64,000 nt of DNA from the NCBI GenBank assembly GCA_037189525.1, contig JBBCJC010000001.1, forward strand, positions 608,001 through 672,000, read 5' to 3'. Both the position numbers and the translations under genes were made by a program. Positions within the stretch are counted from its first letter, which is position 1. Each line of letters opens with the position of its first letter. Source of the stretch: Gemmatimonadales bacterium (GTDB lineage: Bacteria > Gemmatimonadota > Gemmatimonadetes > Gemmatimonadales > GWC2-71-9). The notes beneath the pieces were generated by a model. The model ran no database searches. It saw nothing but the letters and a program-made list of their open reading frames with translations, and was not told where the DNA came from. This document shows, piece after piece, positions 1 through 64,000 of the stretch.

Positions 1-275
1 GGGCACTCGGGTGGCCGGATGCGTTCCTGACCGGCGATGCCGTGGTGCGCAACCGGCTGGGCGGGCTTTCGCCGCGGTTGGCGGAGGAACGATCGGAGTC
101 GTGGCGGCCTTGGCGGAGCTATGCGACCCTGCACCTGTGGAAGAGCGAACCACCCCGAGATGCAGCGAAATCGAAGCGCGGTCCCGTATCCAAGCATGCT
201 CGGCCGGCCGGTCGCAGCAAGGAGTCAAACCGCCACTGGCGCCGGCCGGCCGCTGTGACGACTCTACCAGGATAG
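1..275 (+). CDS. alkA: DNA-3-methyladenine glycosylase II (AlkA/Ada-AlkA), C-terminal part; runs in from the window edge
   Basis: Frame 3 is open from base 3: ALGWPDAFLTGDAVVRNRLG...WRPWRSYATLHLW, the HhH-GPD C-terminal signature of AlkA. Confidence 0.85.
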   Translation, partial: ALGWPDAFLTGDAVVRNRLGGLSPRLAEERSESWRPWRSYATLHLWKSEPPRDAAKSKRGPVSKHARPAGRSKESNRHWRRPAAVTTLPG

Positions 276-321
276 CGCGAGAGCGTCGTCAGACACCACG
301 TGGCGGAAATGGAGCAGCAGC

Positions 322-807
322 ATGACCAAGCCGGCGAAGATTACGATCTGTCTGTGGTACGACCGCGATGCGGAGGAAGCGGCCACGTTCTATGCATCCG
401 TCTTCCCCAATTCGTCCGTCCAGAAAGTTTCCCGCGCGCCGGGTGATAATCCGTCCGGGAAGAAGGGCGATGTCCTGACAGTCGAGTTTACCGTGCTGGG
501 CATCCCGTGCCTCGGAATCAACGGCGGGCCCACGTTCAAACATACGGAAGCGTTTTCATTCCAGGTCGCGACCGACGATCAGGCCGAAACCGATCGCTAC
601 TGGAATGCGATCGTCCAGAACGGCGGCCAGGAGAGCGTCTGCGGCTGGTGCAAGGACAAGTGGGGAGTGTCGTGGCAGATAACCCCGGTGGCGCTGACCC
701 AGGCCGTAGCAGATCCGGACCCGGCCGCAGCACAACGGGCCTTCGAGGCCATGATGCAGATGAAAAAGATCGATATCGCCGCTATCGAAGCGGCCCGTCG
801 CGGTTGA
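322..807 (+). CDS. VOC/PhnB-like protein (3-demethylubiquinone-9 3-methyltransferase-like family)
   Basis: KITICLWYD, NGGPTF, DQAETDRYWNAI, CGWCKDKWGVSWQI; GGAG RBS upstream. Confidence 0.88.
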   Translation: MTKPAKITICLWYDRDAEEAATFYASVFPNSSVQKVSRAPGDNPSGKKGDVLTVEFTVLGIPCLGINGGPTFKHTEAFSFQVATDDQAETDRYWNAIVQNGGQESVCGWCKDKWGVSWQITPVALTQAVADPDPAAAQRAFEAMMQMKKIDIAAIEAARRG

Positions 808-927
808 CGACCCGGGTGCCCCAGCGGACGGAGGTCGCGGAATTTTCGAGCGCGCGGTTGTAGTCGGACGGAAGGATGACGGCGACGGTGCCGGCAAATG
901 CGGGCACCGAACGTCACTAACGACAGC

Positions 928-1398
928 TCAAGAATACAGCATCGGCGGCGTCTTGCCTCGCAAGCGCGCGTACACCGCGAGCGACCCACGATGGTGGGCC
1001 GTGTGATCGATGAGCGCGGTCACGACAGCGAGTTTCGGGACACTGCCCATGATGGACGGGTCCGCAATCGGCTCCGCCAGTTCGGCATCGGTCGACCGCT
1101 CCACCACGGCAACGGCCGTCGCAAAGGCACGATCGAGCCACGCGACCGCCTCTGCGAGTGACGTCACAGCGCGCGCTTTCGCAATCGACGCTTCGAAATC
1201 GAGACCCCATCCCTTCCCGAACGCTCCCTCGACAAACCACTCGATCGCATCGGCCGAATGGGCGATATGCCCGGCAACCGTGTATAGCTCCTGGTCCGGG
1301 GCAAAACCCGCGTCGGATTCATCGAAGACCGAGGTCGTGGTCCCGAAAAGCTTGCGGGCATACTTGAGCTGCTCGACGAGCAAACCGGAGGTCGCCAT
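928..1398 (-). CDS. DinB family protein
   Basis: Four-helix pattern with His residues HIAH and HTAHHRGSLAVYARL. Confidence 0.8.
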   Translation of the reverse strand: MATSGLLVEQLKYARKLFGTTTSVFDESDAGFAPDQELYTVAGHIAHSADAIEWFVEGAFGKGWGLDFEASIAKARAVTSLAEAVAWLDRAFATAVAVVERSTDAELAEPIADPSIMGSVPKLAVVTALIDHTAHHRGSLAVYARLRGKTPPMLYS

Positions 1399-1621
1399 AG
1401 GAATCCTTAGCCGTTAAGAGGTTCGGTATTTGTTCGGCATCAAACATGGGGTACCACCCCGGGCCCGTCAAGAAGCCAATCAGCCCATAGCCAATCGGTG
1501 TGGTGGCCCAAAACGACCCGGTCCCCGAGAACGCCCGAGCACTGCCGAGATGACGATTTCCTGGAGCTACGCAGGAAGAAATTATCCGCCGCGCGGCAAG
1601 GTGCTCAAATTCTGAGAGATC

Positions 1622-1649
1622 TTGCGCCGGTCCGACGCCACCGTACCAT
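1622..1649 (+). promoter_or_regulatory. Putative sigma70-like promoter of the ankyrin gene
   Basis: TTGCGC (1622-1627), 16-nt spacer, TACCAT (1644-1649). Confidence 0.4.
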
Positions 1650-1650
1650 T

Positions 1651-1786
1651 GACGAGGGCGTGCGGGGCGCCCCCTCGTCCGCGGGAAGGACCGAGTCCAC
1701 CCGAGTAGCACCCAGGAATGGCCGGTTCATTCGAACCTCCTTCGCCCGACGCAAGCGGACCCCGGGCATCGTCAAGGAGGCTCGTC
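1651..1786 (+). ncRNA. Candidate structured cis-regulatory 5' leader RNA
   Basis: Several hairpins. Anti-SD CCTCCTT (1736-1742) is complementary to SD AAGGAGG (1774-1780); GAAGGA (1685-1690) competes for TCCTTC (1738-1743). Confidence 0.5.
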
Positions 1787-3055
1787 ATGTCCGTCCGCGA
1801 ATTGCCCGTCCGCCCGTCCCTCGACCATCTCAAGCACCAGGCCAAGGATCTGCTCCGCGCACTGCATCGTCATGATGCCGACGCGGTCGCCGATCTGCGA
1901 ACCTACCACCCCGACCCGATTACCCCGTCCGACGTCAAGCTCGGCGATGCCCAGCTGGTACTCGCGCGCAGCTACCAGGCATCGAGCTGGCCCCGACTGG
2001 TACAGGGTGTCAAGCTCGCAAACGCCATCTGGAACAACGATCTGGAGGCGGTGCAAGCTCTCATCAACGGGAACCCGCGGCTCCTCCACGAACCGGTTCT
2101 GATCCGCACCAACAGCAACTGGGGACGGCCGCTGGTCTACGCCGCCAACCTGGGCCGCGATCGGATCATCCGCTACCTGCACAGCATGGGCGCGACCGAT
2201 CTCGAGCACGCCACCGATCGCGCGGCGCTCCAGGGCAAGGTGGAAACCGCCAGGATGCTCTACGACCTCGCCGGTCGGCCGGCCATTCCCGATGACGCCC
2301 TCGGTGGGCCCGCGTACACGCTGAGCGCCGAGGGCACGGCGCTGCTGCTGAGCCTGGGGGTGCGGGTGCGCAGCGACAACGGCGAGCGATTGGCGCCGGT
2401 GGCCGTCGTTCTCGAAACCGACAGCCGGAAGCCGGCCGCCAAGCACGCCATCCTCGCGATGTACGAGCGGCACGGCCTGGAGTTGCCCGACACGCCGACC
2501 ATGGCGCTCCATCGCGGCCGGATCGATTTACTGGAGCGGCACCTCCATCGCGACCCAGGACTCCTGAGCCGCACCTTTTCGCACCGCGAGATCTATCCGG
2601 CGGAGATGGGCTGCAGAGACCCGCTCGACGCCACGGTCGGCACTCCGCTGGGCGGCACCACACTGCTCCACATGTGCGTCGACTATAACGAGTTGGAGAT
2701 CGCGCGCTGGCTCCTGGAACGCGGCATGAGCCCTGACGTTCGCGCGGCGGTGGGCTCCTCGGGGTTCGGCGGCTATACTCCGCTCTTCAACACCGTGGTG
2801 TCGCAACCCAATTTCTGGATGAACTACTGGAAGCTGCCGCCGGCCGCCCCGTTTACCGAGTTGCTATTGGAGTACGGAGCAAGCCCCAATCCTCGGGCCT
2901 CGATTTGGAAGCGGCTGCATCCGGGACATGGCGACCCCGCTCGCCACGACTATCGAGACGTGACGCCCCTCGGCTGGGGCCGCCAGTTTCACGCCCCGAT
3001 CTTCGTCAGCGTTCCGGCAATGGATCTGATCCGGAGTGCCGGCGGGCGCGAGTAG
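1787..3055 (+). CDS. Ankyrin-repeat protein with N-terminal LPVRPSLDHLKHQAKDLL helical domain
   Basis: Ankyrin-like motifs GRPLVYAANLG, GTTLLHMCVDY...WLLERG, GYTPLF...LLEYGASPN; AAGGAGG RBS before ATG 1787. Confidence 0.85.
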   Translation: MSVRELPVRPSLDHLKHQAKDLLRALHRHDADAVADLRTYHPDPITPSDVKLGDAQLVLARSYQASSWPRLVQGVKLANAIWNNDLEAVQALINGNPRLLHEPVLIRTNSNWGRPLVYAANLGRDRIIRYLHSMGATDLEHATDRAALQGKVETARMLYDLAGRPAIPDDALGGPAYTLSAEGTALLLSLGVRVRSDNGERLAPVAVVLETDSRKPAAKHAILAMYERHGLELPDTPTMALHRGRIDLLERHLHRDPGLLSRTFSHREIYPAEMGCRDPLDATVGTPLGGTTLLHMCVDYNELEIARWLLERGMSPDVRAAVGSSGFGGYTPLFNTVVSQPNFWMNYWKLPPAAPFTELLLEYGASPNPRASIWKRLHPGHGDPARHDYRDVTPLGWGRQFHAPIFVSVPAMDLIRSAGGRE

Positions 3056-3098
3056 CTGATCGCAAAGAAGCACTCTGTAACGCGAGGGCTGTGCAGCC

Positions 3099-3521
3099 AT
3101 GAAGCCACGGATTACGGTGATCACGATTGGCGTCGACGATCTCGATCGCTCGGTACGATTCTATCGGGAGGGACTCGGCTTCCCGACGGAAGGCATCGTC
3201 GGCACTGAGTTCGAGTACGGCGCCGTGGCCTTCATCGACCTGCAACCAGGTCTTCGGCTCGCGCTCTGGCCTCGACGCAGTATCGCTCACGACGCCGAAC
3301 TTCCCGTCGCTCCACAGAGCCCGACGGACTTCACCCTCGGTCACAACGTCGCGTCCCGCGCCGAGGTGGACGCCATCATGAGCCAAGCGGCACGCGCGGG
3401 GGCAAGCATCATCCGTCCCGCCCATGAAACGTTCTGGGGCGGCTACGCGGGGTACTTTGCGGATCCCGATGGCCATCTGTGGGAGGTGGTCTGGAATCCG
3501 CAATGGACCGCGCCGGCGTGA
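3099..3521 (+). CDS. VOC/glyoxalase family protein
   Basis: MKPRITVITIGVDDLDRSVRFY...FWGGYAGYFADPDGHLWEVVWNP. Confidence 0.88.
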   Translation: MKPRITVITIGVDDLDRSVRFYREGLGFPTEGIVGTEFEYGAVAFIDLQPGLRLALWPRRSIAHDAELPVAPQSPTDFTLGHNVASRAEVDAIMSQAARAGASIIRPAHETFWGGYAGYFADPDGHLWEVVWNPQWTAPA

Positions 3522-3555
3522 CGTCCATACGCCACACAAAGCTGGAGGAGATCCA

Positions 3556-4218
3556 ATGTTCGAAGCCGCGCGCGAATTGCTTTTCGGCGACGTAGCCCTT
3601 CCCGACTGGACGCCACGCAACGGCGACGATGCGGGCGCCGAGCCGTGGCTGAGCTTTGCGGCGGCTCGAGCCGCGCTGGCCAGCGGCGATCCCGCCACGG
3701 CCACCACCCTGCTCCGCCAGGTGGCGGACGCACCGGATCTCGAGCCTCGCCACACCCTCCAGGCCTGGCATGTACTACGCCAGCTGGGCATAAACCCCGA
3801 AGCCGGTATTGCCAAGCGCGTCCTGGGTGTCGTATTGGAGGTTCAGCTCGACGGCGGGCTCGACACGTTGGCTGCCTACGCAGATCATACGGCCCGCTAC
3901 TTCAATCATGGGGGTAACGTCATCGTGTGGGATGCGCCCGAGGCCGCGATCGGGCGCCTGATCGACGAGCTGTTGCGGGCAGGTCAGCAGGTGGCGGATC
4001 GGATCGGTCCCTGGGAAGGTCCGCGGCGCCCGGCGCCACCGACCGGCTCCATCCGTCTCAACCTGCTGACGCCCTCCGGTCTCCACTTCGGCGAAGGTCC
4101 CTTTTCCGTACTGAGCGCGGACCCGATGGGCGGTCCGCTCATCCATGCCGGGACCAACCTCATGCAGGCCCTGATCGCTCGAGTCGAGACTCGGAATGAT
4201 CCCGAACCACCGACCTGA
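3556..4218 (+). CDS. Hypothetical protein
   Basis: GGAGGAG RBS before ATG 3556; coding-like composition; family not recognised. Confidence 0.7.
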   Translation: MFEAARELLFGDVALPDWTPRNGDDAGAEPWLSFAAARAALASGDPATATTLLRQVADAPDLEPRHTLQAWHVLRQLGINPEAGIAKRVLGVVLEVQLDGGLDTLAAYADHTARYFNHGGNVIVWDAPEAAIGRLIDELLRAGQQVADRIGPWEGPRRPAPPTGSIRLNLLTPSGLHFGEGPFSVLSADPMGGPLIHAGTNLMQALIARVETRNDPEPPT

Positions 4219-4380
4219 CCATTACGCGTACTGACTCGCACTGCGCTCCGGTCCCAGTACCGTACCTCGTGCCCACTGCGCAGCGGCGCGTCGAAGCACC
4301 ACCTACAGGGATAACGTCGACCAACCGCAAGCACTGACCGATTCGGCCCAGGCGTGAACAGGCGGCGCCCCCGCCAGTCG

Positions 4381-5703
4381 TCAGGGCATGACCTGACTGC
4401 GTTCGATGCGGAGCCGCAGGATCCGGTCGTCGCCGGCCCGCGGCCCGCCGCGACCGTCGCGGTTGCTGGTGGTGACCCAGATCGTGCCGTCGGGCGCCGC
4501 TGCCACGGCCCGAATCCGACCCGACGACGGCAGCCCCGAGAGCAGGCTCACTTGCCGCGCAACCCATCCGTCGCCACTTCGCACCAGGTCCACGACCCAC
4601 ACGCCGCTGCGCAGCGCGGACACCAGGGCCGTCACCGCGGTGTCGCCCGGGGCAGCCGGCAGCAGGGCCAGACCCGAGGGCGCAATGGCCAGGGGCCAGA
4701 GCACAGCCGGCATCGTCACCCCCGTGGCCCGGTCGGCACCCGAGACCTCGGGCCAGCCGTACGACGCGCCGCGCCGGATCACGTTGAGTTCGTCATTCCC
4801 CGCCCGACCCCGTTCCTGCGTCATCCCCGTCGGTCCATGCTCGATGGCCAGCAGCTGGCCGTCAGGAAGCTGCGCAATGCCCTGCACGTTGCGGAAGCCG
4901 CTCGCCTCGATACGCAGACGACCGGCATCGGCACCCCGAAGCCCGATCCGCAGAATCTTGCCAGGCGCGGCATCGGCGCGCGCAGCATAGTTGGGCCAGG
5001 TGCCGTCACCGGTGCCGAGGAATAGGGTATCGCCCAGTCGCAGAAGGCCACCGCCTGCGTGATAGTGGCTCGTCGGGATGTCATCGACCAGGATACTCGA
5101 GGTCACCTGGCCATCGGAACCGCGCTCCCAGCGAAGCACCCGGGTCACGAACGGCGAAACCCGCTGCGGACCCACCGCATACAGCACCCGCCGCACGATG
5201 CGCCCCACGAATCCGTCGCCCCCGACCTGCGTGCCCCGGTGCTGGACCACGGCCGTGTACACCACGTCGCTCCCGTCCGGGGCGGTGTCGAGCGCGAGAC
5301 CCATGAGTCCCGTTTCCGGATTGATACTCTCCGCGAGCGCATAGGCCTCGATCGTTGCCCAGGGCGTGTCGGCGAGTTGCCCATGCGCATCGATCGACCT
5401 GATCCGCCCGGTTCGTTCCGTCACGAAGGCGCGACCATCGGACGCAAACGCAATCGCCCATGGGACTTCGAGGCCGGTGGCCACCGTATCGACCGCAACG
5501 GCCCGCCAGGCGGCTGAGTCGACGGTCGAAACGACCAGGGTGGGTGACGCCGTATCCGCCGGCGCCGCAACCGTCCCCGCTTCGGGGGGGGCAGGACGCA
5601 CGACGGGCACACCACACGCACCGAGCAGGAGTACCGCGGATACGACACCGACGGCGGGCGACACGACGGAGCAACGAGACGGAGTTTTCAGGCGGCCCTC
5701 CAC
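4381..5703 (-). CDS. PQQ-dependent glucose/sorbosone dehydrogenase family lipoprotein (start uncertain)
   Basis: GLEVPWAIAF, VTERTGRI, HAGG, GFRNVQG, EHGP, DELN...YGWP, GRIRAV, TSNRDGRG; LLGAC lipobox. Confidence 0.85.
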   Translation of the reverse strand: MEGRLKTPSRCSVVSPAVGVVSAVLLLGACGVPVVRPAPPEAGTVAAPADTASPTLVVSTVDSAAWRAVAVDTVATGLEVPWAIAFASDGRAFVTERTGRIRSIDAHGQLADTPWATIEAYALAESINPETGLMGLALDTAPDGSDVVYTAVVQHRGTQVGGDGFVGRIVRRVLYAVGPQRVSPFVTRVLRWERGSDGQVTSSILVDDIPTSHYHAGGGLLRLGDTLFLGTGDGTWPNYAARADAAPGKILRIGLRGADAGRLRIEASGFRNVQGIAQLPDGQLLAIEHGPTGMTQERGRAGNDELNVIRRGASYGWPEVSGADRATGVTMPAVLWPLAIAPSGLALLPAAPGDTAVTALVSALRSGVWVVDLVRSGDGWVARQVSLLSGLPSSGRIRAVAAAPDGTIWVTTSNRDGRGGPRAGDDRILRLRIERSQVMP

Positions 5704-5802
5704 AGCTAGAGTCTGACTGGCTGACGCAAGCTAGACCCCAGCGCGGGCACGGTCCAGTCGGGCGCCGACATCGATCTTCGGCGCCCGACCGCAATCACTG
5801 TC

Positions 5803-8043
<2,241 letters not shown>

Positions 8044-8131
8044 TCACTGGGTGAAATCTACTCGCAGATCGGTCGCTTGTCCCGTGTCTCGGAGCAGTTT
8101 CCAGGTACCGGAAGCGTGAAATCGTGGAAAC

Positions 8132-8168
8132 ATCATCAAGGTCTATCGCAGGTAATCACGGAACCTAT
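8132..8168. promoter_or_regulatory. Possible OxyR/LysR-type binding site upstream of katG
   Basis: ATCA-N7-CTAT-N7-AATC-N7-CTAT has the spacing of ATAG-N7-CTAT-N7-ATAG-N7-CTAT; two of four boxes are perfect. Confidence 0.4.
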
Positions 8169-8365
8169 CGTTTGACGCGAAAGCCACCCGATCCAGCCCT
8201 TTATCAGTACTCTATGCGCGAGAGATCTGACGGTAGATTGAGAGAATGTCGCAACCACTTCCTCTCGATTTCGGCGCCGAGCTCGATCGCGCCCGACGCG
8301 AATCGGCCCGGTTCGGCGAAATGATGCGATTCGGCGGTCGCTGCCTCAGGACATCGAGCTAACCG

Positions 8366-9583
8366 ATGCGACGCGCCGCGTTCCTGACACTCCTCGTCGC
8401 GCTCGGCGGCTGCCGGTCTCCAGCAGTCGGACCATTCACGTCACAACGTCTCGCGACAGTCGACTCGATTCTCCAGGCGGCCGTCTCGGTCGGCGACATT
8501 CCCGGAGCCGTGGCACTGATCACGACCCGGGACAGCATCCTCTATCTCCGCGCTTTCGGGATGCTGGAGCCGAACGGCCCGACGGCGATGGCGCCGGACG
8601 CCATCTTCCCGATCCAGTCGATGACAAAGCCGATAACTTCACTCGGCATCATGATGCTGGTCCAAGAAGGACAGATCGACCTCGATGCGCCCGCCTCCAG
8701 GTACTTGCCGGAGCTGGCCGGGCGGGAGGTTCTGGTTCGGATCGACTCAACCCGACGACAGGCTGTCACGCGCCCCGCCGCGCGCGAGGTCACCGTCCGT
8801 GACCTGCTCCGCCATACCTCGGGCATTGCCTACCCGTTCTCGAGCTACGAAGCGCTCGCGCTCGCCAGGCAGACGGATCTCGTCGACCGGAGCTTTCCGC
8901 TCCTGCACGACCCCGGGGCGCGCTGGACCTACGGCATGAGCACCGCCCACCTTGGATGGATCATCGAACGGGTGACGGGAATGCCGCTGCGTGATTTCTA
9001 TCAGGCGCGCATCTTCGGCCCACTCGGAATGCGCAACACCTCGTTCAGCCTTCCGAGAGCGCAGGCAGCGCGGCTGGCGGCGGTGTATCGCCGGCAGCAG
9101 AATGCGCTGATCGGCACGCCCCGCCCCGACTCGATCCAATTCGATGGCCGAGGCGACGGCGGCCTGCTTTCGACGGCAGAAGACTATGCCAAGTTCGTTC
9201 AGCTAATTCTCGGTAACGGCCAACGCAGCGGCGTCCGCCTGCTCGACTCGGGATGGGTTCGGGAAATGACTCGGGACCAGCTCGACGGTCTGGCGGTAGT
9301 CGAGCAGCCCGGGGCTAACCCCGCGCTGTCCGCTGCCTTCCCGCTCGGGGCCGGCCAGGATGGATTTTCGCTCGGATTTCAAGTCACCCGCAGCACTGGA
9401 CCGGATGGACGACCCGCGGGCAGTTCGAGTTGGGCCGGTCTGGCCAACACCCACTTCTGGATCGACCAGGAAAACGGCATCGGGGTCATCCTGCTGTTCC
9501 AGGTGTTGCCGTTTTATGACCCGCGCGTCATCGCAACACTGCGTAGCGTCGAGCGGAAGCTGTACGGAGTCCCCGAGCCCTGA
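8366..9583 (+). CDS. Serine hydrolase, beta-lactamase/esterase family lipoprotein
   Basis: SMTK, LLRHTSG, WTYG, WAG; LGGC lipobox. Confidence 0.88.
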   Translation: MRRAAFLTLLVALGGCRSPAVGPFTSQRLATVDSILQAAVSVGDIPGAVALITTRDSILYLRAFGMLEPNGPTAMAPDAIFPIQSMTKPITSLGIMMLVQEGQIDLDAPASRYLPELAGREVLVRIDSTRRQAVTRPAAREVTVRDLLRHTSGIAYPFSSYEALALARQTDLVDRSFPLLHDPGARWTYGMSTAHLGWIIERVTGMPLRDFYQARIFGPLGMRNTSFSLPRAQAARLAAVYRRQQNALIGTPRPDSIQFDGRGDGGLLSTAEDYAKFVQLILGNGQRSGVRLLDSGWVREMTRDQLDGLAVVEQPGANPALSAAFPLGAGQDGFSLGFQVTRSTGPDGRPAGSSSWAGLANTHFWIDQENGIGVILLFQVLPFYDPRVIATLRSVERKLYGVPEP

Positions 9584-9610
9584 CACCGGATACGAGGACC
9601 ATAGCCTTCG

Positions 9611-10147
9611 ATGACTGGAATTGTACTTACCGGCCCGCGCCTCGTCCTTCGCCAGACGACCGGCGCGGACCTGCCGAGACTGATCGACATTCTCAGGGAA
9701 CCTGAGGTAGCCCGGCACTGGAGTGAGCCCGATGACGAGGAGGATCGCACCGGACTGTTATCGGGCAACGACCCGGACGGCGCAGAGCAGATCACGACCT
9801 TCACGATCACACGCGAACAGGAAGTGATCGGCTGGATTGGCGGGTGGGAAAAACTCCACCCCGACTATCGGCACGCCGGCGTGGACCTGTTTATCGCCTC
9901 GGCACACCAGGGCAAGGGGTACGGCGGCGAGGCAGTCCGGCTCGTCTGTCGGTATCTGTTCGACCAGCGCGGCCATCATCGGATCACGATCGACCCCGCC
10001 GCCGACAACCTTCGCGCCATCCGGAGCTACCAGAAGGTCGGCTTCAAGCCGGTCGGCGTGATGCGCCGCTATGAGCGCGGCGCGGACGGCACCTATCACG
10101 ACGGCATGCTGCTCGACCTGTTGCCCGAGGACCTGCAACCCTTTTGA
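9611..10147 (+). CDS. GNAT N-acetyltransferase, aminoglycoside 6'-acetyltransferase-like
   Basis: HAGVDLFI, HQGKGYG acetyl-CoA motif, HHRITIDPAADNLRAIRSYQKVGF. Confidence 0.8.
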   Translation: MTGIVLTGPRLVLRQTTGADLPRLIDILREPEVARHWSEPDDEEDRTGLLSGNDPDGAEQITTFTITREQEVIGWIGGWEKLHPDYRHAGVDLFIASAHQGKGYGGEAVRLVCRYLFDQRGHHRITIDPAADNLRAIRSYQKVGFKPVGVMRRYERGADGTYHDGMLLDLLPEDLQPF

Positions 10148-11533
10148 TCAGCCTCCCGAGCCGTCGGGACTACTCGGGAGGCGAACCAACGGCGCCGACG
10201 CCCGGTGCTGGAAGAGGGTAAGCCGCGGCGAGAGTCCTTCCACGACATCGGCAAATTCGATCAGGATCCCCGCATCGGCGTACATGAAGAGGTTGGCCCC
10301 GATCCGGACGATGGGAAACGGATCGTTGTCATTGAATCGAGCTTCGAGTCCGCCAGCGCCTCGACGAATGGTGATCGCCAGTTTATAGGCGTCGGCCGAG
10401 TACACCCCGACTACCCGATCGACCGTCCGCTCATCGAGTGCGACCGGCGTGAACGAGGGGAGTGCCGCTCCAGTGCCGTACAGAATGCCCCAGACGGCAA
10501 AGAAAATCCGGTTGATCGGGTAGTTATAGCCGTTGACGGTCAGGGCGAGCGAGAGCGAGTCCTCGGGAACGTAGCCGACCAGCGCCGCATACGCGCCAAT
10601 CGATCCGTCGTGGGAGTAACCCGATTTCCCGGTTCCCGGAATGGTGAACGGACCTACGCCCTTGCCGTTCCGGCGGGTGCCATCGTGGAAGCCATGGGTC
10701 ATTTCGGTGAGCGAGGTTGCGCGCAGCAACCGTCCCCCGAACAATGCGGCAAGGAATCGAGTCAGGTCGTCCGTCGTTGACACCAATGCGCCGGCGCCAC
10801 CGGCGTTCTCAATGGCAAAGTCAGGCTGCCGCTCCCAGTGGCCGTCATTGAAGTAATACGAGCGCGCCTCATTGACCGTCGGGTCAACGGTCCCGCCCAC
10901 ATAGGTACGCGTGAGCCCCGCAGGCTTCGTAATACCCCTGGCTAACGCGGCCTCGAGAGACGAGCCGGTCAAACGCTCGACGATGTTGCCCAATAACAGA
11001 TAATTGGAGTTTGAGTAGCGCCGAGCCGTGCCGGGGGCGAACTGCAGTGGCTCGGCGGAAATCCGGCGCACCAGCGAATCGCCGGACTGGGCGCGCCGGT
11101 CGTCGAGCCCCCTGGTATAGTCGGCAAGACCGCTGGTATGGCCAAGCAGGTCCGAAACCGTGATGGAGTCGGCGCCGGGCAGGCCCGGATAGAATCGGGC
11201 GAGCCTGGTATCGAGCGAGAGACGCCCCTGATCGATCAGCTGATAAATCAGGGTCGCCGTGAACACTTTGGTGACCGACCCGACCCGGTAGACGGTTGCT
11301 CCGTCGGCCGGAACCCACCCCGTCGCGGCACTGTCCCGATAGCCCAGCACCCGCTGATACAGCACCCGGTCGCCCTGGCGAATCGTCACGGAGCCCATCA
11401 ATCGTCGGTTCGATTCGAGGATCTGAAACAGACTATCCAGTCGGATCCGGTACCCCGGGACCTGGGCCCAGGCGGACGCTGGAACGAAAACGAGGGTCAG
11501 TACCACTAATAGAGATATCAGCAATCGATTCAT
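10148..11533 (-). CDS. Secreted serine hydrolase (beta-lactamase/D-peptidase fold) with C-terminal extension
   Basis: Signal peptide (ASAWA-Q), SVTK, LLGHTSG, YSN, HDG. Confidence 0.88.
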   Translation of the reverse strand: MNRLLISLLVVLTLVFVPASAWAQVPGYRIRLDSLFQILESNRRLMGSVTIRQGDRVLYQRVLGYRDSAATGWVPADGATVYRVGSVTKVFTATLIYQLIDQGRLSLDTRLARFYPGLPGADSITVSDLLGHTSGLADYTRGLDDRRAQSGDSLVRRISAEPLQFAPGTARRYSNSNYLLLGNIVERLTGSSLEAALARGITKPAGLTRTYVGGTVDPTVNEARSYYFNDGHWERQPDFAIENAGGAGALVSTTDDLTRFLAALFGGRLLRATSLTEMTHGFHDGTRRNGKGVGPFTIPGTGKSGYSHDGSIGAYAALVGYVPEDSLSLALTVNGYNYPINRIFFAVWGILYGTGAALPSFTPVALDERTVDRVVGVYSADAYKLAITIRRGAGGLEARFNDNDPFPIVRIGANLFMYADAGILIEFADVVEGLSPRLTLFQHRASAPLVRLPSSPDGSGG

Positions 11534-11566
11534 TGGACCCTCATTTTATCCGTTACCATACATAGC

Positions 11567-11581
11567 GCTACAAATTGTAGC
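11567..11581. promoter_or_regulatory. BlaI/MecI/CopY-type operator 1
   Basis: GCTACA-AAT-TGTAGC with perfect inverted arms, between the divergent serine hydrolase and the repressor gene. Confidence 0.75.
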
Positions 11582-11645
11582 ATTAAGATCCGCCCGTGTC
11601 CAGCCACACCCATACCAGGACGGCCTTGACGCATGGCAATCGAAT

Positions 11646-11660
11646 GCTACACCTTGTAAC
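11646..11660. promoter_or_regulatory. BlaI/MecI/CopY-type operator 2
   Basis: GCTACA-CCT-TGTAAC ending 2 nt before the repressor ATG and downstream of a TTGACG -35-like box (11626-11631). Confidence 0.7.
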
Positions 11661-11662
11661 GC

Positions 11663-12058
11663 ATGTCAAAGGAGATCCCGCTGACCCCCCTTCCCGCGCT
11701 CGGAAAGCTGGAGGCCGAGGTATTGCGCCTGGTCTGGCAGCAGGGGACCATGACGGCGGAGTCGGTGCGTAACGCGTTGGAGCGACCGCTCAAGGAGTCG
11801 ACCGTTCGGACCGTGCTGCGTCGCCTCGAAGAGAAGGGATACCTCCGACACGAAACCGACGGACGCACCTATCTCTATTCCGCCACCGCGCCAGTGGGCG
11901 ACATTGCCGAGCGAGGCGCTCGCGGACTGGCGGACTGGCTCTTCGACGGGTCAATGGGCGACTTGCTGGTCGGCCTGGTCGGATCGTCGAAGCTCAAGCG
12001 CGAAGAACTGGACCACCTGGCGAAGCTGATCGAGCAGGCCCGACGCGAGGGCCCATGA
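11663..12058 (+). CDS. BlaI/MecI/CopY family repressor
   Basis: LGKLEAEVLRLVW...STVRTVLRRLEEKGYL...GRTYLY...LFDGS. Confidence 0.92.
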   Translation: MSKEIPLTPLPALGKLEAEVLRLVWQQGTMTAESVRNALERPLKESTVRTVLRRLEEKGYLRHETDGRTYLYSATAPVGDIAERGARGLADWLFDGSMGDLLVGLVGSSKLKREELDHLAKLIEQARREGP

Positions 12059-13059
12059 TCGGCGACATCCTGATCGAATCGGCGATTCGAGCCTCCCTCC
12101 TTGGCCTGGGCGTCGCCGGCATACTCCGACTGACCGGAATGCGAAGCGAGCGATACGAGCGCCTCGCCTGGATCGGCGTCCTGACGATCGCGGCCGCGTT
12201 ACCGTTGCTGATTCCCCTGGCTGTTTCCGTCGCGCCCCGCCCCTCCAGCATTTCGCTGCCATCGACGATGATCGCCTGGCTCCAGCCTGAAGCTGCGTCC
12301 GGGTGGGCAGTCAGCCGCGCTGCGATCTACACCCTGTACCTGAGCGTCGCCCTCGGGCTGCTGGCGCGGACCGGCATTGGCGTCCTTCGAATTCGCCGCT
12401 GCTGGAACCTCGCGACGCCACTCCCGGAGCTGACTCGAAACCGCATCGAGGTGCGGGCGAGCACCGTCTTGACGACGCCAGCAGCCACCACCCGCGGCAT
12501 CCTGGTTCCTGCGGACTGGTCGCGCTGGCCAGCGGAGACGCTGACCTGGGTTTTGGCTCACGAGTGGTCGCACGTCGTCCGGAGGGATGCCGCGTGGCAA
12601 CTGACGGCCCGAGTTTATCGCGCCATCTTCTGGTTCAATCCGCTCTCGTGGTGGCTCGAGCGACGAATGGCCCTACTATCGGAACTCTTGAGCGACAACG
12701 ACGCGCTCAGCGCAATCGAGCGGCGCGCGGACTACGCCGAGCTGCTGCTGGCCTTTGCCAGACGACCCGCCTATTCACTGCACACGATGAGCATGGCTCG
12801 TCGCTCCGACCTGGCCCGACGAATTCAACGAATCATCCAGCCCGTCGAGCCCGGGACCCTATCCGCAGCAAGCATCGCCACGGCATGGGCAAGCGCCGCG
12901 ATCGTCGTGGCGTTAGCGATCGGAGGACCGTGGTTTCGGGTACACACCACTGCTCAGCCAGCGTTCGACCGTCTGCCCCCGCTCGAGCCCCTGACGCAAC
13001 GGCTCGCTCCGTTACCCCCGCTCCGACTCGACCCGACACCTTCGTCCGGAACCCGATAG
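12055..13059 (+). CDS. M56 family metallopeptidase (BlaR1/MecR1-like, no penicillin-binding domain)
   Basis: ATGA overlap with the repressor; TM helices; HEWSH, FWFNPLSW, E..SD, YAELLL, LARRIQRI. Confidence 0.9.
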   Translation: MIGDILIESAIRASLLGLGVAGILRLTGMRSERYERLAWIGVLTIAAALPLLIPLAVSVAPRPSSISLPSTMIAWLQPEAASGWAVSRAAIYTLYLSVALGLLARTGIGVLRIRRCWNLATPLPELTRNRIEVRASTVLTTPAATTRGILVPADWSRWPAETLTWVLAHEWSHVVRRDAAWQLTARVYRAIFWFNPLSWWLERRMALLSELLSDNDALSAIERRADYAELLLAFARRPAYSLHTMSMARRSDLARRIQRIIQPVEPGTLSAASIATAWASAAIVVALAIGGPWFRVHTTAQPAFDRLPPLEPLTQRLAPLPPLRLDPTPSSGTR

Positions 13060-13172
13060 TCGAGACCGCCCTGTGCTGAAACTGCGGCAGCTACCGTCTC
13101 CTCCCAACACGACAGTCGTGCCCCGCTCGCTCCGGATCGGTCGGACCAAGACCCGACCTGGCTTTACGATCG

Positions 13173-14384
13173 CTACCGTTCGACGGTCAGCGCCACCGTA
13201 GCCCCGCGCCGCAACGTCAGAACCGTCACCTCGGGCCAGGCGCCGATCCGAAGCGGAATGCCCCAGTAGTTGGTACCAGGGTTGATATAGAGGAGCGACG
13301 CGGCCTCGTGATAGCTCCCCATTGCATAACGCAGAAATGGTGACGCCATACTCCACCTCAGCCGAGGAATCGAGAGTTGGCCGTGGTGGGTATGGCCGCT
13401 CAGGGTGAGCGCGACCCCGCGCCGGACGAGCGCCGGCCAGAGCGCGGGGTTGTGGGCCAGCGCAATGACAAAGGCGCCCGACGGGACCCGCGCCAGCGTC
13501 GCCGCGATGTCCGGGACCGCCTCCGAAGCGCCTCCTGCAGACCAACCGAATGCCGCCGGATCGCCGGTGCCGGCGAGCCAGACCCGGCCGTCACCCCGCT
13601 CGAGCGCGGTCGCATCGTTGACGAGGACCCGGATGCCCGCGGCCTCGAGCCGCTCTCGCACCGTGCGCCACCCGGCGTAGATGTCGTGGTTCCCCGCGAT
13701 CGCAACGACGCCGAGCGGCGCGGTAAGGCCACCGAAGGCGGCGACGAAATCGTCGGTATCGAGGCCGTAGTCGTCGACCTGATCGCCGGTGATCGCGATC
13801 AGGTCCGGTTCCGCGGCGCGTACGGCGGCTGCGATGCGCGCCAGAAAGGCCCGATCCGTCTGGGGCCCGACGTGGAGATCCGAGAGCTGCACGATCCGCG
13901 TCCCCTCAAACCCGGATGGCAGGTCGGGATGCTCGACCAGCAACTCCCGTACGACCAGACGACGCGACCCGAAATACCCCGCGATCGCAGCGATGCCGAA
14001 GGCCGTTGCGGCTATCGTGGCCCCCCATCGGCCACCGGCGCCCGGCGCCGAAAACAGCAGACCCAACACGAGGCCGCCCAACGCACCGACGCCCACCAAC
14101 GGGAGCGCGGCCTGCACATACCAGAACGGGCGCAGCAACCAGAGTCGCTGCCCAGCAGGCGGGTGATAGCGCCCGGCCAAGCCGCGAAGGACCAGGATGA
14201 TCGGGGCGGTCAGGACAGCCGCAACGATCAGAACGGTGAGCAACCCGCCCGGCGTCACCGGAGCGAACAACAGGCCGAGGAGCAGCCACCAGGATCCGAT
14301 CCAAATAGCGAAGCCGCGGGCCAGTTTCGTGACCGAAGGCGACCCCGATGATCTGGCCTTCTGCTCCTCTGCGGACTCGGACAT
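13173..14384 (-). CDS. Membrane-anchored metallophosphoesterase (YkuE-like)
   Basis: N-terminal TM helices; SDLH, TGD, GNHD, LAHNP, SGHTHHGQ. Confidence 0.88.
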   Translation of the reverse strand: MSESAEEQKARSSGSPSVTKLARGFAIWIGSWWLLLGLLFAPVTPGGLLTVLIVAAVLTAPIILVLRGLAGRYHPPAGQRLWLLRPFWYVQAALPLVGVGALGGLVLGLLFSAPGAGGRWGATIAATAFGIAAIAGYFGSRRLVVRELLVEHPDLPSGFEGTRIVQLSDLHVGPQTDRAFLARIAAAVRAAEPDLIAITGDQVDDYGLDTDDFVAAFGGLTAPLGVVAIAGNHDIYAGWRTVRERLEAAGIRVLVNDATALERGDGRVWLAGTGDPAAFGWSAGGASEAVPDIAATLARVPSGAFVIALAHNPALWPALVRRGVALTLSGHTHHGQLSIPRLRWSMASPFLRYAMGSYHEAASLLYINPGTNYWGIPLRIGAWPEVTVLTLRRGATVALTVER

Positions 14385-14473
14385 CGTCTTGCTCCATGGA
14401 GGTAAAATCAGCCGAAACGGGTACTGGCTGCGGAAACGTGACGCAGGCGTCGAACGTACTGTATTGTATGTCC

Positions 14474-15571
14474 ATGACAACAACTACACGACGGGAATTC
14501 CTGCGGCTCGGGGCTGCCGGTGGCGCCATCGCGGCCGGCCTGGCGCCAGCGTTCCTCCGCGCGCCCCTTTCCTCGGCCCGCCTCAACCTGCTGATCCTGG
14601 GCGGAACCGGATTCATCGGCCCACACCTGGTGCGGCATGCCGTAGCCCGAGGGCACCGCGTCACCATCTTCACCCGCGGGCGCCGCGAAGCGGATCTGCC
14701 CAGCGAGGTGACCCGCCTGGTCGGCGACCGTAACGGCCAACTTGGCGCCCTCGAAGGTAAGACCTGGGACGCCGTCATCGACGACTCGGCCACCGATCCG
14801 GAGTTAGTGCGACAATCGACCGCGCTACTGCGCAACGCGGTGGGTCGCTACCTGTTCACCTCGTCGACCGGGGTGTATTACCCCTACCTGACCCGCGGCC
14901 TCGACGAGTCGACGGCCCCGAGCCTCGAAATGCGCGATCCGAATGACGGCTCGGAGCGCTATGGCGTTCAGAAATCGCAGAGCGAGCGAATCATTCAAGA
15001 TGTCTTCGGCGACCGCGGCGTCGTGTCCCGCCCGACTTACGTGATCGGACCGGGCGACACGACCGACCGCTTCCCCTACTGGCCGGTCCGCCTGGCTCAT
15101 GGCGGCGAGGTCCTGGCTCCCGGCAAACCGGACGATCCGGTCGCATTCATCGATGTGCGCGATCTGGTCGAGTTCATGGTTCGGCTGATCGAGGAGTCGC
15201 GGAGCGGGATCTACAACGTCGTCGGCCCCCGAAACGCAATGATGGCGCCGGAGTTCTACCAGCGCGCCCGCGCAGCGATCAACCCCGACGCCAAGCTGAC
15301 CTTCGTCGACGACTACGACTTCCTGGCCACCCACAAGATCGGGGGCGCCATCCCGTGGGTCATGCTGCGCGGCAACAACTTCGGCCACCAGTCGATCCGG
15401 AACGACCGCGCCGTCGCGGCAGGGTTGCAGTTCCGCCCGATCGAAACGACGATCCGCGATACCCTCGCATGGTGGCCCAGCGTGGCCGAGGAACGGCGCA
15501 ATGCCCCGCGCTTTGCGATCAAACCCGATCAGGAATCAGCCGCGCTCGCCGCCTGGCACGCACGGGGTTGA
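14474..15571 (+). CDS. NAD-dependent epimerase/dehydratase family protein with Tat signal
   Basis: TRREFL twin-arginine motif, GGTGFIG, YGVQK; alternative ATG at 14468. Confidence 0.85.
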   Translation: MTTTTRREFLRLGAAGGAIAAGLAPAFLRAPLSSARLNLLILGGTGFIGPHLVRHAVARGHRVTIFTRGRREADLPSEVTRLVGDRNGQLGALEGKTWDAVIDDSATDPELVRQSTALLRNAVGRYLFTSSTGVYYPYLTRGLDESTAPSLEMRDPNDGSERYGVQKSQSERIIQDVFGDRGVVSRPTYVIGPGDTTDRFPYWPVRLAHGGEVLAPGKPDDPVAFIDVRDLVEFMVRLIEESRSGIYNVVGPRNAMMAPEFYQRARAAINPDAKLTFVDDYDFLATHKIGGAIPWVMLRGNNFGHQSIRNDRAVAAGLQFRPIETTIRDTLAWWPSVAEERRNAPRFAIKPDQESAALAAWHARG

Positions 15572-15578
15572 ACCGACT

Positions 15579-16640
15579 ATGAGGCGGTTCGTACCCACGG
15601 CTGCGGTCGTCCTGCTGCTGGCAGCCCCGCTCGCCGCCCAATCTTCGACGGCCACTGAGCTGGCCTCCGGCGTCGTTCTGGTCACGATGAGCGACCGAGG
15701 GGCCTCCGACGCCAACGTTCTCCTCGTCATCAACGACAGCGACGTGCTGGTCGTCGACACCGGGATCCTGCCTTCTTCTGCGGAGCTCGCGATCGCGGAA
15801 CTTCGCAAACGGACCGACAAGCCGGTGCGATACATCGTCAACACGCATTGGCACAGCGACCATCACTATGGCAACGCCACCTGGCTCCGCGCCTACCCGA
15901 ACGCCGAGATCATTCAGCACGTCAATACGCGACGGGACGTGATCGAGCGGGATATTCCGTCGTTGCAGCGGAACCTGGCCACCGCGTATCCCGAGGTCAT
16001 CGCCGGGGTCCGGAAAGCCCTCGAGTCCGGCGTAACGGCACAAGGTGCGCCTGTCACGGATGCCATGCGAGCCGGGCTCCACAAACAACTCGACCTGTAC
16101 GAGACATTTCAACGTGAGATGGGGGCGAGCCGGATCGTCCCCGCCACCCTGACCCTTACCGACAGCCTGGTTTTACAGCGCGGTAACCGCACCATCGTGA
16201 TCAAGTATCTGGGCGCGGGCAACACGGCCGGCGACCTGGTGATTCACCTGCCCGCCGAGCGGATCGTCGCAACGGGCGACCTGGTGGTCCACCCGATTCC
16301 GTTCGCCTTCTTTTCTCACCTCGATGCCTGGCCGGCTACCCTGCGCAGACTGATGGCGCTCGACGCGACCACCATCGTGCCGGGGCACGGTCCCGTGCTC
16401 CGCGATTGGGCCTATGCGGAGCAGCTGATCGGGTTGATCGAATCCACCTGGCGCCAGGTGGAACGAGCCGTGGCGTCGGGAGCCCAGGATCTCGACGCGG
16501 TCCGCCGGGCCGTGGACCTCTCGACCGAACGCCAAGGCTTTGCCGCGGATTCGGCCGCCATCCAGCGATTCGACGCGGTGTTCACCATACCGGCCGTCGA
16601 GGCGGCTTATCGGACCTTGCAACCGACGCCAGCCAAGTAA
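15579..16640 (+). CDS. Secreted MBL-fold metallo-hydrolase
   Basis: Signal peptide; VVDTG, THWHSDHHYGN, ATGD, VPGHG. Confidence 0.88.
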   Translation: MRRFVPTAAVVLLLAAPLAAQSSTATELASGVVLVTMSDRGASDANVLLVINDSDVLVVDTGILPSSAELAIAELRKRTDKPVRYIVNTHWHSDHHYGNATWLRAYPNAEIIQHVNTRRDVIERDIPSLQRNLATAYPEVIAGVRKALESGVTAQGAPVTDAMRAGLHKQLDLYETFQREMGASRIVPATLTLTDSLVLQRGNRTIVIKYLGAGNTAGDLVIHLPAERIVATGDLVVHPIPFAFFSHLDAWPATLRRLMALDATTIVPGHGPVLRDWAYAEQLIGLIESTWRQVERAVASGAQDLDAVRRAVDLSTERQGFAADSAAIQRFDAVFTIPAVEAAYRTLQPTPAK

Positions 16641-16654
16641 CCTCCAACCGGCCC

Positions 16655-17379
16655 CCTACCAGACTTACCCCGAAAGAGCCGCGGTATAGCTCGTCGAACC
16701 CGCCTGGAGGCAGGACGGGCGCTGGATCAGCTATCTGGCGGGCGCGACGTCGTCCATCACCGGCGATGTCTGGCGCCAACCTTCCGACGGCAGCGGTCGA
16801 GCGGAGCGGGTGGTCACGAGCACGCGCCCGCTGTCGGAACAGACCTGGGCCGGCAACGTGCTGTTGGTGCGCACGACTACGCCGACGCCGGGCTCGGGAG
16901 ATGTCCTGAGCTATCGTCCAGGCATCGACAGCGCCTTGTCGCCGCTGATCGCTACGCAGATGACCGAGTATTCCCCGATCGCGTCACATGATGGCAAGTG
17001 GATCGCCTGGGTCTCGAACGAAACCGGCCGCTTCGAAGTCTATGCGGCGTCTTTTGCCAACCCCGCGGCCGGCAAATGGCCCATCTCGACGGCTGGCGGC
17101 AACAATCCACGGTGGTCCTACCGCGGCGATGAGATCTTTTATCTCGACGACCGGTCCAACCTGGTCGCGGTGCGGATCAGCACCTTACCCACCTTTGCGG
17201 TTCAGAGCGCGCGGATCCTCTTCAACGCATCGGAGTTTACCCAGCTGGCGGTATCGCGCCGCAACTACGACGTGGCTGTCGACGACCAGCGGTTTCTGAT
17301 GGTACGGCGAGGGGGCGGAGCCCGAAGCGAGCAACTCAGGACCCGACTCTCCCGGCTGCGAGCACGGCCAACCGTTTGA
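16655..17379 (+). pseudogene. Remnant of a PD40/TolB-like beta-propeller (C-terminal region typical of Ser/Thr kinase-PD40 proteins)
   Basis: PAWRQDGRWISY, SHDGKWIAWVSNETGRFEVY, KWPISTAGGNNPRWS, YDVAVDDQRFLMV. No start or RBS; TAG at 16687-16689; TRLT motif in another frame upstream; C-terminus runs into the convergent gene. Confidence 0.7.
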
Positions 17380-17818
17380 GCCCTTCCTGCAACGACGCGT
17401 GATTGCCCTCACCGCCGACGGTGAAGTTCACCAGATACCGCCCTTTGCGAACCACCCACATGGCTCCGTCTTTACTGGCGCCCCAAAGCGCCTGGTCGGC
17501 AACCCCGGCAACGGGAGACAGCTGGATCGCGTCATCCATCTCACGTGACGACTTGATCACCAGATCAATGCCCTTCGTGGCGCCTGCCGCGTTCGAGAAC
17601 TCCATCACGGCAACCCAGAGCATGCGTTTGCCAACCTGGCGGCTACAGGTCCACGCCGTGGCGCCCGTGTCTTCATCCTCATCCGGTCCTCGTGGCTTAC
17701 CCGGCGTCGGCTGACTCCCGAGCGCAGAGGCAATCTCGGCGGGGGTGACTACGGCACACGGATCAGGGGCAGCCGAGGTCAACGAACCGGTCAGCAGCGG
17801 CAGCAGGAGTAGCAGCAT
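17336..17818 (-). CDS. Hypothetical secreted protein
   Basis: Hydrophobic signal, DPCAVVTPAEIASALG and a second Cys, VAGVADQALW. Confidence 0.7.
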   Translation of the reverse strand: MLLLLLPLLTGSLTSAAPDPCAVVTPAEIASALGSQPTPGKPRGPDEDEDTGATAWTCSRQVGKRMLWVAVMEFSNAAGATKGIDLVIKSSREMDDAIQLSPVAGVADQALWGASKDGAMWVVRKGRYLVNFTVGGEGNHASLQEGLKRLAVLAAGRVGS

Positions 17819-18149
17819 CGCGACGCTCCCTGGGCAGAGGGTAGAGTCTTACCATTTCCCCAATCTACCGCACCGTGCAGGAACCGCTACGCGCGGGCGA
17901 TTTCCGACCACTCCGCGACAGGAGCAACCGATCGTCGCGAGTAACGGTCGGGTCAGCTCCGCAACGGACCGAGCCTTGTCCTTGAGGCCAGGTGATACGG
18001 TATCTTCGACCTGACCGAAGACGGACTCGGCACGGCCGGCACTCGCGATCGGCATTGTTTGTCTGTTGACAGGGACCTTGGTGTGGCGCCCAGAACAGAG
18101 CGGACGCTAGTTCAGTGCGGCACTAGCCATCCAATGAAGGCGAGACACC

Positions 18150-18989
18150 ATGGCGAGAAAAGTCACCAGCGGACCCGGCCCCTATCTACTCCACCTGGCC
18201 CTGCTTCGCGAGCGCATTCCTGACACCACACGGTTTCCATACTCGGTTCCCTCCATCGGAGGACTGACGGAACTTCCGTTTCACCCCAAGGTCACGTTTC
18301 TGATCGGGGAAAACGGCTCCGGGAAGTCGACGCTGCTCGAGGCGATTGCCGTTGCCTCTGGGCTCAATCCGGAAGGAGGCAGTCGAAACTTCCGCTTCGC
18401 AACCCGCGCATCCCACTCCTCGCTCGACGAAGCCGTCCGCCTGGTACGGACATCGAGTTTGCCCGGCGACAGCTTCTTTCTGCGCGCCGAAAGTTTTTAC
18501 AACGTTGCCTCGGAAATCGAACGGCTGGACCAGGGCATGCCCGGGTTGACGGCCAGCTACGGTGGAACGTCGCTTCACGAGCAGTCGCATGGCGAGTCGT
18601 TCTTCGCGCTGTTTCAGCATCGGCTCCGCGACAACGGGCTCTATCTCATGGATGAGCCGGAAGCCGCCCTCTCACCCAGCCGCCAGCTCCAGTTCCTCGC
18701 CCTGTTGCACCAGTACGTCGGGGCCGGCTGCCAGTTCGTCATCGCAACGCACTCCCCCATCATCCTGGCATACCCCGACGCCGCGATCTATCTGCTCGAC
18801 GGTGCCCCGCCACGTCGCGTGCTCTATCGGGACACCGAGCACTATCAGGTCACCCGGGACTTTCTGCTTCATCCGGACCGATCGCTGGCCATCCTCCTCG
18901 ACGACACGCCTCCGGCATGCCACGGGCGGCGCGGTCTGGGCGGCGTCCCTGAACATCAGCCCCCTGACTCAGAGGACAGAGCAACCTAG
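18150..18989 (+). CDS. Stand-alone ABC/AAA-type ATPase (COG3910-like)
   Basis: Walker A GENGSGKST, FFLRAESF, SHGESF signature, Walker B LMDEPE, ATHSP. Confidence 0.88.
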   Translation: MARKVTSGPGPYLLHLALLRERIPDTTRFPYSVPSIGGLTELPFHPKVTFLIGENGSGKSTLLEAIAVASGLNPEGGSRNFRFATRASHSSLDEAVRLVRTSSLPGDSFFLRAESFYNVASEIERLDQGMPGLTASYGGTSLHEQSHGESFFALFQHRLRDNGLYLMDEPEAALSPSRQLQFLALLHQYVGAGCQFVIATHSPIILAYPDAAIYLLDGAPPRRVLYRDTEHYQVTRDFLLHPDRSLAILLDDTPPACHGRRGLGGVPEHQPPDSEDRAT

Positions 18990-19050
18990 TTTTGATGGGC
19001 GGGCCTTTCCGGGCTCGCCCATTTTCCTGTCCTCGAGCTTCGAGACTCCA

Positions 19051-20358
19051 ATGACGCGGTTCGTCGTCGCCGTATCTGCACTGCTCCTGATGTCTTCGCC
19101 CGTCGTTGCGCAAACCCCGCCGGACACCGGAACGACGGTGATCCGCGCCGGGCGACTCTTCGACAGCGAAACAGCCACGTTCCTCTCCGGCCGGGAAATC
19201 CTGATCAAGGACGGACGCATCACTGCTGTCGCCGAGCGGGTCGACCGACCGGCGGGCGCCAGGATCATCGACCTGTCGCGCTACACCGTCTTGCCGGGCC
19301 TGATCGACGCGCACACTCATCTCCTCTATCTGGAGGGGACCGGCGCCAGCCTGACCATGGAAGGCATCAAAGCGGTCGTCACCGAGGGACTCCCGCTGCG
19401 AGCCCTACACGGCGCGGCTCGGGGCCGGACCTTCCTCCATGCCGGCATCACGACCGTGCGCGACCTGGGCAACAGCGGCCGCTTCGGTGACGTAGCGCTG
19501 CGCGCCGCCATCGAGGACGGCAGCGTCGACGGCCCCCGACTGATTCCCTCAGGACCGGGGTTGAGTCCGCTCGGTGGGCAGTTCCCGGGTCTCAAGCCGG
19601 GCTTCGAGCATCTCGCCAACGAGGACTACCGCGTCATTCACGATCCGGTCGATGCCGCCGATGCCGTACGCGAGAATGTCACCTTCGGAGCGCGGGTCAT
19701 CAAGATCTTTTCCAACGCCACGCCGAACCCCGGCGTCCTGACCCTCGACGAAATCCGCGCGATCGTCACGTCGGCCAACCTCCACGGAGTCAAGGTTGCA
19801 GCCCACGCCACCAGCGACGCCGCGATCTATCGCGCCGCCCTGGCCGGGGTCCATTCGATCGAGCACGGCTACCAGGTGGCTGACTCGACGCTGGCGCTGA
19901 TGGCCCGCAACGGCGTGACCCTGACGCCGACGGACATCGACAGCGTCTCGATCCTCCGATACCTCGGACTGCAGAACCCGGGTGGGCCGGCTCCCGACCC
20001 CGCATCCGTCCGCGGCTACCTGGACAGCGGCCGCGACCGGCTCCGGCGGGCCATCAAAGCCGGAGTGACGATCACGGCCGGATCGGACAACTACATCGAC
20101 TTCAAGCAGCCGCAGGGTGTTGCGGCGCGACGAGTCCTCTTCGCCTATCGTGAAGCGGGAATGACGCCGAGTCAGATCCTCCAGGCGGCGACCTACAACA
20201 ACGGCAAACTCCTGGGCATGGACGGACGGCTCGGCGTACTCAAAGCCGGTGCGTTGGCCGACCTGATTGCCATCGAGGGCGATCCGGAACGGGACTTTGC
20301 CGCCATCGAACGGGTTCGCTTCGTGATGAAGGCCGGCACCGTCTATCTCGGCCGATAG
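19051..20358 (+). CDS. Secreted amidohydrolase (prolidase-like)
   Basis: Signal peptide; PGLIDAHTH, GITTVRDLG, KIF, AAHA, IEHG, GSD. Confidence 0.88.
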   Translation: MTRFVVAVSALLLMSSPVVAQTPPDTGTTVIRAGRLFDSETATFLSGREILIKDGRITAVAERVDRPAGARIIDLSRYTVLPGLIDAHTHLLYLEGTGASLTMEGIKAVVTEGLPLRALHGAARGRTFLHAGITTVRDLGNSGRFGDVALRAAIEDGSVDGPRLIPSGPGLSPLGGQFPGLKPGFEHLANEDYRVIHDPVDAADAVRENVTFGARVIKIFSNATPNPGVLTLDEIRAIVTSANLHGVKVAAHATSDAAIYRAALAGVHSIEHGYQVADSTLALMARNGVTLTPTDIDSVSILRYLGLQNPGGPAPDPASVRGYLDSGRDRLRRAIKAGVTITAGSDNYIDFKQPQGVAARRVLFAYREAGMTPSQILQAATYNNGKLLGMDGRLGVLKAGALADLIAIEGDPERDFAAIERVRFVMKAGTVYLGR

Positions 20359-20397
20359 TCCGCAGTAGCCAGCCTAACGCCACCACCTGCGCAGTGA

Positions 20398-21810
20398 TCA
20401 GGGCCGAGCCAACGCTCGGCCCGCCAGGAGCTCGTCCGGAGTCCATCTAGTCCCGCCACGCATGACCCAGACGATCGATCGGGTGTTGGCAATGGCCGCC
20501 TCCGGGTCCGCATCGAGCAGTACGAGATCCGCCCGCTTGCCGACTTCGATCGTCCCCGTCTGATCGAGTATCCCCAGCGCCTCGGCGCCGTTGCGGGTCG
20601 CCATGCGCAGCACTTCGCGCGGCGGGATTCCGGCGTCGACCAGCAGTTCGAACTCCCGATGGAGGCTCGGACCCGCCGGCACCCAGGGGCTGTTGCCATC
20701 GGTGCCGGTAGTCAGCAGCACCCCTCGGTCGTACAGCTGCTTGACGAATCGACGCACCAGCGGCCAGGCTCGGCGCGCCCGGTCGAAATCCGCGGGCGTA
20801 AAGCCCGCGCTCAGGGTAAAGGAGGTTCGCCAGTTCTCCAGTAGCGCCGGGTGCGCATGAACGAGATCCGGACTCTGGACCATGCGTGCGCTGTCGCCCC
20901 AGGCGATCGCTTCGAAGATCGCGAGCGTCGGATCATGCGGGATGCGCCGCGTCACCAGCGCCCGGATCATCGAATCCGCCTCGGCGGATTCCGGCTCGTA
21001 AAACTCATGCCACTGGAACATGAACCCGGCGTGCCTGACCATCGACGCCCGCCATGCCGCGCGGCGCTCGGGTGTCAGGAGCTTGGGAGACAGGGGGAAC
21101 GAGTGCACCAGATAGTCGATGCCCAGCGCAGCGGCTTCGGTCCAGCTCGTGGCGAACAGATGCCCGATCACCTTGACGCCCGCCCGATGCGCCTCGTCGA
21201 TCCCGGCAGCCACCGCGGTCGAATCGAGCGAGGTATAGAGCTTGACGTAGTCGACACCGAGCCCGATCTGCCGACGAACCGCGGCCCGGACATCGTCGGG
21301 CGTCTTTACCTGTTCCGTCAGTCCGGGAAACTCACCTCGATCGATCACTTCGCCCGCCGTCAGAATGCGCGGGCCAATCAACTGGCCGCGAGCGACACTG
21401 TCGCGCACCGCGACGGCAACATTGGCAGGCGCGGCCGGGTCGCGGATCGTCGTGACCCCGAATGCCAGCAAGGTACGCAGCGTCCACGATGCGATACTGG
21501 TATCGGACACGACCATCGGCACACCGGAGGCCTGGACCTGCACCGGGCCGAGGATGACATGGGCATGCATGTCGATCAGGCCGGGCATCAGCCATCGCCC
21601 GGTGCCGTCGATGACCTCGGCGCCCATGGGCGCGCGCAAAGCATCCACCGGTTCGATGCGCTCGATGCGGCCATCCCGGATCAGGACGCTCTGCCCCGCC
21701 TTGGGGGCGCCACCCGACCCGTCGATGACGGTGACGTTCCTCACGACGACCGACGGCTGCGCACACGCGGCCGCCAGCAGAACCAGAATCACTCCATAGC
21801 GAAGCGACAT
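20398..21810 (-). CDS. Amidohydrolase family lipoprotein
   Basis: LAAAC lipobox; PGLIDMHAH, GVTTIRD, KLY, GH, VH, GTD, GKRADLVLL. Confidence 0.88.
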   Translation of the reverse strand: MSLRYGVILVLLAAACAQPSVVVRNVTVIDGSGGAPKAGQSVLIRDGRIERIEPVDALRAPMGAEVIDGTGRWLMPGLIDMHAHVILGPVQVQASGVPMVVSDTSIASWTLRTLLAFGVTTIRDPAAPANVAVAVRDSVARGQLIGPRILTAGEVIDRGEFPGLTEQVKTPDDVRAAVRRQIGLGVDYVKLYTSLDSTAVAAGIDEAHRAGVKVIGHLFATSWTEAAALGIDYLVHSFPLSPKLLTPERRAAWRASMVRHAGFMFQWHEFYEPESAEADSMIRALVTRRIPHDPTLAIFEAIAWGDSARMVQSPDLVHAHPALLENWRTSFTLSAGFTPADFDRARRAWPLVRRFVKQLYDRGVLLTTGTDGNSPWVPAGPSLHREFELLVDAGIPPREVLRMATRNGAEALGILDQTGTIEVGKRADLVLLDADPEAAIANTRSIVWVMRGGTRWTPDELLAGRALARP

Positions 21811-21881
21811 CGCTACCTCGATTTTCTCAGACGTTCTGGCAAGTAGGCGGCGGGGCGGTTCAGGACGCCGCCATGCATGAC

Positions 21882-23234
21882 CTAGGCAATCCGCCGCGTG
21901 TTGGAGATCTGGACGAGCGGGTCGGCATCCAGTACGACCAGATCGGCCCGCTTCCCGACTTCGAGGGTTCCGAGCTCGGCGCCGAGCCGAAGCGCTACCG
22001 CAGCGTTGCGGGTTGCCATCCGGAGCACATCGGCGTTCGGGATACCCGACGCCGCGAGCAACTCCATTTCGCGGTGGAACATCCAGGGATTGGCAGCATC
22101 GGTCCCAACCGTGAGCGGCACGCCGGCCTGGTGGAGACGACGGACCAGCTCCTGCATCCGCGGCAAGCGATCGCGGGCGTTGGCGTAGTCGGCGGCCGAC
22201 CATCCGCGCAGGGCATTCATCGCCTTTTCCTTGGCCGCAAAGGTCGGCGGCACGTATTGCTCCGCCTCTCTGGGATAGAAAGAGGGATGATCGTACCAGG
22301 CGACGGATTCGAAGTAACTCAAGGTCGGATCGATACTGACGTGCCGGAGCACCAGGGTTCGGAGCAGGTCCTGAATCTCAGGACCGTCGAAGTCGGCGAA
22401 CCTGAACCAGTCGAACATCACCAACCCGCGATGCTTGATCGCCAGAAACTCGGCCCGCCGATCCGGCGGCAGGAGTTTGGCATTGCTGACGATGACGTGC
22501 GTAATCCCGTCGATGCCGGCCAGAGCGGCATCGGTCCACGAAGTGCTGGCGAGGTGACCTACCGTCAGGAGCCCGTGCCGATGCGCCTCGTCGATCGCGG
22601 CGCGTACCAGCGCGGAGTCGAGACCGTCATACACCTTGATCAGATCGACGCCCGCAGCCGCTTGCGCAGCCACCGCTGCACGGACTTCCGCTTCCGTGGT
22701 GATGGGGATCGTCGCCGTGTTGACTGTCGGACGATCGAGTACCGAGCCCGAGGTCAAGATCCGGGGCCCGATCAACTCGCCTGTGCGCACCCGATTCCGC
22801 AGGGACAACCCTTCGCGCGTGGGAGCAGCAGGATTACGAACGGTCGTAATACCAAACGCCAGCTGGGATCGTGTCAGTTCTTGCGTAGCTTCCTCGTCGT
22901 ACGCATAGCGCAGCGCCGGCTTTCCCGCGATCGTATCGAGCTCCCAGACGCCGATGGCCAGATGCCCGTGCATCTCGATGAATCCCGGCACCAGGAATTT
23001 CCCCGATACATCCACGATCCGCGCCCCACGAGGGACAGGGACAGCGCCTCGCGGCCCCACGGCAGTGATCCATCCGTTCCGGACCACCACGACCGCATCG
23101 GGTTGAGATCCTCGGCCGGTCCCGTCGATCACGGTCCCACCCACCAGCGCAAGAGTCCCGGACTGCGCATGGGCGGCAGTCCATAGGATCAGAGACAAAA
23201 CCAGGACGAACCCTGGACGGATACGGCGAACCAT
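21882..23234 (-). CDS. Secreted amidohydrolase; ends at an apparently premature TAG, frame continues to 21813
   Basis: PGFIEMHGH, GITTVRN, KVY, GH, TH, GTD; the sequence after the TAG reads VMHGGVLNRPAAYLPERLRKSR. Confidence 0.85.
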   Translation of the reverse strand: MVRRIRPGFVLVLSLILWTAAHAQSGTLALVGGTVIDGTGRGSQPDAVVVVRNGWITAVGPRGAVPVPRGARIVDVSGKFLVPGFIEMHGHLAIGVWELDTIAGKPALRYAYDEEATQELTRSQLAFGITTVRNPAAPTREGLSLRNRVRTGELIGPRILTSGSVLDRPTVNTATIPITTEAEVRAAVAAQAAAGVDLIKVYDGLDSALVRAAIDEAHRHGLLTVGHLASTSWTDAALAGIDGITHVIVSNAKLLPPDRRAEFLAIKHRGLVMFDWFRFADFDGPEIQDLLRTLVLRHVSIDPTLSYFESVAWYDHPSFYPREAEQYVPPTFAAKEKAMNALRGWSAADYANARDRLPRMQELVRRLHQAGVPLTVGTDAANPWMFHREMELLAASGIPNADVLRMATRNAAVALRLGAELGTLEVGKRADLVVLDADPLVQISNTRRIA

Positions 23235-23477
23235 GAGCGATGCTCGGATTGATGGCCACCATGGTAGTCCCGGAATCCAGCAAAACCTTACTGGTGATGG
23301 AAGTCGTTGGCCCCATGCGGGCTGTACCAGGAGTTGCTACGAGCCTTGGGGGTGAGACCACCGTCGCATCGTTTGACAAGATGATGGGCCAACGCCAAGC
23401 TTACCCGGGCGTTCGGCGCCTCTATTTCAAACCGAACCGACAGGCCGACGCCAAGCGACACTTCAACCCCACCGGAC

Positions 23478-24764
23478 ATGCGACACGGACTCCTGCTGCT
23501 GATCGTCTGGACGCTGGGATGTGCCAGCCAGGCGACGGAACGATCGGCATGGCCTGCCCCTGTTGCCGGACAGGTGCAGTACGATGCCACCGTCGGCTTC
23601 AACCTCGACGCAGGCGAACTGGACGCTGCGGTCACGCTGCACTTACCGTCCACCGCCGCCGTGGGCGACACGATTCGACTCCTGCTCAATCGAGGGCTGA
23701 CGGTACAGAGCGTCACGGGAACGGCGGTACGGTCTCATCAGGTCGGCCCCTCGGAGTTCTCGCCAGCTTGGCAGATGGTGTCCATCCTGCTGGACGGACC
23801 GATCCCGGCGGGTGCCGTTCGTACTATCGAGATCCGATATGCCGGTAAGCCCGAGCTGCCGGGCGATGGAATCAATGCCATTGCGCCACACCGGGTCGAA
23901 CTCAACCTCGATTCCCAGTGGTTTCCGATTCCCGCGCGGATCGACCATGAACTCGTCGGTATACTTCGGACTCGGGTACCGGCAGGTTGGCAGGTGGCGG
24001 CGGGCGGGACCATCGAGCGCCTCGATAGCGCCGTGGTCGTGCGGTCACGCGTTCCCCAGGTCGATGTGGCAATCTCGGCGACCCCGGGATTTCGCGAACT
24101 ACCAGGGCGGCAGTTCACCATCCTGTACAACGACGCCGGTGAGCGTACGGCGCGGGCCGTGCTCGTCGCGGCCGAGAACTGCGGCGGGTATCTCGATGGA
24201 CGGTTCGGAGGGAGAGATCGGTTTCCCGGCGGCCGGATCGTCCTCGCCGATCGGCCCGGACCGGGCTACGCGCGCAAGAACTACATCGTGCTCAGCAACA
24301 TCGACCCCGACAGCTCCGAAGCCCTCCATAACTTCCTCTGTCACGAGGTCGCCCACTATTGGACCCGGTTCTCGGGCGCCATGTCTCCCAACTACTGGTT
24401 GATCGAGACCTTCGCCGAGTTTTCGGCCGCGCTCTACCTGCGGGATCGGATCGGGGCGGCGGCGTTCGACCGGCGACGCAGCATCTGGGAGTCGGGCGGC
24501 CGTGCCGCCGGTCCCGTCTGGACCCCGGCAACGACGACCCGACAACCGTATGCGGTAGCCTACCGGCGCGGTCCGTATCTCCTCGCGCTGCTGGAAGATC
24601 GCATCGGGCGAGAGACATTTGCCCGATTCATCGACGGCTACATGGAAACCGGCATCGCGACGACGCAGGCCCTCCTCGACCACCTGCAGGGCGTGGCAGG
24701 GGCTCAGGCATCGGCATGGTTCGCAGCCGAACTCGCCAAGGGACCATCGACCCCGCACCCCTAG
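23478..24764 (+). CDS. Gluzincin (M1 aminopeptidase-like) metallopeptidase lipoprotein
   Basis: LGCA lipobox; HEVAH...WLIETFAEF; AYRRGPYLL. Confidence 0.8.
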   Translation: MRHGLLLLIVWTLGCASQATERSAWPAPVAGQVQYDATVGFNLDAGELDAAVTLHLPSTAAVGDTIRLLLNRGLTVQSVTGTAVRSHQVGPSEFSPAWQMVSILLDGPIPAGAVRTIEIRYAGKPELPGDGINAIAPHRVELNLDSQWFPIPARIDHELVGILRTRVPAGWQVAAGGTIERLDSAVVVRSRVPQVDVAISATPGFRELPGRQFTILYNDAGERTARAVLVAAENCGGYLDGRFGGRDRFPGGRIVLADRPGPGYARKNYIVLSNIDPDSSEALHNFLCHEVAHYWTRFSGAMSPNYWLIETFAEFSAALYLRDRIGAAAFDRRRSIWESGGRAAGPVWTPATTTRQPYAVAYRRGPYLLALLEDRIGRETFARFIDGYMETGIATTQALLDHLQGVAGAQASAWFAAELAKGPSTPHP

Positions 24765-24910
24765 AACGGCGAAACCGAACCAGCTACGCAACCGCGATGG
24801 CCCTGCTTCTGAGAATCGACAGAGCTCGAGCCTTGGCCTGCGGCTCACAACGTTTTGACCTGATGAGGTGTCTAACTAAGATCGACCCTTCCCTGACTGC
24901 TATCCGGACC

Positions 24911-26113
24911 ATGTCTCTCTCGCGACAACGACTGACCTGTTTTCTCTGCCTCGGATTGGGCGCTACATCCGCCGGATCAGCCCAATCGCCTGCGGTGGCA
25001 CGAATCGTCGAGGCGGCGAAGGCTTCGCACACCGACGCTCTCTATCTCTGGAAGGACGGCGTCGAGTTGATCGACACCACCTTTTCCGGCGAGCCCCGGA
25101 CCATCGAACTCATGTCCGCCGCCAAGTCCGTCGTCGCCCTCGCCATCGGGCGGCTGCTCGACGAAGGCAAGTTGAGTTCGATTGACCAGCCAGTCCATAC
25201 ACTCTTCCCGGAATGGAAGCAGGGCCGGAAGCAGGACATCACCATCAAGCACCTGCTCAACCACACGTCGGGACTTCAGAACATTCCCAATGCAGGCGCC
25301 GAGATTTATCCCGCACCTGATGCGATCCAGCTGGCGCTTGCTGCGGAACTGACGGACCCGCCCGGGGCCAGGTTCGCCTATAACAACAAGGCAACCAATC
25401 TGCTGGCCGGCGTCATCGAAAAGGCCAGCGGGCAGCGGATGGACCTGTATATGGTCGAGAAGCTGTTTCAGCCGCTCGGAATCTCCGAGTACCAGTGGTA
25501 CTTCGACCGGAGCGGCAAGCCGCACGGAATGGCGGGGCTCCAACTCAAGGCGCGGGACGCCGCCAAGCTGGGCCGGCTGGTGCTCGACCGTGGCCAGTGG
25601 GAAGGCAAACAACTGATCCCGGCCAGCTATATCGACGCCATGCTGGCCCCGAGCCAGGAACACTATCGGCTGGTCGGCCTGCTCTGGTGGATTCAGCCGG
25701 ACACCCAAAGCGTGCGGCTCAAACCGCTCACGGCCCGCCGCACCGACTCTCCGGACAAACAGGCGGTGATCCGGAAACTCTCGACTCTGTCGGCACGAGA
25801 GTACGGCTCCAGACCCGAGGCGCGCCTGGCGATTTGGAACCTGATTGGGGGGCCGCAGCCGTCCGCCGATTCGACCCTCGTCACCGCGATCGGGGCCGAT
25901 TGGAGTACGTCGATCCTCGACTGGACCATCGGGACGCCCGCGGCGTTCTACGCGGACGGATATCTGGGCCAGTACATCGTCGTCGTACCGAGCCAGCGCG
26001 TGGTAGCAGTGCGACAGATTCGTAACTCGGACCGATACGATGAAGCCACCGACGGGTTCACGAACTTCGTCGCGATGGTGACGAGACTGGCCCCGGAACT
26101 GGGAAGAGACTAG
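24911..26113 (+). CDS. Secreted serine hydrolase (NylB/beta-lactamase fold)
   Basis: SAAK, LLNHTSG, YNN, ADGYLGQYI. Confidence 0.87.
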   Translation: MSLSRQRLTCFLCLGLGATSAGSAQSPAVARIVEAAKASHTDALYLWKDGVELIDTTFSGEPRTIELMSAAKSVVALAIGRLLDEGKLSSIDQPVHTLFPEWKQGRKQDITIKHLLNHTSGLQNIPNAGAEIYPAPDAIQLALAAELTDPPGARFAYNNKATNLLAGVIEKASGQRMDLYMVEKLFQPLGISEYQWYFDRSGKPHGMAGLQLKARDAAKLGRLVLDRGQWEGKQLIPASYIDAMLAPSQEHYRLVGLLWWIQPDTQSVRLKPLTARRTDSPDKQAVIRKLSTLSAREYGSRPEARLAIWNLIGGPQPSADSTLVTAIGADWSTSILDWTIGTPAAFYADGYLGQYIVVVPSQRVVAVRQIRNSDRYDEATDGFTNFVAMVTRLAPELGRD

Positions 26114-26235
26114 ACAGAACGGCGGAAGATCCTACGGCTTCCCGGGAAGTACAGTGCCCAAACGGCCGCAGGACCGAGTCCTAACACCTATGAGGAGTGG
26201 ATACTACATCCATCGCCTGCAACGCACCCGTCGGC

Positions 26236-26646
26236 TTACGTCGCTGCCTGCGCAATGAGCCAGTAGCGCGCAAATTTCCCGACGGCCATGTAGAGCGTCG
26301 ACGGTACCAGCGGCAGCCGAAGCCATCCCGCCGCAACGCAGAGCGCATCACCGACGATCGGCGCCCACGCCAAGAGGAGCACGGGCGCCCCGTATCGGCG
26401 GGCCCACGCGACCTCCCGTCGAGCCGTACGTTCCGGCAGGAGCCGGCCGATGGCATACGAGGTGAGGCCGCCCAGCGTGTTCCCGAAGGTGGCTACCGCG
26501 AGCGCCGGCCAGAAGATGTCGGAGTTGAACCGCAGAAGGGCAAACAGGGCGGGCTCCGAACCGCCCGGAAGCAAAGTGGCCGCCAGGAAACTGGCCGCAA
26601 ACAACGCCCAGAGTTGGGCGGCCTCGGACCCGAGGAGCGCTTCCAT
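26236..26646 (-). CDS. YqaA/DedA family membrane protein
   Basis: FLAATLLPGGSE, GNTLGG, PIVGDALCVAAGWLR, GKFARY. Confidence 0.9.
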   Translation of the reverse strand: MEALLGSEAAQLWALFAASFLAATLLPGGSEPALFALLRFNSDIFWPALAVATFGNTLGGLTSYAIGRLLPERTARREVAWARRYGAPVLLLAWAPIVGDALCVAAGWLRLPLVPSTLYMAVGKFARYWLIAQAAT

Positions 26647-26670
26647 CGCAACGTCAGCGCGCGGCGACGC

Positions 26671-27816
26671 TCATCCGCAAAACTCGGTGATCACTCCGGT
26701 CAACAGATCCGTCACCCGATGCACCGACGCGACCTCGACCCATTCGGTCGCCGCATGCGCACCGCCTCCGACGACGCCGACCAGTAAGCTCTGCATTCCG
26801 GCGCCGTGGGTGAGCCCCGCATCGGTCCAGAAGGGATCGCCGCGGACGACCGGAGCCGTGCCGAGCACGCGTTCGGTGTGGCGCATCACGGTCGTGACGA
26901 TCGGCGATTCCGGATCGGCCTCGAACGCGTCCCGCCCGATCAGCCGAGTCAGCGTGTACCGGAACTCGGGGTCTTGGGACGCCAGAGTGTCGAGCAACCG
27001 GCGCAGTTCGGCCTCGACGCTCGCCACCGTCTCATCTGGGAGCGCCCGGCGTTCGATCGTGATCCGGCACTCCGCAGCAACCGTCGCAGCATCCTCACCG
27101 CCCTCGATCATCGAGACGCGAACCGCACTGTGGCCGAGCATCGGATGCCGGGGCACCGCCTGTAAGCGAGCCCGTAACGCCTCGATCGCGTTCAGAACCC
27201 GGGTGGCATGCGCAATCGTATCGATCCCCTGCTCCGGCATCGAACCATGCGCAGCGCGGCCGGTCAGCACGATCTCGAACCAGGCAAAGCCGCGATGGGC
27301 CAGCGTCACACCGAGCTGAGTCGGCTCGACGACGATCGCGGCATCGGCTCGGAACTGTGCGACGACCTCTTCCGTCCCGATGCTACCGAACTCCTCGTCA
27401 GCCACGCAAGCAACCAGCACGTCACCGGCGAGCGGGACCTGCGTGGCACGCACCGCGGCAACCATCGCGGCGGCCAGACCGCTTTTCATGTCGAACGCGC
27501 CGCGACCATACAAGCGACCGTCCCGCTCCACCGGGTCGAACGGGTCGCCGTCGTACCCGGCGACCGACACCGTATCGGTATGCCCGTTGAGGAGCAGCGA
27601 GCGACCACCGCCTGTGCCGCGCCGGATCCCGACCACCGACGGGCGCCCGGGATGGCCCTCGAGCCGATGCACCTCGAACCCGTGCCGGGTCAACCACTCA
27701 CCGCACCAGGCGGCGATCGCGGCCTCGCCAGCTGCGCCGGGCACCAGATCGGGGTTGACCGAATCCAGGCGGACCATGGCACGGAGCAGCTCGATCGGAT
27801 CGGGTGACTCAGACAT
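26671..27816 (-). CDS. ArgE/DapE family M20 deacylase
   Basis: NGHTDTV, GRGAFDMK, DEE, GRAAHGS, WTDA, GAH. Confidence 0.9.
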   Translation of the reverse strand: MSESPDPIELLRAMVRLDSVNPDLVPGAAGEAAIAAWCGEWLTRHGFEVHRLEGHPGRPSVVGIRRGTGGGRSLLLNGHTDTVSVAGYDGDPFDPVERDGRLYGRGAFDMKSGLAAAMVAAVRATQVPLAGDVLVACVADEEFGSIGTEEVVAQFRADAAIVVEPTQLGVTLAHRGFAWFEIVLTGRAAHGSMPEQGIDTIAHATRVLNAIEALRARLQAVPRHPMLGHSAVRVSMIEGGEDAATVAAECRITIERRALPDETVASVEAELRRLLDTLASQDPEFRYTLTRLIGRDAFEADPESPIVTTVMRHTERVLGTAPVVRGDPFWTDAGLTHGAGMQSLLVGVVGGGAHAATEWVEVASVHRVTDLLTGVITEFCG

Positions 27817-27869
27817 GACAGCCTCGCATCAACGGTTGAACCGGCCGGAATCCCTGCGCTACAACGTCC

Positions 27870-28991
27870 TCAACGGTACCCGTGCCCTCGGCGCACCTCG
27901 GTAATGCCGGGCGGAGGCGGCGTCGGCTGCCAGCGGCCGGACTCGTAGTCGAACCAGGTCTGGCGGCGCTGAGCACTGTAGTTGCGCAGCAGGGCCGACC
28001 CGGCGGAGTCGGCCGCGAGCGCCCGGGTCAACGGCGCAGTAGATCCGCTGGTCGCGACACCGATCAGCTGAACCAGGATGTCATAGGCATGGCGGAGCGA
28101 GTCCGCTTCGAAGAACAGGGTGCTGTCGGAATACGGAATGCCGGGAATCCCGTCGAACATCGCCAGACTCGAGGGCGGCACCGCTTTGAGGCCGGCCCTG
28201 AGCTTGCCGGGAATCCGCATTGCCTGCGCCTTACCGGCCTTGAGATTCTCGACCGCTTTCTGCGCATGCGCCGTCAGATCGGCGCGCGCCTCGTCGACCG
28301 GACGCGGCAGCGCGCTGTCGGCCGCGGTGGCCGTCTTGACGGTGACGTACTCGATCCAGGGCATCGTCTGGAGATCACCGGCCAGCCGGTCATCGCCCGA
28401 CGCGAAGATGACCGGGATACTCTGCCGGCCCCAGGACAGGCCGACCAGTTCGGTTTCCGTAATCGGCTGCCCGTTGATCAGAATCCCGATGCCGAGCGTA
28501 AAGGTGTGCGCCGCAAAACCGCGGCTGCCGGTCTTCGAATGCATGCCTACGACCGCGACCGCATCGTACGCTTTCGGCGTGACCAGATCGAAGTAGGCGT
28601 CGAACGGCTTGTCCTGAATGATTTGCTGGGCCCGAGGATCGAGCAGGTCACGCCGGACATCCGGATCGGCATTGCCGCTGCCGTGGCCATCGACCACGAA
28701 GACCTCCGTGGCCCCGCCCGCGTAGAGACCGGCAACGACCGCGTTGATGTCGGCGACCAGCAGTTCCTGCCCGGTCGGATAGAGCGGATGTCCGAAACGG
28801 AATGACCCCGGATCGCTCTGGCCCGAGAGACCCTCCATATCGTGCAAGACCAGAATCCTGATTCCATCGGTGGTATCGGCCCGAACCGCTTCGAGTGTCC
28901 ATGGCGCACCGGAGGATGACCCCGACGATGTCGTCGAAGACGGGGCACACGCCACGAGCGGCGCCATGAGCAGCAGGAGAGGAATACGCAT
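27870..28991 (-). CDS. M55 family D-aminopeptidase (DppA-like) lipoprotein
   Basis: DMEG, DGHG, GMHSK, AHT, ETEL, SGDD; LVAC lipobox. Confidence 0.85.
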   Translation of the reverse strand: MRIPLLLLMAPLVACAPSSTTSSGSSSGAPWTLEAVRADTTDGIRILVLHDMEGLSGQSDPGSFRFGHPLYPTGQELLVADINAVVAGLYAGGATEVFVVDGHGSGNADPDVRRDLLDPRAQQIIQDKPFDAYFDLVTPKAYDAVAVVGMHSKTGSRGFAAHTFTLGIGILINGQPITETELVGLSWGRQSIPVIFASGDDRLAGDLQTMPWIEYVTVKTATAADSALPRPVDEARADLTAHAQKAVENLKAGKAQAMRIPGKLRAGLKAVPPSSLAMFDGIPGIPYSDSTLFFEADSLRHAYDILVQLIGVATSGSTAPLTRALAADSAGSALLRNYSAQRRQTWFDYESGRWQPTPPPPGITEVRRGHGYR

Positions 28992-29151
28992 CGAGTCAGA
29001 TCCCGTTCAGGAGAACACAGGCAGTGTCAGGAGGTGACGGCTGAACGGCCGGCAGGCCAGGGTCGGAGTATAACGCGCCGCGCCCCAATCGCGAGGGCCG
29101 CGCAGACGCGCTTGCCGAAGGCCGCCCGCGACGATAACGTGCTCGGTAGCC

Positions 29152-29862
29152 ATGACGGACCTCATTCATCACCTGATTGCGCTGTTCCTGATCGCGGCTT
29201 TTCCGATCTGGGATCGGATCGAGACCCGCCGGCTCCGAACCGACGCGAGCGAAGCCGCCCGCCTCCGCAGCTATCGGCAGACCGTCGGCTGGCTCTGGGT
29301 CGTCACCGTGATTCTGCTGGTGACGGCGCCGTTACCCTGGCTCATCTACCCGATGGCCGACCCGCGGCTTTCCGGCGGGTCCCTGACACCGTTCGTCTTC
29401 GGCGCCGTGATCGCCCTGCTCCTGGGCATGGGGTTGCCGCTCCTCCCGGGCAAACGGATGGCCAAGGCCCGCGCACAGCAGCGAGAGGCGCTGGAGCGGC
29501 TTTCGTTCTTTCTGCCGAGAACGCGCCGGGAACGTCGCTGGTTTGGAGCGGTATCGGTGTCGGCGGGCATCTGCGAAGAAGTGATCTTCCGCGGGTTCCT
29601 GGCCCAGTACTTTGCCGCGCTTCCGCTGGGCATCGCACCGATCGGCGCGTACCTCCTGTCGGCGCTCGTCTTCGGAATCGACCACGGCTATCAGGGACTC
29701 TCCGGTATCCTAGCCACGGGATTCCTGGCCTTGGTCTTCACCGCCCTCTTTCTCGCCACTGGCAGCATCTGGGTGCCGATTCTGGTCCACGCGCTGATCG
29801 ACCTTCGGATCCTGTTGATCCTTCCGCCCGACGAAACCGCGGCCCCGGGAACCGCCGGATAG
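29152..29862 (+). CDS. CPBP (CAAX/Abi) intramembrane metalloprotease
   Basis: EEVIFRG, FGIDHGYQG, HALID; multiple TM helices. Confidence 0.88.
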   Translation: MTDLIHHLIALFLIAAFPIWDRIETRRLRTDASEAARLRSYRQTVGWLWVVTVILLVTAPLPWLIYPMADPRLSGGSLTPFVFGAVIALLLGMGLPLLPGKRMAKARAQQREALERLSFFLPRTRRERRWFGAVSVSAGICEEVIFRGFLAQYFAALPLGIAPIGAYLLSALVFGIDHGYQGLSGILATGFLALVFTALFLATGSIWVPILVHALIDLRILLILPPDETAAPGTAG

Positions 29863-29945
29863 GTTTCGCGCAAGCCGGCGACTTGTCCCGCATCACATTC
29901 CCGGAGTATCGTCCGCGCCATCGTACTGCCCGCGGAGACCTCGGA

Positions 29946-31442
29946 ATGATTTCGCCCCTTCGTCGCCTCACCGGACTCGGCATCTTGGTTGCCGCGACCG
30001 CGTCGACCGTATCAGCCGCCCCGATCCAACCTCGGCCGGACCCATTCGATTCGGTTCGAGCCTCGGTTCGCCGGGTCATGGCCGAGCGCAAAATTCCCTC
30101 GGTGGCCATCGCGGCAATTCGCGACGGGCGGATCGTCTGGGAGGAAGGATTCGGCTGGGCCGATCAGGAGCGGAAGGTCGCCGCGACGTCGGCGACAATG
30201 TACTCGCTGGCGTCGATTTCGAAACCGGTCACCGGCACGGGGCTGATGCTGCTGGTGCAGCAGGGCAAGGTGAACCTCGACGCGCCCGCCAACGACTACC
30301 TCGAGGATGCCCCGCTGACGGCTCGCGAGGGACGCGCCGCCGATGCGACCGTGCGCCGAGTGGCGAACCATACCTCGGGACTGCCGCTGCACTACCAGTT
30401 CTTCTATCACGATCGGCCACCGGCGCGCCCTTCGATGGACGACGCCATCCGGCACTACGGCTTTCTCGCCGCGCCGCCCGGTACGCAGTTCACCTATTCA
30501 AACCTCGGCTACGGCGTCCTCGAGCGGATCATCGAACGGGTGTCCGGCCGACCCTACGACGCCTTTCTGCGCGACGAGGTCTTCACCCCGCTCGGCCTGA
30601 GCCGGATGGCCGTGGTGACCGGGCCGATCACCGGCGACTCCGTCGCGACACGCTACGACGCCGAGCGGAATCCGATTCCCTGGTACGACTTCGACCACCG
30701 CGGCGCCTCCGCCGTCTATGCCAGCGCCCGCGACCTGGCGCGCTACGGCAACTACCATCTCGGCCTCATGACGCAGGGGCAGCGTCAGATTCTCACTCCG
30801 GAAACGCGCGCGGTCATGCTGCGGCCGACCTCTCGTCGCGCGGAAACCGTGGGTTATGGTGTGGGCTGGCAGACCTTCGAAGACGACTACGGCCACCTGG
30901 CGCAGGGACATTCCGGCGGTATGCCCGGCGTCGCGACCTCGCTCAGGATCTACCCGGAGTCCAAGGTGGTTGTGGTCGTACTGATCAATGCTGCGGAAGG
31001 CGGTACGGTCGCGCGACTGGCATCCGAGGTCGCGGCGGCGCTGATGCCGCGCTACGCCGAACGGCTTCGCGCCGCCAGACCGGACTCCACGACAACGCCA
31101 CGATTTACTCCCGGTGCGGAGCTGGCGGGTAAATGGAGCGGCACCGTCACCACCTGGCAGGGCACTGTACCGATCAGCCTCATGATCGAGGCGGACGGCG
31201 CCGCCCGCGCCGCGATCGGAACGGGCGCACCCGCGAATGTCGAACGGTTCCGCCTGCAGAACGGCCGGCTGACCGGAACCGTCGCCGCGACGGTCCCGAC
31301 GCCCGACGCGTCACGCACCTCCCACAACGTGATGCTCGACCTCCGGCTCCACGACGGCGGGCTGAGCGGTTGGGTCTCTGCGATGGCGCCCGACCTGTTC
31401 GCGCTGTCCTCTTACGCAGCGCTCAAGCGCGAATCGCGCTGA
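29946..31442 (+). CDS. Secreted serine hydrolase (beta-lactamase fold) with C-terminal domain
   Basis: SISK, HTSG, YSN, HSGG; signal peptide; upstream TTGTCC-18-TATCGT and GGAG. Confidence 0.87.
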   Translation: MISPLRRLTGLGILVAATASTVSAAPIQPRPDPFDSVRASVRRVMAERKIPSVAIAAIRDGRIVWEEGFGWADQERKVAATSATMYSLASISKPVTGTGLMLLVQQGKVNLDAPANDYLEDAPLTAREGRAADATVRRVANHTSGLPLHYQFFYHDRPPARPSMDDAIRHYGFLAAPPGTQFTYSNLGYGVLERIIERVSGRPYDAFLRDEVFTPLGLSRMAVVTGPITGDSVATRYDAERNPIPWYDFDHRGASAVYASARDLARYGNYHLGLMTQGQRQILTPETRAVMLRPTSRRAETVGYGVGWQTFEDDYGHLAQGHSGGMPGVATSLRIYPESKVVVVVLINAAEGGTVARLASEVAAALMPRYAERLRAARPDSTTTPRFTPGAELAGKWSGTVTTWQGTVPISLMIEADGAARAAIGTGAPANVERFRLQNGRLTGTVAATVPTPDASRTSHNVMLDLRLHDGGLSGWVSAMAPDLFALSSYAALKRESR

Positions 31443-31499
31443 AGCGGTCAGCTCCGCGAGCCCGTAAGCCAAGCTCGCGGAGCACCGCTGCACGTTCCA

Positions 31500-32036
31500 T
31501 CAGTTGCGGCGCGTGATCTCGAAGAGAAACCAGGCCCGCTTCTCCGCCTCATCGATCCAGTTCTCGAGCAGGCTCGCGCTCGCGACATCGCCATGCTCGT
31601 CGCAGATGTCATGCGCCTCCCGCATCCGGCTGGTGAGCGATTTGTTGTCCTCGCACAGTTCGGCCAGCATTTCGTGCGGCTCGACGAAATCGGCGTCGTT
31701 GTCGAGAATCCGCTGCAATCGGGCAATCTGTCCGATCGACTTGATCGTTTCTCCACCGATCTTCCGAACCCGTTCGGCCATCGGGTCGGTTATCGCCAGC
31801 AACTCCGCCCCGTGCACATCGAGCAGCTCGTGATAGTCGCGGAAGGAGGGCCCGCTCATGTGCCAGTGGTAGTTCTTGACCTTGAGATAGAGGGCAAAGG
31901 TATCGGCCAGCAGGGCGTTCAGCGCAGCGCTCACGTCGCGCGTCGCTGCGGCACTCAGGTCGGTCGGAGTCGCAAGCGGCGCTTTGCGCCGACCCTTGAG
32001 ACTGGTGATCTGGCTCGATGACAGTGTCTTCGGCAT
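31500..32036 (-). CDS. dps: DNA starvation/stationary phase protection protein Dps
   Basis: LYLKVKNYHWHMSGPSFRDYHELLD, DPMAERVR, EKRAWFL. Confidence 0.93.
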   Translation of the reverse strand: MPKTLSSSQITSLKGRRKAPLATPTDLSAAATRDVSAALNALLADTFALYLKVKNYHWHMSGPSFRDYHELLDVHGAELLAITDPMAERVRKIGGETIKSIGQIARLQRILDNDADFVEPHEMLAELCEDNKSLTSRMREAHDICDEHGDVASASLLENWIDEAEKRAWFLFEITRRN

Positions 32037-32200
32037 GGTTCGCTCCTCTCAGAAAATGACAGATGCGTTTCCCTTCCAAGCTCTCGCCCTCCAGCCAGGA
32101 ATGCAAAGTGGCGGCATTCATTCAAACACGACTCGAAAAGTCGGACTTGATGACTGGTGTAGCTGCAGTTGGAGACGTTGCACCCTATGTTTGCGTCACT

Positions 32201-33481
32201 ATGCCAGCTGCCTGCTCCCGTCCGGTCGAGACTTTCGCCCTCCTGATCGCGACGGCGATCGGCGCCGGATGTCATTCCCAGCCGCCGGAAACGTCACCGT
32301 CCCCGGCCTCGCCCGGCCTGGCGCGGGGAATCGCCGAGGCGGACTCGATCCTCACCGCCGCGATGGGAACGAGTACGGCCGGCGCAGTGCTCGTGGTCGG
32401 CCGGAACGGAGCTATCGTGGCCGAGCGCGCCTATGGGCATGCCCGGCTGAACGATTCGTTAGGCGCGCCCCTCGCCCGTCCGCAGCCGATGCGAACCCGA
32501 ACCGTGTTCGACGTGGCCTCCGTCACCAAAGTGCTGGCGACGACGATGGGCGTGATGTTGCTGGTCGATCGGGGCACAGTCGAACTGGACGCGCCCGTCC
32601 ACCGCTACCTGCGCGAGTTTCGCGGGCCGCACCTCGACAGCATCACGGTCCGCCACCTGCTGACCCACAGTTCGGGTCTGGTCCAGTGGCAGCCCTTGTA
32701 CTATCACGCCGCGACACCGCGACAAACCTACGATGTGATCCGATCGATGCCGCTCGGCACCGGCGTGGGCGCCGAACGCCGCTACAGCGATCTGGGCTTC
32801 ATGCTACTCGGCTATCTGATCGAGCAGGTCACCGGACAATCGTTGCCGGACTTTCTGCAGCAGGAGTTCTACGGCCCGCTCGGCCTCCGTTCCACCGGTT
32901 TCACGCCGAGTCGGCACAACGTCGAGTTCGCGACGACCGAGACGGGTAACGGATACGAACGGCAGATGGTCTACGACTCGGCCTTCGGCTACGAGTACCG
33001 GGGTGATCCGACGGCCTGGAACGGCTGGCGGAACTATCCGCTCGAGGGCGAAGTGAACGACGGCAATTCCTGGTACGCCCATGGGGGAGTCGCCGGCCAC
33101 GCAGGCCTCTTCTCGACCGGCGCCGAGCTGCAGGTCCTGGTGCAGCTGCTGCTCGATCGCGGCGAGTCAGGCGGTCGGCGCTACCTGCGCGCGGAGACGA
33201 TCGATGCGTTCATGACCCGGGATCGATTCGGGCATATGGTGGGGTGGGCGGCTCCGGACGACGCTCCGGCCGGCAGTTTTGCGCATACCGGCTTTACCGG
33301 GACGTACGTGCTCGGGATACCGGAATACGGTCTCTCCATCATCCTGCTGACCAACCGGCAGCATCTGGGACGAAATTCGCGTGGCTACTTCCCCGACGTC
33401 ACGCCCCTCCGGCGCGCCGTGGTCCGGGCCCTGCTCGCCGGCGCCAAGAATGACGCCGGCGGCAGCACCCCGGATCGTTAG
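32201..33481 (+). CDS. Serine hydrolase (AmiE/beta-lactamase-like) lipoprotein
   Basis: SVTK, LLTHSSG, YSDLGF, GEVNDGN, GHAGLFS, HTGFTG; IGAGC lipobox. Confidence 0.87.
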   Translation: MPAACSRPVETFALLIATAIGAGCHSQPPETSPSPASPGLARGIAEADSILTAAMGTSTAGAVLVVGRNGAIVAERAYGHARLNDSLGAPLARPQPMRTRTVFDVASVTKVLATTMGVMLLVDRGTVELDAPVHRYLREFRGPHLDSITVRHLLTHSSGLVQWQPLYYHAATPRQTYDVIRSMPLGTGVGAERRYSDLGFMLLGYLIEQVTGQSLPDFLQQEFYGPLGLRSTGFTPSRHNVEFATTETGNGYERQMVYDSAFGYEYRGDPTAWNGWRNYPLEGEVNDGNSWYAHGGVAGHAGLFSTGAELQVLVQLLLDRGESGGRRYLRAETIDAFMTRDRFGHMVGWAAPDDAPAGSFAHTGFTGTYVLGIPEYGLSIILLTNRQHLGRNSRGYFPDVTPLRRAVVRALLAGAKNDAGGSTPDR

Positions 33482-35232
33482 GGCTGCCAGTACCTCGTCC
33501 GGTTGGCCGATCCGAAACGAGTGACTTCGAGCAGCGACTTGGGCTGCTCGGTCAGCACCCGCATCATGGGAACCCGCTGGCGCTGTGACAGCATCGCATC
33601 GGCGCGGCGCTCCAGCTGAGCCCGCTGCGCCTCGGTCAAGGCTCCGCTATCCGTATCGCCCAGCAGTTCGCGAATCGCTTCGTCACGGGTTGTGGGTGTC
33701 ACCCGCAGCACGTTGTCGGTATAGCCCCAGGTAATCAGGTTGTCGTCCGTTTCCGGCTCGAGCAGGTAGGAAACCAGCCGCCCTTTGGCCTGCGCGGTAC
33801 TGATGTAGTACCAACCGGCCGGCACTTCCACCCGCTCCATCTTCTTCTCGACCCCGGCGACTTCCCGGAGATAATGCCCCTGGAAGTACGGACCGCGCCG
33901 AATCCCGGTCGCATCGTACACTTCGAGTTCCAGGCTCGCCGGAGCCGAGAAGCGGTGCACCTGGATGCCGTGATCCAGCAGCAGGGGGACGACTTTGGCA
34001 ATCGACGCGGGCAGCACGTACCCGCGCGGGCGCGGCACCGTGCGGGTCACGTTGTACCGCAGCCAGACCGGCACCGTCTCCTGCCGGTAACTCGGCAGAC
34101 TGTCTGCGCCGCGATCGCCCGGCATCCAGACGGGTTCCGACCCGCGGGACACCAGTTCATACCCGACCACCACCTGATCCCGCGCGCTCGGCGCAAGACC
34201 GGCGTTGATGGCGCGTGACCGGGCCGCCGAAGTCAGTGCGCGAATCGTGCTCCGCTGCCTGGCGGCGTGCGTCAGCACCGTGCGCATTCCGATCACCTGT
34301 CCACGAACCTGATGGAAGTAGCGTTCCGCCAGGGGGATCGTCTCGACCACACCGTTGCGGACCCGATGGGTACTGGACGGCGTCTCGAACAACATCCCGA
34401 TCGAGTTGACCAATCCGGTGTAGACGTGATGCTTCCGCGCTTCGACCGACGTCGATCCCCAGCCGCGAACCCCGTCCCGCGTCTGCGGTCCGGAATAATC
34501 GAAACCGTCGTAACCTTCGACTTGCAACGCCTTCCGAATTTCGGGGAAGATGGTCGCGTACGGGTAGGTCCGCAGCGCTGAATCGGCCGCGGGGTTGAGC
34601 GTACCCTGCCAGGTCAGCGTGTAGGGCGCCGCGCCGCCGTGATGGGTATCGATATGGATATCGGGCGTCCACTCGTTCATCACCTGGGTGACCAGCGCGT
34701 AGATCTCCTGCGACTCGAGCTTGAGGTAGTCCCGGTTCATATCGAACCCCTCCTCATTGGTCCGGCGGCGAGCCTCTCCGCCGTCCGGATTGATGAGGGG
34801 GACGAACAGGACGATCACGCTGTCGAGCAGATGGCGCAGGTCGCCGGACACGAGGTCGCGCGCCACCAGCTGCGAAGCCTCCTTGCCTGCTGGTTCGTTG
34901 CCGTGCACCGCATTGGCAATCAGCACGATGGTCTTGCCGGAACGGAGTGCATCCTGCGGCGAAGCAATCGGCTCCTTGGCAACCGTCACGAGCGTGAACT
35001 CTCGGCCGAGCAGCGTGCGCGTGAGCGGGCGGATACTGACCTGATCGCTGACGCGGTCGAGTTCGTACCAGAACCGCATCAGCGGCTCGAATGGCGTCGG
35101 ACCGGCCTTGAACCCCTGCTCCTCCTGCCAGGTACGCGGCCCCTGTTGCGCCAGGACCGGCACAGCCGACGCCGCAGCGACCATGGACAATATTCCGGCA
35201 GTGACCAAACGACGGTGCAAACGATGCGTCAT
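33478..35232 (-). CDS. M14 zinc carboxypeptidase family protein
   Basis: Signal peptide; HGNE, NPDG, DMNRD, DTHH, FETP. Confidence 0.85.
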   Translation of the reverse strand: MTHRLHRRLVTAGILSMVAAASAVPVLAQQGPRTWQEEQGFKAGPTPFEPLMRFWYELDRVSDQVSIRPLTRTLLGREFTLVTVAKEPIASPQDALRSGKTIVLIANAVHGNEPAGKEASQLVARDLVSGDLRHLLDSVIVLFVPLINPDGGEARRRTNEEGFDMNRDYLKLESQEIYALVTQVMNEWTPDIHIDTHHGGAAPYTLTWQGTLNPAADSALRTYPYATIFPEIRKALQVEGYDGFDYSGPQTRDGVRGWGSTSVEARKHHVYTGLVNSIGMLFETPSSTHRVRNGVVETIPLAERYFHQVRGQVIGMRTVLTHAARQRSTIRALTSAARSRAINAGLAPSARDQVVVGYELVSRGSEPVWMPGDRGADSLPSYRQETVPVWLRYNVTRTVPRPRGYVLPASIAKVVPLLLDHGIQVHRFSAPASLELEVYDATGIRRGPYFQGHYLREVAGVEKKMERVEVPAGWYYISTAQAKGRLVSYLLEPETDDNLITWGYTDNVLRVTPTTRDEAIRELLGDTDSGALTEAQRAQLERRADAMLSQRQRVPMMRVLTEQPKSLLEVTRFGSANRTRYWQP

Positions 35233-35310
35233 GGCGTAAAGCCCCGTAGTGACTGGAGAAGTTTCAAAGTATCGGACAGCGACGACCGGACGGAAGGGCT
35301 TAACGCGCCT

Positions 35311-37572
35311 TCAGCGGACCACGTCGATGACGACCTGATCGGTCTCGGAACCCGAAACGGCGCGAATCCGATGGGTGCCGACCGTCAGCGGCAAGCGGCT
35401 GGCCCTGGTCTCGACACCGTCGACATACCAGCGCACTGCCGCAGCGCCGCCTGCTGCGCGCAAACCGACTGTGGCGTAGGCGGTGTCCACACCGGGGACG
35501 AAGCGATAGCGGTCGCCGTTGCGAGGCGAGGTGATCCGGAATCCGGCGGCGACCGGATCAGTGCTGGCCCGGACCACGCCGGCAGCCACCACCGCGTTGC
35601 CGGCCATACTCCGGCTGGCCCACTCGACATACTCCGTCGGCAAACGAACTCCCGCCGCGCTGAACCAGCTGTCCGGCGACGGCTCGCGCCCGGGCACGAA
35701 CCACTCCGTCAAGGCCGGACAACCGTTGCCCGCTTGCCCGCCCGACAGACGGCACACCTCGACCGGAACGAGCCCTACGTCAGCCGGAGTAGGCAACACG
35801 CCAGGTGCGTATCGCGCGGCAACCGCCGTCACGGCGCGCTGGAGCAACGGCCCCGCGCCGGTCATTCCGCTGGCCCCCTGCAGCGGGCGACCGCTGAAAT
35901 TCCCGACCCAGACGGCCACCGTGAACCCCGCCGTGGTCGCCACCGCCCAGTTATCGGTAAAGTGGCGGCTGGTGCCCGTTTTGGCGGCCGCCGGAAAGGG
36001 AAACTCCAGCGGTGTCGACGGTCCGAACCCCGGCAACCGGGCCTCCGGGTCCGCCAGGATGTCGAGGATCTGAACCGCGGCCTCGGTGCTGATGACCCGG
36101 ACCTCATCGCCGCGGGCGGGGCCACCGTCGACTGCCCGCCAACCGACCGGACGCCAGAGACCGCCATTGGCCAGCGCCCGGTAGGCGTTGGCCAACTCGA
36201 GCAGCGTAACGTCGCCGTTGCCTAACGCCAGGCCCAGTCCGTAGTGGTCGGCACGCCTGGTCAGGCTGGCAAATCCGGCGCGATGGAGCGTATTCAGCAA
36301 GGGAGCGACCCCGACCGCGGAGGCGAGCCCCACGGCCGGCACGTTGTAGCTGGATGCGAGCGCCTCGCGAAACCGGACCGGACCGCGGTAGCGCCGATCA
36401 TAGTTGCGCGGCGCATACGGACCACTCGCAGTCGGGTAGACGGTCGCGACGTCGGCCAGAATGCTGGCGGAGGTATAGCCCTGATCCAATGCCAGCCCGT
36501 AGAGAAACGGCTTGAGCGTCGATCCCGGCTGCCGCGCCGACACCACCATGTCGACCTGCCCCGCTTCGGCCGCAAAGAAGTCGGGCGACCCCACCCAGGC
36601 CAGGATCTCACCGGTTCGGTTATCGAGCGCCACCACGGCCGCATGCTCCGCACCGTACCCCCGCATCTGCGCCACGGTATGACGAACCTCGGCCTCGACC
36701 GCCTGTTCCAGAACCGGATCGAGCGAAGTCCGAACCGTGCCCAGCAAACGAAGCGTATCGGCGCGGCGGAGCAGCCAGCTGGTAAAGTGGGGCGCCAGAA
36801 AGCGCGGCGCGCTCCCGCTACCCTGGCCGGGCTCCAACCTGGCCCGGGCCAGATCGGCCGGGAGCGCCAGCCGGTTCGCCTCCAGACGATCGAGCACCCG
36901 ATTGCGACGAGTCTCGGCGCGCGAGAGCGAGACCAGCGGATTGTCGCGACTCGGGGCGTGCGCCAGCCCCGCAAGCATGGCCGCCTGCGCCAGACTCAGA
37001 TCGCTCGCGGGCATCCCGAAGTAGAGCCGCGACGCCGCATCGACCCCAACGGCGCCCTGACCGAGCGGAACCCGGTTGAGATACTGCTCGAGAATTTCCT
37101 GCTTCGTCAGCTGCCGATCGAGCCGAAGCGCCCAGAGTCCTTGCGATATCTTGCCGGTCCAACGCCGAGACGATCCGGTCACCAGCCGCGCCAACTGCAT
37201 CGTGATGGTCGACGCACCGGACACCACGCGCCGAGCGGACAGATTCTGCCGGGTGGCCCGAAGCAACGCGGCGGGATCGACGCCGTGATGTTCGTAGAAG
37301 CGCCGATCTTCGGCCGCGACGAACGCCACCATCAGATCGGGATCGACCTCTGCGAGCGGGATCCAACGCCGCCGGCTCCCGTCGCCCGCGCGCGTGGCGC
37401 GGAGCGGCGATCCGTCCCGCGCCAGCAGCACAATCTCATCACCCGATGGTGGCGCAAGCCGGGCAGGATCGACCGGCCAATGGACCCAGCCCGCCAGCGC
37501 CAGCAGAGCCAGCCCCGACATTCGGGCCAGCCGCCGGAGCCGGCGCGGACGGACTCGGCGCGGATAGCTCAC
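35311..37572 (-). CDS. pbpC: Penicillin-binding protein 1C
   Basis: EDRRFYEHHGVD, GASTITMQLAR, STLK, SYN, KTG; overlaps the A2M stop. Confidence 0.92.
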   Translation of the reverse strand: MSYPRRVRPRRLRRLARMSGLALLALAGWVHWPVDPARLAPPSGDEIVLLARDGSPLRATRAGDGSRRRWIPLAEVDPDLMVAFVAAEDRRFYEHHGVDPAALLRATRQNLSARRVVSGASTITMQLARLVTGSSRRWTGKISQGLWALRLDRQLTKQEILEQYLNRVPLGQGAVGVDAASRLYFGMPASDLSLAQAAMLAGLAHAPSRDNPLVSLSRAETRRNRVLDRLEANRLALPADLARARLEPGQGSGSAPRFLAPHFTSWLLRRADTLRLLGTVRTSLDPVLEQAVEAEVRHTVAQMRGYGAEHAAVVALDNRTGEILAWVGSPDFFAAEAGQVDMVVSARQPGSTLKPFLYGLALDQGYTSASILADVATVYPTASGPYAPRNYDRRYRGPVRFREALASSYNVPAVGLASAVGVAPLLNTLHRAGFASLTRRADHYGLGLALGNGDVTLLELANAYRALANGGLWRPVGWRAVDGGPARGDEVRVISTEAAVQILDILADPEARLPGFGPSTPLEFPFPAAAKTGTSRHFTDNWAVATTAGFTVAVWVGNFSGRPLQGASGMTGAGPLLQRAVTAVAARYAPGVLPTPADVGLVPVEVCRLSGGQAGNGCPALTEWFVPGREPSPDSWFSAAGVRLPTEYVEWASRSMAGNAVVAAGVVRASTDPVAAGFRITSPRNGDRYRFVPGVDTAYATVGLRAAGGAAAVRWYVDGVETRASRLPLTVGTHRIRAVSGSETDQVVIDVVR

Positions 37573-40500
37573 GGCGTCCGCGCGGTCACCGTGAAGGTGC
37601 CGCCGTCACTCCGGCCAAACACCGCCGGGTTATACATCTCCTCCGCGTGGGCCTGCGGACGGATGAAGGTACCCGGCGTCGTGGCCCGGGCCAGATAGCT
37701 GGCGGTGTAACTGCCGCCCCAGAGGAGCCGCGCGGCATAGACCACCCGGTCGTCTCGCAACTCCCGATGATCGAATGGCGACCACCAGCCGCTGTCCCAC
37801 GACCCGAAGCTCCAGCGGGGTGCGGCGACCTCGCCCTCCTGACCCGCCTGGTCCGCAGGTTCGGTCTGTCCCGGCCCACCGATGCCGCCTACCGTGCGGA
37901 GACTCAGATCGATGGCCTCGAGCCCGGCGGGCAGCGGATCGTCGAGTACCACGAACGACCGCTCGCTGGGCACCGTGACCCGGAGACGTACCCGGACCAG
38001 TTCGCCCTCCGCGATCGTGGTGATCGGCTTGCCGGTCCGGTAGTCCTCATACCAGCGCTCGACCCGGATACCGCGATCCTCCGGATTAACCGGCATCACC
38101 TTGGGTATCTCGGTCAGGGTGAGATAGAAGAACCCGGGATCGCCCGCGCCGCGCGCTGCGATTTCGAGCGGTAACGGCCCCGGCTTCCGCCCCCGGAGCA
38201 GGTCCCGCAAGCTGCGGGTCGAGTCTCCCGCAAACTGCCCACCAGGCGTGGCAAAGACGGTTCGACCACCGCTCCGGACTTCGAGCGGCCGGCGATTCGC
38301 CGCGGGGAACCGCCGCTGCCAGGCATCGATGGCGCGCACCGCCATGGTGTGATCCTGGGTGTTCCACCACTGCTCGGGGTCGCGCCGGCGGCCGCGGCCG
38401 ATCACCGTTTCCAAAAGCGGCGTCACCAGCGGATGGCTGGCATCCACGGCAAGCGTCGACAGCAACAGATAGGCCGGTGTCCGCACCGCCGACCGAATGT
38501 AGAAGCGGCTCTGGAGCGAATCCGGCAGACTCACCGTTCGGCCTTCGACCGACGCAAGCGCCCAGAACGGTTCGACGATGCGGCGCGCGGTGCGCTGATC
38601 GCCGGCCCGCGCCAGGGTCACGGCAAACCGCATCCGGTCCTCCGGCGGGAGCTGGCCGAGCCGCCGGATCAGTTCGTTCTCGAGGGGCTGATTCCGTTTG
38701 CCCGCTCGGCTCAGGAAGTCGGCAATGGCCACCCGTTCGGTCAGGCTGGCCCGGACTTCGGTGTCGCGGAGCCCCACGGTCAGCGCCATGCTCTCTTCAC
38801 GCTCGAGCGCACCGGTCAGGTAGCCCACCATCGCCGCGATCACCGTATCCGGAACCACGAAGCCCGCCGCGCGCGCCTCCAGCAGCACTTCCCCGGCATT
38901 GGCCGTCATCCACGGCGACGACCAGTCGGTCGCGCTCCAGAGCCCGATGGCGCCATCACTCCGCTGCCTGCGCACGATCAGGTCGAGCGCCCGCCTGGCC
39001 TCGCTCCGCAGCCGTACCGTGTCGCCCGCTTCGGCACCGGCCGTCACGCGCGCGCGGTAGAGCGCGATGAGCGGGAGCGCCACGGCGCTCATCTGTTCGG
39101 TGCAGAGGTACGGGTAGGCGCGCAAGTCGTCGGCGACCCCTCGCAGCAGCGCCAGCGGCGACGAGCCAAGACTCAAGGTCACGCGCGACCGGGCCGGATC
39201 GGCGTCGGGCGATACATCCAGCGTGACCTGCGCCGTGTCCTGGACCAGCCCGGCCACCACGGCCGTCCGAGGCCGGGAGGCCGATCGTACCGGAATTGCC
39301 AGCCGGACCGCGTCGCGATCACCGGCGCCGGACACATCGAAGCGGAACGCCGCGCTGTCGCCTTCGGAAGCCAGGAAGTCGAACCGCACCTCCCGTCCCC
39401 GCCCGGCTTCGAGCGACGCGCGCTGCTGTTTCCGGCCGGACAGACGGATGCCGGTGGCGTCGGCTTTGACCTCGACGGTCGGCGTACCGCCCACGCGATG
39501 GTTGACCACGACGCCCGCCGTAAAGCGATCGCCGGGACGCACGAAGCGCGGCAGCGACGGACGCGCCAGGAGCGGTCGCGTCACCAATAGTGGTGACTGG
39601 CCGCTGCCGAAACGGTCGCCGGCCGTGACCGCCACCGCCATGACGCGGAAGGTGGTGAGGTTATCGGGCAAGGTGACCGTCGCGGTACCCACGCCGTCGT
39701 CGCTCGTGAGGACGGAGCCCAGGAAGAAGGCGGTCGTCTTAAAGCGGGAGCGGAGGATGTCGGCCGCGCCCTCACCACCGCCGCCGCCGGGATTCCGGCC
39801 CTTGTCGCCCTGTTTCACCTGCGGAGCAACCGAGGTCAGGTTGCTCCCCATCCGGAGCCCCAGACCGCGCGGCTGATAGAGCAGGTCGATCGGGTCCGGC
39901 GTCTGGAAGCCGGTCAGCGACAGTACGCCTTCGTCGACCGCCCAGAGCGTCACCTCGCTTCGGGCGCCGCGACCGGCGTCCGTCACTGAGGCCGTGAAGA
40001 CGGCGCGATCGCCCGGCCGATACTCCTGCTTGTCCGCGGCAAGCGCCACGCCGAGCCGTTTGGGTTCCGGGGTGACCCGGACTTCGGCGTACCCGACCCG
40101 GATGGTGGGCCGTCCCGGATCGTCCAGCGGGCCGGGCGCGGCGCTCCGGCCGCGGGCAACCACGATCGACACGAACGCGTTAGGCGCCCAGGCTTCGGTG
40201 ACCGGGAGGCGCAACGTGGTCGCCCCGTCGGCAATCCTGATCCGGCGTTGCTCGATCACCCCTTCGCGCTCGACCGTGATCCACGCCTCGGCGTCGGTAA
40301 ACGGCGACGCGAACAGCACCGTGGCGGTGTCGCCCACCGTGTACCGGCTCCGGTCGGGGACTACGTCCATCTTGAACTGCGACTCGTCGGCCCAGGGCAC
40401 CCATCCGGGGCCCGTGACCCAGCGATAGAAGCTGGTCGCCACGTCGCGCCCGCCCGGATCACGCGCCGCAAACGCGACGATGTAACTACCGGCCTGCTTC

Positions 40501-43310
40501 GGGGTAAACCGGCAGCTGGCCGGCGCCGATCCGGTCCGCAGCTGGCAGCGATCGACGGTATCCTGCACCCACTCGCCCACCAGCTCCGCATAGCCGTTGT
40601 TCTCGCGGCGCACCTGATGCCATTCGCGGCGGATCAAGACCCCGGTGACCGGTACATCGGCCACCCGGCGGCCGTCGGGACGCACCGCCAGCACTTCCAC
40701 CGTCTGCGGATCACCGGCCGGCCAGAAGTAACTGCCCGCCGGCTTGGCCGCGATGTAGAACGCCGTGGGATGCACCACCACGCCGGCTCCGCCATAGACC
40801 GTCTGGCGATTGACATCGGTGACGACCGCCTCGACGCTGACCCGCGCCGGCAAGGCGGGGTTGGCCAATTCGAGCGGCGCCGTGATGCGCAGCTGCCCGG
40901 CGGCATCGAGCGAGTCGGATCGGGACTCGCTCACCGACCGGGAGCTCCGCCCGCTCCACTCCTCCCACCACCAGCCGCGGGCGGCCACGTAGTACCCCTC
41001 GGTGCCGGGCACGGTCAGGTCCCACGGTTCGATGCTGCGCTGCCGCACACTCCAGGTCACCTTCGCGCGCGCCATCGGCGCGCCGAACAGATACCGCGCG
41101 CTGATCGTGGCGGGCAGCTGGTCGCCGTTCTGCCGGGCCGCCGTATCCGCCGTGACGTCGACCAGGAATTCCGGCGCGCGATACTCCGCGACCCGATACT
41201 CGGCGCGGGCCACCTCCTGCCACTGCCCTTCCCGGCGCAGACTCGCGGTCACTGCGTACTGACCGAGCGGCGCCGCGTCGGGAAGGCGCAGCGCCGGCGA
41301 CGCCGTCCCGAAGGCCGACGGGGCAACCACCTGTTCCAGTAAGGTGCCGCCATCGCGGTCTTCGAAGGCCAGGCGCACCGAATCCGACCGCTCGGGCACC
41401 TTGAGCGCACCAAGCGATCCGGTCCGCACGATGGCCTTGGCAAAGACGGAGTCGCCCGGACGATAGATTCCGCGCTCGGTGAACAGCGCGCCGGCCATCG
41501 GATAGCGCTCGCGGCCCCAGGCGCCCGAGACATTGAACTGCCACGGCGACAGGTCCGCATCGTACTGGTTGACGCCGACCAGCGCGCGGTCGTTGCCGAG
41601 CCGGGCTTCGACATACCCTTCGAAATCGTCGTACGAGTACTCGTCACGGCTGTCCGCACTGCTGTCCGCGACAGGAGCCGGCCGCCGCACCGACTCGAAT
41701 CGGAACAAGCCCGTCTGATCGGTGACTCCCTCGGCCAGCAGGTTCCGACGCCGGTCGCGGACCCGGATGGCCGCGCCGGCCCGCGGCTTCCCGTCGCTCA
41801 CCCCGGTAACCCAAACCGTCCCCTCCTCGCGGCCGATCTTGGCATGAATGCCCAGGTCGGTCACCTGGATCAGCGCGATGGGCTGGTACTCCTCGGCCGA
41901 GGTGCGTTCCCCCTCCCGACGAGGGCGAGGCAGACGCGGGCTCGAGATCTTGACGGCATAGAGAGTCGAGGTGCCCGCCACCCGCGCATCGGGAGCCGGG
42001 AACGCCACGCCGTAGACGCCGTGCCGATCCCGCACGCTGCGCACCGGCAGACGGCGCCGAGTCGCTCGCTTGGCAAGCGCGGTCCAGTCCTCGCCCCAGG
42101 CATACCATGACTGTGAAAGCAGCTTGGCTTCGAGCGACTCCGGCACCGCCGCCGCGATGACCTCGACCGTGTCGACGTTGACGTGGGTAATCGGCAGGGT
42201 GCGGAGCCCGTTCCGTTCGATGGTCAGCCGACCGTTCAGGTACGAGACGCTCGGTTCGAAACCGGTGGTCACCACGGTCTGCCGCGGATTGCCCTGGAGC
42301 TTCTGGCCGAACGCATCGGTCAGCGCGGGGTCCACCTGGATCAGGTAGCCGGTGCGCGGTTTGAGATCGGCCGACAGGATCCAGCGGTTTCGAACGTCGT
42401 TGGTGTCGCCCACGGTAAAGGTGACTTTGGGCAGGACCGTCACGTGCCGCAGCACGTCGGCGCCGCGAACCGGGGTGCTGAAGACCAGGCGGATCGGCCC
42501 CGCCGGACAGAACTCGCCGCCCGAACAGGCCGACTCGGCCAGGCGGAACGGACCGTAGGTCTGGAAGGGCCAGCGCCGGAACGCGCCGGGCGACTCGGCA
42601 TCGACGGCGGTAGGCGTGATCAGGGCCGCGCGGCAGGCCAGCGGGAGCGGAGCGGCGGGGGCCAGATCGACGATCCGGCGGAGCGAATCGGCCGACCGGT
42701 CGCGATCCCAGCCGCCGGCTTCCCGAATCTGCCACGGCGCGTCGTCCGGCACCGGCCGCTCGCCGGCCACCCGGAACCGGACGGTCCCGCTCCGGCTGCA
42801 TCCCTGGCCGAGTTCGATATATATGAGCCGGGTCACGGCCTCGGCCGGGGCGGCCGACGACAGGACCACCGAGAACCGGGTCTCAGGCGTCACGAACTCG
42901 GGCGAATCGCCGGCTCCGACGGGCGTTCCGGCCAGCACGGCAGGCCCGCTGACCCGGAACCCGAAGCGGAAAGGAGCGGCCAACCGACTGCCGTCAAGAG
43001 CCGTAAACTCTTGATTGACAGTGACTTGATAGCTAGAACCTGGTTCCAGGGGCCGGTCGGGCCGGAATCGGATGGTCACCGGGTCCCGCCATTCAACCGT
43101 GCCAGAAAGGGCGGGTACGATCGTCACCAGAGACCGCGCATCGACAGTCTGGTCGAGCGAGCCGGCTACCGGTCGATCGAAGGTGATGGTCACGACCGAG
43201 GTCGGTGAGGCTTCGGGACCCGGGGTGGTCCGAATTACCCTGAGGGCCGGAGGTTGGTCGGCCGCGACGGTGGCGGCAACGAGCAGGATCGCAGTTCGAA
43301 TCGTAGACAT
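37569..43310 (-). CDS. Bacterial alpha-2-macroglobulin
   Basis: 1913 aa; TERGIYRPGD, AVDEGVL, Gly-rich bait region, LPDNLTTFR, thioester YPYLCTEQ, NTQD, AEEMY. Confidence 0.93.
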   Translation of the reverse strand: MSTIRTAILLVAATVAADQPPALRVIRTTPGPEASPTSVVTITFDRPVAGSLDQTVDARSLVTIVPALSGTVEWRDPVTIRFRPDRPLEPGSSYQVTVNQEFTALDGSRLAAPFRFGFRVSGPAVLAGTPVGAGDSPEFVTPETRFSVVLSSAAPAEAVTRLIYIELGQGCSRSGTVRFRVAGERPVPDDAPWQIREAGGWDRDRSADSLRRIVDLAPAAPLPLACRAALITPTAVDAESPGAFRRWPFQTYGPFRLAESACSGGEFCPAGPIRLVFSTPVRGADVLRHVTVLPKVTFTVGDTNDVRNRWILSADLKPRTGYLIQVDPALTDAFGQKLQGNPRQTVVTTGFEPSVSYLNGRLTIERNGLRTLPITHVNVDTVEVIAAAVPESLEAKLLSQSWYAWGEDWTALAKRATRRRLPVRSVRDRHGVYGVAFPAPDARVAGTSTLYAVKISSPRLPRPRREGERTSAEEYQPIALIQVTDLGIHAKIGREEGTVWVTGVSDGKPRAGAAIRVRDRRRNLLAEGVTDQTGLFRFESVRRPAPVADSSADSRDEYSYDDFEGYVEARLGNDRALVGVNQYDADLSPWQFNVSGAWGRERYPMAGALFTERGIYRPGDSVFAKAIVRTGSLGALKVPERSDSVRLAFEDRDGGTLLEQVVAPSAFGTASPALRLPDAAPLGQYAVTASLRREGQWQEVARAEYRVAEYRAPEFLVDVTADTAARQNGDQLPATISARYLFGAPMARAKVTWSVRQRSIEPWDLTVPGTEGYYVAARGWWWEEWSGRSSRSVSESRSDSLDAAGQLRITAPLELANPALPARVSVEAVVTDVNRQTVYGGAGVVVHPTAFYIAAKPAGSYFWPAGDPQTVEVLAVRPDGRRVADVPVTGVLIRREWHQVRRENNGYAELVGEWVQDTVDRCQLRTGSAPASCRFTPKQAGSYIVAFAARDPGGRDVATSFYRWVTGPGWVPWADESQFKMDVVPDRSRYTVGDTATVLFASPFTDAEAWITVEREGVIEQRRIRIADGATTLRLPVTEAWAPNAFVSIVVARGRSAAPGPLDDPGRPTIRVGYAEVRVTPEPKRLGVALAADKQEYRPGDRAVFTASVTDAGRGARSEVTLWAVDEGVLSLTGFQTPDPIDLLYQPRGLGLRMGSNLTSVAPQVKQGDKGRNPGGGGGEGAADILRSRFKTTAFFLGSVLTSDDGVGTATVTLPDNLTTFRVMAVAVTAGDRFGSGQSPLLVTRPLLARPSLPRFVRPGDRFTAGVVVNHRVGGTPTVEVKADATGIRLSGRKQQRASLEAGRGREVRFDFLASEGDSAAFRFDVSGAGDRDAVRLAIPVRSASRPRTAVVAGLVQDTAQVTLDVSPDADPARSRVTLSLGSSPLALLRGVADDLRAYPYLCTEQMSAVALPLIALYRARVTAGAEAGDTVRLRSEARRALDLIVRRQRSDGAIGLWSATDWSSPWMTANAGEVLLEARAAGFVVPDTVIAAMVGYLTGALEREESMALTVGLRDTEVRASLTERVAIADFLSRAGKRNQPLENELIRRLGQLPPEDRMRFAVTLARAGDQRTARRIVEPFWALASVEGRTVSLPDSLQSRFYIRSAVRTPAYLLLSTLAVDASHPLVTPLLETVIGRGRRRDPEQWWNTQDHTMAVRAIDAWQRRFPAANRRPLEVRSGGRTVFATPGGQFAGDSTRSLRDLLRGRKPGPLPLEIAARGAGDPGFFYLTLTEIPKVMPVNPEDRGIRVERWYEDYRTGKPITTIAEGELVRVRLRVTVPSERSFVVLDDPLPAGLEAIDLSLRTVGGIGGPGQTEPADQAGQEGEVAAPRWSFGSWDSGWWSPFDHRELRDDRVVYAARLLWGGSYTASYLARATTPGTFIRPQAHAEEMYNPAVFGRSDGGTFTVTARTP

Positions 43311-43544
43311 GGGACCCTGGTCGGTCGGGACAGTGATAACCTACTGACACCATCCGCCCAAGTCATTACCGTGTCGCGGGTTGCCGGAAAAAGGCTTTCC
43401 GGAGCGGGGCTCTGGCGGGGACTATGCCGCTGGATCGAAAGTAGCTATACTATATTGTGGTACCGCAATCGCTTACGTCTCTTGGCGACCGATCTGGGAA
43501 GTCGGAGCGGACAGTCAACGAACATCTCTAAGGAGTGAGCACTG

Positions 43545-45104
43545 ATGCGCAGAATCCTCCTGTTGGCGGGAGCCCTGGCGACGTACGCCGTCCCGACACT
43601 GGCGCAGGAGAAGGGTACCGTCGAAATCGGCGGCTTTGGCCGCTTCACGAAGTACGACGGTAGCTTCAGCACCTCCAACAAGAGCGAGAACAGCTTCGGT
43701 GGAGGCGGCCGTCTCGGCTACTTCTTCTCACCCAAGTTCTCCCTCGAGTTGGATGGATCGTTCAACGCCACGGACCTCGAGAATTATTTCACGGGGCAGT
43801 TGAGCTCGCCGATCCGGTACTGGCCGTTCCATCTCCGCGGCCTCTTCCATGCGCCGTTAGGCGAAAAGGCTGCCTTCCTGATCGGACCGAGCGTCGGCGT
43901 GAATTACTACGGTGATTCGCCCAACGCGACGGTCAAGACGATCAGCGGCACCGACCTGAGCGTGGGCGGCCTGGCCGGCTTCCGCTTCAAGGTCAACAAC
44001 TGGTTGTCGCTCCGGCTCGACGGCACGGCGGATTACATGCCGAGCCCGGCCAACGCCAAGGACGAGATCATCGCCCTCGGACCGGTGGAAGCCGCGCCCA
44101 GCAGCAACCTGCACCTTGGTGCGCAGCTCGGTCTGTCGATCTTCCCGAACCCGCGCTGCACCAGCCGGCTCGATGCGATCGACCTGCTCCCGAACACCGC
44201 GAGCGTGCAGACCGGTCAGTCGGTCAACTTCAACGTCACGGGCCGTCTCTGCGACGGATCGTCGACCACGCCGCAGGTGACCTACGCGGTCTCGCCCGCC
44301 GGCACCATCGGTCCGAACGGCGTCTTCTCGTCGGCCAACCCCGGCACCTATCAGGTGATCGCGCGGACGCTGAACGGCAAGCTGGCCGACACCTCGACGG
44401 TCACGGTGACGGCTCCGCCGCCGCCCCCGCCGCCGCCGACGCTTTCGCGCGTCGAGATCAACCCGAAGACGTCGAACCTGAAGCCCGGCGAATCGGCGAC
44501 CTACACGGTCACCGGCTACTGGTCTGACGGCAACAGCCGTGCGATGCGCGCCGACGAGTGCTCGGTCTCTGCGCAGGGCAACCCGACGGCGTCGGGCTGG
44601 ACCTACAGCTGGAGCCGCAGCGGCGAGTATCAGGTCACCGCGACCTGCTCCGGTAGCTCCGATCGCGCCACGGCCAACGTGCGCGGCCTGAGCGTGACGC
44701 TGCGCGCCATGTTCGGCACCAACCGGTACAGCCAGGCGAGCCAGGTCGACCGGATGTCGCTCGATCAGGTGGCTGAGGCCCTCAAGGCCGACCAGAGCCT
44801 CCGGGTGTATATCGATGGTCACACCGACTGGCGGAACACTGTCCGCTACAACAACTGGCTCGGTCAGCGCCGCGCCGAGACGATCCAGCGCGAGCTGGTC
44901 CGTCGCGGAGTCGCGCGGAATCGCACCGTGGTCCGGTCGTTCGGCGAGTGCCGCCCGGTTGGGACCAACGAGACCGAAGACGGCATGGCCCAGAACCGTC
45001 GGGTCGAGGTTTCGCAGATCGAAACCGCCGAGCCCGAAGCAGCTGGTACCTGCGCTGAGACCGGCCCCGCCGGCGTGAGCCGGATCGGCCGCCCGGGCGA
45101 GTAA
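43545..45104 (+). CDS. OmpA family outer-membrane protein (barrel + Ig-like domains + OmpA C domain)
   Basis: AAGGAG RBS, signal peptide, alternating beta-strands, poly-Pro linker, DGHTD...YN..L..RRA...NRRVE. Confidence 0.88.
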   Translation: MRRILLLAGALATYAVPTLAQEKGTVEIGGFGRFTKYDGSFSTSNKSENSFGGGGRLGYFFSPKFSLELDGSFNATDLENYFTGQLSSPIRYWPFHLRGLFHAPLGEKAAFLIGPSVGVNYYGDSPNATVKTISGTDLSVGGLAGFRFKVNNWLSLRLDGTADYMPSPANAKDEIIALGPVEAAPSSNLHLGAQLGLSIFPNPRCTSRLDAIDLLPNTASVQTGQSVNFNVTGRLCDGSSTTPQVTYAVSPAGTIGPNGVFSSANPGTYQVIARTLNGKLADTSTVTVTAPPPPPPPPTLSRVEINPKTSNLKPGESATYTVTGYWSDGNSRAMRADECSVSAQGNPTASGWTYSWSRSGEYQVTATCSGSSDRATANVRGLSVTLRAMFGTNRYSQASQVDRMSLDQVAEALKADQSLRVYIDGHTDWRNTVRYNNWLGQRRAETIQRELVRRGVARNRTVVRSFGECRPVGTNETEDGMAQNRRVEVSQIETAEPEAAGTCAETGPAGVSRIGRPGE

Positions 45105-45124
45105 CCCGGAAGCTGGGTAGATCG

Positions 45125-45163
45125 AAAAAAGCGGGGCCGTCTCTGGACGGCCCCGCTTTTTTT
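45125..45163. terminator. Bidirectional intrinsic terminator
   Basis: AAAAAA-GCGGGGCCGTC-tctg-GACGGCCCCGC-TTTTTTT just after the ompA stop. Confidence 0.92.
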
Positions 45164-45214
45164 GTCTTCGCAGGCAGTTGGTGTTGGAGTGTTGAGCAAT
45201 CAGGTTTTGCGTAT

Positions 45215-45345
45215 GGGGGAGTGAGGAGGGCGCTGGGGGAACAGGCGCGTCGCGCGTGCGGCAGCCGGTGCCCGGTCTAAATGCCCGGACATACACGGCT
45301 GCCCTCAGCGCAGCATCCGTCCCCCGGCGCCCTCCTCACTCCCCC
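45215..45345. repeat. Long intergenic inverted repeat (REP/MITE-like or ncRNA)
   Basis: 26-nt arms 45215-45240 and 45320-45345 are complementary except one G.U; inner stem GGCAGCCG/CGGCTGCC. Confidence 0.75.
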
Positions 45346-45404
45346 CGAACCTCAGCCTCGAATCACAACAGCGCTTTCCCCTGCCACTGAACACGAGACC
45401 GTAC

Positions 45405-46376
45405 CTACCGCGGAGGCGATTCCGGAACCGGGAACTCACCGGTCTCGAAGACGCCAGCCTCCACCTCGGGCGGCTGCGGCTTCTGGGGCCAGCGGATCAG
45501 CAGAACACCCAGCAAGCTGATAGCTGCGCCGGTCATCATCTTCGAGGTCACCACTTCTCCCGCCAGTGACCATCCCAGAAAGACGGCCACCAGCGGATTG
45601 ACGTACGCCGAGGTCCCGACCGCCTGGGGAGTGGTGACCGACAGCAGATAGGTGAAGGCCGTAAAGCCGACGATGCTGCCAAAGACGATCAGGTAGAAGT
45701 AGGCAATCCAGGAGACGGCGGTCACCTGGGACAGCGAAAAGTCCCGCAATTCACCAGAACCCCAGGCGACGAGCGCGAGCTGCGTCCCCCCGCCGATCAT
45801 CATCATCCCGGTCGCCATGCTCGGACTGGTCGGCAGCCGGCGCCGATGGGCCATCACCGACCCGCCACCCCAGCCGATTGCCGCGAGCACCAGCGCAGCC
45901 ACCCCCAGCAGCGGCACCGCTTCGGACGCAGACTCCCCGACGTTGGGCGAGGCCAGCAGCACCAGGCCGATCATCCCCATGACGACACCGGCGATCACCC
46001 GGCCGGGCGGTCGCCGCCAGCGATCGAGGGCGCTCTCCATGATGGCCACCCAGATCGGCGTGGTCGACGCCAGGAGCGCGGTCCGGCCCGAGGGCACGTA
46101 CTGCTGCGCCCAGACGACCAGACCGTTCCCCATGACGAAGAACAGGGTCCCCATCAGAAATGCGGTCGCCCAGATCCGGAGCGGAGGGTTCGATTCACCG
46201 CGGTACAGGGCCCAGAGGCACAACGCCCCGCCCGCCATGATGAAACGGCTCGAGGCCAGCACGAACGGCGGAATACTCTGGATCGCAAAGGTGATCCCGA
46301 GGTACGTCGACCCCCAAATGATGTAAATCGCGGCAAACGACCAGAACACGGCGCCACGGTGGAATTCTCTCGTCAC
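45405..46376 (-). CDS. EamA/DMT family transporter (YedA-like)
   Basis: IYIIWGSTYLGI, AYVNPLVAVFLG; about 10 TM helices. Confidence 0.9.
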   Translation of the reverse strand: MTREFHRGAVFWSFAAIYIIWGSTYLGITFAIQSIPPFVLASSRFIMAGGALCLWALYRGESNPPLRIWATAFLMGTLFFVMGNGLVVWAQQYVPSGRTALLASTTPIWVAIMESALDRWRRPPGRVIAGVVMGMIGLVLLASPNVGESASEAVPLLGVAALVLAAIGWGGGSVMAHRRRLPTSPSMATGMMMIGGGTQLALVAWGSGELRDFSLSQVTAVSWIAYFYLIVFGSIVGFTAFTYLLSVTTPQAVGTSAYVNPLVAVFLGWSLAGEVVTSKMMTGAAISLLGVLLIRWPQKPQPPEVEAGVFETGEFPVPESPPR

Positions 46377-47449
46377 GGGTTGGGCGCCGCCTGGGCTCCT
46401 TCCGAGTCGATGAGAACGATGGTGTGTTCGGCCGTAAAGCCGCTTTCGGAGCCGGCGGGAACGTATTCCTCGCGATACATCTTGACGATCGCAAAGAAAT
46501 ACGACAATGCGAGCGGCCCGATCAGGAGGCCCAGCAAGCCGAAGTAACCGATGCCGGCAATCGCGCCGACCAGGGTGATCATGGGATGGACCTGTGCAAA
46601 CCGATTGTAGACGATCGGCCGGAAGATATAGTCGATGATGGCCGTTCCGGTCAGGCTCCAGATCGCAAGAAACGCCGCGCCGCCGACTCGGCCCTCAAAA
46701 GCGAGCACCAGCACGCCCGGAATCCAGACCATACCGCTGCCGACCACGGGCAGCACCGCGAAGACGACCGTGACGACGCCCCAGAAAATTGCGTTCGACA
46801 GGCCGCTCATCGCAAAGCCGAGTGTGGTCAGAAGCCCCTGTAAGAGGGCGGTGAGTCCGGTCCCGATCACCGTCGAAATGGCAATTGCGGTAAACTGCTG
46901 CCGGAGCCGCTCGGTATTGCCGGGAGAAAACGGGATATAAGGACGGATCGTCGTCCAGACCCCCCCGGCATTGAGCAGCAGGTAATAGAGACCAAACAGG
47001 GCCAGCAGGATGTTGATCGAGAGCCGGGTCACGGTGCCCAGCAGCGACAACGCGTTCCCACCCAGCCAGGCCACCAGCGTCTGCCCCAGCCGCACCAACT
47101 CGGCGCCCACATCGAACGGACCGAGCTGGAGCTGGCTGATCCGGTCCAGCAGGGGGCCGGTCATCAAGGTGCCGGCAATGTTCTGGGCCTGACCGACGAT
47201 CAGGCTGAGCACCACGAAACCGGGAAGCAGCACACCGAGAATGGTCAGGATGACCACCAGCACGGCGGCAAACGACCGGTTCATCCAGCGGAACTGCGTC
47301 AGCCAGCGGTGGACCGGCCCCAGAACCACGTAGAGAACGGGAATCGACAGGAGTCCCGTCATGTACGGCGACAACGCCACGACGATCCCGACCAGCAACA
47401 GGACCAGAACGATTGCGGCCCGCTGGTGGCGGGAATCGAAAAATGCCAT
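46373..47449 (-). CDS. AI-2E family transporter
   Basis: PVVGSGMVWIP, IDYIFRP, FGLLGLLIGP; many TM helices. Confidence 0.88.
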   Translation of the reverse strand: MAFFDSRHQRAAIVLVLLLVGIVVALSPYMTGLLSIPVLYVVLGPVHRWLTQFRWMNRSFAAVLVVILTILGVLLPGFVVLSLIVGQAQNIAGTLMTGPLLDRISQLQLGPFDVGAELVRLGQTLVAWLGGNALSLLGTVTRLSINILLALFGLYYLLLNAGGVWTTIRPYIPFSPGNTERLRQQFTAIAISTVIGTGLTALLQGLLTTLGFAMSGLSNAIFWGVVTVVFAVLPVVGSGMVWIPGVLVLAFEGRVGGAAFLAIWSLTGTAIIDYIFRPIVYNRFAQVHPMITLVGAIAGIGYFGLLGLLIGPLALSYFFAIVKMYREEYVPAGSESGFTAEHTIVLIDSEGAQAAPNP

Positions 47450-47454
47450 CCTCA

Positions 47455-47484
47455 AGTCTATGGGGCGGATGAGACGCTGGTCAA
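47455..47484 (-). promoter_or_regulatory. Putative sigma70 promoter for a leaderless AI-2E transcript
   Basis: TTGACC-18-TAGACT, 5 nt before ATG 47449. Confidence 0.5.
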
Positions 47485-47542
47485 CGGGGGGCGGGCGGAC
47501 GTATCCTTCCGGGACTTCCGGTGAAACGCGAGGAACCACGCC

Positions 47543-49042
47543 ATGGATACGGCCGGAGCTGCCGAGCTCGCTGCCATCCACGCGACGGAGCCGCTGCTGG
47601 TCTGCGATGCGGAGCAAGTGCGCTTCGTGAACCAGGCCTTCGCCAACCTGGTGGGCGTACCGACGCACGACGTGATCGGGCGCGGGATCGACCAGATCAT
47701 CACCATTCTGGCGGAGCCGATGGTCGTGGAGCGCCTCCGCAACGCGTTACGCCAGCGTCAATCGTTCCGCGGAGAAGCCAGCTGCCAAACGGCGGGCGGC
47801 GTCGAGGTGCCCATCGACCTGACCGTCGTACCGGTGGTCGGTGCGCATGACGACGACATCCTCTACGTCGGATCGGCCCGCGACCTCCGGCATCAGAAGC
47901 GGATGGAGCACCAGCTCTGGCAATCGCAGCGCCTCGACGCCGTTGCCGGCTTGGCCGATCGGATTGCCCACGAGATGAACGAATCGATCCAGGTGATCGG
48001 CGGCTATGCCAACCTGGCCCGCTCGGGGCTGGGCCACGGGGTTCTGTCGCGCGAGGAACTGGCCGACGTGCAAAACGCCTCGCAGCGCGCCAGCACGCTC
48101 CTTCGCGAGGTCCTCGAATTTGCCCGCGCCGGCGAATCCAGCCGCAGCGCCCTCAACCTCAACGCCGTCATCGCGGAGTGGGAGGAATTTCTCCGCGGTG
48201 TCGTCGGACGCCACATCCGGCTGATCGTCGACCTCGCTGCGGAGCTGCCGCCGATCCTCGCGGACCGAGGCGAACTCCGCCACATCCTGATCAACCTGGC
48301 GGCCAACGCCCGCGATGCAATCGGTGAAGCGGGGACCCTCACCATCTCGACCCATGCGGTGACCGGTGGCGACCCGCGGCTGGCCTTCGGCGACGTCGAC
48401 GAGCACATCGGCTCCTACGTGGTCCTCACGGTGACCGATACCGGCGCCGGAATGAGTCCGGAGACCAAAGCCAGCCTGTTTCAGCCCTTCTTCACCACCA
48501 AAGGTCCCGACCATCGCGGGCTCGGCCTGGTCACGGTACAGGAAATCGTCCGCGAGATCGGCGGCCTGCTCTGGGTGCGCAGCCACCCCGGACAGGGCAC
48601 CTCCGTCGAGATCCACTTCCCGGCCCTGCCGGGCCGCACGGAACCGATCGAACCGATGCCCGCATCGACGCAAGCTGGGCATGGGCATGAGACCATCCTG
48701 CTCGTCGATGACGACGCGGCCGTGCTCAAAGTGGCGCAGCGCGGGCTGGAGCGATACGGTTACCGGGTGTTGACCGCCGAAGGAGCTGCGCAAGCCACGG
48801 CGGTTGCCGCGGAACATGGGGGCGAAGTCGCCTTGCTGGTGACCGATATCATGATGCCGGGACAGCGCGGCACCGATCTGGCCCGCGAGCTGCTCGGCGA
48901 TTGGCCCCACCTCCGAGTCCTGTTTATTTCAGGGTATCCTGGAGAGGGAGCGCTGGACGAGCTTCGGAAGATGCCGTATCTGACCAAGCCGTTCACCTCC
49001 GAAGAGCTTGCCAACGCCGTGCGATCGGTTTGCGATGCCTGA
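47543..49042 (+). CDS. PAS-domain hybrid histidine kinase/response regulator
   Basis: PAS; H-box AHEMN; NARDA; DTGAGM; FFTTK; receiver VDDD...TDIMMP...ISGY...KPF. Confidence 0.9.
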   Translation: MDTAGAAELAAIHATEPLLVCDAEQVRFVNQAFANLVGVPTHDVIGRGIDQIITILAEPMVVERLRNALRQRQSFRGEASCQTAGGVEVPIDLTVVPVVGAHDDDILYVGSARDLRHQKRMEHQLWQSQRLDAVAGLADRIAHEMNESIQVIGGYANLARSGLGHGVLSREELADVQNASQRASTLLREVLEFARAGESSRSALNLNAVIAEWEEFLRGVVGRHIRLIVDLAAELPPILADRGELRHILINLAANARDAIGEAGTLTISTHAVTGGDPRLAFGDVDEHIGSYVVLTVTDTGAGMSPETKASLFQPFFTTKGPDHRGLGLVTVQEIVREIGGLLWVRSHPGQGTSVEIHFPALPGRTEPIEPMPASTQAGHGHETILLVDDDAAVLKVAQRGLERYGYRVLTAEGAAQATAVAAEHGGEVALLVTDIMMPGQRGTDLARELLGDWPHLRVLFISGYPGEGALDELRKMPYLTKPFTSEELANAVRSVCDA

Positions 49043-51515
49043 CTCGATCCGTCGATACTCCGTCCTGGCCGCCCTGCTCGCCGCGACAGCCTGCAGCGAA
49101 CATTCGGCGCCGTCCGAAGGCGCGTTTTCAGCCTCGCTTGCTCTGGCCCCGGTCATTGAAACCAGCGCCGCGCTGGCTCCGCTGCCGATCGACGGTGCCC
49201 GAGTTCGCGTCACACGCGCCACCAGGCCGAACGATGCCATCGTCGATACGCTGGTCGCATTTCCGGCCAATGCCCCGTCGGTGTCGCTGCAGCTGCGCAT
49301 CGAACTGGAAGCGCCAAGCGAACTGCTGGAGGTGACCATCACCCTGGTGGGCGGCGCCACCAGCTATTTCACGGGCTCCGATACCGTCACCGTCTCCTCC
49401 GGCCAGGGTGGTCCGACGGCAATGCCTCCGCTGACCCTGCGGTATGTCGGCCCCGGCGCCGATGTCACCACGCTGCGCATTGCCCCGCGCGACACCCTCG
49501 CTTCATTCGGCGACTCGGTCCGATTCCGCGCGACCGGCACGACGGCTTCAGGCACCGTCATCCCCAATCTGCCCATTACCTGGAGCACCAGCGACGCGGC
49601 CGTGGCCATGACGGATGCCGGCGCATTGCGAGCGCCGGCCCGCCGGGCCACGCTCAGAGTGCGGGGCGTCCTGCCCAACGGAGTTCGTGACTCCGTCAAC
49701 CTGACCTTCGTCGCGGTACCCTCGACCCTCACGGTCGTCTCCGGCGGCAATCAGACCGGCCGGCCGAACGCCCCGCTCCCCGTGCCGATCACCATCGAGG
49801 TCCGCGCGGCCGACGACCTTCCCCTTGCGGGGGTGCCGATCTTTTTCCGGTCCGTCTCCGGCGGTGGCGGGGTCGAAGTCGCGGAAATGCAGACCGACGA
49901 CGCGGGCCGCGCCTCGACCGACGTCTACCTCGGGCCGACGCTCGGTGAGCAACAATTCGAAGTCAGCGCGCCCGGCATCGCCCCGGTGACGATCACCGCC
50001 ACGGCCGCGTACGGCAGCCCGGCAACCCTGCTGCTGGTGTCCGGCGGCGATCAGCGCGGCAGCCCGGGAAGCACCCTGCCCGTCCCGCTCAGGGTGCGGG
50101 TCATTGATGCTGACGAACTACCCCTCCCCGATGTGACCGTCTCGTTCCGCGCACTCGCCGCGGGCGCTTCGGTTACCCCTGTCTCAGGCACCACGAACGA
50201 GGAGGGCGAAGCATCGACGACGGCGCAGCTTGGCTCGGGCCTCGGATCACAACAGTTCGAAATCAGCGTGGCCGGGCTCCCGGTGCTCCTCGTCTCCGCC
50301 ACGGCCGAAGTGGGTGTTGCGGCGGCGATTGCCTATAACGGCGGAGGAGCCCAGACCGCTATGGTCGGTACACCCTTTAGCGCGCCGCTCTCGGTTCGCG
50401 TCACCGATGAAGATGGTATCGGCGTTTCAGGCGTGACGGTGATGTGGCAGGTCGTGCACAGCAACGGGACGGTCGGATCGGCGACATCGGTCTCGGGAGC
50501 CACGGGCGTGGCCACCATGACGGCCAACGCCCCGACCCGGCAGGGGCTCGCGCTGTACCGGGCGTCGCTGCCTAACGTTTCGGAGGTCACCTTCGCCGGG
50601 TTCGGAACGGCGGGACCAGCGACACAGGTCGCAGTACATAACGGCGCCAACCAGTCGATCCACTTTCTCTCAGAAGATCTGGAAGTCCTGGTCACGGACA
50701 GTCACGGCAATCCGGTCCCGGAAGCGGTGGTCCAATGGACGGAACAGGTCGGAGGCAACGGAACCTTCACCCAGCTCAGTAGTCTGAGCGACACCCTTGG
50801 CATCGCGCGGACCTCGTTTCTCATCCAGTCCAGTCCGACTCTGACGTCCCGAATTCGGGCCACCATCGACAACGGCAGTTTTGCAGAGATGAATCTGCTG
50901 GTGGACTTTTTCACCGTGGCCCTCAGGGATCGCTCGGGTCCAGGCAGCCCGGTGCAGGCGGGTAGCGCACCGGTCGTCTTCACAACCCAGCTTGCGGACG
51001 TCTCCGAGATCGGACTCTCGGGCATTCCGACCACCTGGAGCGTGATCCGGGGCGGCGGCAGCCTGTCCCTGCCAAACACATTCACCAACACCGCGGGCAT
51101 TGCCTCGGGACAGTACGCACCGGGTCCGCTTGCCGGGCATCACGTGCTGCAAGCCGTCCATCAGGTCGGATCGGTCAGCATCCCGATGCGGTTTGCGTTC
51201 CGGGTCGTACCCGGCCAGGCCAATCGGGTCCTGCCGGTCGCCGGCGACCGGCAGACGGTTCCTCAGGGCGGCAGCTTGGCCGAGCCGCTACGGGCGCTGG
51301 TGGTCGATCAGTTCAACAATCCGATCGACGGTGTGACCGTGTCGTGGAGTCTGGTCGGCGGGGGGAACGTGGGCACTACGATCACTGGTAGCACCGGGAT
51401 CGCCTCCTTGGGCTTGAGCATCAACGGCCCGTCCGGAGCAAGGGAATACCGAGCTACCGTGTCCGGCGTCACGGCGCCGGCAACCTTCACGGTGTTCGTC
51501 CTGCCGCCGCCGTGA
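49035..51515 (+). CDS. Ig-like (Big_1-type) repeat lipoprotein
   Basis: ATAC lipobox; repeated SGGNQTG...LPVP...VRV.D...P..GV.V.F...T...G.A units. Confidence 0.82.
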   Translation: MPDSIRRYSVLAALLAATACSEHSAPSEGAFSASLALAPVIETSAALAPLPIDGARVRVTRATRPNDAIVDTLVAFPANAPSVSLQLRIELEAPSELLEVTITLVGGATSYFTGSDTVTVSSGQGGPTAMPPLTLRYVGPGADVTTLRIAPRDTLASFGDSVRFRATGTTASGTVIPNLPITWSTSDAAVAMTDAGALRAPARRATLRVRGVLPNGVRDSVNLTFVAVPSTLTVVSGGNQTGRPNAPLPVPITIEVRAADDLPLAGVPIFFRSVSGGGGVEVAEMQTDDAGRASTDVYLGPTLGEQQFEVSAPGIAPVTITATAAYGSPATLLLVSGGDQRGSPGSTLPVPLRVRVIDADELPLPDVTVSFRALAAGASVTPVSGTTNEEGEASTTAQLGSGLGSQQFEISVAGLPVLLVSATAEVGVAAAIAYNGGGAQTAMVGTPFSAPLSVRVTDEDGIGVSGVTVMWQVVHSNGTVGSATSVSGATGVATMTANAPTRQGLALYRASLPNVSEVTFAGFGTAGPATQVAVHNGANQSIHFLSEDLEVLVTDSHGNPVPEAVVQWTEQVGGNGTFTQLSSLSDTLGIARTSFLIQSSPTLTSRIRATIDNGSFAEMNLLVDFFTVALRDRSGPGSPVQAGSAPVVFTTQLADVSEIGLSGIPTTWSVIRGGGSLSLPNTFTNTAGIASGQYAPGPLAGHHVLQAVHQVGSVSIPMRFAFRVVPGQANRVLPVAGDRQTVPQGGSLAEPLRALVVDQFNNPIDGVTVSWSLVGGGNVGTTITGSTGIASLGLSINGPSGAREYRATVSGVTAPATFTVFVLPPP

Positions 51516-52197
51516 GCACGTCGCGGAGGACACGCCAGACGTTCTCCGCCACGAGCTCCTGGCCGCGCGCCGTCGGGTGGATCCCGTCGGCCTGGTTGAG
51601 CGAATCGACTCCAGCCACCCCTTCGAGGAGAAACGGCACCAGCGCCGCCTGATTGCTGCGCGCCAGATCGGGATAGATCGCCCGAAACCGGCTGGTGTAG
51701 TCCGTGCCGAGGTTCGGCATGGCCTCCATCCCCGTCAGCATCAGCCGAGGCGGCGGCTCGAGCCCCCGCGCCCGATCGAAGATGGCCTGGATGTTGGCCT
51801 TGGTCGAATCGGGGTTCTGACCGCGCAAGCCGTCGTTGGCGCCGGTTTCCACCATCAGCACCGCCACGTTGCCTTCGCGGAGAATCCAGTCGATCCGCCG
51901 CAACGCCCCCGCCGACGTCTCGCCGCTCACACCCCGATTGACCGCCCGATAGCGCAGGCCGGCCGAATCCAGCTTGCGCTGGATCAGCGCGGGATACGCC
52001 AGCTTCGGGTCGGGCAACCCGTACCCGGCCGTGAGGCTGGTCCCGAGAAAGACGATGGCCGGGGTCGAATCCTCCACCACCGCCTCGGCGCTGACCGGAG
52101 GAGGCTGGGGCGGCGACGCAGGCTGTTCGGGCCTCGCCCCGCACCCGGTCAGCACCAGGGCCATCAGAATGAAACGCGACCCCGATCTGGCTATCAT
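51487..52197 (-). CDS. tesA: TesA-like SGNH arylesterase/acyl-CoA thioesterase lipoprotein (start uncertain)
   Basis: GTSLTAG, NRGVSGETSAG, GANDGLRG, PFLLEGV, DGIHP; LTGC lipobox. Confidence 0.88.
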   Translation of the reverse strand: MIARSGSRFILMALVLTGCGARPEQPASPPQPPPVSAEAVVEDSTPAIVFLGTSLTAGYGLPDPKLAYPALIQRKLDSAGLRYRAVNRGVSGETSAGALRRIDWILREGNVAVLMVETGANDGLRGQNPDSTKANIQAIFDRARGLEPPPRLMLTGMEAMPNLGTDYTSRFRAIYPDLARSNQAALVPFLLEGVAGVDSLNQADGIHPTARGQELVAENVWRVLRDVLTAAAGRTP

Positions 52198-52204
52198 TGG
52201 ACCC

Positions 52205-52900
52205 ATGTCCAAGCCCTCGTCAGCTATGCTTGAATGCGCCGGCCTCACCCAGACCTATCTGTCGGGCGGACGCCAGCTTACCGTGCTGAACAATATCACG
52301 TTCAGCCTCGAACACGGTGGCTTTCTCGCCATCGTCGGCCCTTCCGGCAGCGGCAAAACCACCCTGCTAGGCCTGCTGGCGGGGCTGGACCGGCCCAGCG
52401 CCGGCCGGATCATGCTGGATGGCCACGACCTGGGCGCCATGACGGAAGATCAGCGGGCCCAGCTCAGGGGCCAGAAGGTCGGCTTCGTCTTCCAGTCATT
52501 CCACCTGATTCCGACGCTGACGGCCCGCGAAAACGTCCAGGTGCCCCTGGAACTCCGCGGCGAGCCCGCGGCCGAGCGGGCTCAGGAACTCCTGACGCGG
52601 GTAGGCTTGGGCGACCGGGCGCACCACTATCCGACCCAGCTGTCCGGCGGTGAGCAGCAGCGCGTGGCCCTGGCCCGCGCCTTCGCATCCCGGCCCCAGA
52701 TTCTCTTTGCCGACGAACCGACCGGGAACCTCGACGCCAAGACCGGCGCGTCGATCGTCGACCTGATTCTCGAGCTCAACCGCGAGTGGGGCACCACCCT
52801 GGTCCTGGTGACCCACGACCGCGACCTCGCCGCCCGGGCCTGCCGTGTGATCCGCCTGACCGACGGTCATGTGGTCGAGGATACCGCGGCGGCCGCATGA
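52205..52900 (+). CDS. ybbA: ABC transporter ATP-binding protein (YbbA-like)
   Basis: GPSGSGKTT, LSGGEQQRV, ADEPTGNLD, VTHD; divergent from tesA. Confidence 0.88.
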   Translation: MSKPSSAMLECAGLTQTYLSGGRQLTVLNNITFSLEHGGFLAIVGPSGSGKTTLLGLLAGLDRPSAGRIMLDGHDLGAMTEDQRAQLRGQKVGFVFQSFHLIPTLTARENVQVPLELRGEPAAERAQELLTRVGLGDRAHHYPTQLSGGEQQRVALARAFASRPQILFADEPTGNLDAKTGASIVDLILELNREWGTTLVLVTHDRDLAARACRVIRLTDGHVVEDTAAAA

Positions 52901-55515
52901 ACCTGCCTTTCGTCTTCAAGCTTGCCTGGCGGGAAAGCCGGGCAGCGCGCCGGCGTCTGATCATGCTGGTAGCCTCGGTGGCTGCCGGCGTCGCGGCGCT
53001 GGTGGCCATCAACGGCTTTACCGAGAACCTGCGCACCTCGGTTGGTACGCAAGCCAAGGTCCTGCTCGGCGCCGATCTGGTGATTACCGGCCGGCGCGCC
53101 TTTACCGAACCGATCCAGCAGTTGGTCGACACCCTGGTCCGTGGCGACACCACCCGGTCCGATCGCGGCGCCTCGGCGCAAGTCACCAGCTTCGCAGCGA
53201 TGGCCTACGTCACGACCACCTCGGCGGTCCGTCTGGTCCAGGTCCGCGGAGTCGAGCCCGGCTATCCCTTCTATGGTGACATTCGGACGACCCCCTCGGA
53301 CCGCTGGTCGGCCTTGGGGCCCGGACGAGCCGTCGTCGACCCCGCCCTGCTCACCGCGCTCAACGCCGAGTTGGGCGATACGCTGGCCATCGGCGAGGGC
53401 CGATTCGTGATCGATGCGACGGTCGCCAATATCCCCGGCGATGTCGGCGTGGCAACCGCCTTCGGGCCGAGAGTGTTCCTGACAGCCTCGGACCTGGCCA
53501 CGACCGGCCTGCTCCAGTTCGGGTCGCGGGTCGAATACGAATGGTTCGTCAAGCTGCCCAGCGCCACCGAATCACGGGCCGAACAGCTGGCGGCCGAGCG
53601 ACGCCAGGACCTGCGCACCTTACGTTATCGGATCCGGAGCGTCGACGAAGATCGCGAAGATCTCGCCGACACGCTGACTCGGCTGGGTAACTATCTCGGC
53701 CTCGTCGCCCTGGTGGCTCTCCTGCTGGGCGGCCTGGGCGTCGCGAGCGCAACCCATCTCTTCATCCGCCGCAAACTCGACACCATCGCGATCCTCCGCT
53801 GCCTGGGCGCGACCTCCGGCCAGGTCTTCCTGGCTTATCTGGTCCAGGCGCTCGCGATGGGCTTGCTGGGCAGCCTGTTGGGCGCGGCCCTGGGCGTCGG
53901 GATCCAGCAGTTCCTGCCCTACTTGTTTCTCGACCTGCTGCCGGTCGACGTGACCATTGCCGTTGCCCCGGCGGCCGTGGCCATTGGAGTCGGCCTTGGC
54001 GTCTGGGTGGCTCTGGTCTTTGCACTGCTGCCGCTGCTCGGCGTGCGCCGCGTCTCTCCGCTGGTGACACTGCGGCGCGGCGAAGAAGCCGCCGATCAGC
54101 GCAAAGATCCGCTGGCCTGGGTCGCGTTCCTGCTGCTGGCGGCGAGCGTCTATGGCCTGGCCGCGGTGCAGGTGCGCGACGCGCGCGAGGGCGCCTATTT
54201 CGCAGCTGGCGTGGGCGTGGTCGTCCTGGTGCTCTGGCTGGCGTCGATCGGGCTGATCAAGGCGCTCCGCCGCTGGTTCCCGTCCAGTTGGCCCTACCTC
54301 TGGCGACAGGGGCTCGCCAATCTCTATCGTCCGGCCAATCAGACCGGCACCGTCATCCTGGCGCTCGGGTTCGGCGCTTTCCTGCTCGCGACGCTCTTTC
54401 TGGTCCAGCACAATCTGCTGCGGGAATTCCGGGTCGGCGGCGGCTCGGGCGAACGGCCCAACGTGATGTTCTTCGACATGCAGCCCGATCAGGTCGCGGG
54501 CGTGATGGGGATCCTCGAGCAGGCGGAGATCGAGGGGAGCCCGCCGGTCCCGATCGTCGGGATGCGGGTCTACTCGATCCGGGGCCAGCGGGTGCTCCAG
54601 ACCGCAGCGCCCGTCGATTCGCTGGAACTCGACGGCCCCGATCAGGACGAGATCGACCAACCGGCGCCGAGCGACAGCGGCCCGCCGCGCGGCTGGGCGG
54701 TGCGGCGCGAATACCGCTCGACCTACCGCGACAGTATCACCGATTCCGAGCGGATCGTGGCAGGCTCCTGGTGGAGCGGACCCCGCGGCAACGGCCCGGC
54801 CCGGATTTCCCTCGATCGCGAAATCGCCGGCGACCTTCGGGTCCAAGTCGGCGACGAAATCGTCTGGGATGTCCAGGGCGTCCAGGTGCCGAGCGTCGTG
54901 ACCAATCTTCGCGAGGTCGACTGGGGCCGGTTCCAGACCAATTTTTATGTCGTGTTCGAAACGGGCATCCTCGACGACGCGCCGCAGATGCTGGTGACGC
55001 TGGCACGCATCGACAGCGCCGCGGTCCGTGGACGGTTGCAGCGGCAGATTGCGGAGCGATACTCCAACGTCGCCGCCATCGACCTGTCGCAAGTACAGGA
55101 AGTGATCGAGAGCGTCCTAGGCAAAGCCAGCCTGGCCGTCCGATTCCTGGCCCTCTTCAGCCTGGCCGCCGGGACCATCGTGCTGGTGGGCGCCGTGACG
55201 ACGGCGCGGCTGCAGCGGCTCCGCGAGGGAGTCCTGCTCAAAACCCTGGGCGCCACCCGTGCGCAGGTACTGCGAATTCTGATCGCCGAGTATGCAGCGC
55301 TGGGCATCATGGCGGCACTGGTGGCCATCGTGCTCTCGTCGGTGGCGGGTTGGGCGCTGGCCCGGTTCGTCTTCGAAGCCCGCTATGACCTGCCCATTGC
55401 GGCGCTGTCCGGCTTGACGGCACTGCTGGTCGGGCTCACGTTGCTGGTTGGTCTCTGGAGCAGTGCGGAGGTCCTCAAACGGCCCCCGCTCGCCATTCTT
55501 CGATCCGATACTTAG
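52897..55515 (+). CDS. ybbP: ABC transporter permease, FtsX/YbbP-like
   Basis: ATGA overlap; AWRESRA, YPFYG, IAILRCLGA, REVDW, LKTLGATR. Confidence 0.88.
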   Translation: MNLPFVFKLAWRESRAARRRLIMLVASVAAGVAALVAINGFTENLRTSVGTQAKVLLGADLVITGRRAFTEPIQQLVDTLVRGDTTRSDRGASAQVTSFAAMAYVTTTSAVRLVQVRGVEPGYPFYGDIRTTPSDRWSALGPGRAVVDPALLTALNAELGDTLAIGEGRFVIDATVANIPGDVGVATAFGPRVFLTASDLATTGLLQFGSRVEYEWFVKLPSATESRAEQLAAERRQDLRTLRYRIRSVDEDREDLADTLTRLGNYLGLVALVALLLGGLGVASATHLFIRRKLDTIAILRCLGATSGQVFLAYLVQALAMGLLGSLLGAALGVGIQQFLPYLFLDLLPVDVTIAVAPAAVAIGVGLGVWVALVFALLPLLGVRRVSPLVTLRRGEEAADQRKDPLAWVAFLLLAASVYGLAAVQVRDAREGAYFAAGVGVVVLVLWLASIGLIKALRRWFPSSWPYLWRQGLANLYRPANQTGTVILALGFGAFLLATLFLVQHNLLREFRVGGGSGERPNVMFFDMQPDQVAGVMGILEQAEIEGSPPVPIVGMRVYSIRGQRVLQTAAPVDSLELDGPDQDEIDQPAPSDSGPPRGWAVRREYRSTYRDSITDSERIVAGSWWSGPRGNGPARISLDREIAGDLRVQVGDEIVWDVQGVQVPSVVTNLREVDWGRFQTNFYVVFETGILDDAPQMLVTLARIDSAAVRGRLQRQIAERYSNVAAIDLSQVQEVIESVLGKASLAVRFLALFSLAAGTIVLVGAVTTARLQRLREGVLLKTLGATRAQVLRILIAEYAALGIMAALVAIVLSSVAGWALARFVFEARYDLPIAALSGLTALLVGLTLLVGLWSSAEVLKRPPLAILRSDT

Positions 55516-55530
55516 TTAGGAGCTTCTGGC

Positions 55531-56445
55531 ATGCTGGCCATCGATTTACGCGGCAAACGGGCATTCGTGGCCGGTGTGGCCGACGACGGCGGGTTCGGCT
55601 TCGCGATTGCCAAGGCCCTGGCCGAGGCCGGCGCCACGGTCTGTCTGGGAACCTGGCCGCCGGCCATGGGCATCTTCGAAAAGCTGCTCGAACGCGGCAA
55701 GATGGCCGACTCGATGCGGCTGTCCGACGGGTCGCCCCTCGAATTCGAACGGATCTACCCCCTCGATGCCGCCTATGACACCCTCGAGGACGCTCCGGCC
55801 GAGGTCCTGGACAACAAGCGGTACCGCGAGCGGGGAGACTTCTCGATCAAGGGCGTCGCGGATCGCCTGGCCGCCGATTTCGGGACTCCCTGTCTCGACA
55901 TCCTGGTCCACAGCCTGGCCAATGGCCCCGAAGTCCGCCAGCCGCTGCTCGACACCAGCCGGCGCGGGTACCTGGACGCCATCGGGGTCAGCGCCTACAG
56001 CAACATTTCCCTGATCCGGACCCTGGCTCCGCTGTTCCGGCCCCAGAGCTCGGCCATTTCGCTCACCTACATGGCAAGCGAGCGGGTCATCCCGGGCTAC
56101 GGCGGCGGCATGTCGTCGGCCAAAGCCGCCCTCGAATCGGATACCCGAACCCTGGCGTTCGAGGCCGGCCGGCGGATCGGCATCCGGATCAACACCATCT
56201 CGGCGGGGCCCTACGCTTCGCGCGCAGCAAGTGCCATCGGGCTGATCGAACGGATGATCCGCTACACCAAACAGCACAGCCCGCTGACCCGGACCTTCGA
56301 AGCAACCGACGTCGCCAACGCGGCCGCCTTTCTGGCCAGCCCGCTGGCCGTCGGGATTACGGGGACGGTGCTGTACGTCGACAACGGCTATCACGCCATG
56401 GGCATGGGCGTCGACGAATCCGTTCTGTCGGTGTCGTCCGAATGA
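55531..56445 (+). CDS. fabI: Enoyl-ACP reductase, plant/Chlamydia-type
   Basis: AGVADDGGFGFAIAK, GTWPP, YPLDA, HSLANGPEV, YGGGMSSAKAALESD, VDNG. Confidence 0.92.
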   Translation: MLAIDLRGKRAFVAGVADDGGFGFAIAKALAEAGATVCLGTWPPAMGIFEKLLERGKMADSMRLSDGSPLEFERIYPLDAAYDTLEDAPAEVLDNKRYRERGDFSIKGVADRLAADFGTPCLDILVHSLANGPEVRQPLLDTSRRGYLDAIGVSAYSNISLIRTLAPLFRPQSSAISLTYMASERVIPGYGGGMSSAKAALESDTRTLAFEAGRRIGIRINTISAGPYASRAASAIGLIERMIRYTKQHSPLTRTFEATDVANAAAFLASPLAVGITGTVLYVDNGYHAMGMGVDESVLSVSSE

Positions 56446-56825
56446 CGGCCCAGCGAATTGCCGCTCTGGCCGGTCTCCTCGGCGCCGCCGGTGTCGGACT
56501 CGGAGCGTTTGGTGCGCATGGCCTGGCCAAACGGGTGCCGGCTGCCGACCTGGCGATCTTCGAAACGGCCACGCGCTACCATCTGACGCACGCGGTGGCC
56601 CTCCTGGCGCTGGCCGCGTGGGCGGCGCACGCCCCATCGGCCCGGCTCGAGTGGGCGGCGTGGGCATTCACAGCCGGCATCGCGATCTTTTCGGGTAGTC
56701 TGTATCTGCTGGTGCTCACCAACACCCGTTGGCTCGGTGCGGTCACCCCGATCGGCGGCGTCGCATTGATTGCCGGGTGGCTCCTGATTGCTGCCCACGC
56801 CTTGGCGTCCGCCCGGCAGACATGA
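56442..56825 (+). CDS. DUF423 (YgdD/TMEM256) membrane protein
   Basis: GAFGAHGL, FETATRYH, FSGSLY, TPIGG. Confidence 0.9.
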   Translation: MTAQRIAALAGLLGAAGVGLGAFGAHGLAKRVPAADLAIFETATRYHLTHAVALLALAAWAAHAPSARLEWAAWAFTAGIAIFSGSLYLLVLTNTRWLGAVTPIGGVALIAGWLLIAAHALASARQT

Positions 56826-57463
56826 CATCGGGCCGCTACCTCCCGCTCCTCACCGAGCTGGATCGGTGGCAGGCCCAAGCCGCCAAGGATCATCCCGGGG
56901 TCATTCCCTGCCGCGCGGGCTGTACCGCCTGTTGTCACGGCCCGTTCGACATCTCGATTGCCGATGTGGCCCTGCTCGTCGACGCCGTCAGCCGCCTGTC
57001 GGTATCGACGCGGCAGGATGTTCTAACCCGGGCCCGCGCCCACGCCGACGCCGTCCGCGCGCTGGCGCCCGAATGGAACGCTCCCTACGACATCCGCGCC
57101 ATCGGCGACGATTGCTTCGACCAGTTGAGTGATGCGCTGGCGACGCTGCCCTGCCCGCTCCTCGACCAGGAGGGGCGCTGCACCATCTACGACGCCCGGC
57201 CTGCGGTCTGCCGCCTGATGGGACTCGCACTGATCAACGAACATGATGACGTGATCGACAACAGTTGCCCGATCCAGGACGACTTCCCGACCTATCGCGA
57301 CCTGGCACCGCAATTTTTTGCGCTCGATGCGTGGGAAGATTCAGAAGAGTCGTGTCGCGCCACCGCAGCCGTGCAACTTACTGCCGATGCCGACGCAGCC
57401 GGATATGAAACCACGATCGCGATGGCCCTGATGGCGTGGCCGACCGAGCCACGCCCCGCGTAA
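56822..57463 (+). CDS. YkgJ family cysteine-cluster (putative Zn/Fe-S) protein
   Basis: CRAGCTACC...CPLL...CTIYDARPAVCR. Confidence 0.85.
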   Translation: MTSGRYLPLLTELDRWQAQAAKDHPGVIPCRAGCTACCHGPFDISIADVALLVDAVSRLSVSTRQDVLTRARAHADAVRALAPEWNAPYDIRAIGDDCFDQLSDALATLPCPLLDQEGRCTIYDARPAVCRLMGLALINEHDDVIDNSCPIQDDFPTYRDLAPQFFALDAWEDSEESCRATAAVQLTADADAAGYETTIAMALMAWPTEPRPA

Positions 57464-57516
57464 GATCGATTTCCACGCCTTGCCGAGCGGTCCCGACTCC
57501 GCCAACTTTTTATAGT

Positions 57517-57981
57517 ATGAGTCCGCTCTCCGATTTGATCCATGGCCGAGGCGTTCACGTCGACCCCCTCAGGTGCGTCGAAGACCTCACGCGCGACCTC
57601 GCCGCGCAGACGGTTCCGGACCTGCCGCACACCATCTGGCAGATTCTTGGCCATATCAATTATTGGATCGACTGGGGCCTCAAGCGAATCGAAGGCGTCG
57701 AAACCGGACTCGAGAACGAGCAGGCGAGCTGGCCGACGATCGCCGGACTGGACGACGATCTTGCCTGGCAGCACGAGGTAGGATTCTTCAGTACCAATCT
57801 GGATCAGCTGGCCACGCTGGCCGATGCACGCGCCTCGACCTTGTCACGCATTCTGGATCGCACCACGGGCCAGACCGTGGAGGGCGTCCTCTGGGAACTG
57901 GTCCTGCATAACAGCTACCATCTGGGCCAGATCGTCCAGCTGCGCAGGCTGTTGCACGTCTGGCCGCCTCAGGGCCGCTGA
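57517..57981 (+). CDS. DinB family protein
   Basis: HTIWQILGH...HNSYHLGQIVQLRR. Confidence 0.85.
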   Translation: MSPLSDLIHGRGVHVDPLRCVEDLTRDLAAQTVPDLPHTIWQILGHINYWIDWGLKRIEGVETGLENEQASWPTIAGLDDDLAWQHEVGFFSTNLDQLATLADARASTLSRILDRTTGQTVEGVLWELVLHNSYHLGQIVQLRRLLHVWPPQGR

Positions 57982-58002
57982 GACGACCGGGACTCCGAGT
58001 CG

Positions 58003-58965
58003 CTACCCTTCCCCGAGGGCGCGCACCGCAATATCGGGAAAGTCCGTAAACACGCCATCGACACCCAGTTCCGCAAACCGGCGTACTTCACGCGCTGGGT
58101 CGCCGCCGTACCCGGCCGGCAGAAACTCCGCATCGGCACGCAGGGTCCAGACATGCACGAATAGTCCGGCCCGATGCGCCTCGGCCACCAGCGTGGTGGG
58201 CGGGTCGAGTCGTCCGTCCGCACCAATCGGCTGCACCAGTTCCTTCGCCACCCCGATACCGTCGGCGTACTCGGCGACGGCCTTCAGACCCTCGGCCGTG
58301 ATGAGGTCGGCATACCTTCGACTGTCTCCCGACACCACGAAATCGGCCGGCCGGCCGCGAGGTTCGATCAGTTGCACCAGCCGGGCACGGGTCTGCCCGC
58401 GCGCGCGACGCAGATTGGCCGTCTCGAACGACTGGATGAATACCGGGTCTTCGCGCTCTCGATACCCGAACCGATCGAGCGTAGCAAGCAGCGATGCGGT
58501 AATCGGAAGGCCCAACGCCTCGTGGTGACTCGGGTGCTTGGTCTCGGGATAGATCCCGATCCGTCGGCCCAGCCGCTGTTCTTCTCCCTGAACGAAGCGA
58601 ATCACTTCGTCCAGGGTCGGCACCTCGTAGAGTCCGTCATAGTCGTGGGACCGGAAGCTGAGACGCTCGCGGGCGCGGAGCGTTTTGATCTCGGCGAGCG
58701 TGAAATCCTCGACGAACCAGCCGCTGAACTCGGCGCCATCGATGACCGCGGTGCGCCGTCGTTCCGGAAACTTGGCGGCCGCGTCGGTGGTCTGTCCGAT
58801 TTCGTTCTCGTGACGCACCACCAGGACGCCGTCACGCGTCATCACCAGATCCGGTTCGATGACGTCGGCGCCCTGGGCAATGGCCAATCGGTACGATTCG
58901 AGGGTGTGTTCGGGACGGTACCCCGATGCGCCGCGGTGCCCGATGACGATCGGTCCGGGCGCCAC
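58003..58965 (-). CDS. Glycerophosphodiester phosphodiesterase
   Basis: GHRGASGYRPEHT, IEPDLV, RHE, ETK, QSF, WT, FTDFP. Confidence 0.92.
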   Translation of the reverse strand: MAPGPIVIGHRGASGYRPEHTLESYRLAIAQGADVIEPDLVMTRDGVLVVRHENEIGQTTDAAAKFPERRRTAVIDGAEFSGWFVEDFTLAEIKTLRARERLSFRSHDYDGLYEVPTLDEVIRFVQGEEQRLGRRIGIYPETKHPSHHEALGLPITASLLATLDRFGYREREDPVFIQSFETANLRRARGQTRARLVQLIEPRGRPADFVVSGDSRRYADLITAEGLKAVAEYADGIGVAKELVQPIGADGRLDPPTTLVAEAHRAGLFVHVWTLRADAEFLPAGYGGDPAREVRRFAELGVDGVFTDFPDIAVRALGEG

Positions 58966-58969
58966 GGGC

Positions 58970-60376
58970 TCAACTCACGCCGGGATTGGTGAGACTCTTG
59001 ACCAGACGGTACATGAACTCGAGGCCCTCGTAGAAGGCCTGCGCCGAGACGCGCTCGTTCATCCCGTGCGCGCCGCTGTCGCCGTAGAAGAGGCCGGACA
59101 CGCCGTAGACCGGAATGCCGGCGTTCCGGAAGTAGAGCCCGTCGGTGGCGCCGGTGCTCATGGTCGGGATGACCGGCACACCGGGCCACATCTCGGCCGT
59201 GACCCGCTCGATCTGCTTCATCAGATCCGGTGTCAGCGGCGAAGGCGGGCTGTCCTTGGCCTGGTCGACGGGCGTCACCGACACCTTCGGATTACCGATC
59301 ACCCGCTCCAGCGTGCGCTGCACCTCGGCGGCCGATTCGTCCGGAAGGATCCGGCAGTTGACGTTGGCGCGGGCCCGCTGCGGCAGAGCATTGTTCGCGT
59401 GCCCGGCGTCGAGCCGAGTCGCTACGCAGGAGGTGCGCAGCGCGGAGTTGTAGCCGGGGTCCGCCGACAGGGTACGGATCGCGGCCGTGTCGCGCTCATT
59501 GGCGACGACCGCGCGCATCGCGGCGCCGAGCGCGGGGTCGACCAGCGCGGCCGTCCGGCTGAAGTAGGCACGAGTCACTTCGTTGAGGCGCACCGGGAAA
59601 TCGAACGCGCCGATCCCGACCAGTGCCGCGCTCAAGTGGGTGATCGCATTGTCCCTGACCGGCCGCGAGCTGTGGCCGCCCGGGTTGGTCACCTCCAGCG
59701 TGAAGTCCAGGTACTTCTTCTCGCTCGCCTGCACCGCGTTGGCTACCTTGGCCCCATCACGCAGCTGGCCCCCGCCCCCTTCGTTGAACACGAACTCGGC
59801 GTCGACCAGATCGCGACGGTTCTGAAGCAGCCAGACCACCCCGTTGTCCGGCCCGCCTTCTTCGTCGGCGGTCAGCGCCACGATGATATCGCGATCGGGA
59901 ACGTAGCCTTCGGCCTTCATCCGCATGATCAACGCGAGATGAATCGCCCCTTCATCCTTGTCGTCGGCCACGCCGCGCCCATAGAAGTTGCCGTCACGCT
60001 CGATGAACTCGAACGGCGGCAAGGTCCAATCTTCGGGTTTGGCTTCGACGACATCGTGATGCGACAGGAGCAGAATCGGCTTCTTGTTCGACGAGCGCCC
60101 TCGCAACCGGACGATCAGGTTGCCCTTGTTCGGCGCGGACTCGACCACGACGACGTCGGACGCCGGAAATCCGGCCGCGCGGACGCGGGCGGCCATGGCT
60201 TCGGCCGCCTTCGTCATTTCACCACCGGATTGTGAGGTCTGGTATCCGACCAACTCGGCCAGGAGGTCGCGGGCTACCTGCTCCCACTGCGTCAGCTGCC
60301 GGCTCTGCGCACCGGCCGTCGACACGGCCCCGGAGATGAAGGCGAGCGTGACGAGGCCAGCGCGGAGGAAGGTCAT
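58970..60376 (-). CDS. Secreted M20/M25/M40 family peptidase
   Basis: Signal peptide; HHDVV, GRGVADDK, ADEE, GGHSS, GATDG, AHGMNER. Confidence 0.9.
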   Translation of the reverse strand: MTFLRAGLVTLAFISGAVSTAGAQSRQLTQWEQVARDLLAELVGYQTSQSGGEMTKAAEAMAARVRAAGFPASDVVVVESAPNKGNLIVRLRGRSSNKKPILLLSHHDVVEAKPEDWTLPPFEFIERDGNFYGRGVADDKDEGAIHLALIMRMKAEGYVPDRDIIVALTADEEGGPDNGVVWLLQNRRDLVDAEFVFNEGGGGQLRDGAKVANAVQASEKKYLDFTLEVTNPGGHSSRPVRDNAITHLSAALVGIGAFDFPVRLNEVTRAYFSRTAALVDPALGAAMRAVVANERDTAAIRTLSADPGYNSALRTSCVATRLDAGHANNALPQRARANVNCRILPDESAAEVQRTLERVIGNPKVSVTPVDQAKDSPPSPLTPDLMKQIERVTAEMWPGVPVIPTMSTGATDGLYFRNAGIPVYGVSGLFYGDSGAHGMNERVSAQAFYEGLEFMYRLVKSLTNPGVS

Positions 60377-60720
60377 GGGAAGGTCGTCTTGATCCAGTAC
60401 TCGTGCAGCGCCACCAGCGCGACGATGAGGGCGGCCGCAATCAGCAGCGGCCAGACGAACAGGTGGCTGAGCAGCGCGGAGTCCTGTTTGAGATGCATGT
60501 AGAACATCGCCACCAGCGCAAACTTCGCGGCGGACAGGATCAGCAGGATCGGAACCACGATCGGCTCGACCATGCTGTGGAGCGGCATGGTGGGCCGGAC
60601 GCCGATCTCGTAGGCCAGGACCTCGAGCGCCGTCAGCACGAACAGCACGACGCCGATCTTGACGTAGAGGCCGGGCGACGGATGCGCGTGCTCGGCGTGG
60701 CTTTCGCTATGGGATGCCAT
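60373..60720 (-). CDS. ctaF: Cytochrome c oxidase subunit IV
   Basis: LFVLTALEV, KFALVAMFYMHLK; last gene of the cox cluster. Confidence 0.85.
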   Translation of the reverse strand: MASHSESHAEHAHPSPGLYVKIGVVLFVLTALEVLAYEIGVRPTMPLHSMVEPIVVPILLILSAAKFALVAMFYMHLKQDSALLSHLFVWPLLIAAALIVALVALHEYWIKTTFP

Positions 60721-60735
60721 GATCAGGATCCTTCC

Positions 60736-61395
60736 TCAGCGCATCAGGTAGACGACGGGGAAGATCACGATCCACACCACGTCGACGAAGTGCCAATACA
60801 ATGCCGCCAGCTCCAGATTGAGCGCCTTTTCCGGCGGTACCTTGCCGCGAATGGCCAGCACCAGCATCGTCGCGAGCCAGATCACACCGATCGAAACGTG
60901 GGTACCGTGGAACCCGGTCAGCGTATAGAACGTCGACCCGAAGAGATTGGTGCTGTACCCCAATCCCTTGTGGAAGAAGTGATAGAACTCGTAGACCTGC
61001 ATGCCCACGAAGAAGAGGCCGCAGAGAACGGTGGCCGAGAGCCAGCCGATCATCATCTTGCGGTTGCCCTTCTGCGCACCGTAGAGCGCCAGCACGACGA
61101 AGAGCGAGCTGAACAGCAGCACCGCCGTACCGAGCGTGACCAGCGGAATCTCGAAGATCGGCTCGCAGGCCTGTTTGGTGCCGTTGAGGACGCATTCCGA
61201 CGCGTCGTGCGGCAGCGGACCGACCAGGCTCTTGCCCTTGTAGACCAGATAGGTCGAGATCAGCGACGCGAAGAACAGACACTCCGACCCGATGAAGGCC
61301 CAGAGCGCGATCTTGCGGTTGTCCATGCCGGTCGACGTCCAATGATGCTCGTCGATCGCGCCCGGCTCGGAAGTATGAGATGCGGCGTGTGCCAC
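60736..61395 (-). CDS. ctaE: Cytochrome c oxidase subunit III
   Basis: WAFIGSECLFF, FYTLTGFHGTHV, LYWHFVDVVW. Confidence 0.93.
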   Translation of the reverse strand: MAHAASHTSEPGAIDEHHWTSTGMDNRKIALWAFIGSECLFFASLISTYLVYKGKSLVGPLPHDASECVLNGTKQACEPIFEIPLVTLGTAVLLFSSLFVVLALYGAQKGNRKMMIGWLSATVLCGLFFVGMQVYEFYHFFHKGLGYSTNLFGSTFYTLTGFHGTHVSIGVIWLATMLVLAIRGKVPPEKALNLELAALYWHFVDVVWIVIFPVVYLMR

Positions 61396-61469
61396 GTTTC
61401 GAATCTCCAGTTATCTAGCGGGCGAGCGCCGTGCTCGCCCCGTCCCAATCGATTATCGCAGCAACCCGC

Positions 61470-63338
61470 TCAGTGCGCCGGCTCGAACGCCCACCGGTAC
61501 ACACCGTAGAACAGCCAGAGCACGCTGAAGATGGTGAACATCCACCAGCTCGGCCACGTCCGGATGAACAACAGACTGAAGAACACCAGGAACACGCCGA
61601 TCGCGGCCACCAGCGGCCAATACGACGGGTTCGGCATGTGGATGTCCTCGCCGCTGACGAGCTCCGGCTCCGGCAACTCGCCACCCGCCGCTCGCCGCGC
61701 ATCCCACTGCGGCACCGAGCTGTGCACCACCGGCAGCTTCGGGAAATTGAACTCCTGCGGCGGCGACGGAATCGACCATTCCAGGGTGGCGCCATGCCAC
61801 GGATCGGCCGGCGCGTTCCGGGGCCCCCTCCAGGTCTTGATGATGTTGACGATGAAGACCAGGAAGCCGGCCGCGAGCATGAACGAGCCGAAGGTCTCGA
61901 CCCGGTTCCAGAACTCGAAGCCCAAGCCTTCCGGATAGGTATAGACGCGGCGCGGCATGCCGTGCAGGCCGAGGAAGTGCATCGGGAAGAACGTCAGGTT
62001 CATGCCGATGAACATCAGCCAGAAGTGCACCTTGCCCAGCGACTCGTTGAGGAGCCGGCCGAACATCTTGGGCCACCAGTAGTAGGCGCCGGCGGTCAGG
62101 CCGAAGATCGCACCGCCGAAGAGCACGTAGTGGAAGTGCGCCACGATGAAGTAGGTATCGGTCTGCTGCAGGTCGGCCGGCGGCGACGAGTGCATCACGC
62201 CCGACAGACCGCCGATGATGAACAGCGCCACCATCGCAATGGCCGACAGCATGGCCGTGGTGTAGCGGATCGAACCGCCCCACATGGTACCGACCCAGTT
62301 GAATATCTTCACCCCGGTTGGGATCGCGATCACCATCGTCGCAATCGCGAAGAAGGTATCGGCAAACGGGCCCATCCCGGTCGCGAACATGTGGTGACTC
62401 CACACGCCGAAGCCGACGAAGCCGATGAAGATGCCCGAAAAGACCATCGCGGTGTAGCCGAAGAGCGGCTTGCGCGAGAAGACCGGCAGGATCTCCGATG
62501 TGATACCGAAGGCCGGAAGAATCAGGATGTAGACCTCCGGGTGACCGAAGATCCAGAAGAGGTGCTGCCACATGACCGGATCGCCACCGCCGTCCGGCAT
62601 GAAGAAGCTGGAACCGAAGTTCCGGTCGAACATGAGCAGGATCAGCGCCACCGTGATGACCGGGAAGGCCAGCACCAGCAGCACCTGCACCACGAAGCTC
62701 ATCCAGACGAACATCGGCATCCGGAGCATCCGCATCCCCGGCGCCCGCATGTTGACGATGGTGACGAAGAAGTTCACCGCCGCCGCCAGCGAGGCTACGC
62801 CCAGGATCTGCAGACCCAGCACCCAGAAGTCGATGTTGAGCCCCGGCGACGGCGCCGCCGCCGTGGCCGACATGACGCGGGACGACGTCAGGTTCGCATA
62901 GCCGAACCAGCCACCGTCGGGCGGTGTGCCCACGATGAAACTGGCATTGATGAACAAGCCGCCCAGCAGGAAGACCCAGTAACTGAAGGCATTGAGCCGC
63001 GGGAAGGCGACGTCACGCGCGCCGATCTGGATCGGGATGAAGTAGTTGAAGAACATCGCCGACAACGGCATGACCCCGAGAAAGATCATGGTCGTGCCGT
63101 GCATCGTGAACAATGCGTTGAACGTGTCCGGATCGACCAGCTTGCCGTTCGGGCCGATCAGCTGCATTCGCATGATCAGCGCTTCGAGACCGCCCAGCAG
63201 GAAGAACAGGAAGGACGTGGCGCCGTACATGATGCCGATCCGCTTGTGATCGACCGTCGTGATCCAGCTCCAGATCCCCGTCTTCGGGTGAGCGTGCGGA
63301 AGCGCCGGGGGACGATGCTCGAGTACCGAGGTTGCCAT
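61470..63338 (-). CDS. ctaD: Cytochrome c oxidase subunit I (A1 type)
   Basis: DHKRIG, TMHGT, FGHPEVY, WSHHMF, AHFHY, GMPRR. Confidence 0.96.
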   Translation of the reverse strand: MATSVLEHRPPALPHAHPKTGIWSWITTVDHKRIGIMYGATSFLFFLLGGLEALIMRMQLIGPNGKLVDPDTFNALFTMHGTTMIFLGVMPLSAMFFNYFIPIQIGARDVAFPRLNAFSYWVFLLGGLFINASFIVGTPPDGGWFGYANLTSSRVMSATAAAPSPGLNIDFWVLGLQILGVASLAAAVNFFVTIVNMRAPGMRMLRMPMFVWMSFVVQVLLVLAFPVITVALILLMFDRNFGSSFFMPDGGGDPVMWQHLFWIFGHPEVYILILPAFGITSEILPVFSRKPLFGYTAMVFSGIFIGFVGFGVWSHHMFATGMGPFADTFFAIATMVIAIPTGVKIFNWVGTMWGGSIRYTTAMLSAIAMVALFIIGGLSGVMHSSPPADLQQTDTYFIVAHFHYVLFGGAIFGLTAGAYYWWPKMFGRLLNESLGKVHFWLMFIGMNLTFFPMHFLGLHGMPRRVYTYPEGLGFEFWNRVETFGSFMLAAGFLVFIVNIIKTWRGPRNAPADPWHGATLEWSIPSPPQEFNFPKLPVVHSSVPQWDARRAAGGELPEPELVSGEDIHMPNPSYWPLVAAIGVFLVFFSLLFIRTWPSWWMFTIFSVLWLFYGVYRWAFEPAH

Positions 63339-63350
63339 GGCTTCGTCGCC

Positions 63351-64000
63351 TTATTTGTGCATCCGGAGATACGCCACCAGCGCGTCGATCTCCGTTTCAG
63401 TGAGCGGCCGGGGCAGAATCATGTGGCTGCCCTTTTTCATCCCCTGCGGGTCCCGAAGCCATGCGGCCAGGTTCGCCGGGGTGTTCTCATACATATTGGC
63501 GCCGAGCGTGGTGCGGCTGCCGAAGTGACTGAGGTTGGGACCACGCAACGTCATGGCGCCCGCGAGCGGAGTACCGGCCATGGCGTGACAGGTCATACAA
63601 CCGCCGGCCACGAAGGCCGCCTGACCCTTGGTGTGAATGGTGTCGGCCTTCCAGACGCTGTCGACGCCCGGCGCGACTCGGCCACCCTCGACCAGCGGCG
63701 ACCCCACCCGGCGCGCGGCGATCCACGCATCGAAATCGGCATCCGACTTGACGATGACGCGCAAGCCCATCGTCGCGTGCTGGATGCCGCACAGCTCGGC
63801 GCACTGCCCGGTGTAATCGCCCACCGAGTCGGCCGTGAACCAGAGCGGATTGATCTTGGGATACTTGGTGTTCGGGAACACCGGGAAGACGTCGCGCTTG
63901 GCAGCCAGCTGCGGCGACCAGAAGCTGTGGATCACGTCGGCGCTCCACATCTTGAGGCCGATCATCTTGCTGACCGGTACCACCATCTCGTTGGCCGTCA
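63351..64000 (-). CDS. ctaC: Cytochrome c oxidase subunit II with fused cytochrome c (caa3 type), partial
   Basis: CuA motif DVIHSFW...CAELCGIQHATM; heme motif CMTCH; runs off the window end. Confidence 0.93.
   Translation of the reverse strand, partial: TANEMVVPVSKMIGLKMWSADVIHSFWSPQLAAKRDVFPVFPNTKYPKINPLWFTADSVGDYTGQCAELCGIQHATMGLRVIVKSDADFDAWIAARRVGSPLVEGGRVAPGVDSVWKADTIHTKGQAAFVAGGCMTCHAMAGTPLAGAMTLRGPNLSHFGSRTTLGANMYENTPANLAAWLRDPQGMKKGSHMILPRPLTETEIDALVAYLRMHK

Follow-up and report, generated by a model that had tools for sequence, protein, structure and literature searches.

The 64,000-nucleotide stretch of Gemmatimonadales DNA analysed here (the window) carries one copy of a conserved leader RNA, which is found in several bacterial phyla and is predicted to fold into a double pseudoknot hiding the Shine-Dalgarno (SD) sequence of the gene behind it. 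Comparison of homologous sequences revealed covarying helices, a predicted SD-hiding stem, a pairing of the RNA with one protein domain, and the joint loss of the RNA and of basic residues in that domain. Judged from these comparisons, the leader RNA tracks a small N-terminal domain, not the ankyrin cargo fused to it. The leader probably serves autogenous translational repression, in which the N-terminal domain would bind the leader and limit the synthesis of its own protein.

The ankyrin gene, its promoter and its leader

The features of the locus are listed in Table 1. For the 422-aa ankyrin-repeat protein (P0001), no NCBIfam model scored over its cut-off; the Legionella ankyrin effector models were far below it and were set aside, the repeats being generic ankyrin repeats. 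A longer ORF from ATG 1718 was also rejected, since the starts of the homologues align with position 1787. A consensus promoter scan of the window did not find the plus-strand leader promoter, and the statistics of homologues were used instead. A TAnnnT box lies 5–14 nt ahead of the P1 hairpin in 78 of 85 homologues (shuffled mean 7.8, maximum 17), and a TTG lies 15–19 nt ahead of the -10 box in 34 of 85 (0.6 when shuffled). Given the position of the TAnnnT box, the RNA likely starts at P1, and transcription of the ankyrin-gene leader would start near 1655-1657.

Back to back with the leader promoter there is a divergent DinB-family gene (928-1398, minus strand) with a promoter-like site (1581-1608, minus strand). 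The DinB-family neighbour is not conserved beside the homologues, and the window's own neighbour genes do not recur across 79 homologue loci. The source genome has a second copy of the leader (G000:C1:323439-323571, minus strand, corresponding to L200:2940-3071) before a 495-aa paralogue with the domain and ankyrin repeats.

Table 1. Predicted features of the leader and its gene in the window, with their basis
Feature	Position	Strand	Basis
-35 box TTGCGC (predicted)	1622..1627	+	sequence; TTG statistics in homologues
-10 box TACCAT (predicted)	1644..1649	+	TAnnnT statistics in homologues
P1 hairpin GGCGU/GCGCC; loop CGGG (1663-1666) is the 5' strand of pseudoknot 1 (PK1)	1657..1671	+	covariation
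2-bp CC:GG closure (1673-74/1683-84), presenting GUCCGC (1677-1682), the 5' strand of pseudoknot 2 (PK2)	1673..1684	+	pairing in homologues
Purine-rich GCGGGAAGGA, candidate anti-anti-SD for the ON state	1681..1690	+	duplex energies
P4 hairpin GGAC/GUCC	1688..1698	+	covariation
3' strand of PK1, CCCG	1700..1703	+	covariation, partner permutation
Variable linker, 15-35 nt in homologues	1704..1731	+	alignment
Anti-SD strand (P5 5')	1732..1742	+	pairing with SD in homologues
P6 hairpin GCCCG/CGGGC; loop GCGGAC (1755-1760) is the 3' strand of PK2	1744..1767	+	covariation
Shine-Dalgarno AAGGAGG with flank (P5 3')	1774..1784	+	sequence, duplex energies
422-aa gene (P0001): N-terminal domain and ankyrin repeats	1787..3055	+	ORF/domain search
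N-terminal helical domain, ~70 residues (about residues 1-82); predicted leader-binding domain	1787..2032	+	AlphaFold, HHalign, K/R vs leader

The first-pass annotation of the window had drawn a series of hairpins in this leader. The complementary words were all found where it had placed them: GACGAGGG (1651-58) with CCCTCGTC (1672-79), GGAC (1688-91) with GTCC (1695-98), GAATG (1716-20) with CATTC (1728-32), CCTCCTT (1736-42) with AAGGAGG (1774-80), and GCCCG (1744-48) with CGGGC (1763-67). The same annotation had named a folding energy no better than that of shuffled sequences as a sign against its reading. MFE folding, which ignores pseudoknots, gave -62.8 for positions 1640-1800 alone versus -64.0 ± 3.9 for the shuffles (z +0.31), and 127 of 200 shuffles fold as well; the mean z over 85 homologues was -0.64. 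The Rfam 15 cmscan matched no family, either in the window at the gathering cut-off or in 1380-1900 at E ≤ 10. This agrees with the first-pass annotation, which could place the RNA in no known family, although a distant relative, the COG3860 RNA, is catalogued. Since the single window sequence folds no better than its shuffles and has no match in Rfam, its fold alone proves nothing.

Is the leader conserved upstream of homologous genes? A protein search gave 79 loci, most of which have a clearly conserved leader. For the alignment A1, 140 leaders were reduced to 94 at <80% similarity, eight with an extra inserted hairpin and one truncated leader were left out, and the resulting 85 were aligned with MAFFT, unfitted to structure. 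The conservation and covariation that had been called for as a check are present in these 85 leaders, in the form of a double pseudoknot. In A1, 88.9% of 3046 cells pair and 25 of 36 pairs change on both sides, while the slid-partner controls were 35-44% paired. None of 500 shuffles reached any of five measures; related sequences can beat shuffles, and the pair-counting and type-counting measures (both 0/500) are the safer ones.

The individual helices behave as follows in A1. P1 is 83% paired with three of its five pairs compensatory, and PK1 is 95% paired with three of four compensatory; native PK1 partners form 4.11 bp versus 3.48 ± 0.07 bp after permutation. The CC:GG closure is 99% paired and invariant in A1, and it was seen by eye to be changed on both sides in L291 and L293. 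PK2 is 99.6% paired (3/6 pairs compensatory), P4 is 99.4% paired with one pair ranging from AU (54) to GC (29), and P6 is 93.6% paired (4/5 compensatory). The retention of G-U pairs in the covarying helices indicates an RNA on the plus strand. Part of A1 was chosen by a pattern fixing TCCGCGG and GRRC, and thus the invariance there is not independent; in the protein-found variants L057, L065, L246, L291, and L293, core helices are changed on both sides. The anti-SD and SD strands are 74% paired in A1, in a register that differs between clades. The predicted SD-hiding stem is strong in 83 of the 85 homologues, with a duplex of ≤ -8 kcal in 97.6%. The native anti-SD:SD duplex has -13.6 kcal versus -10.6 ± 0.24 kcal when strands are permuted between homologues, which supports the SD-hiding translational control element that had been put forward.

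Among the pairings of the first-pass annotation, GGAC/GTCC, GCCCG/CGGGC, and anti-SD/SD are conserved across the homologues. The GAATG/CATTC hairpin is not; it sits in the 15–35-nt variable linker. Extension of the first hairpin by GACGAG and the alternative GACGAG/CTCGTC pairing reach a duplex of ≤ -4 kcal in only 7 and 5 of the 85, respectively, and with the predicted start at P1 they would fall mostly outside the transcript. The suggested alternative between GTCC (1695) and the loop GGAC (1757) did not hold up either, as 29 of 85 homologues have GGGC/GCCC in this hairpin, whereas the A of the loop is retained in 83 of 85. For the anti-anti-SD at 1681-1690, a slight preference was seen (-9.5 native versus -9.0 ± 0.13 permuted and -7.9 shuffled). 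In short, the leader is real, but its predicted fold differs from the earlier drawing, in which both pseudoknots are missing.

Several variants were noticed. Repeat elements are inserted in the variable linker of the L020 leader. A clade (L112, L117, L123, L127, L130, L134, L148, L164, and L175) has an extra hairpin between P6 and the SD. A short leader variant stands before genes encoding the domain and a VOC glyoxalase (L272:1405-1503, L273:1405-1503, and L068:1930-2010 on the minus strand); its long-range strand pairs beside the start codon, and P5/P6 are absent.

Linkage and joint loss of the leader and the N-terminal domain

A DNA-pattern scan listed at least 120 loci, and about 2300 such stretches are estimated for the collection. 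A leader was called when a locus scored ≥25 bits against a profile derived from the protein-search set alone, and 85 of the 120 listed loci were selected in this way. These RNA-selected loci belong to Acidobacteriota (50), Actinomycetota (14), Gemmatimonadota (8), Pseudomonadota (7), Chloroflexota (2), Planctomycetota (1), and Armatimonadota (1), with two unassigned. The N-terminal domain was found within 150 nt of the leader at 81 of the 85 (at a lenient 10-bit cut-off) and at none of the 35 low-scoring pattern loci. Of the four RNA-selected loci without the domain, three are cut off by the edge of the contig or locus, and the fourth seems, by eye, to carry a frameshift. The source genome has two leader RNAs and two domain genes, one to one. 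The RNA occurs in 23 of 61 genomes, with 33 matches in all, of which 30 adjoin a domain match (the coordinates were read by hand, and one match comes from the unpublished G035). Of the remaining three, one has its domain truncated at the end of a contig, one lies at a contig edge, and one is followed by an IS3-like insertion.

Just two loci were seen with a leader ahead of an unrelated intact gene. At L043:1474-3772, the leader is followed by an inserted gene and then by an intact domain-ankyrin gene, and it would control a two-gene operon. At L252 (G024), an IS3-like element is inserted directly after the leader. On viral contigs, 11 pattern matches included one clear leader, and a phage element was rejected. 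The clear one (L341:575-709) is a complete leader with a domain gene.

The cargo behind the domain is diverse: ankyrin, LRR, and Clp_N with a ClpX zinc finger (56 scanned of 150 listed proteins), and VOC glyoxalase. The genes carrying domain and leader share the N-terminal domain only, without a metabolic or transport theme. The first-pass annotation had seen a regulator of an ankyrin gene; the leader does stand before one, but the regulated unit appears to be the N-terminal domain, not the ankyrin cargo. The domain has the signature LPxRPxLxxLKxQAKxLL ... LADAQLVLARxYGFxSW, with K16 and K20 on helix 1. AlphaFold predicts it with a pLDDT of 92 and helices at 12-27, 31-40, 52-62, and 68-82. It matches 10,685 protein clusters (50% identity). 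Foldseek gave no match to it at E ≤ 0.001, the VIA fold search reached a best Z of 4.0, with RNA-polymerase omega-like chains (Z 3.1-3.7) taken as noise, the best hit of a PDB sequence search had E 0.18, and the ESM Atlas gave only unnamed clusters at <0.9.

The basic residues of helix 1 are lost together with the leader. From 204 non-redundant domains, seven internal repeats or frameshift pieces and four broken or false rows were removed, leaving 193. Position 20 is K/R in 173 of 173 domains with a leader versus 1 of 20 without, and position 16 in 167 of 173 versus 1 of 20. The mean charge of residues 12-24 is +1.6 with a leader and -2.3 without, while the hydrophobic core (A19, A60, and W68) is kept in both. 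When the count is limited to protein-selected loci, K/R at 20 is found in 101 of 101 versus 1 of 20. Six leader calls were made by eye, one of them being the short variant of L068, and dropping them gives 95/95 versus 1/20; another of the six, L295, has no CM match, and moving it to the leaderless group gives 2/21. By helical spacing, positions 16, 20, and 24 would share one face of helix 1.

In a tree of the cargo part (43 rows), nine leaderless rows need six changes in 200 of 200 bootstrap trees, while the starred branches force only two. Five of the six inferred leader losses also lost K16 and K20; L027 kept both, and the lysines are also kept without a leader at the Glyoxalase_8 locus L318. 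In a second family (FastTree, 26 rows), a further leaderless acidic clade of eight rows was found. Alternatively, the basic residues could serve a different nucleic-acid function, one that disappears along with the native 5' end.

Where the leader has been lost (L027, L033, L037, L038, and L219), a -10-like box often lies 8-9 nt before the start codon, suggesting that genes without a leader may give leaderless mRNAs. In many proteins the domain is repeated internally, and this second copy has no K/R at 20 (for example, L208, L211, L099, L128, and L132).

The domain has relatives with leaders of their own. HHalign relates it to the N-termini of Glyoxalase_8 proteins (prob 96.2, E 2.4e-9), where the lysine opposite K16 in the alignment is invariant (16 of 16). 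PF20066 (cut-off 23.7 bits) did not match P0001, while 22 of 66 relatives match weakly (best E 3.3e-5). Glyoxalase_8 and PRK05973 proteins have this homologous helical domain, and the leaders of their genes have their elements in the same order as the window leader; in contrast to the Glyoxalase_8 domain, the window-type domain has an extra helix, and the leader model R1 does not detect the Glyoxalase_8/PRK05973 leaders. A type II leader, whose detection required the 6-bp helix, was found at 40 of 42 Glyoxalase_8 loci (upstream regions of L276-L287 and L301-L331), with the same elements but P4 moved. Four of six pairs of its long-range helix are compensatory (39 aligned), and its PK1 has 5.49 bp versus 3.53 ± 0.17 bp when permuted. 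The window's GUCCGC/GCGGAC words recur in the Glyoxalase_8 loci L310, L311, and L321, and by eye in L328. Two Glyoxalase_8 loci lack a leader: L318, mentioned above, and L313, in which helix 1 is shortened. A type III leader, which was predicted beforehand, was found at 8 of 8 PRK05973 loci (L343-L349 and L351), whose genes encode the domain and a RecA/DnaB-like ATPase; it has the same element order and an invariant PK2, in few sequences. Helix sequences differ between the RNA types in step with the domain subfamilies. Rfam had no match on the homologous window-type leaders or on the type II or III leaders (ASdes and SorX were below the cut-off and off the leaders), and no RNA role for Glyoxalase_8 or the PRK05973 N-terminus was found in the literature.

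Proposed repression and alternative explanations

In the proposed mechanism, transcription would start near 1656. Without the protein, the 5' half, with its 2-bp CC:GG closure and 4-bp PK1, would be marginal, and thus GCGGGAAGGA could capture the anti-SD and free the SD (the ON state). The N-terminal domain would bind via K16 and K20 of helix 1 and stabilise the 5' half and the GUCCGC/GCGGAC knot, and the stabilised PK2 would then lock the anti-SD/SD stem (the OFF state). The promoter, the RNA, and the domain would move together as a single cassette, joined to a variety of unrelated cargoes. Against the proposed switch count the slightness of the preference seen for the ON-state pairing and the low cost of opening the SD by force, 4.7 kcal in a non-pseudoknot model.

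The data on co-occurrence and joint loss would also be expected if the domain binds the leader with an outcome other than simple repression. The bound domain might open the SD stem in a positive feedback, or the RNA might hold or modulate the protein with the cargo gating the complex. On its own, the P5+P6 stem is already stable (-19.6 kcal), so that OFF may be the default, and binding modules are frequent among the cargoes (ankyrin, LRR, Clp_N, ClpX zinc finger, and Lon substrate-binding). However, the covarying and most conserved fold is the one in which the SD is hidden, and conserved folds usually correspond to the ligand-bound state. Moreover, the leader is single-copy and includes the SD, unlike the array-type RNA antitoxins. 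I regard binding with an outcome other than simple repression as rather unlikely.

The first-pass annotation had offered a riboswitch, a thermometer, or a protein-binding autoregulatory leader. The last fits best, whereas the other two leave the domain linkage and the joint loss unexplained. A small-molecule riboswitch, with the 5' half as aptamer, P5/P6 as expression platform, and the domain merely marking a gene family, would suit the invariant nucleotides in a multi-helix junction, the two pseudoknots, the SD-hiding stem, and the candidate alternative pairing. It is nevertheless improbable: the cargo domains have no common metabolic theme, the leader precedes an unrelated intact gene only through the operon insertion of L043 and the IS insertion of L252, the loss of K16/K20 is not predicted, and the helix sequences change between RNA types in step with the domain subfamilies. 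The strength of the SD-hiding stem in 83 of 85 homologues would suit a static translation damper, a thermometer, or an operator of a general host factor, in which the N-terminal domain has no role. Such an element would not need the conserved double-knot 5' half, and strict linkage to one domain would be left unexplained along with the joint loss, so that I give this reading little credence. A basic all-helical domain, conserved words directly downstream of a promoter, and a cassette shuffled between genes could also be those of a DNA element, namely an operator or a recombination site that the domain would recognise as a helix-turn-helix protein. Crossing long-range covariation, G-U retention, and SD pairing are an RNA signature, however, which makes a DNA element very improbable. 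The fold searches described above gave no standout helix-turn-helix match (Foldseek none at E ≤ 0.001; VIA best Z 4.0).

Comparison with known systems

No description of the leader was found in the literature. A term search of the main texts of three motif catalogues (PMC8632094, PMC11109978, and PMC5737381) found no ankyrin or glyoxalase motif; their supplements may hold one or comment on the COG3860 RNA. A preprint reports cluster #630,527, a covarying motif without a name that precedes genes for glyoxalase and other enzymes (bioRxiv 10.64898/2026.10.21.760802). In the portion of that preprint available to me, ankyrin is not mentioned, and the motif may or may not overlap with the leader. 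The leader is undescribed as far as I found, yet it is distantly related to the Rfam COG3860 RNA.

The COG3860 RNA (RF02940, Cis-reg, 54 nt; gathering cut-off 42.5 bits) had no match in the window. At three of its loci, it was seen by eye that the GGCAG loop of the first hairpin can pair with CCUGCC after the second hairpin; a GUCGC-type strand with a downstream partner and, in L370, an SD-hiding stem were also seen by eye. The COG3860 proteins have a Glyoxalase_8-related N-terminal domain (HHalign prob 93.7, E 2e-7) followed by DUF2087. P4 of the COG3860 RNA precedes the closing dinucleotide, which it follows in the window leader. Only the 5' half is covered by the Rfam model, with neither pseudoknot drawn, and R1 reaches only E 0.14 at L370. 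The window gene lacks DUF2087 and has ankyrin repeats instead, so it is not a COG3860/DUF2087 gene. A direct profile match between the COG3860 domain and the window-type domain is not significant (prob 5.4), and thus the link runs through Glyoxalase_8. The 54-nt RNA of RF02940 seems to correspond to the first half of a type II-like leader (L368-L370). In the sections available of one earlier study, COG3860 is mentioned only as an uncharacterised domain (PMC1564403).

I propose a superfamily that includes RF02940, defined by the P1-loop pseudoknot, a 6-bp helix into the loop of the SD stem, and a Glyoxalase_8-like domain; these were found in type I (the window type), in types II and III and, by eye, in the COG3860 RNA. 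More tentatively, one might see here an RNA-level one-component system, that is, a portable cassette of promoter, double-pseudoknot leader, and cognate domain, in at least four sequence types, one of them half-catalogued as the COG3860 RNA. It would be fused to thousands of cargoes (ankyrin, LRR, Clp_N, ClpX zinc finger, Lon substrate-binding, VOC, and RecA-like ATPase), the cargo would sense a partner or ligand and release the operator, and the types would be natural orthogonal RNA-protein pairs.

To my knowledge, most autogenous leaders described belong to ribosomal proteins or to other proteins that handle RNA. If autogenous repression is true, the reuse of a detachable cassette of RNA and domain on unrelated proteins across several phyla would amount to a novel way of building feedback control. 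It would also give a function to an unannotated domain with 10,685 cluster matches (50% identity), to the misleadingly named Glyoxalase_8 family, to the N-terminus of PRK05973, and to the orphan COG3860 RNA of Rfam. For synthetic biology, the leaders and domains may be a source of compact RNA-protein pairs that are possibly orthogonal.

Type III toxin-antitoxin RNAs are tandem arrays of pseudoknot repeats upstream of a toxin gene. In contrast, the window-type leader has one copy per gene, and no toxin domain was found. The topologies of HDV-like and pistol ribozymes do not fit the helix order of the leader. Pseudoknot-based autogenous control operates in the rpsO/S15 leader. Other autogenous ribosomal-protein leaders include the S6:S18 motif of rpsF (PMC3895269) and those of a broader survey (PMC3616713). 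The likeness lies in a structured 5' leader beside the SD to which a protein encoded in the same operon is expected to bind. The genes downstream of window-type leaders encode ankyrin, LRR, Clp_N, or VOC fusions and form no ribosomal-protein operon; unlike the ribosomal-protein leaders, the window-type leader involves no ribosomal protein and no evident rRNA mimicry but a separate small domain on unrelated cargoes. As in autogenous translational operators, the conserved structure of the window leader overlaps the SD of its predicted binder's own gene.
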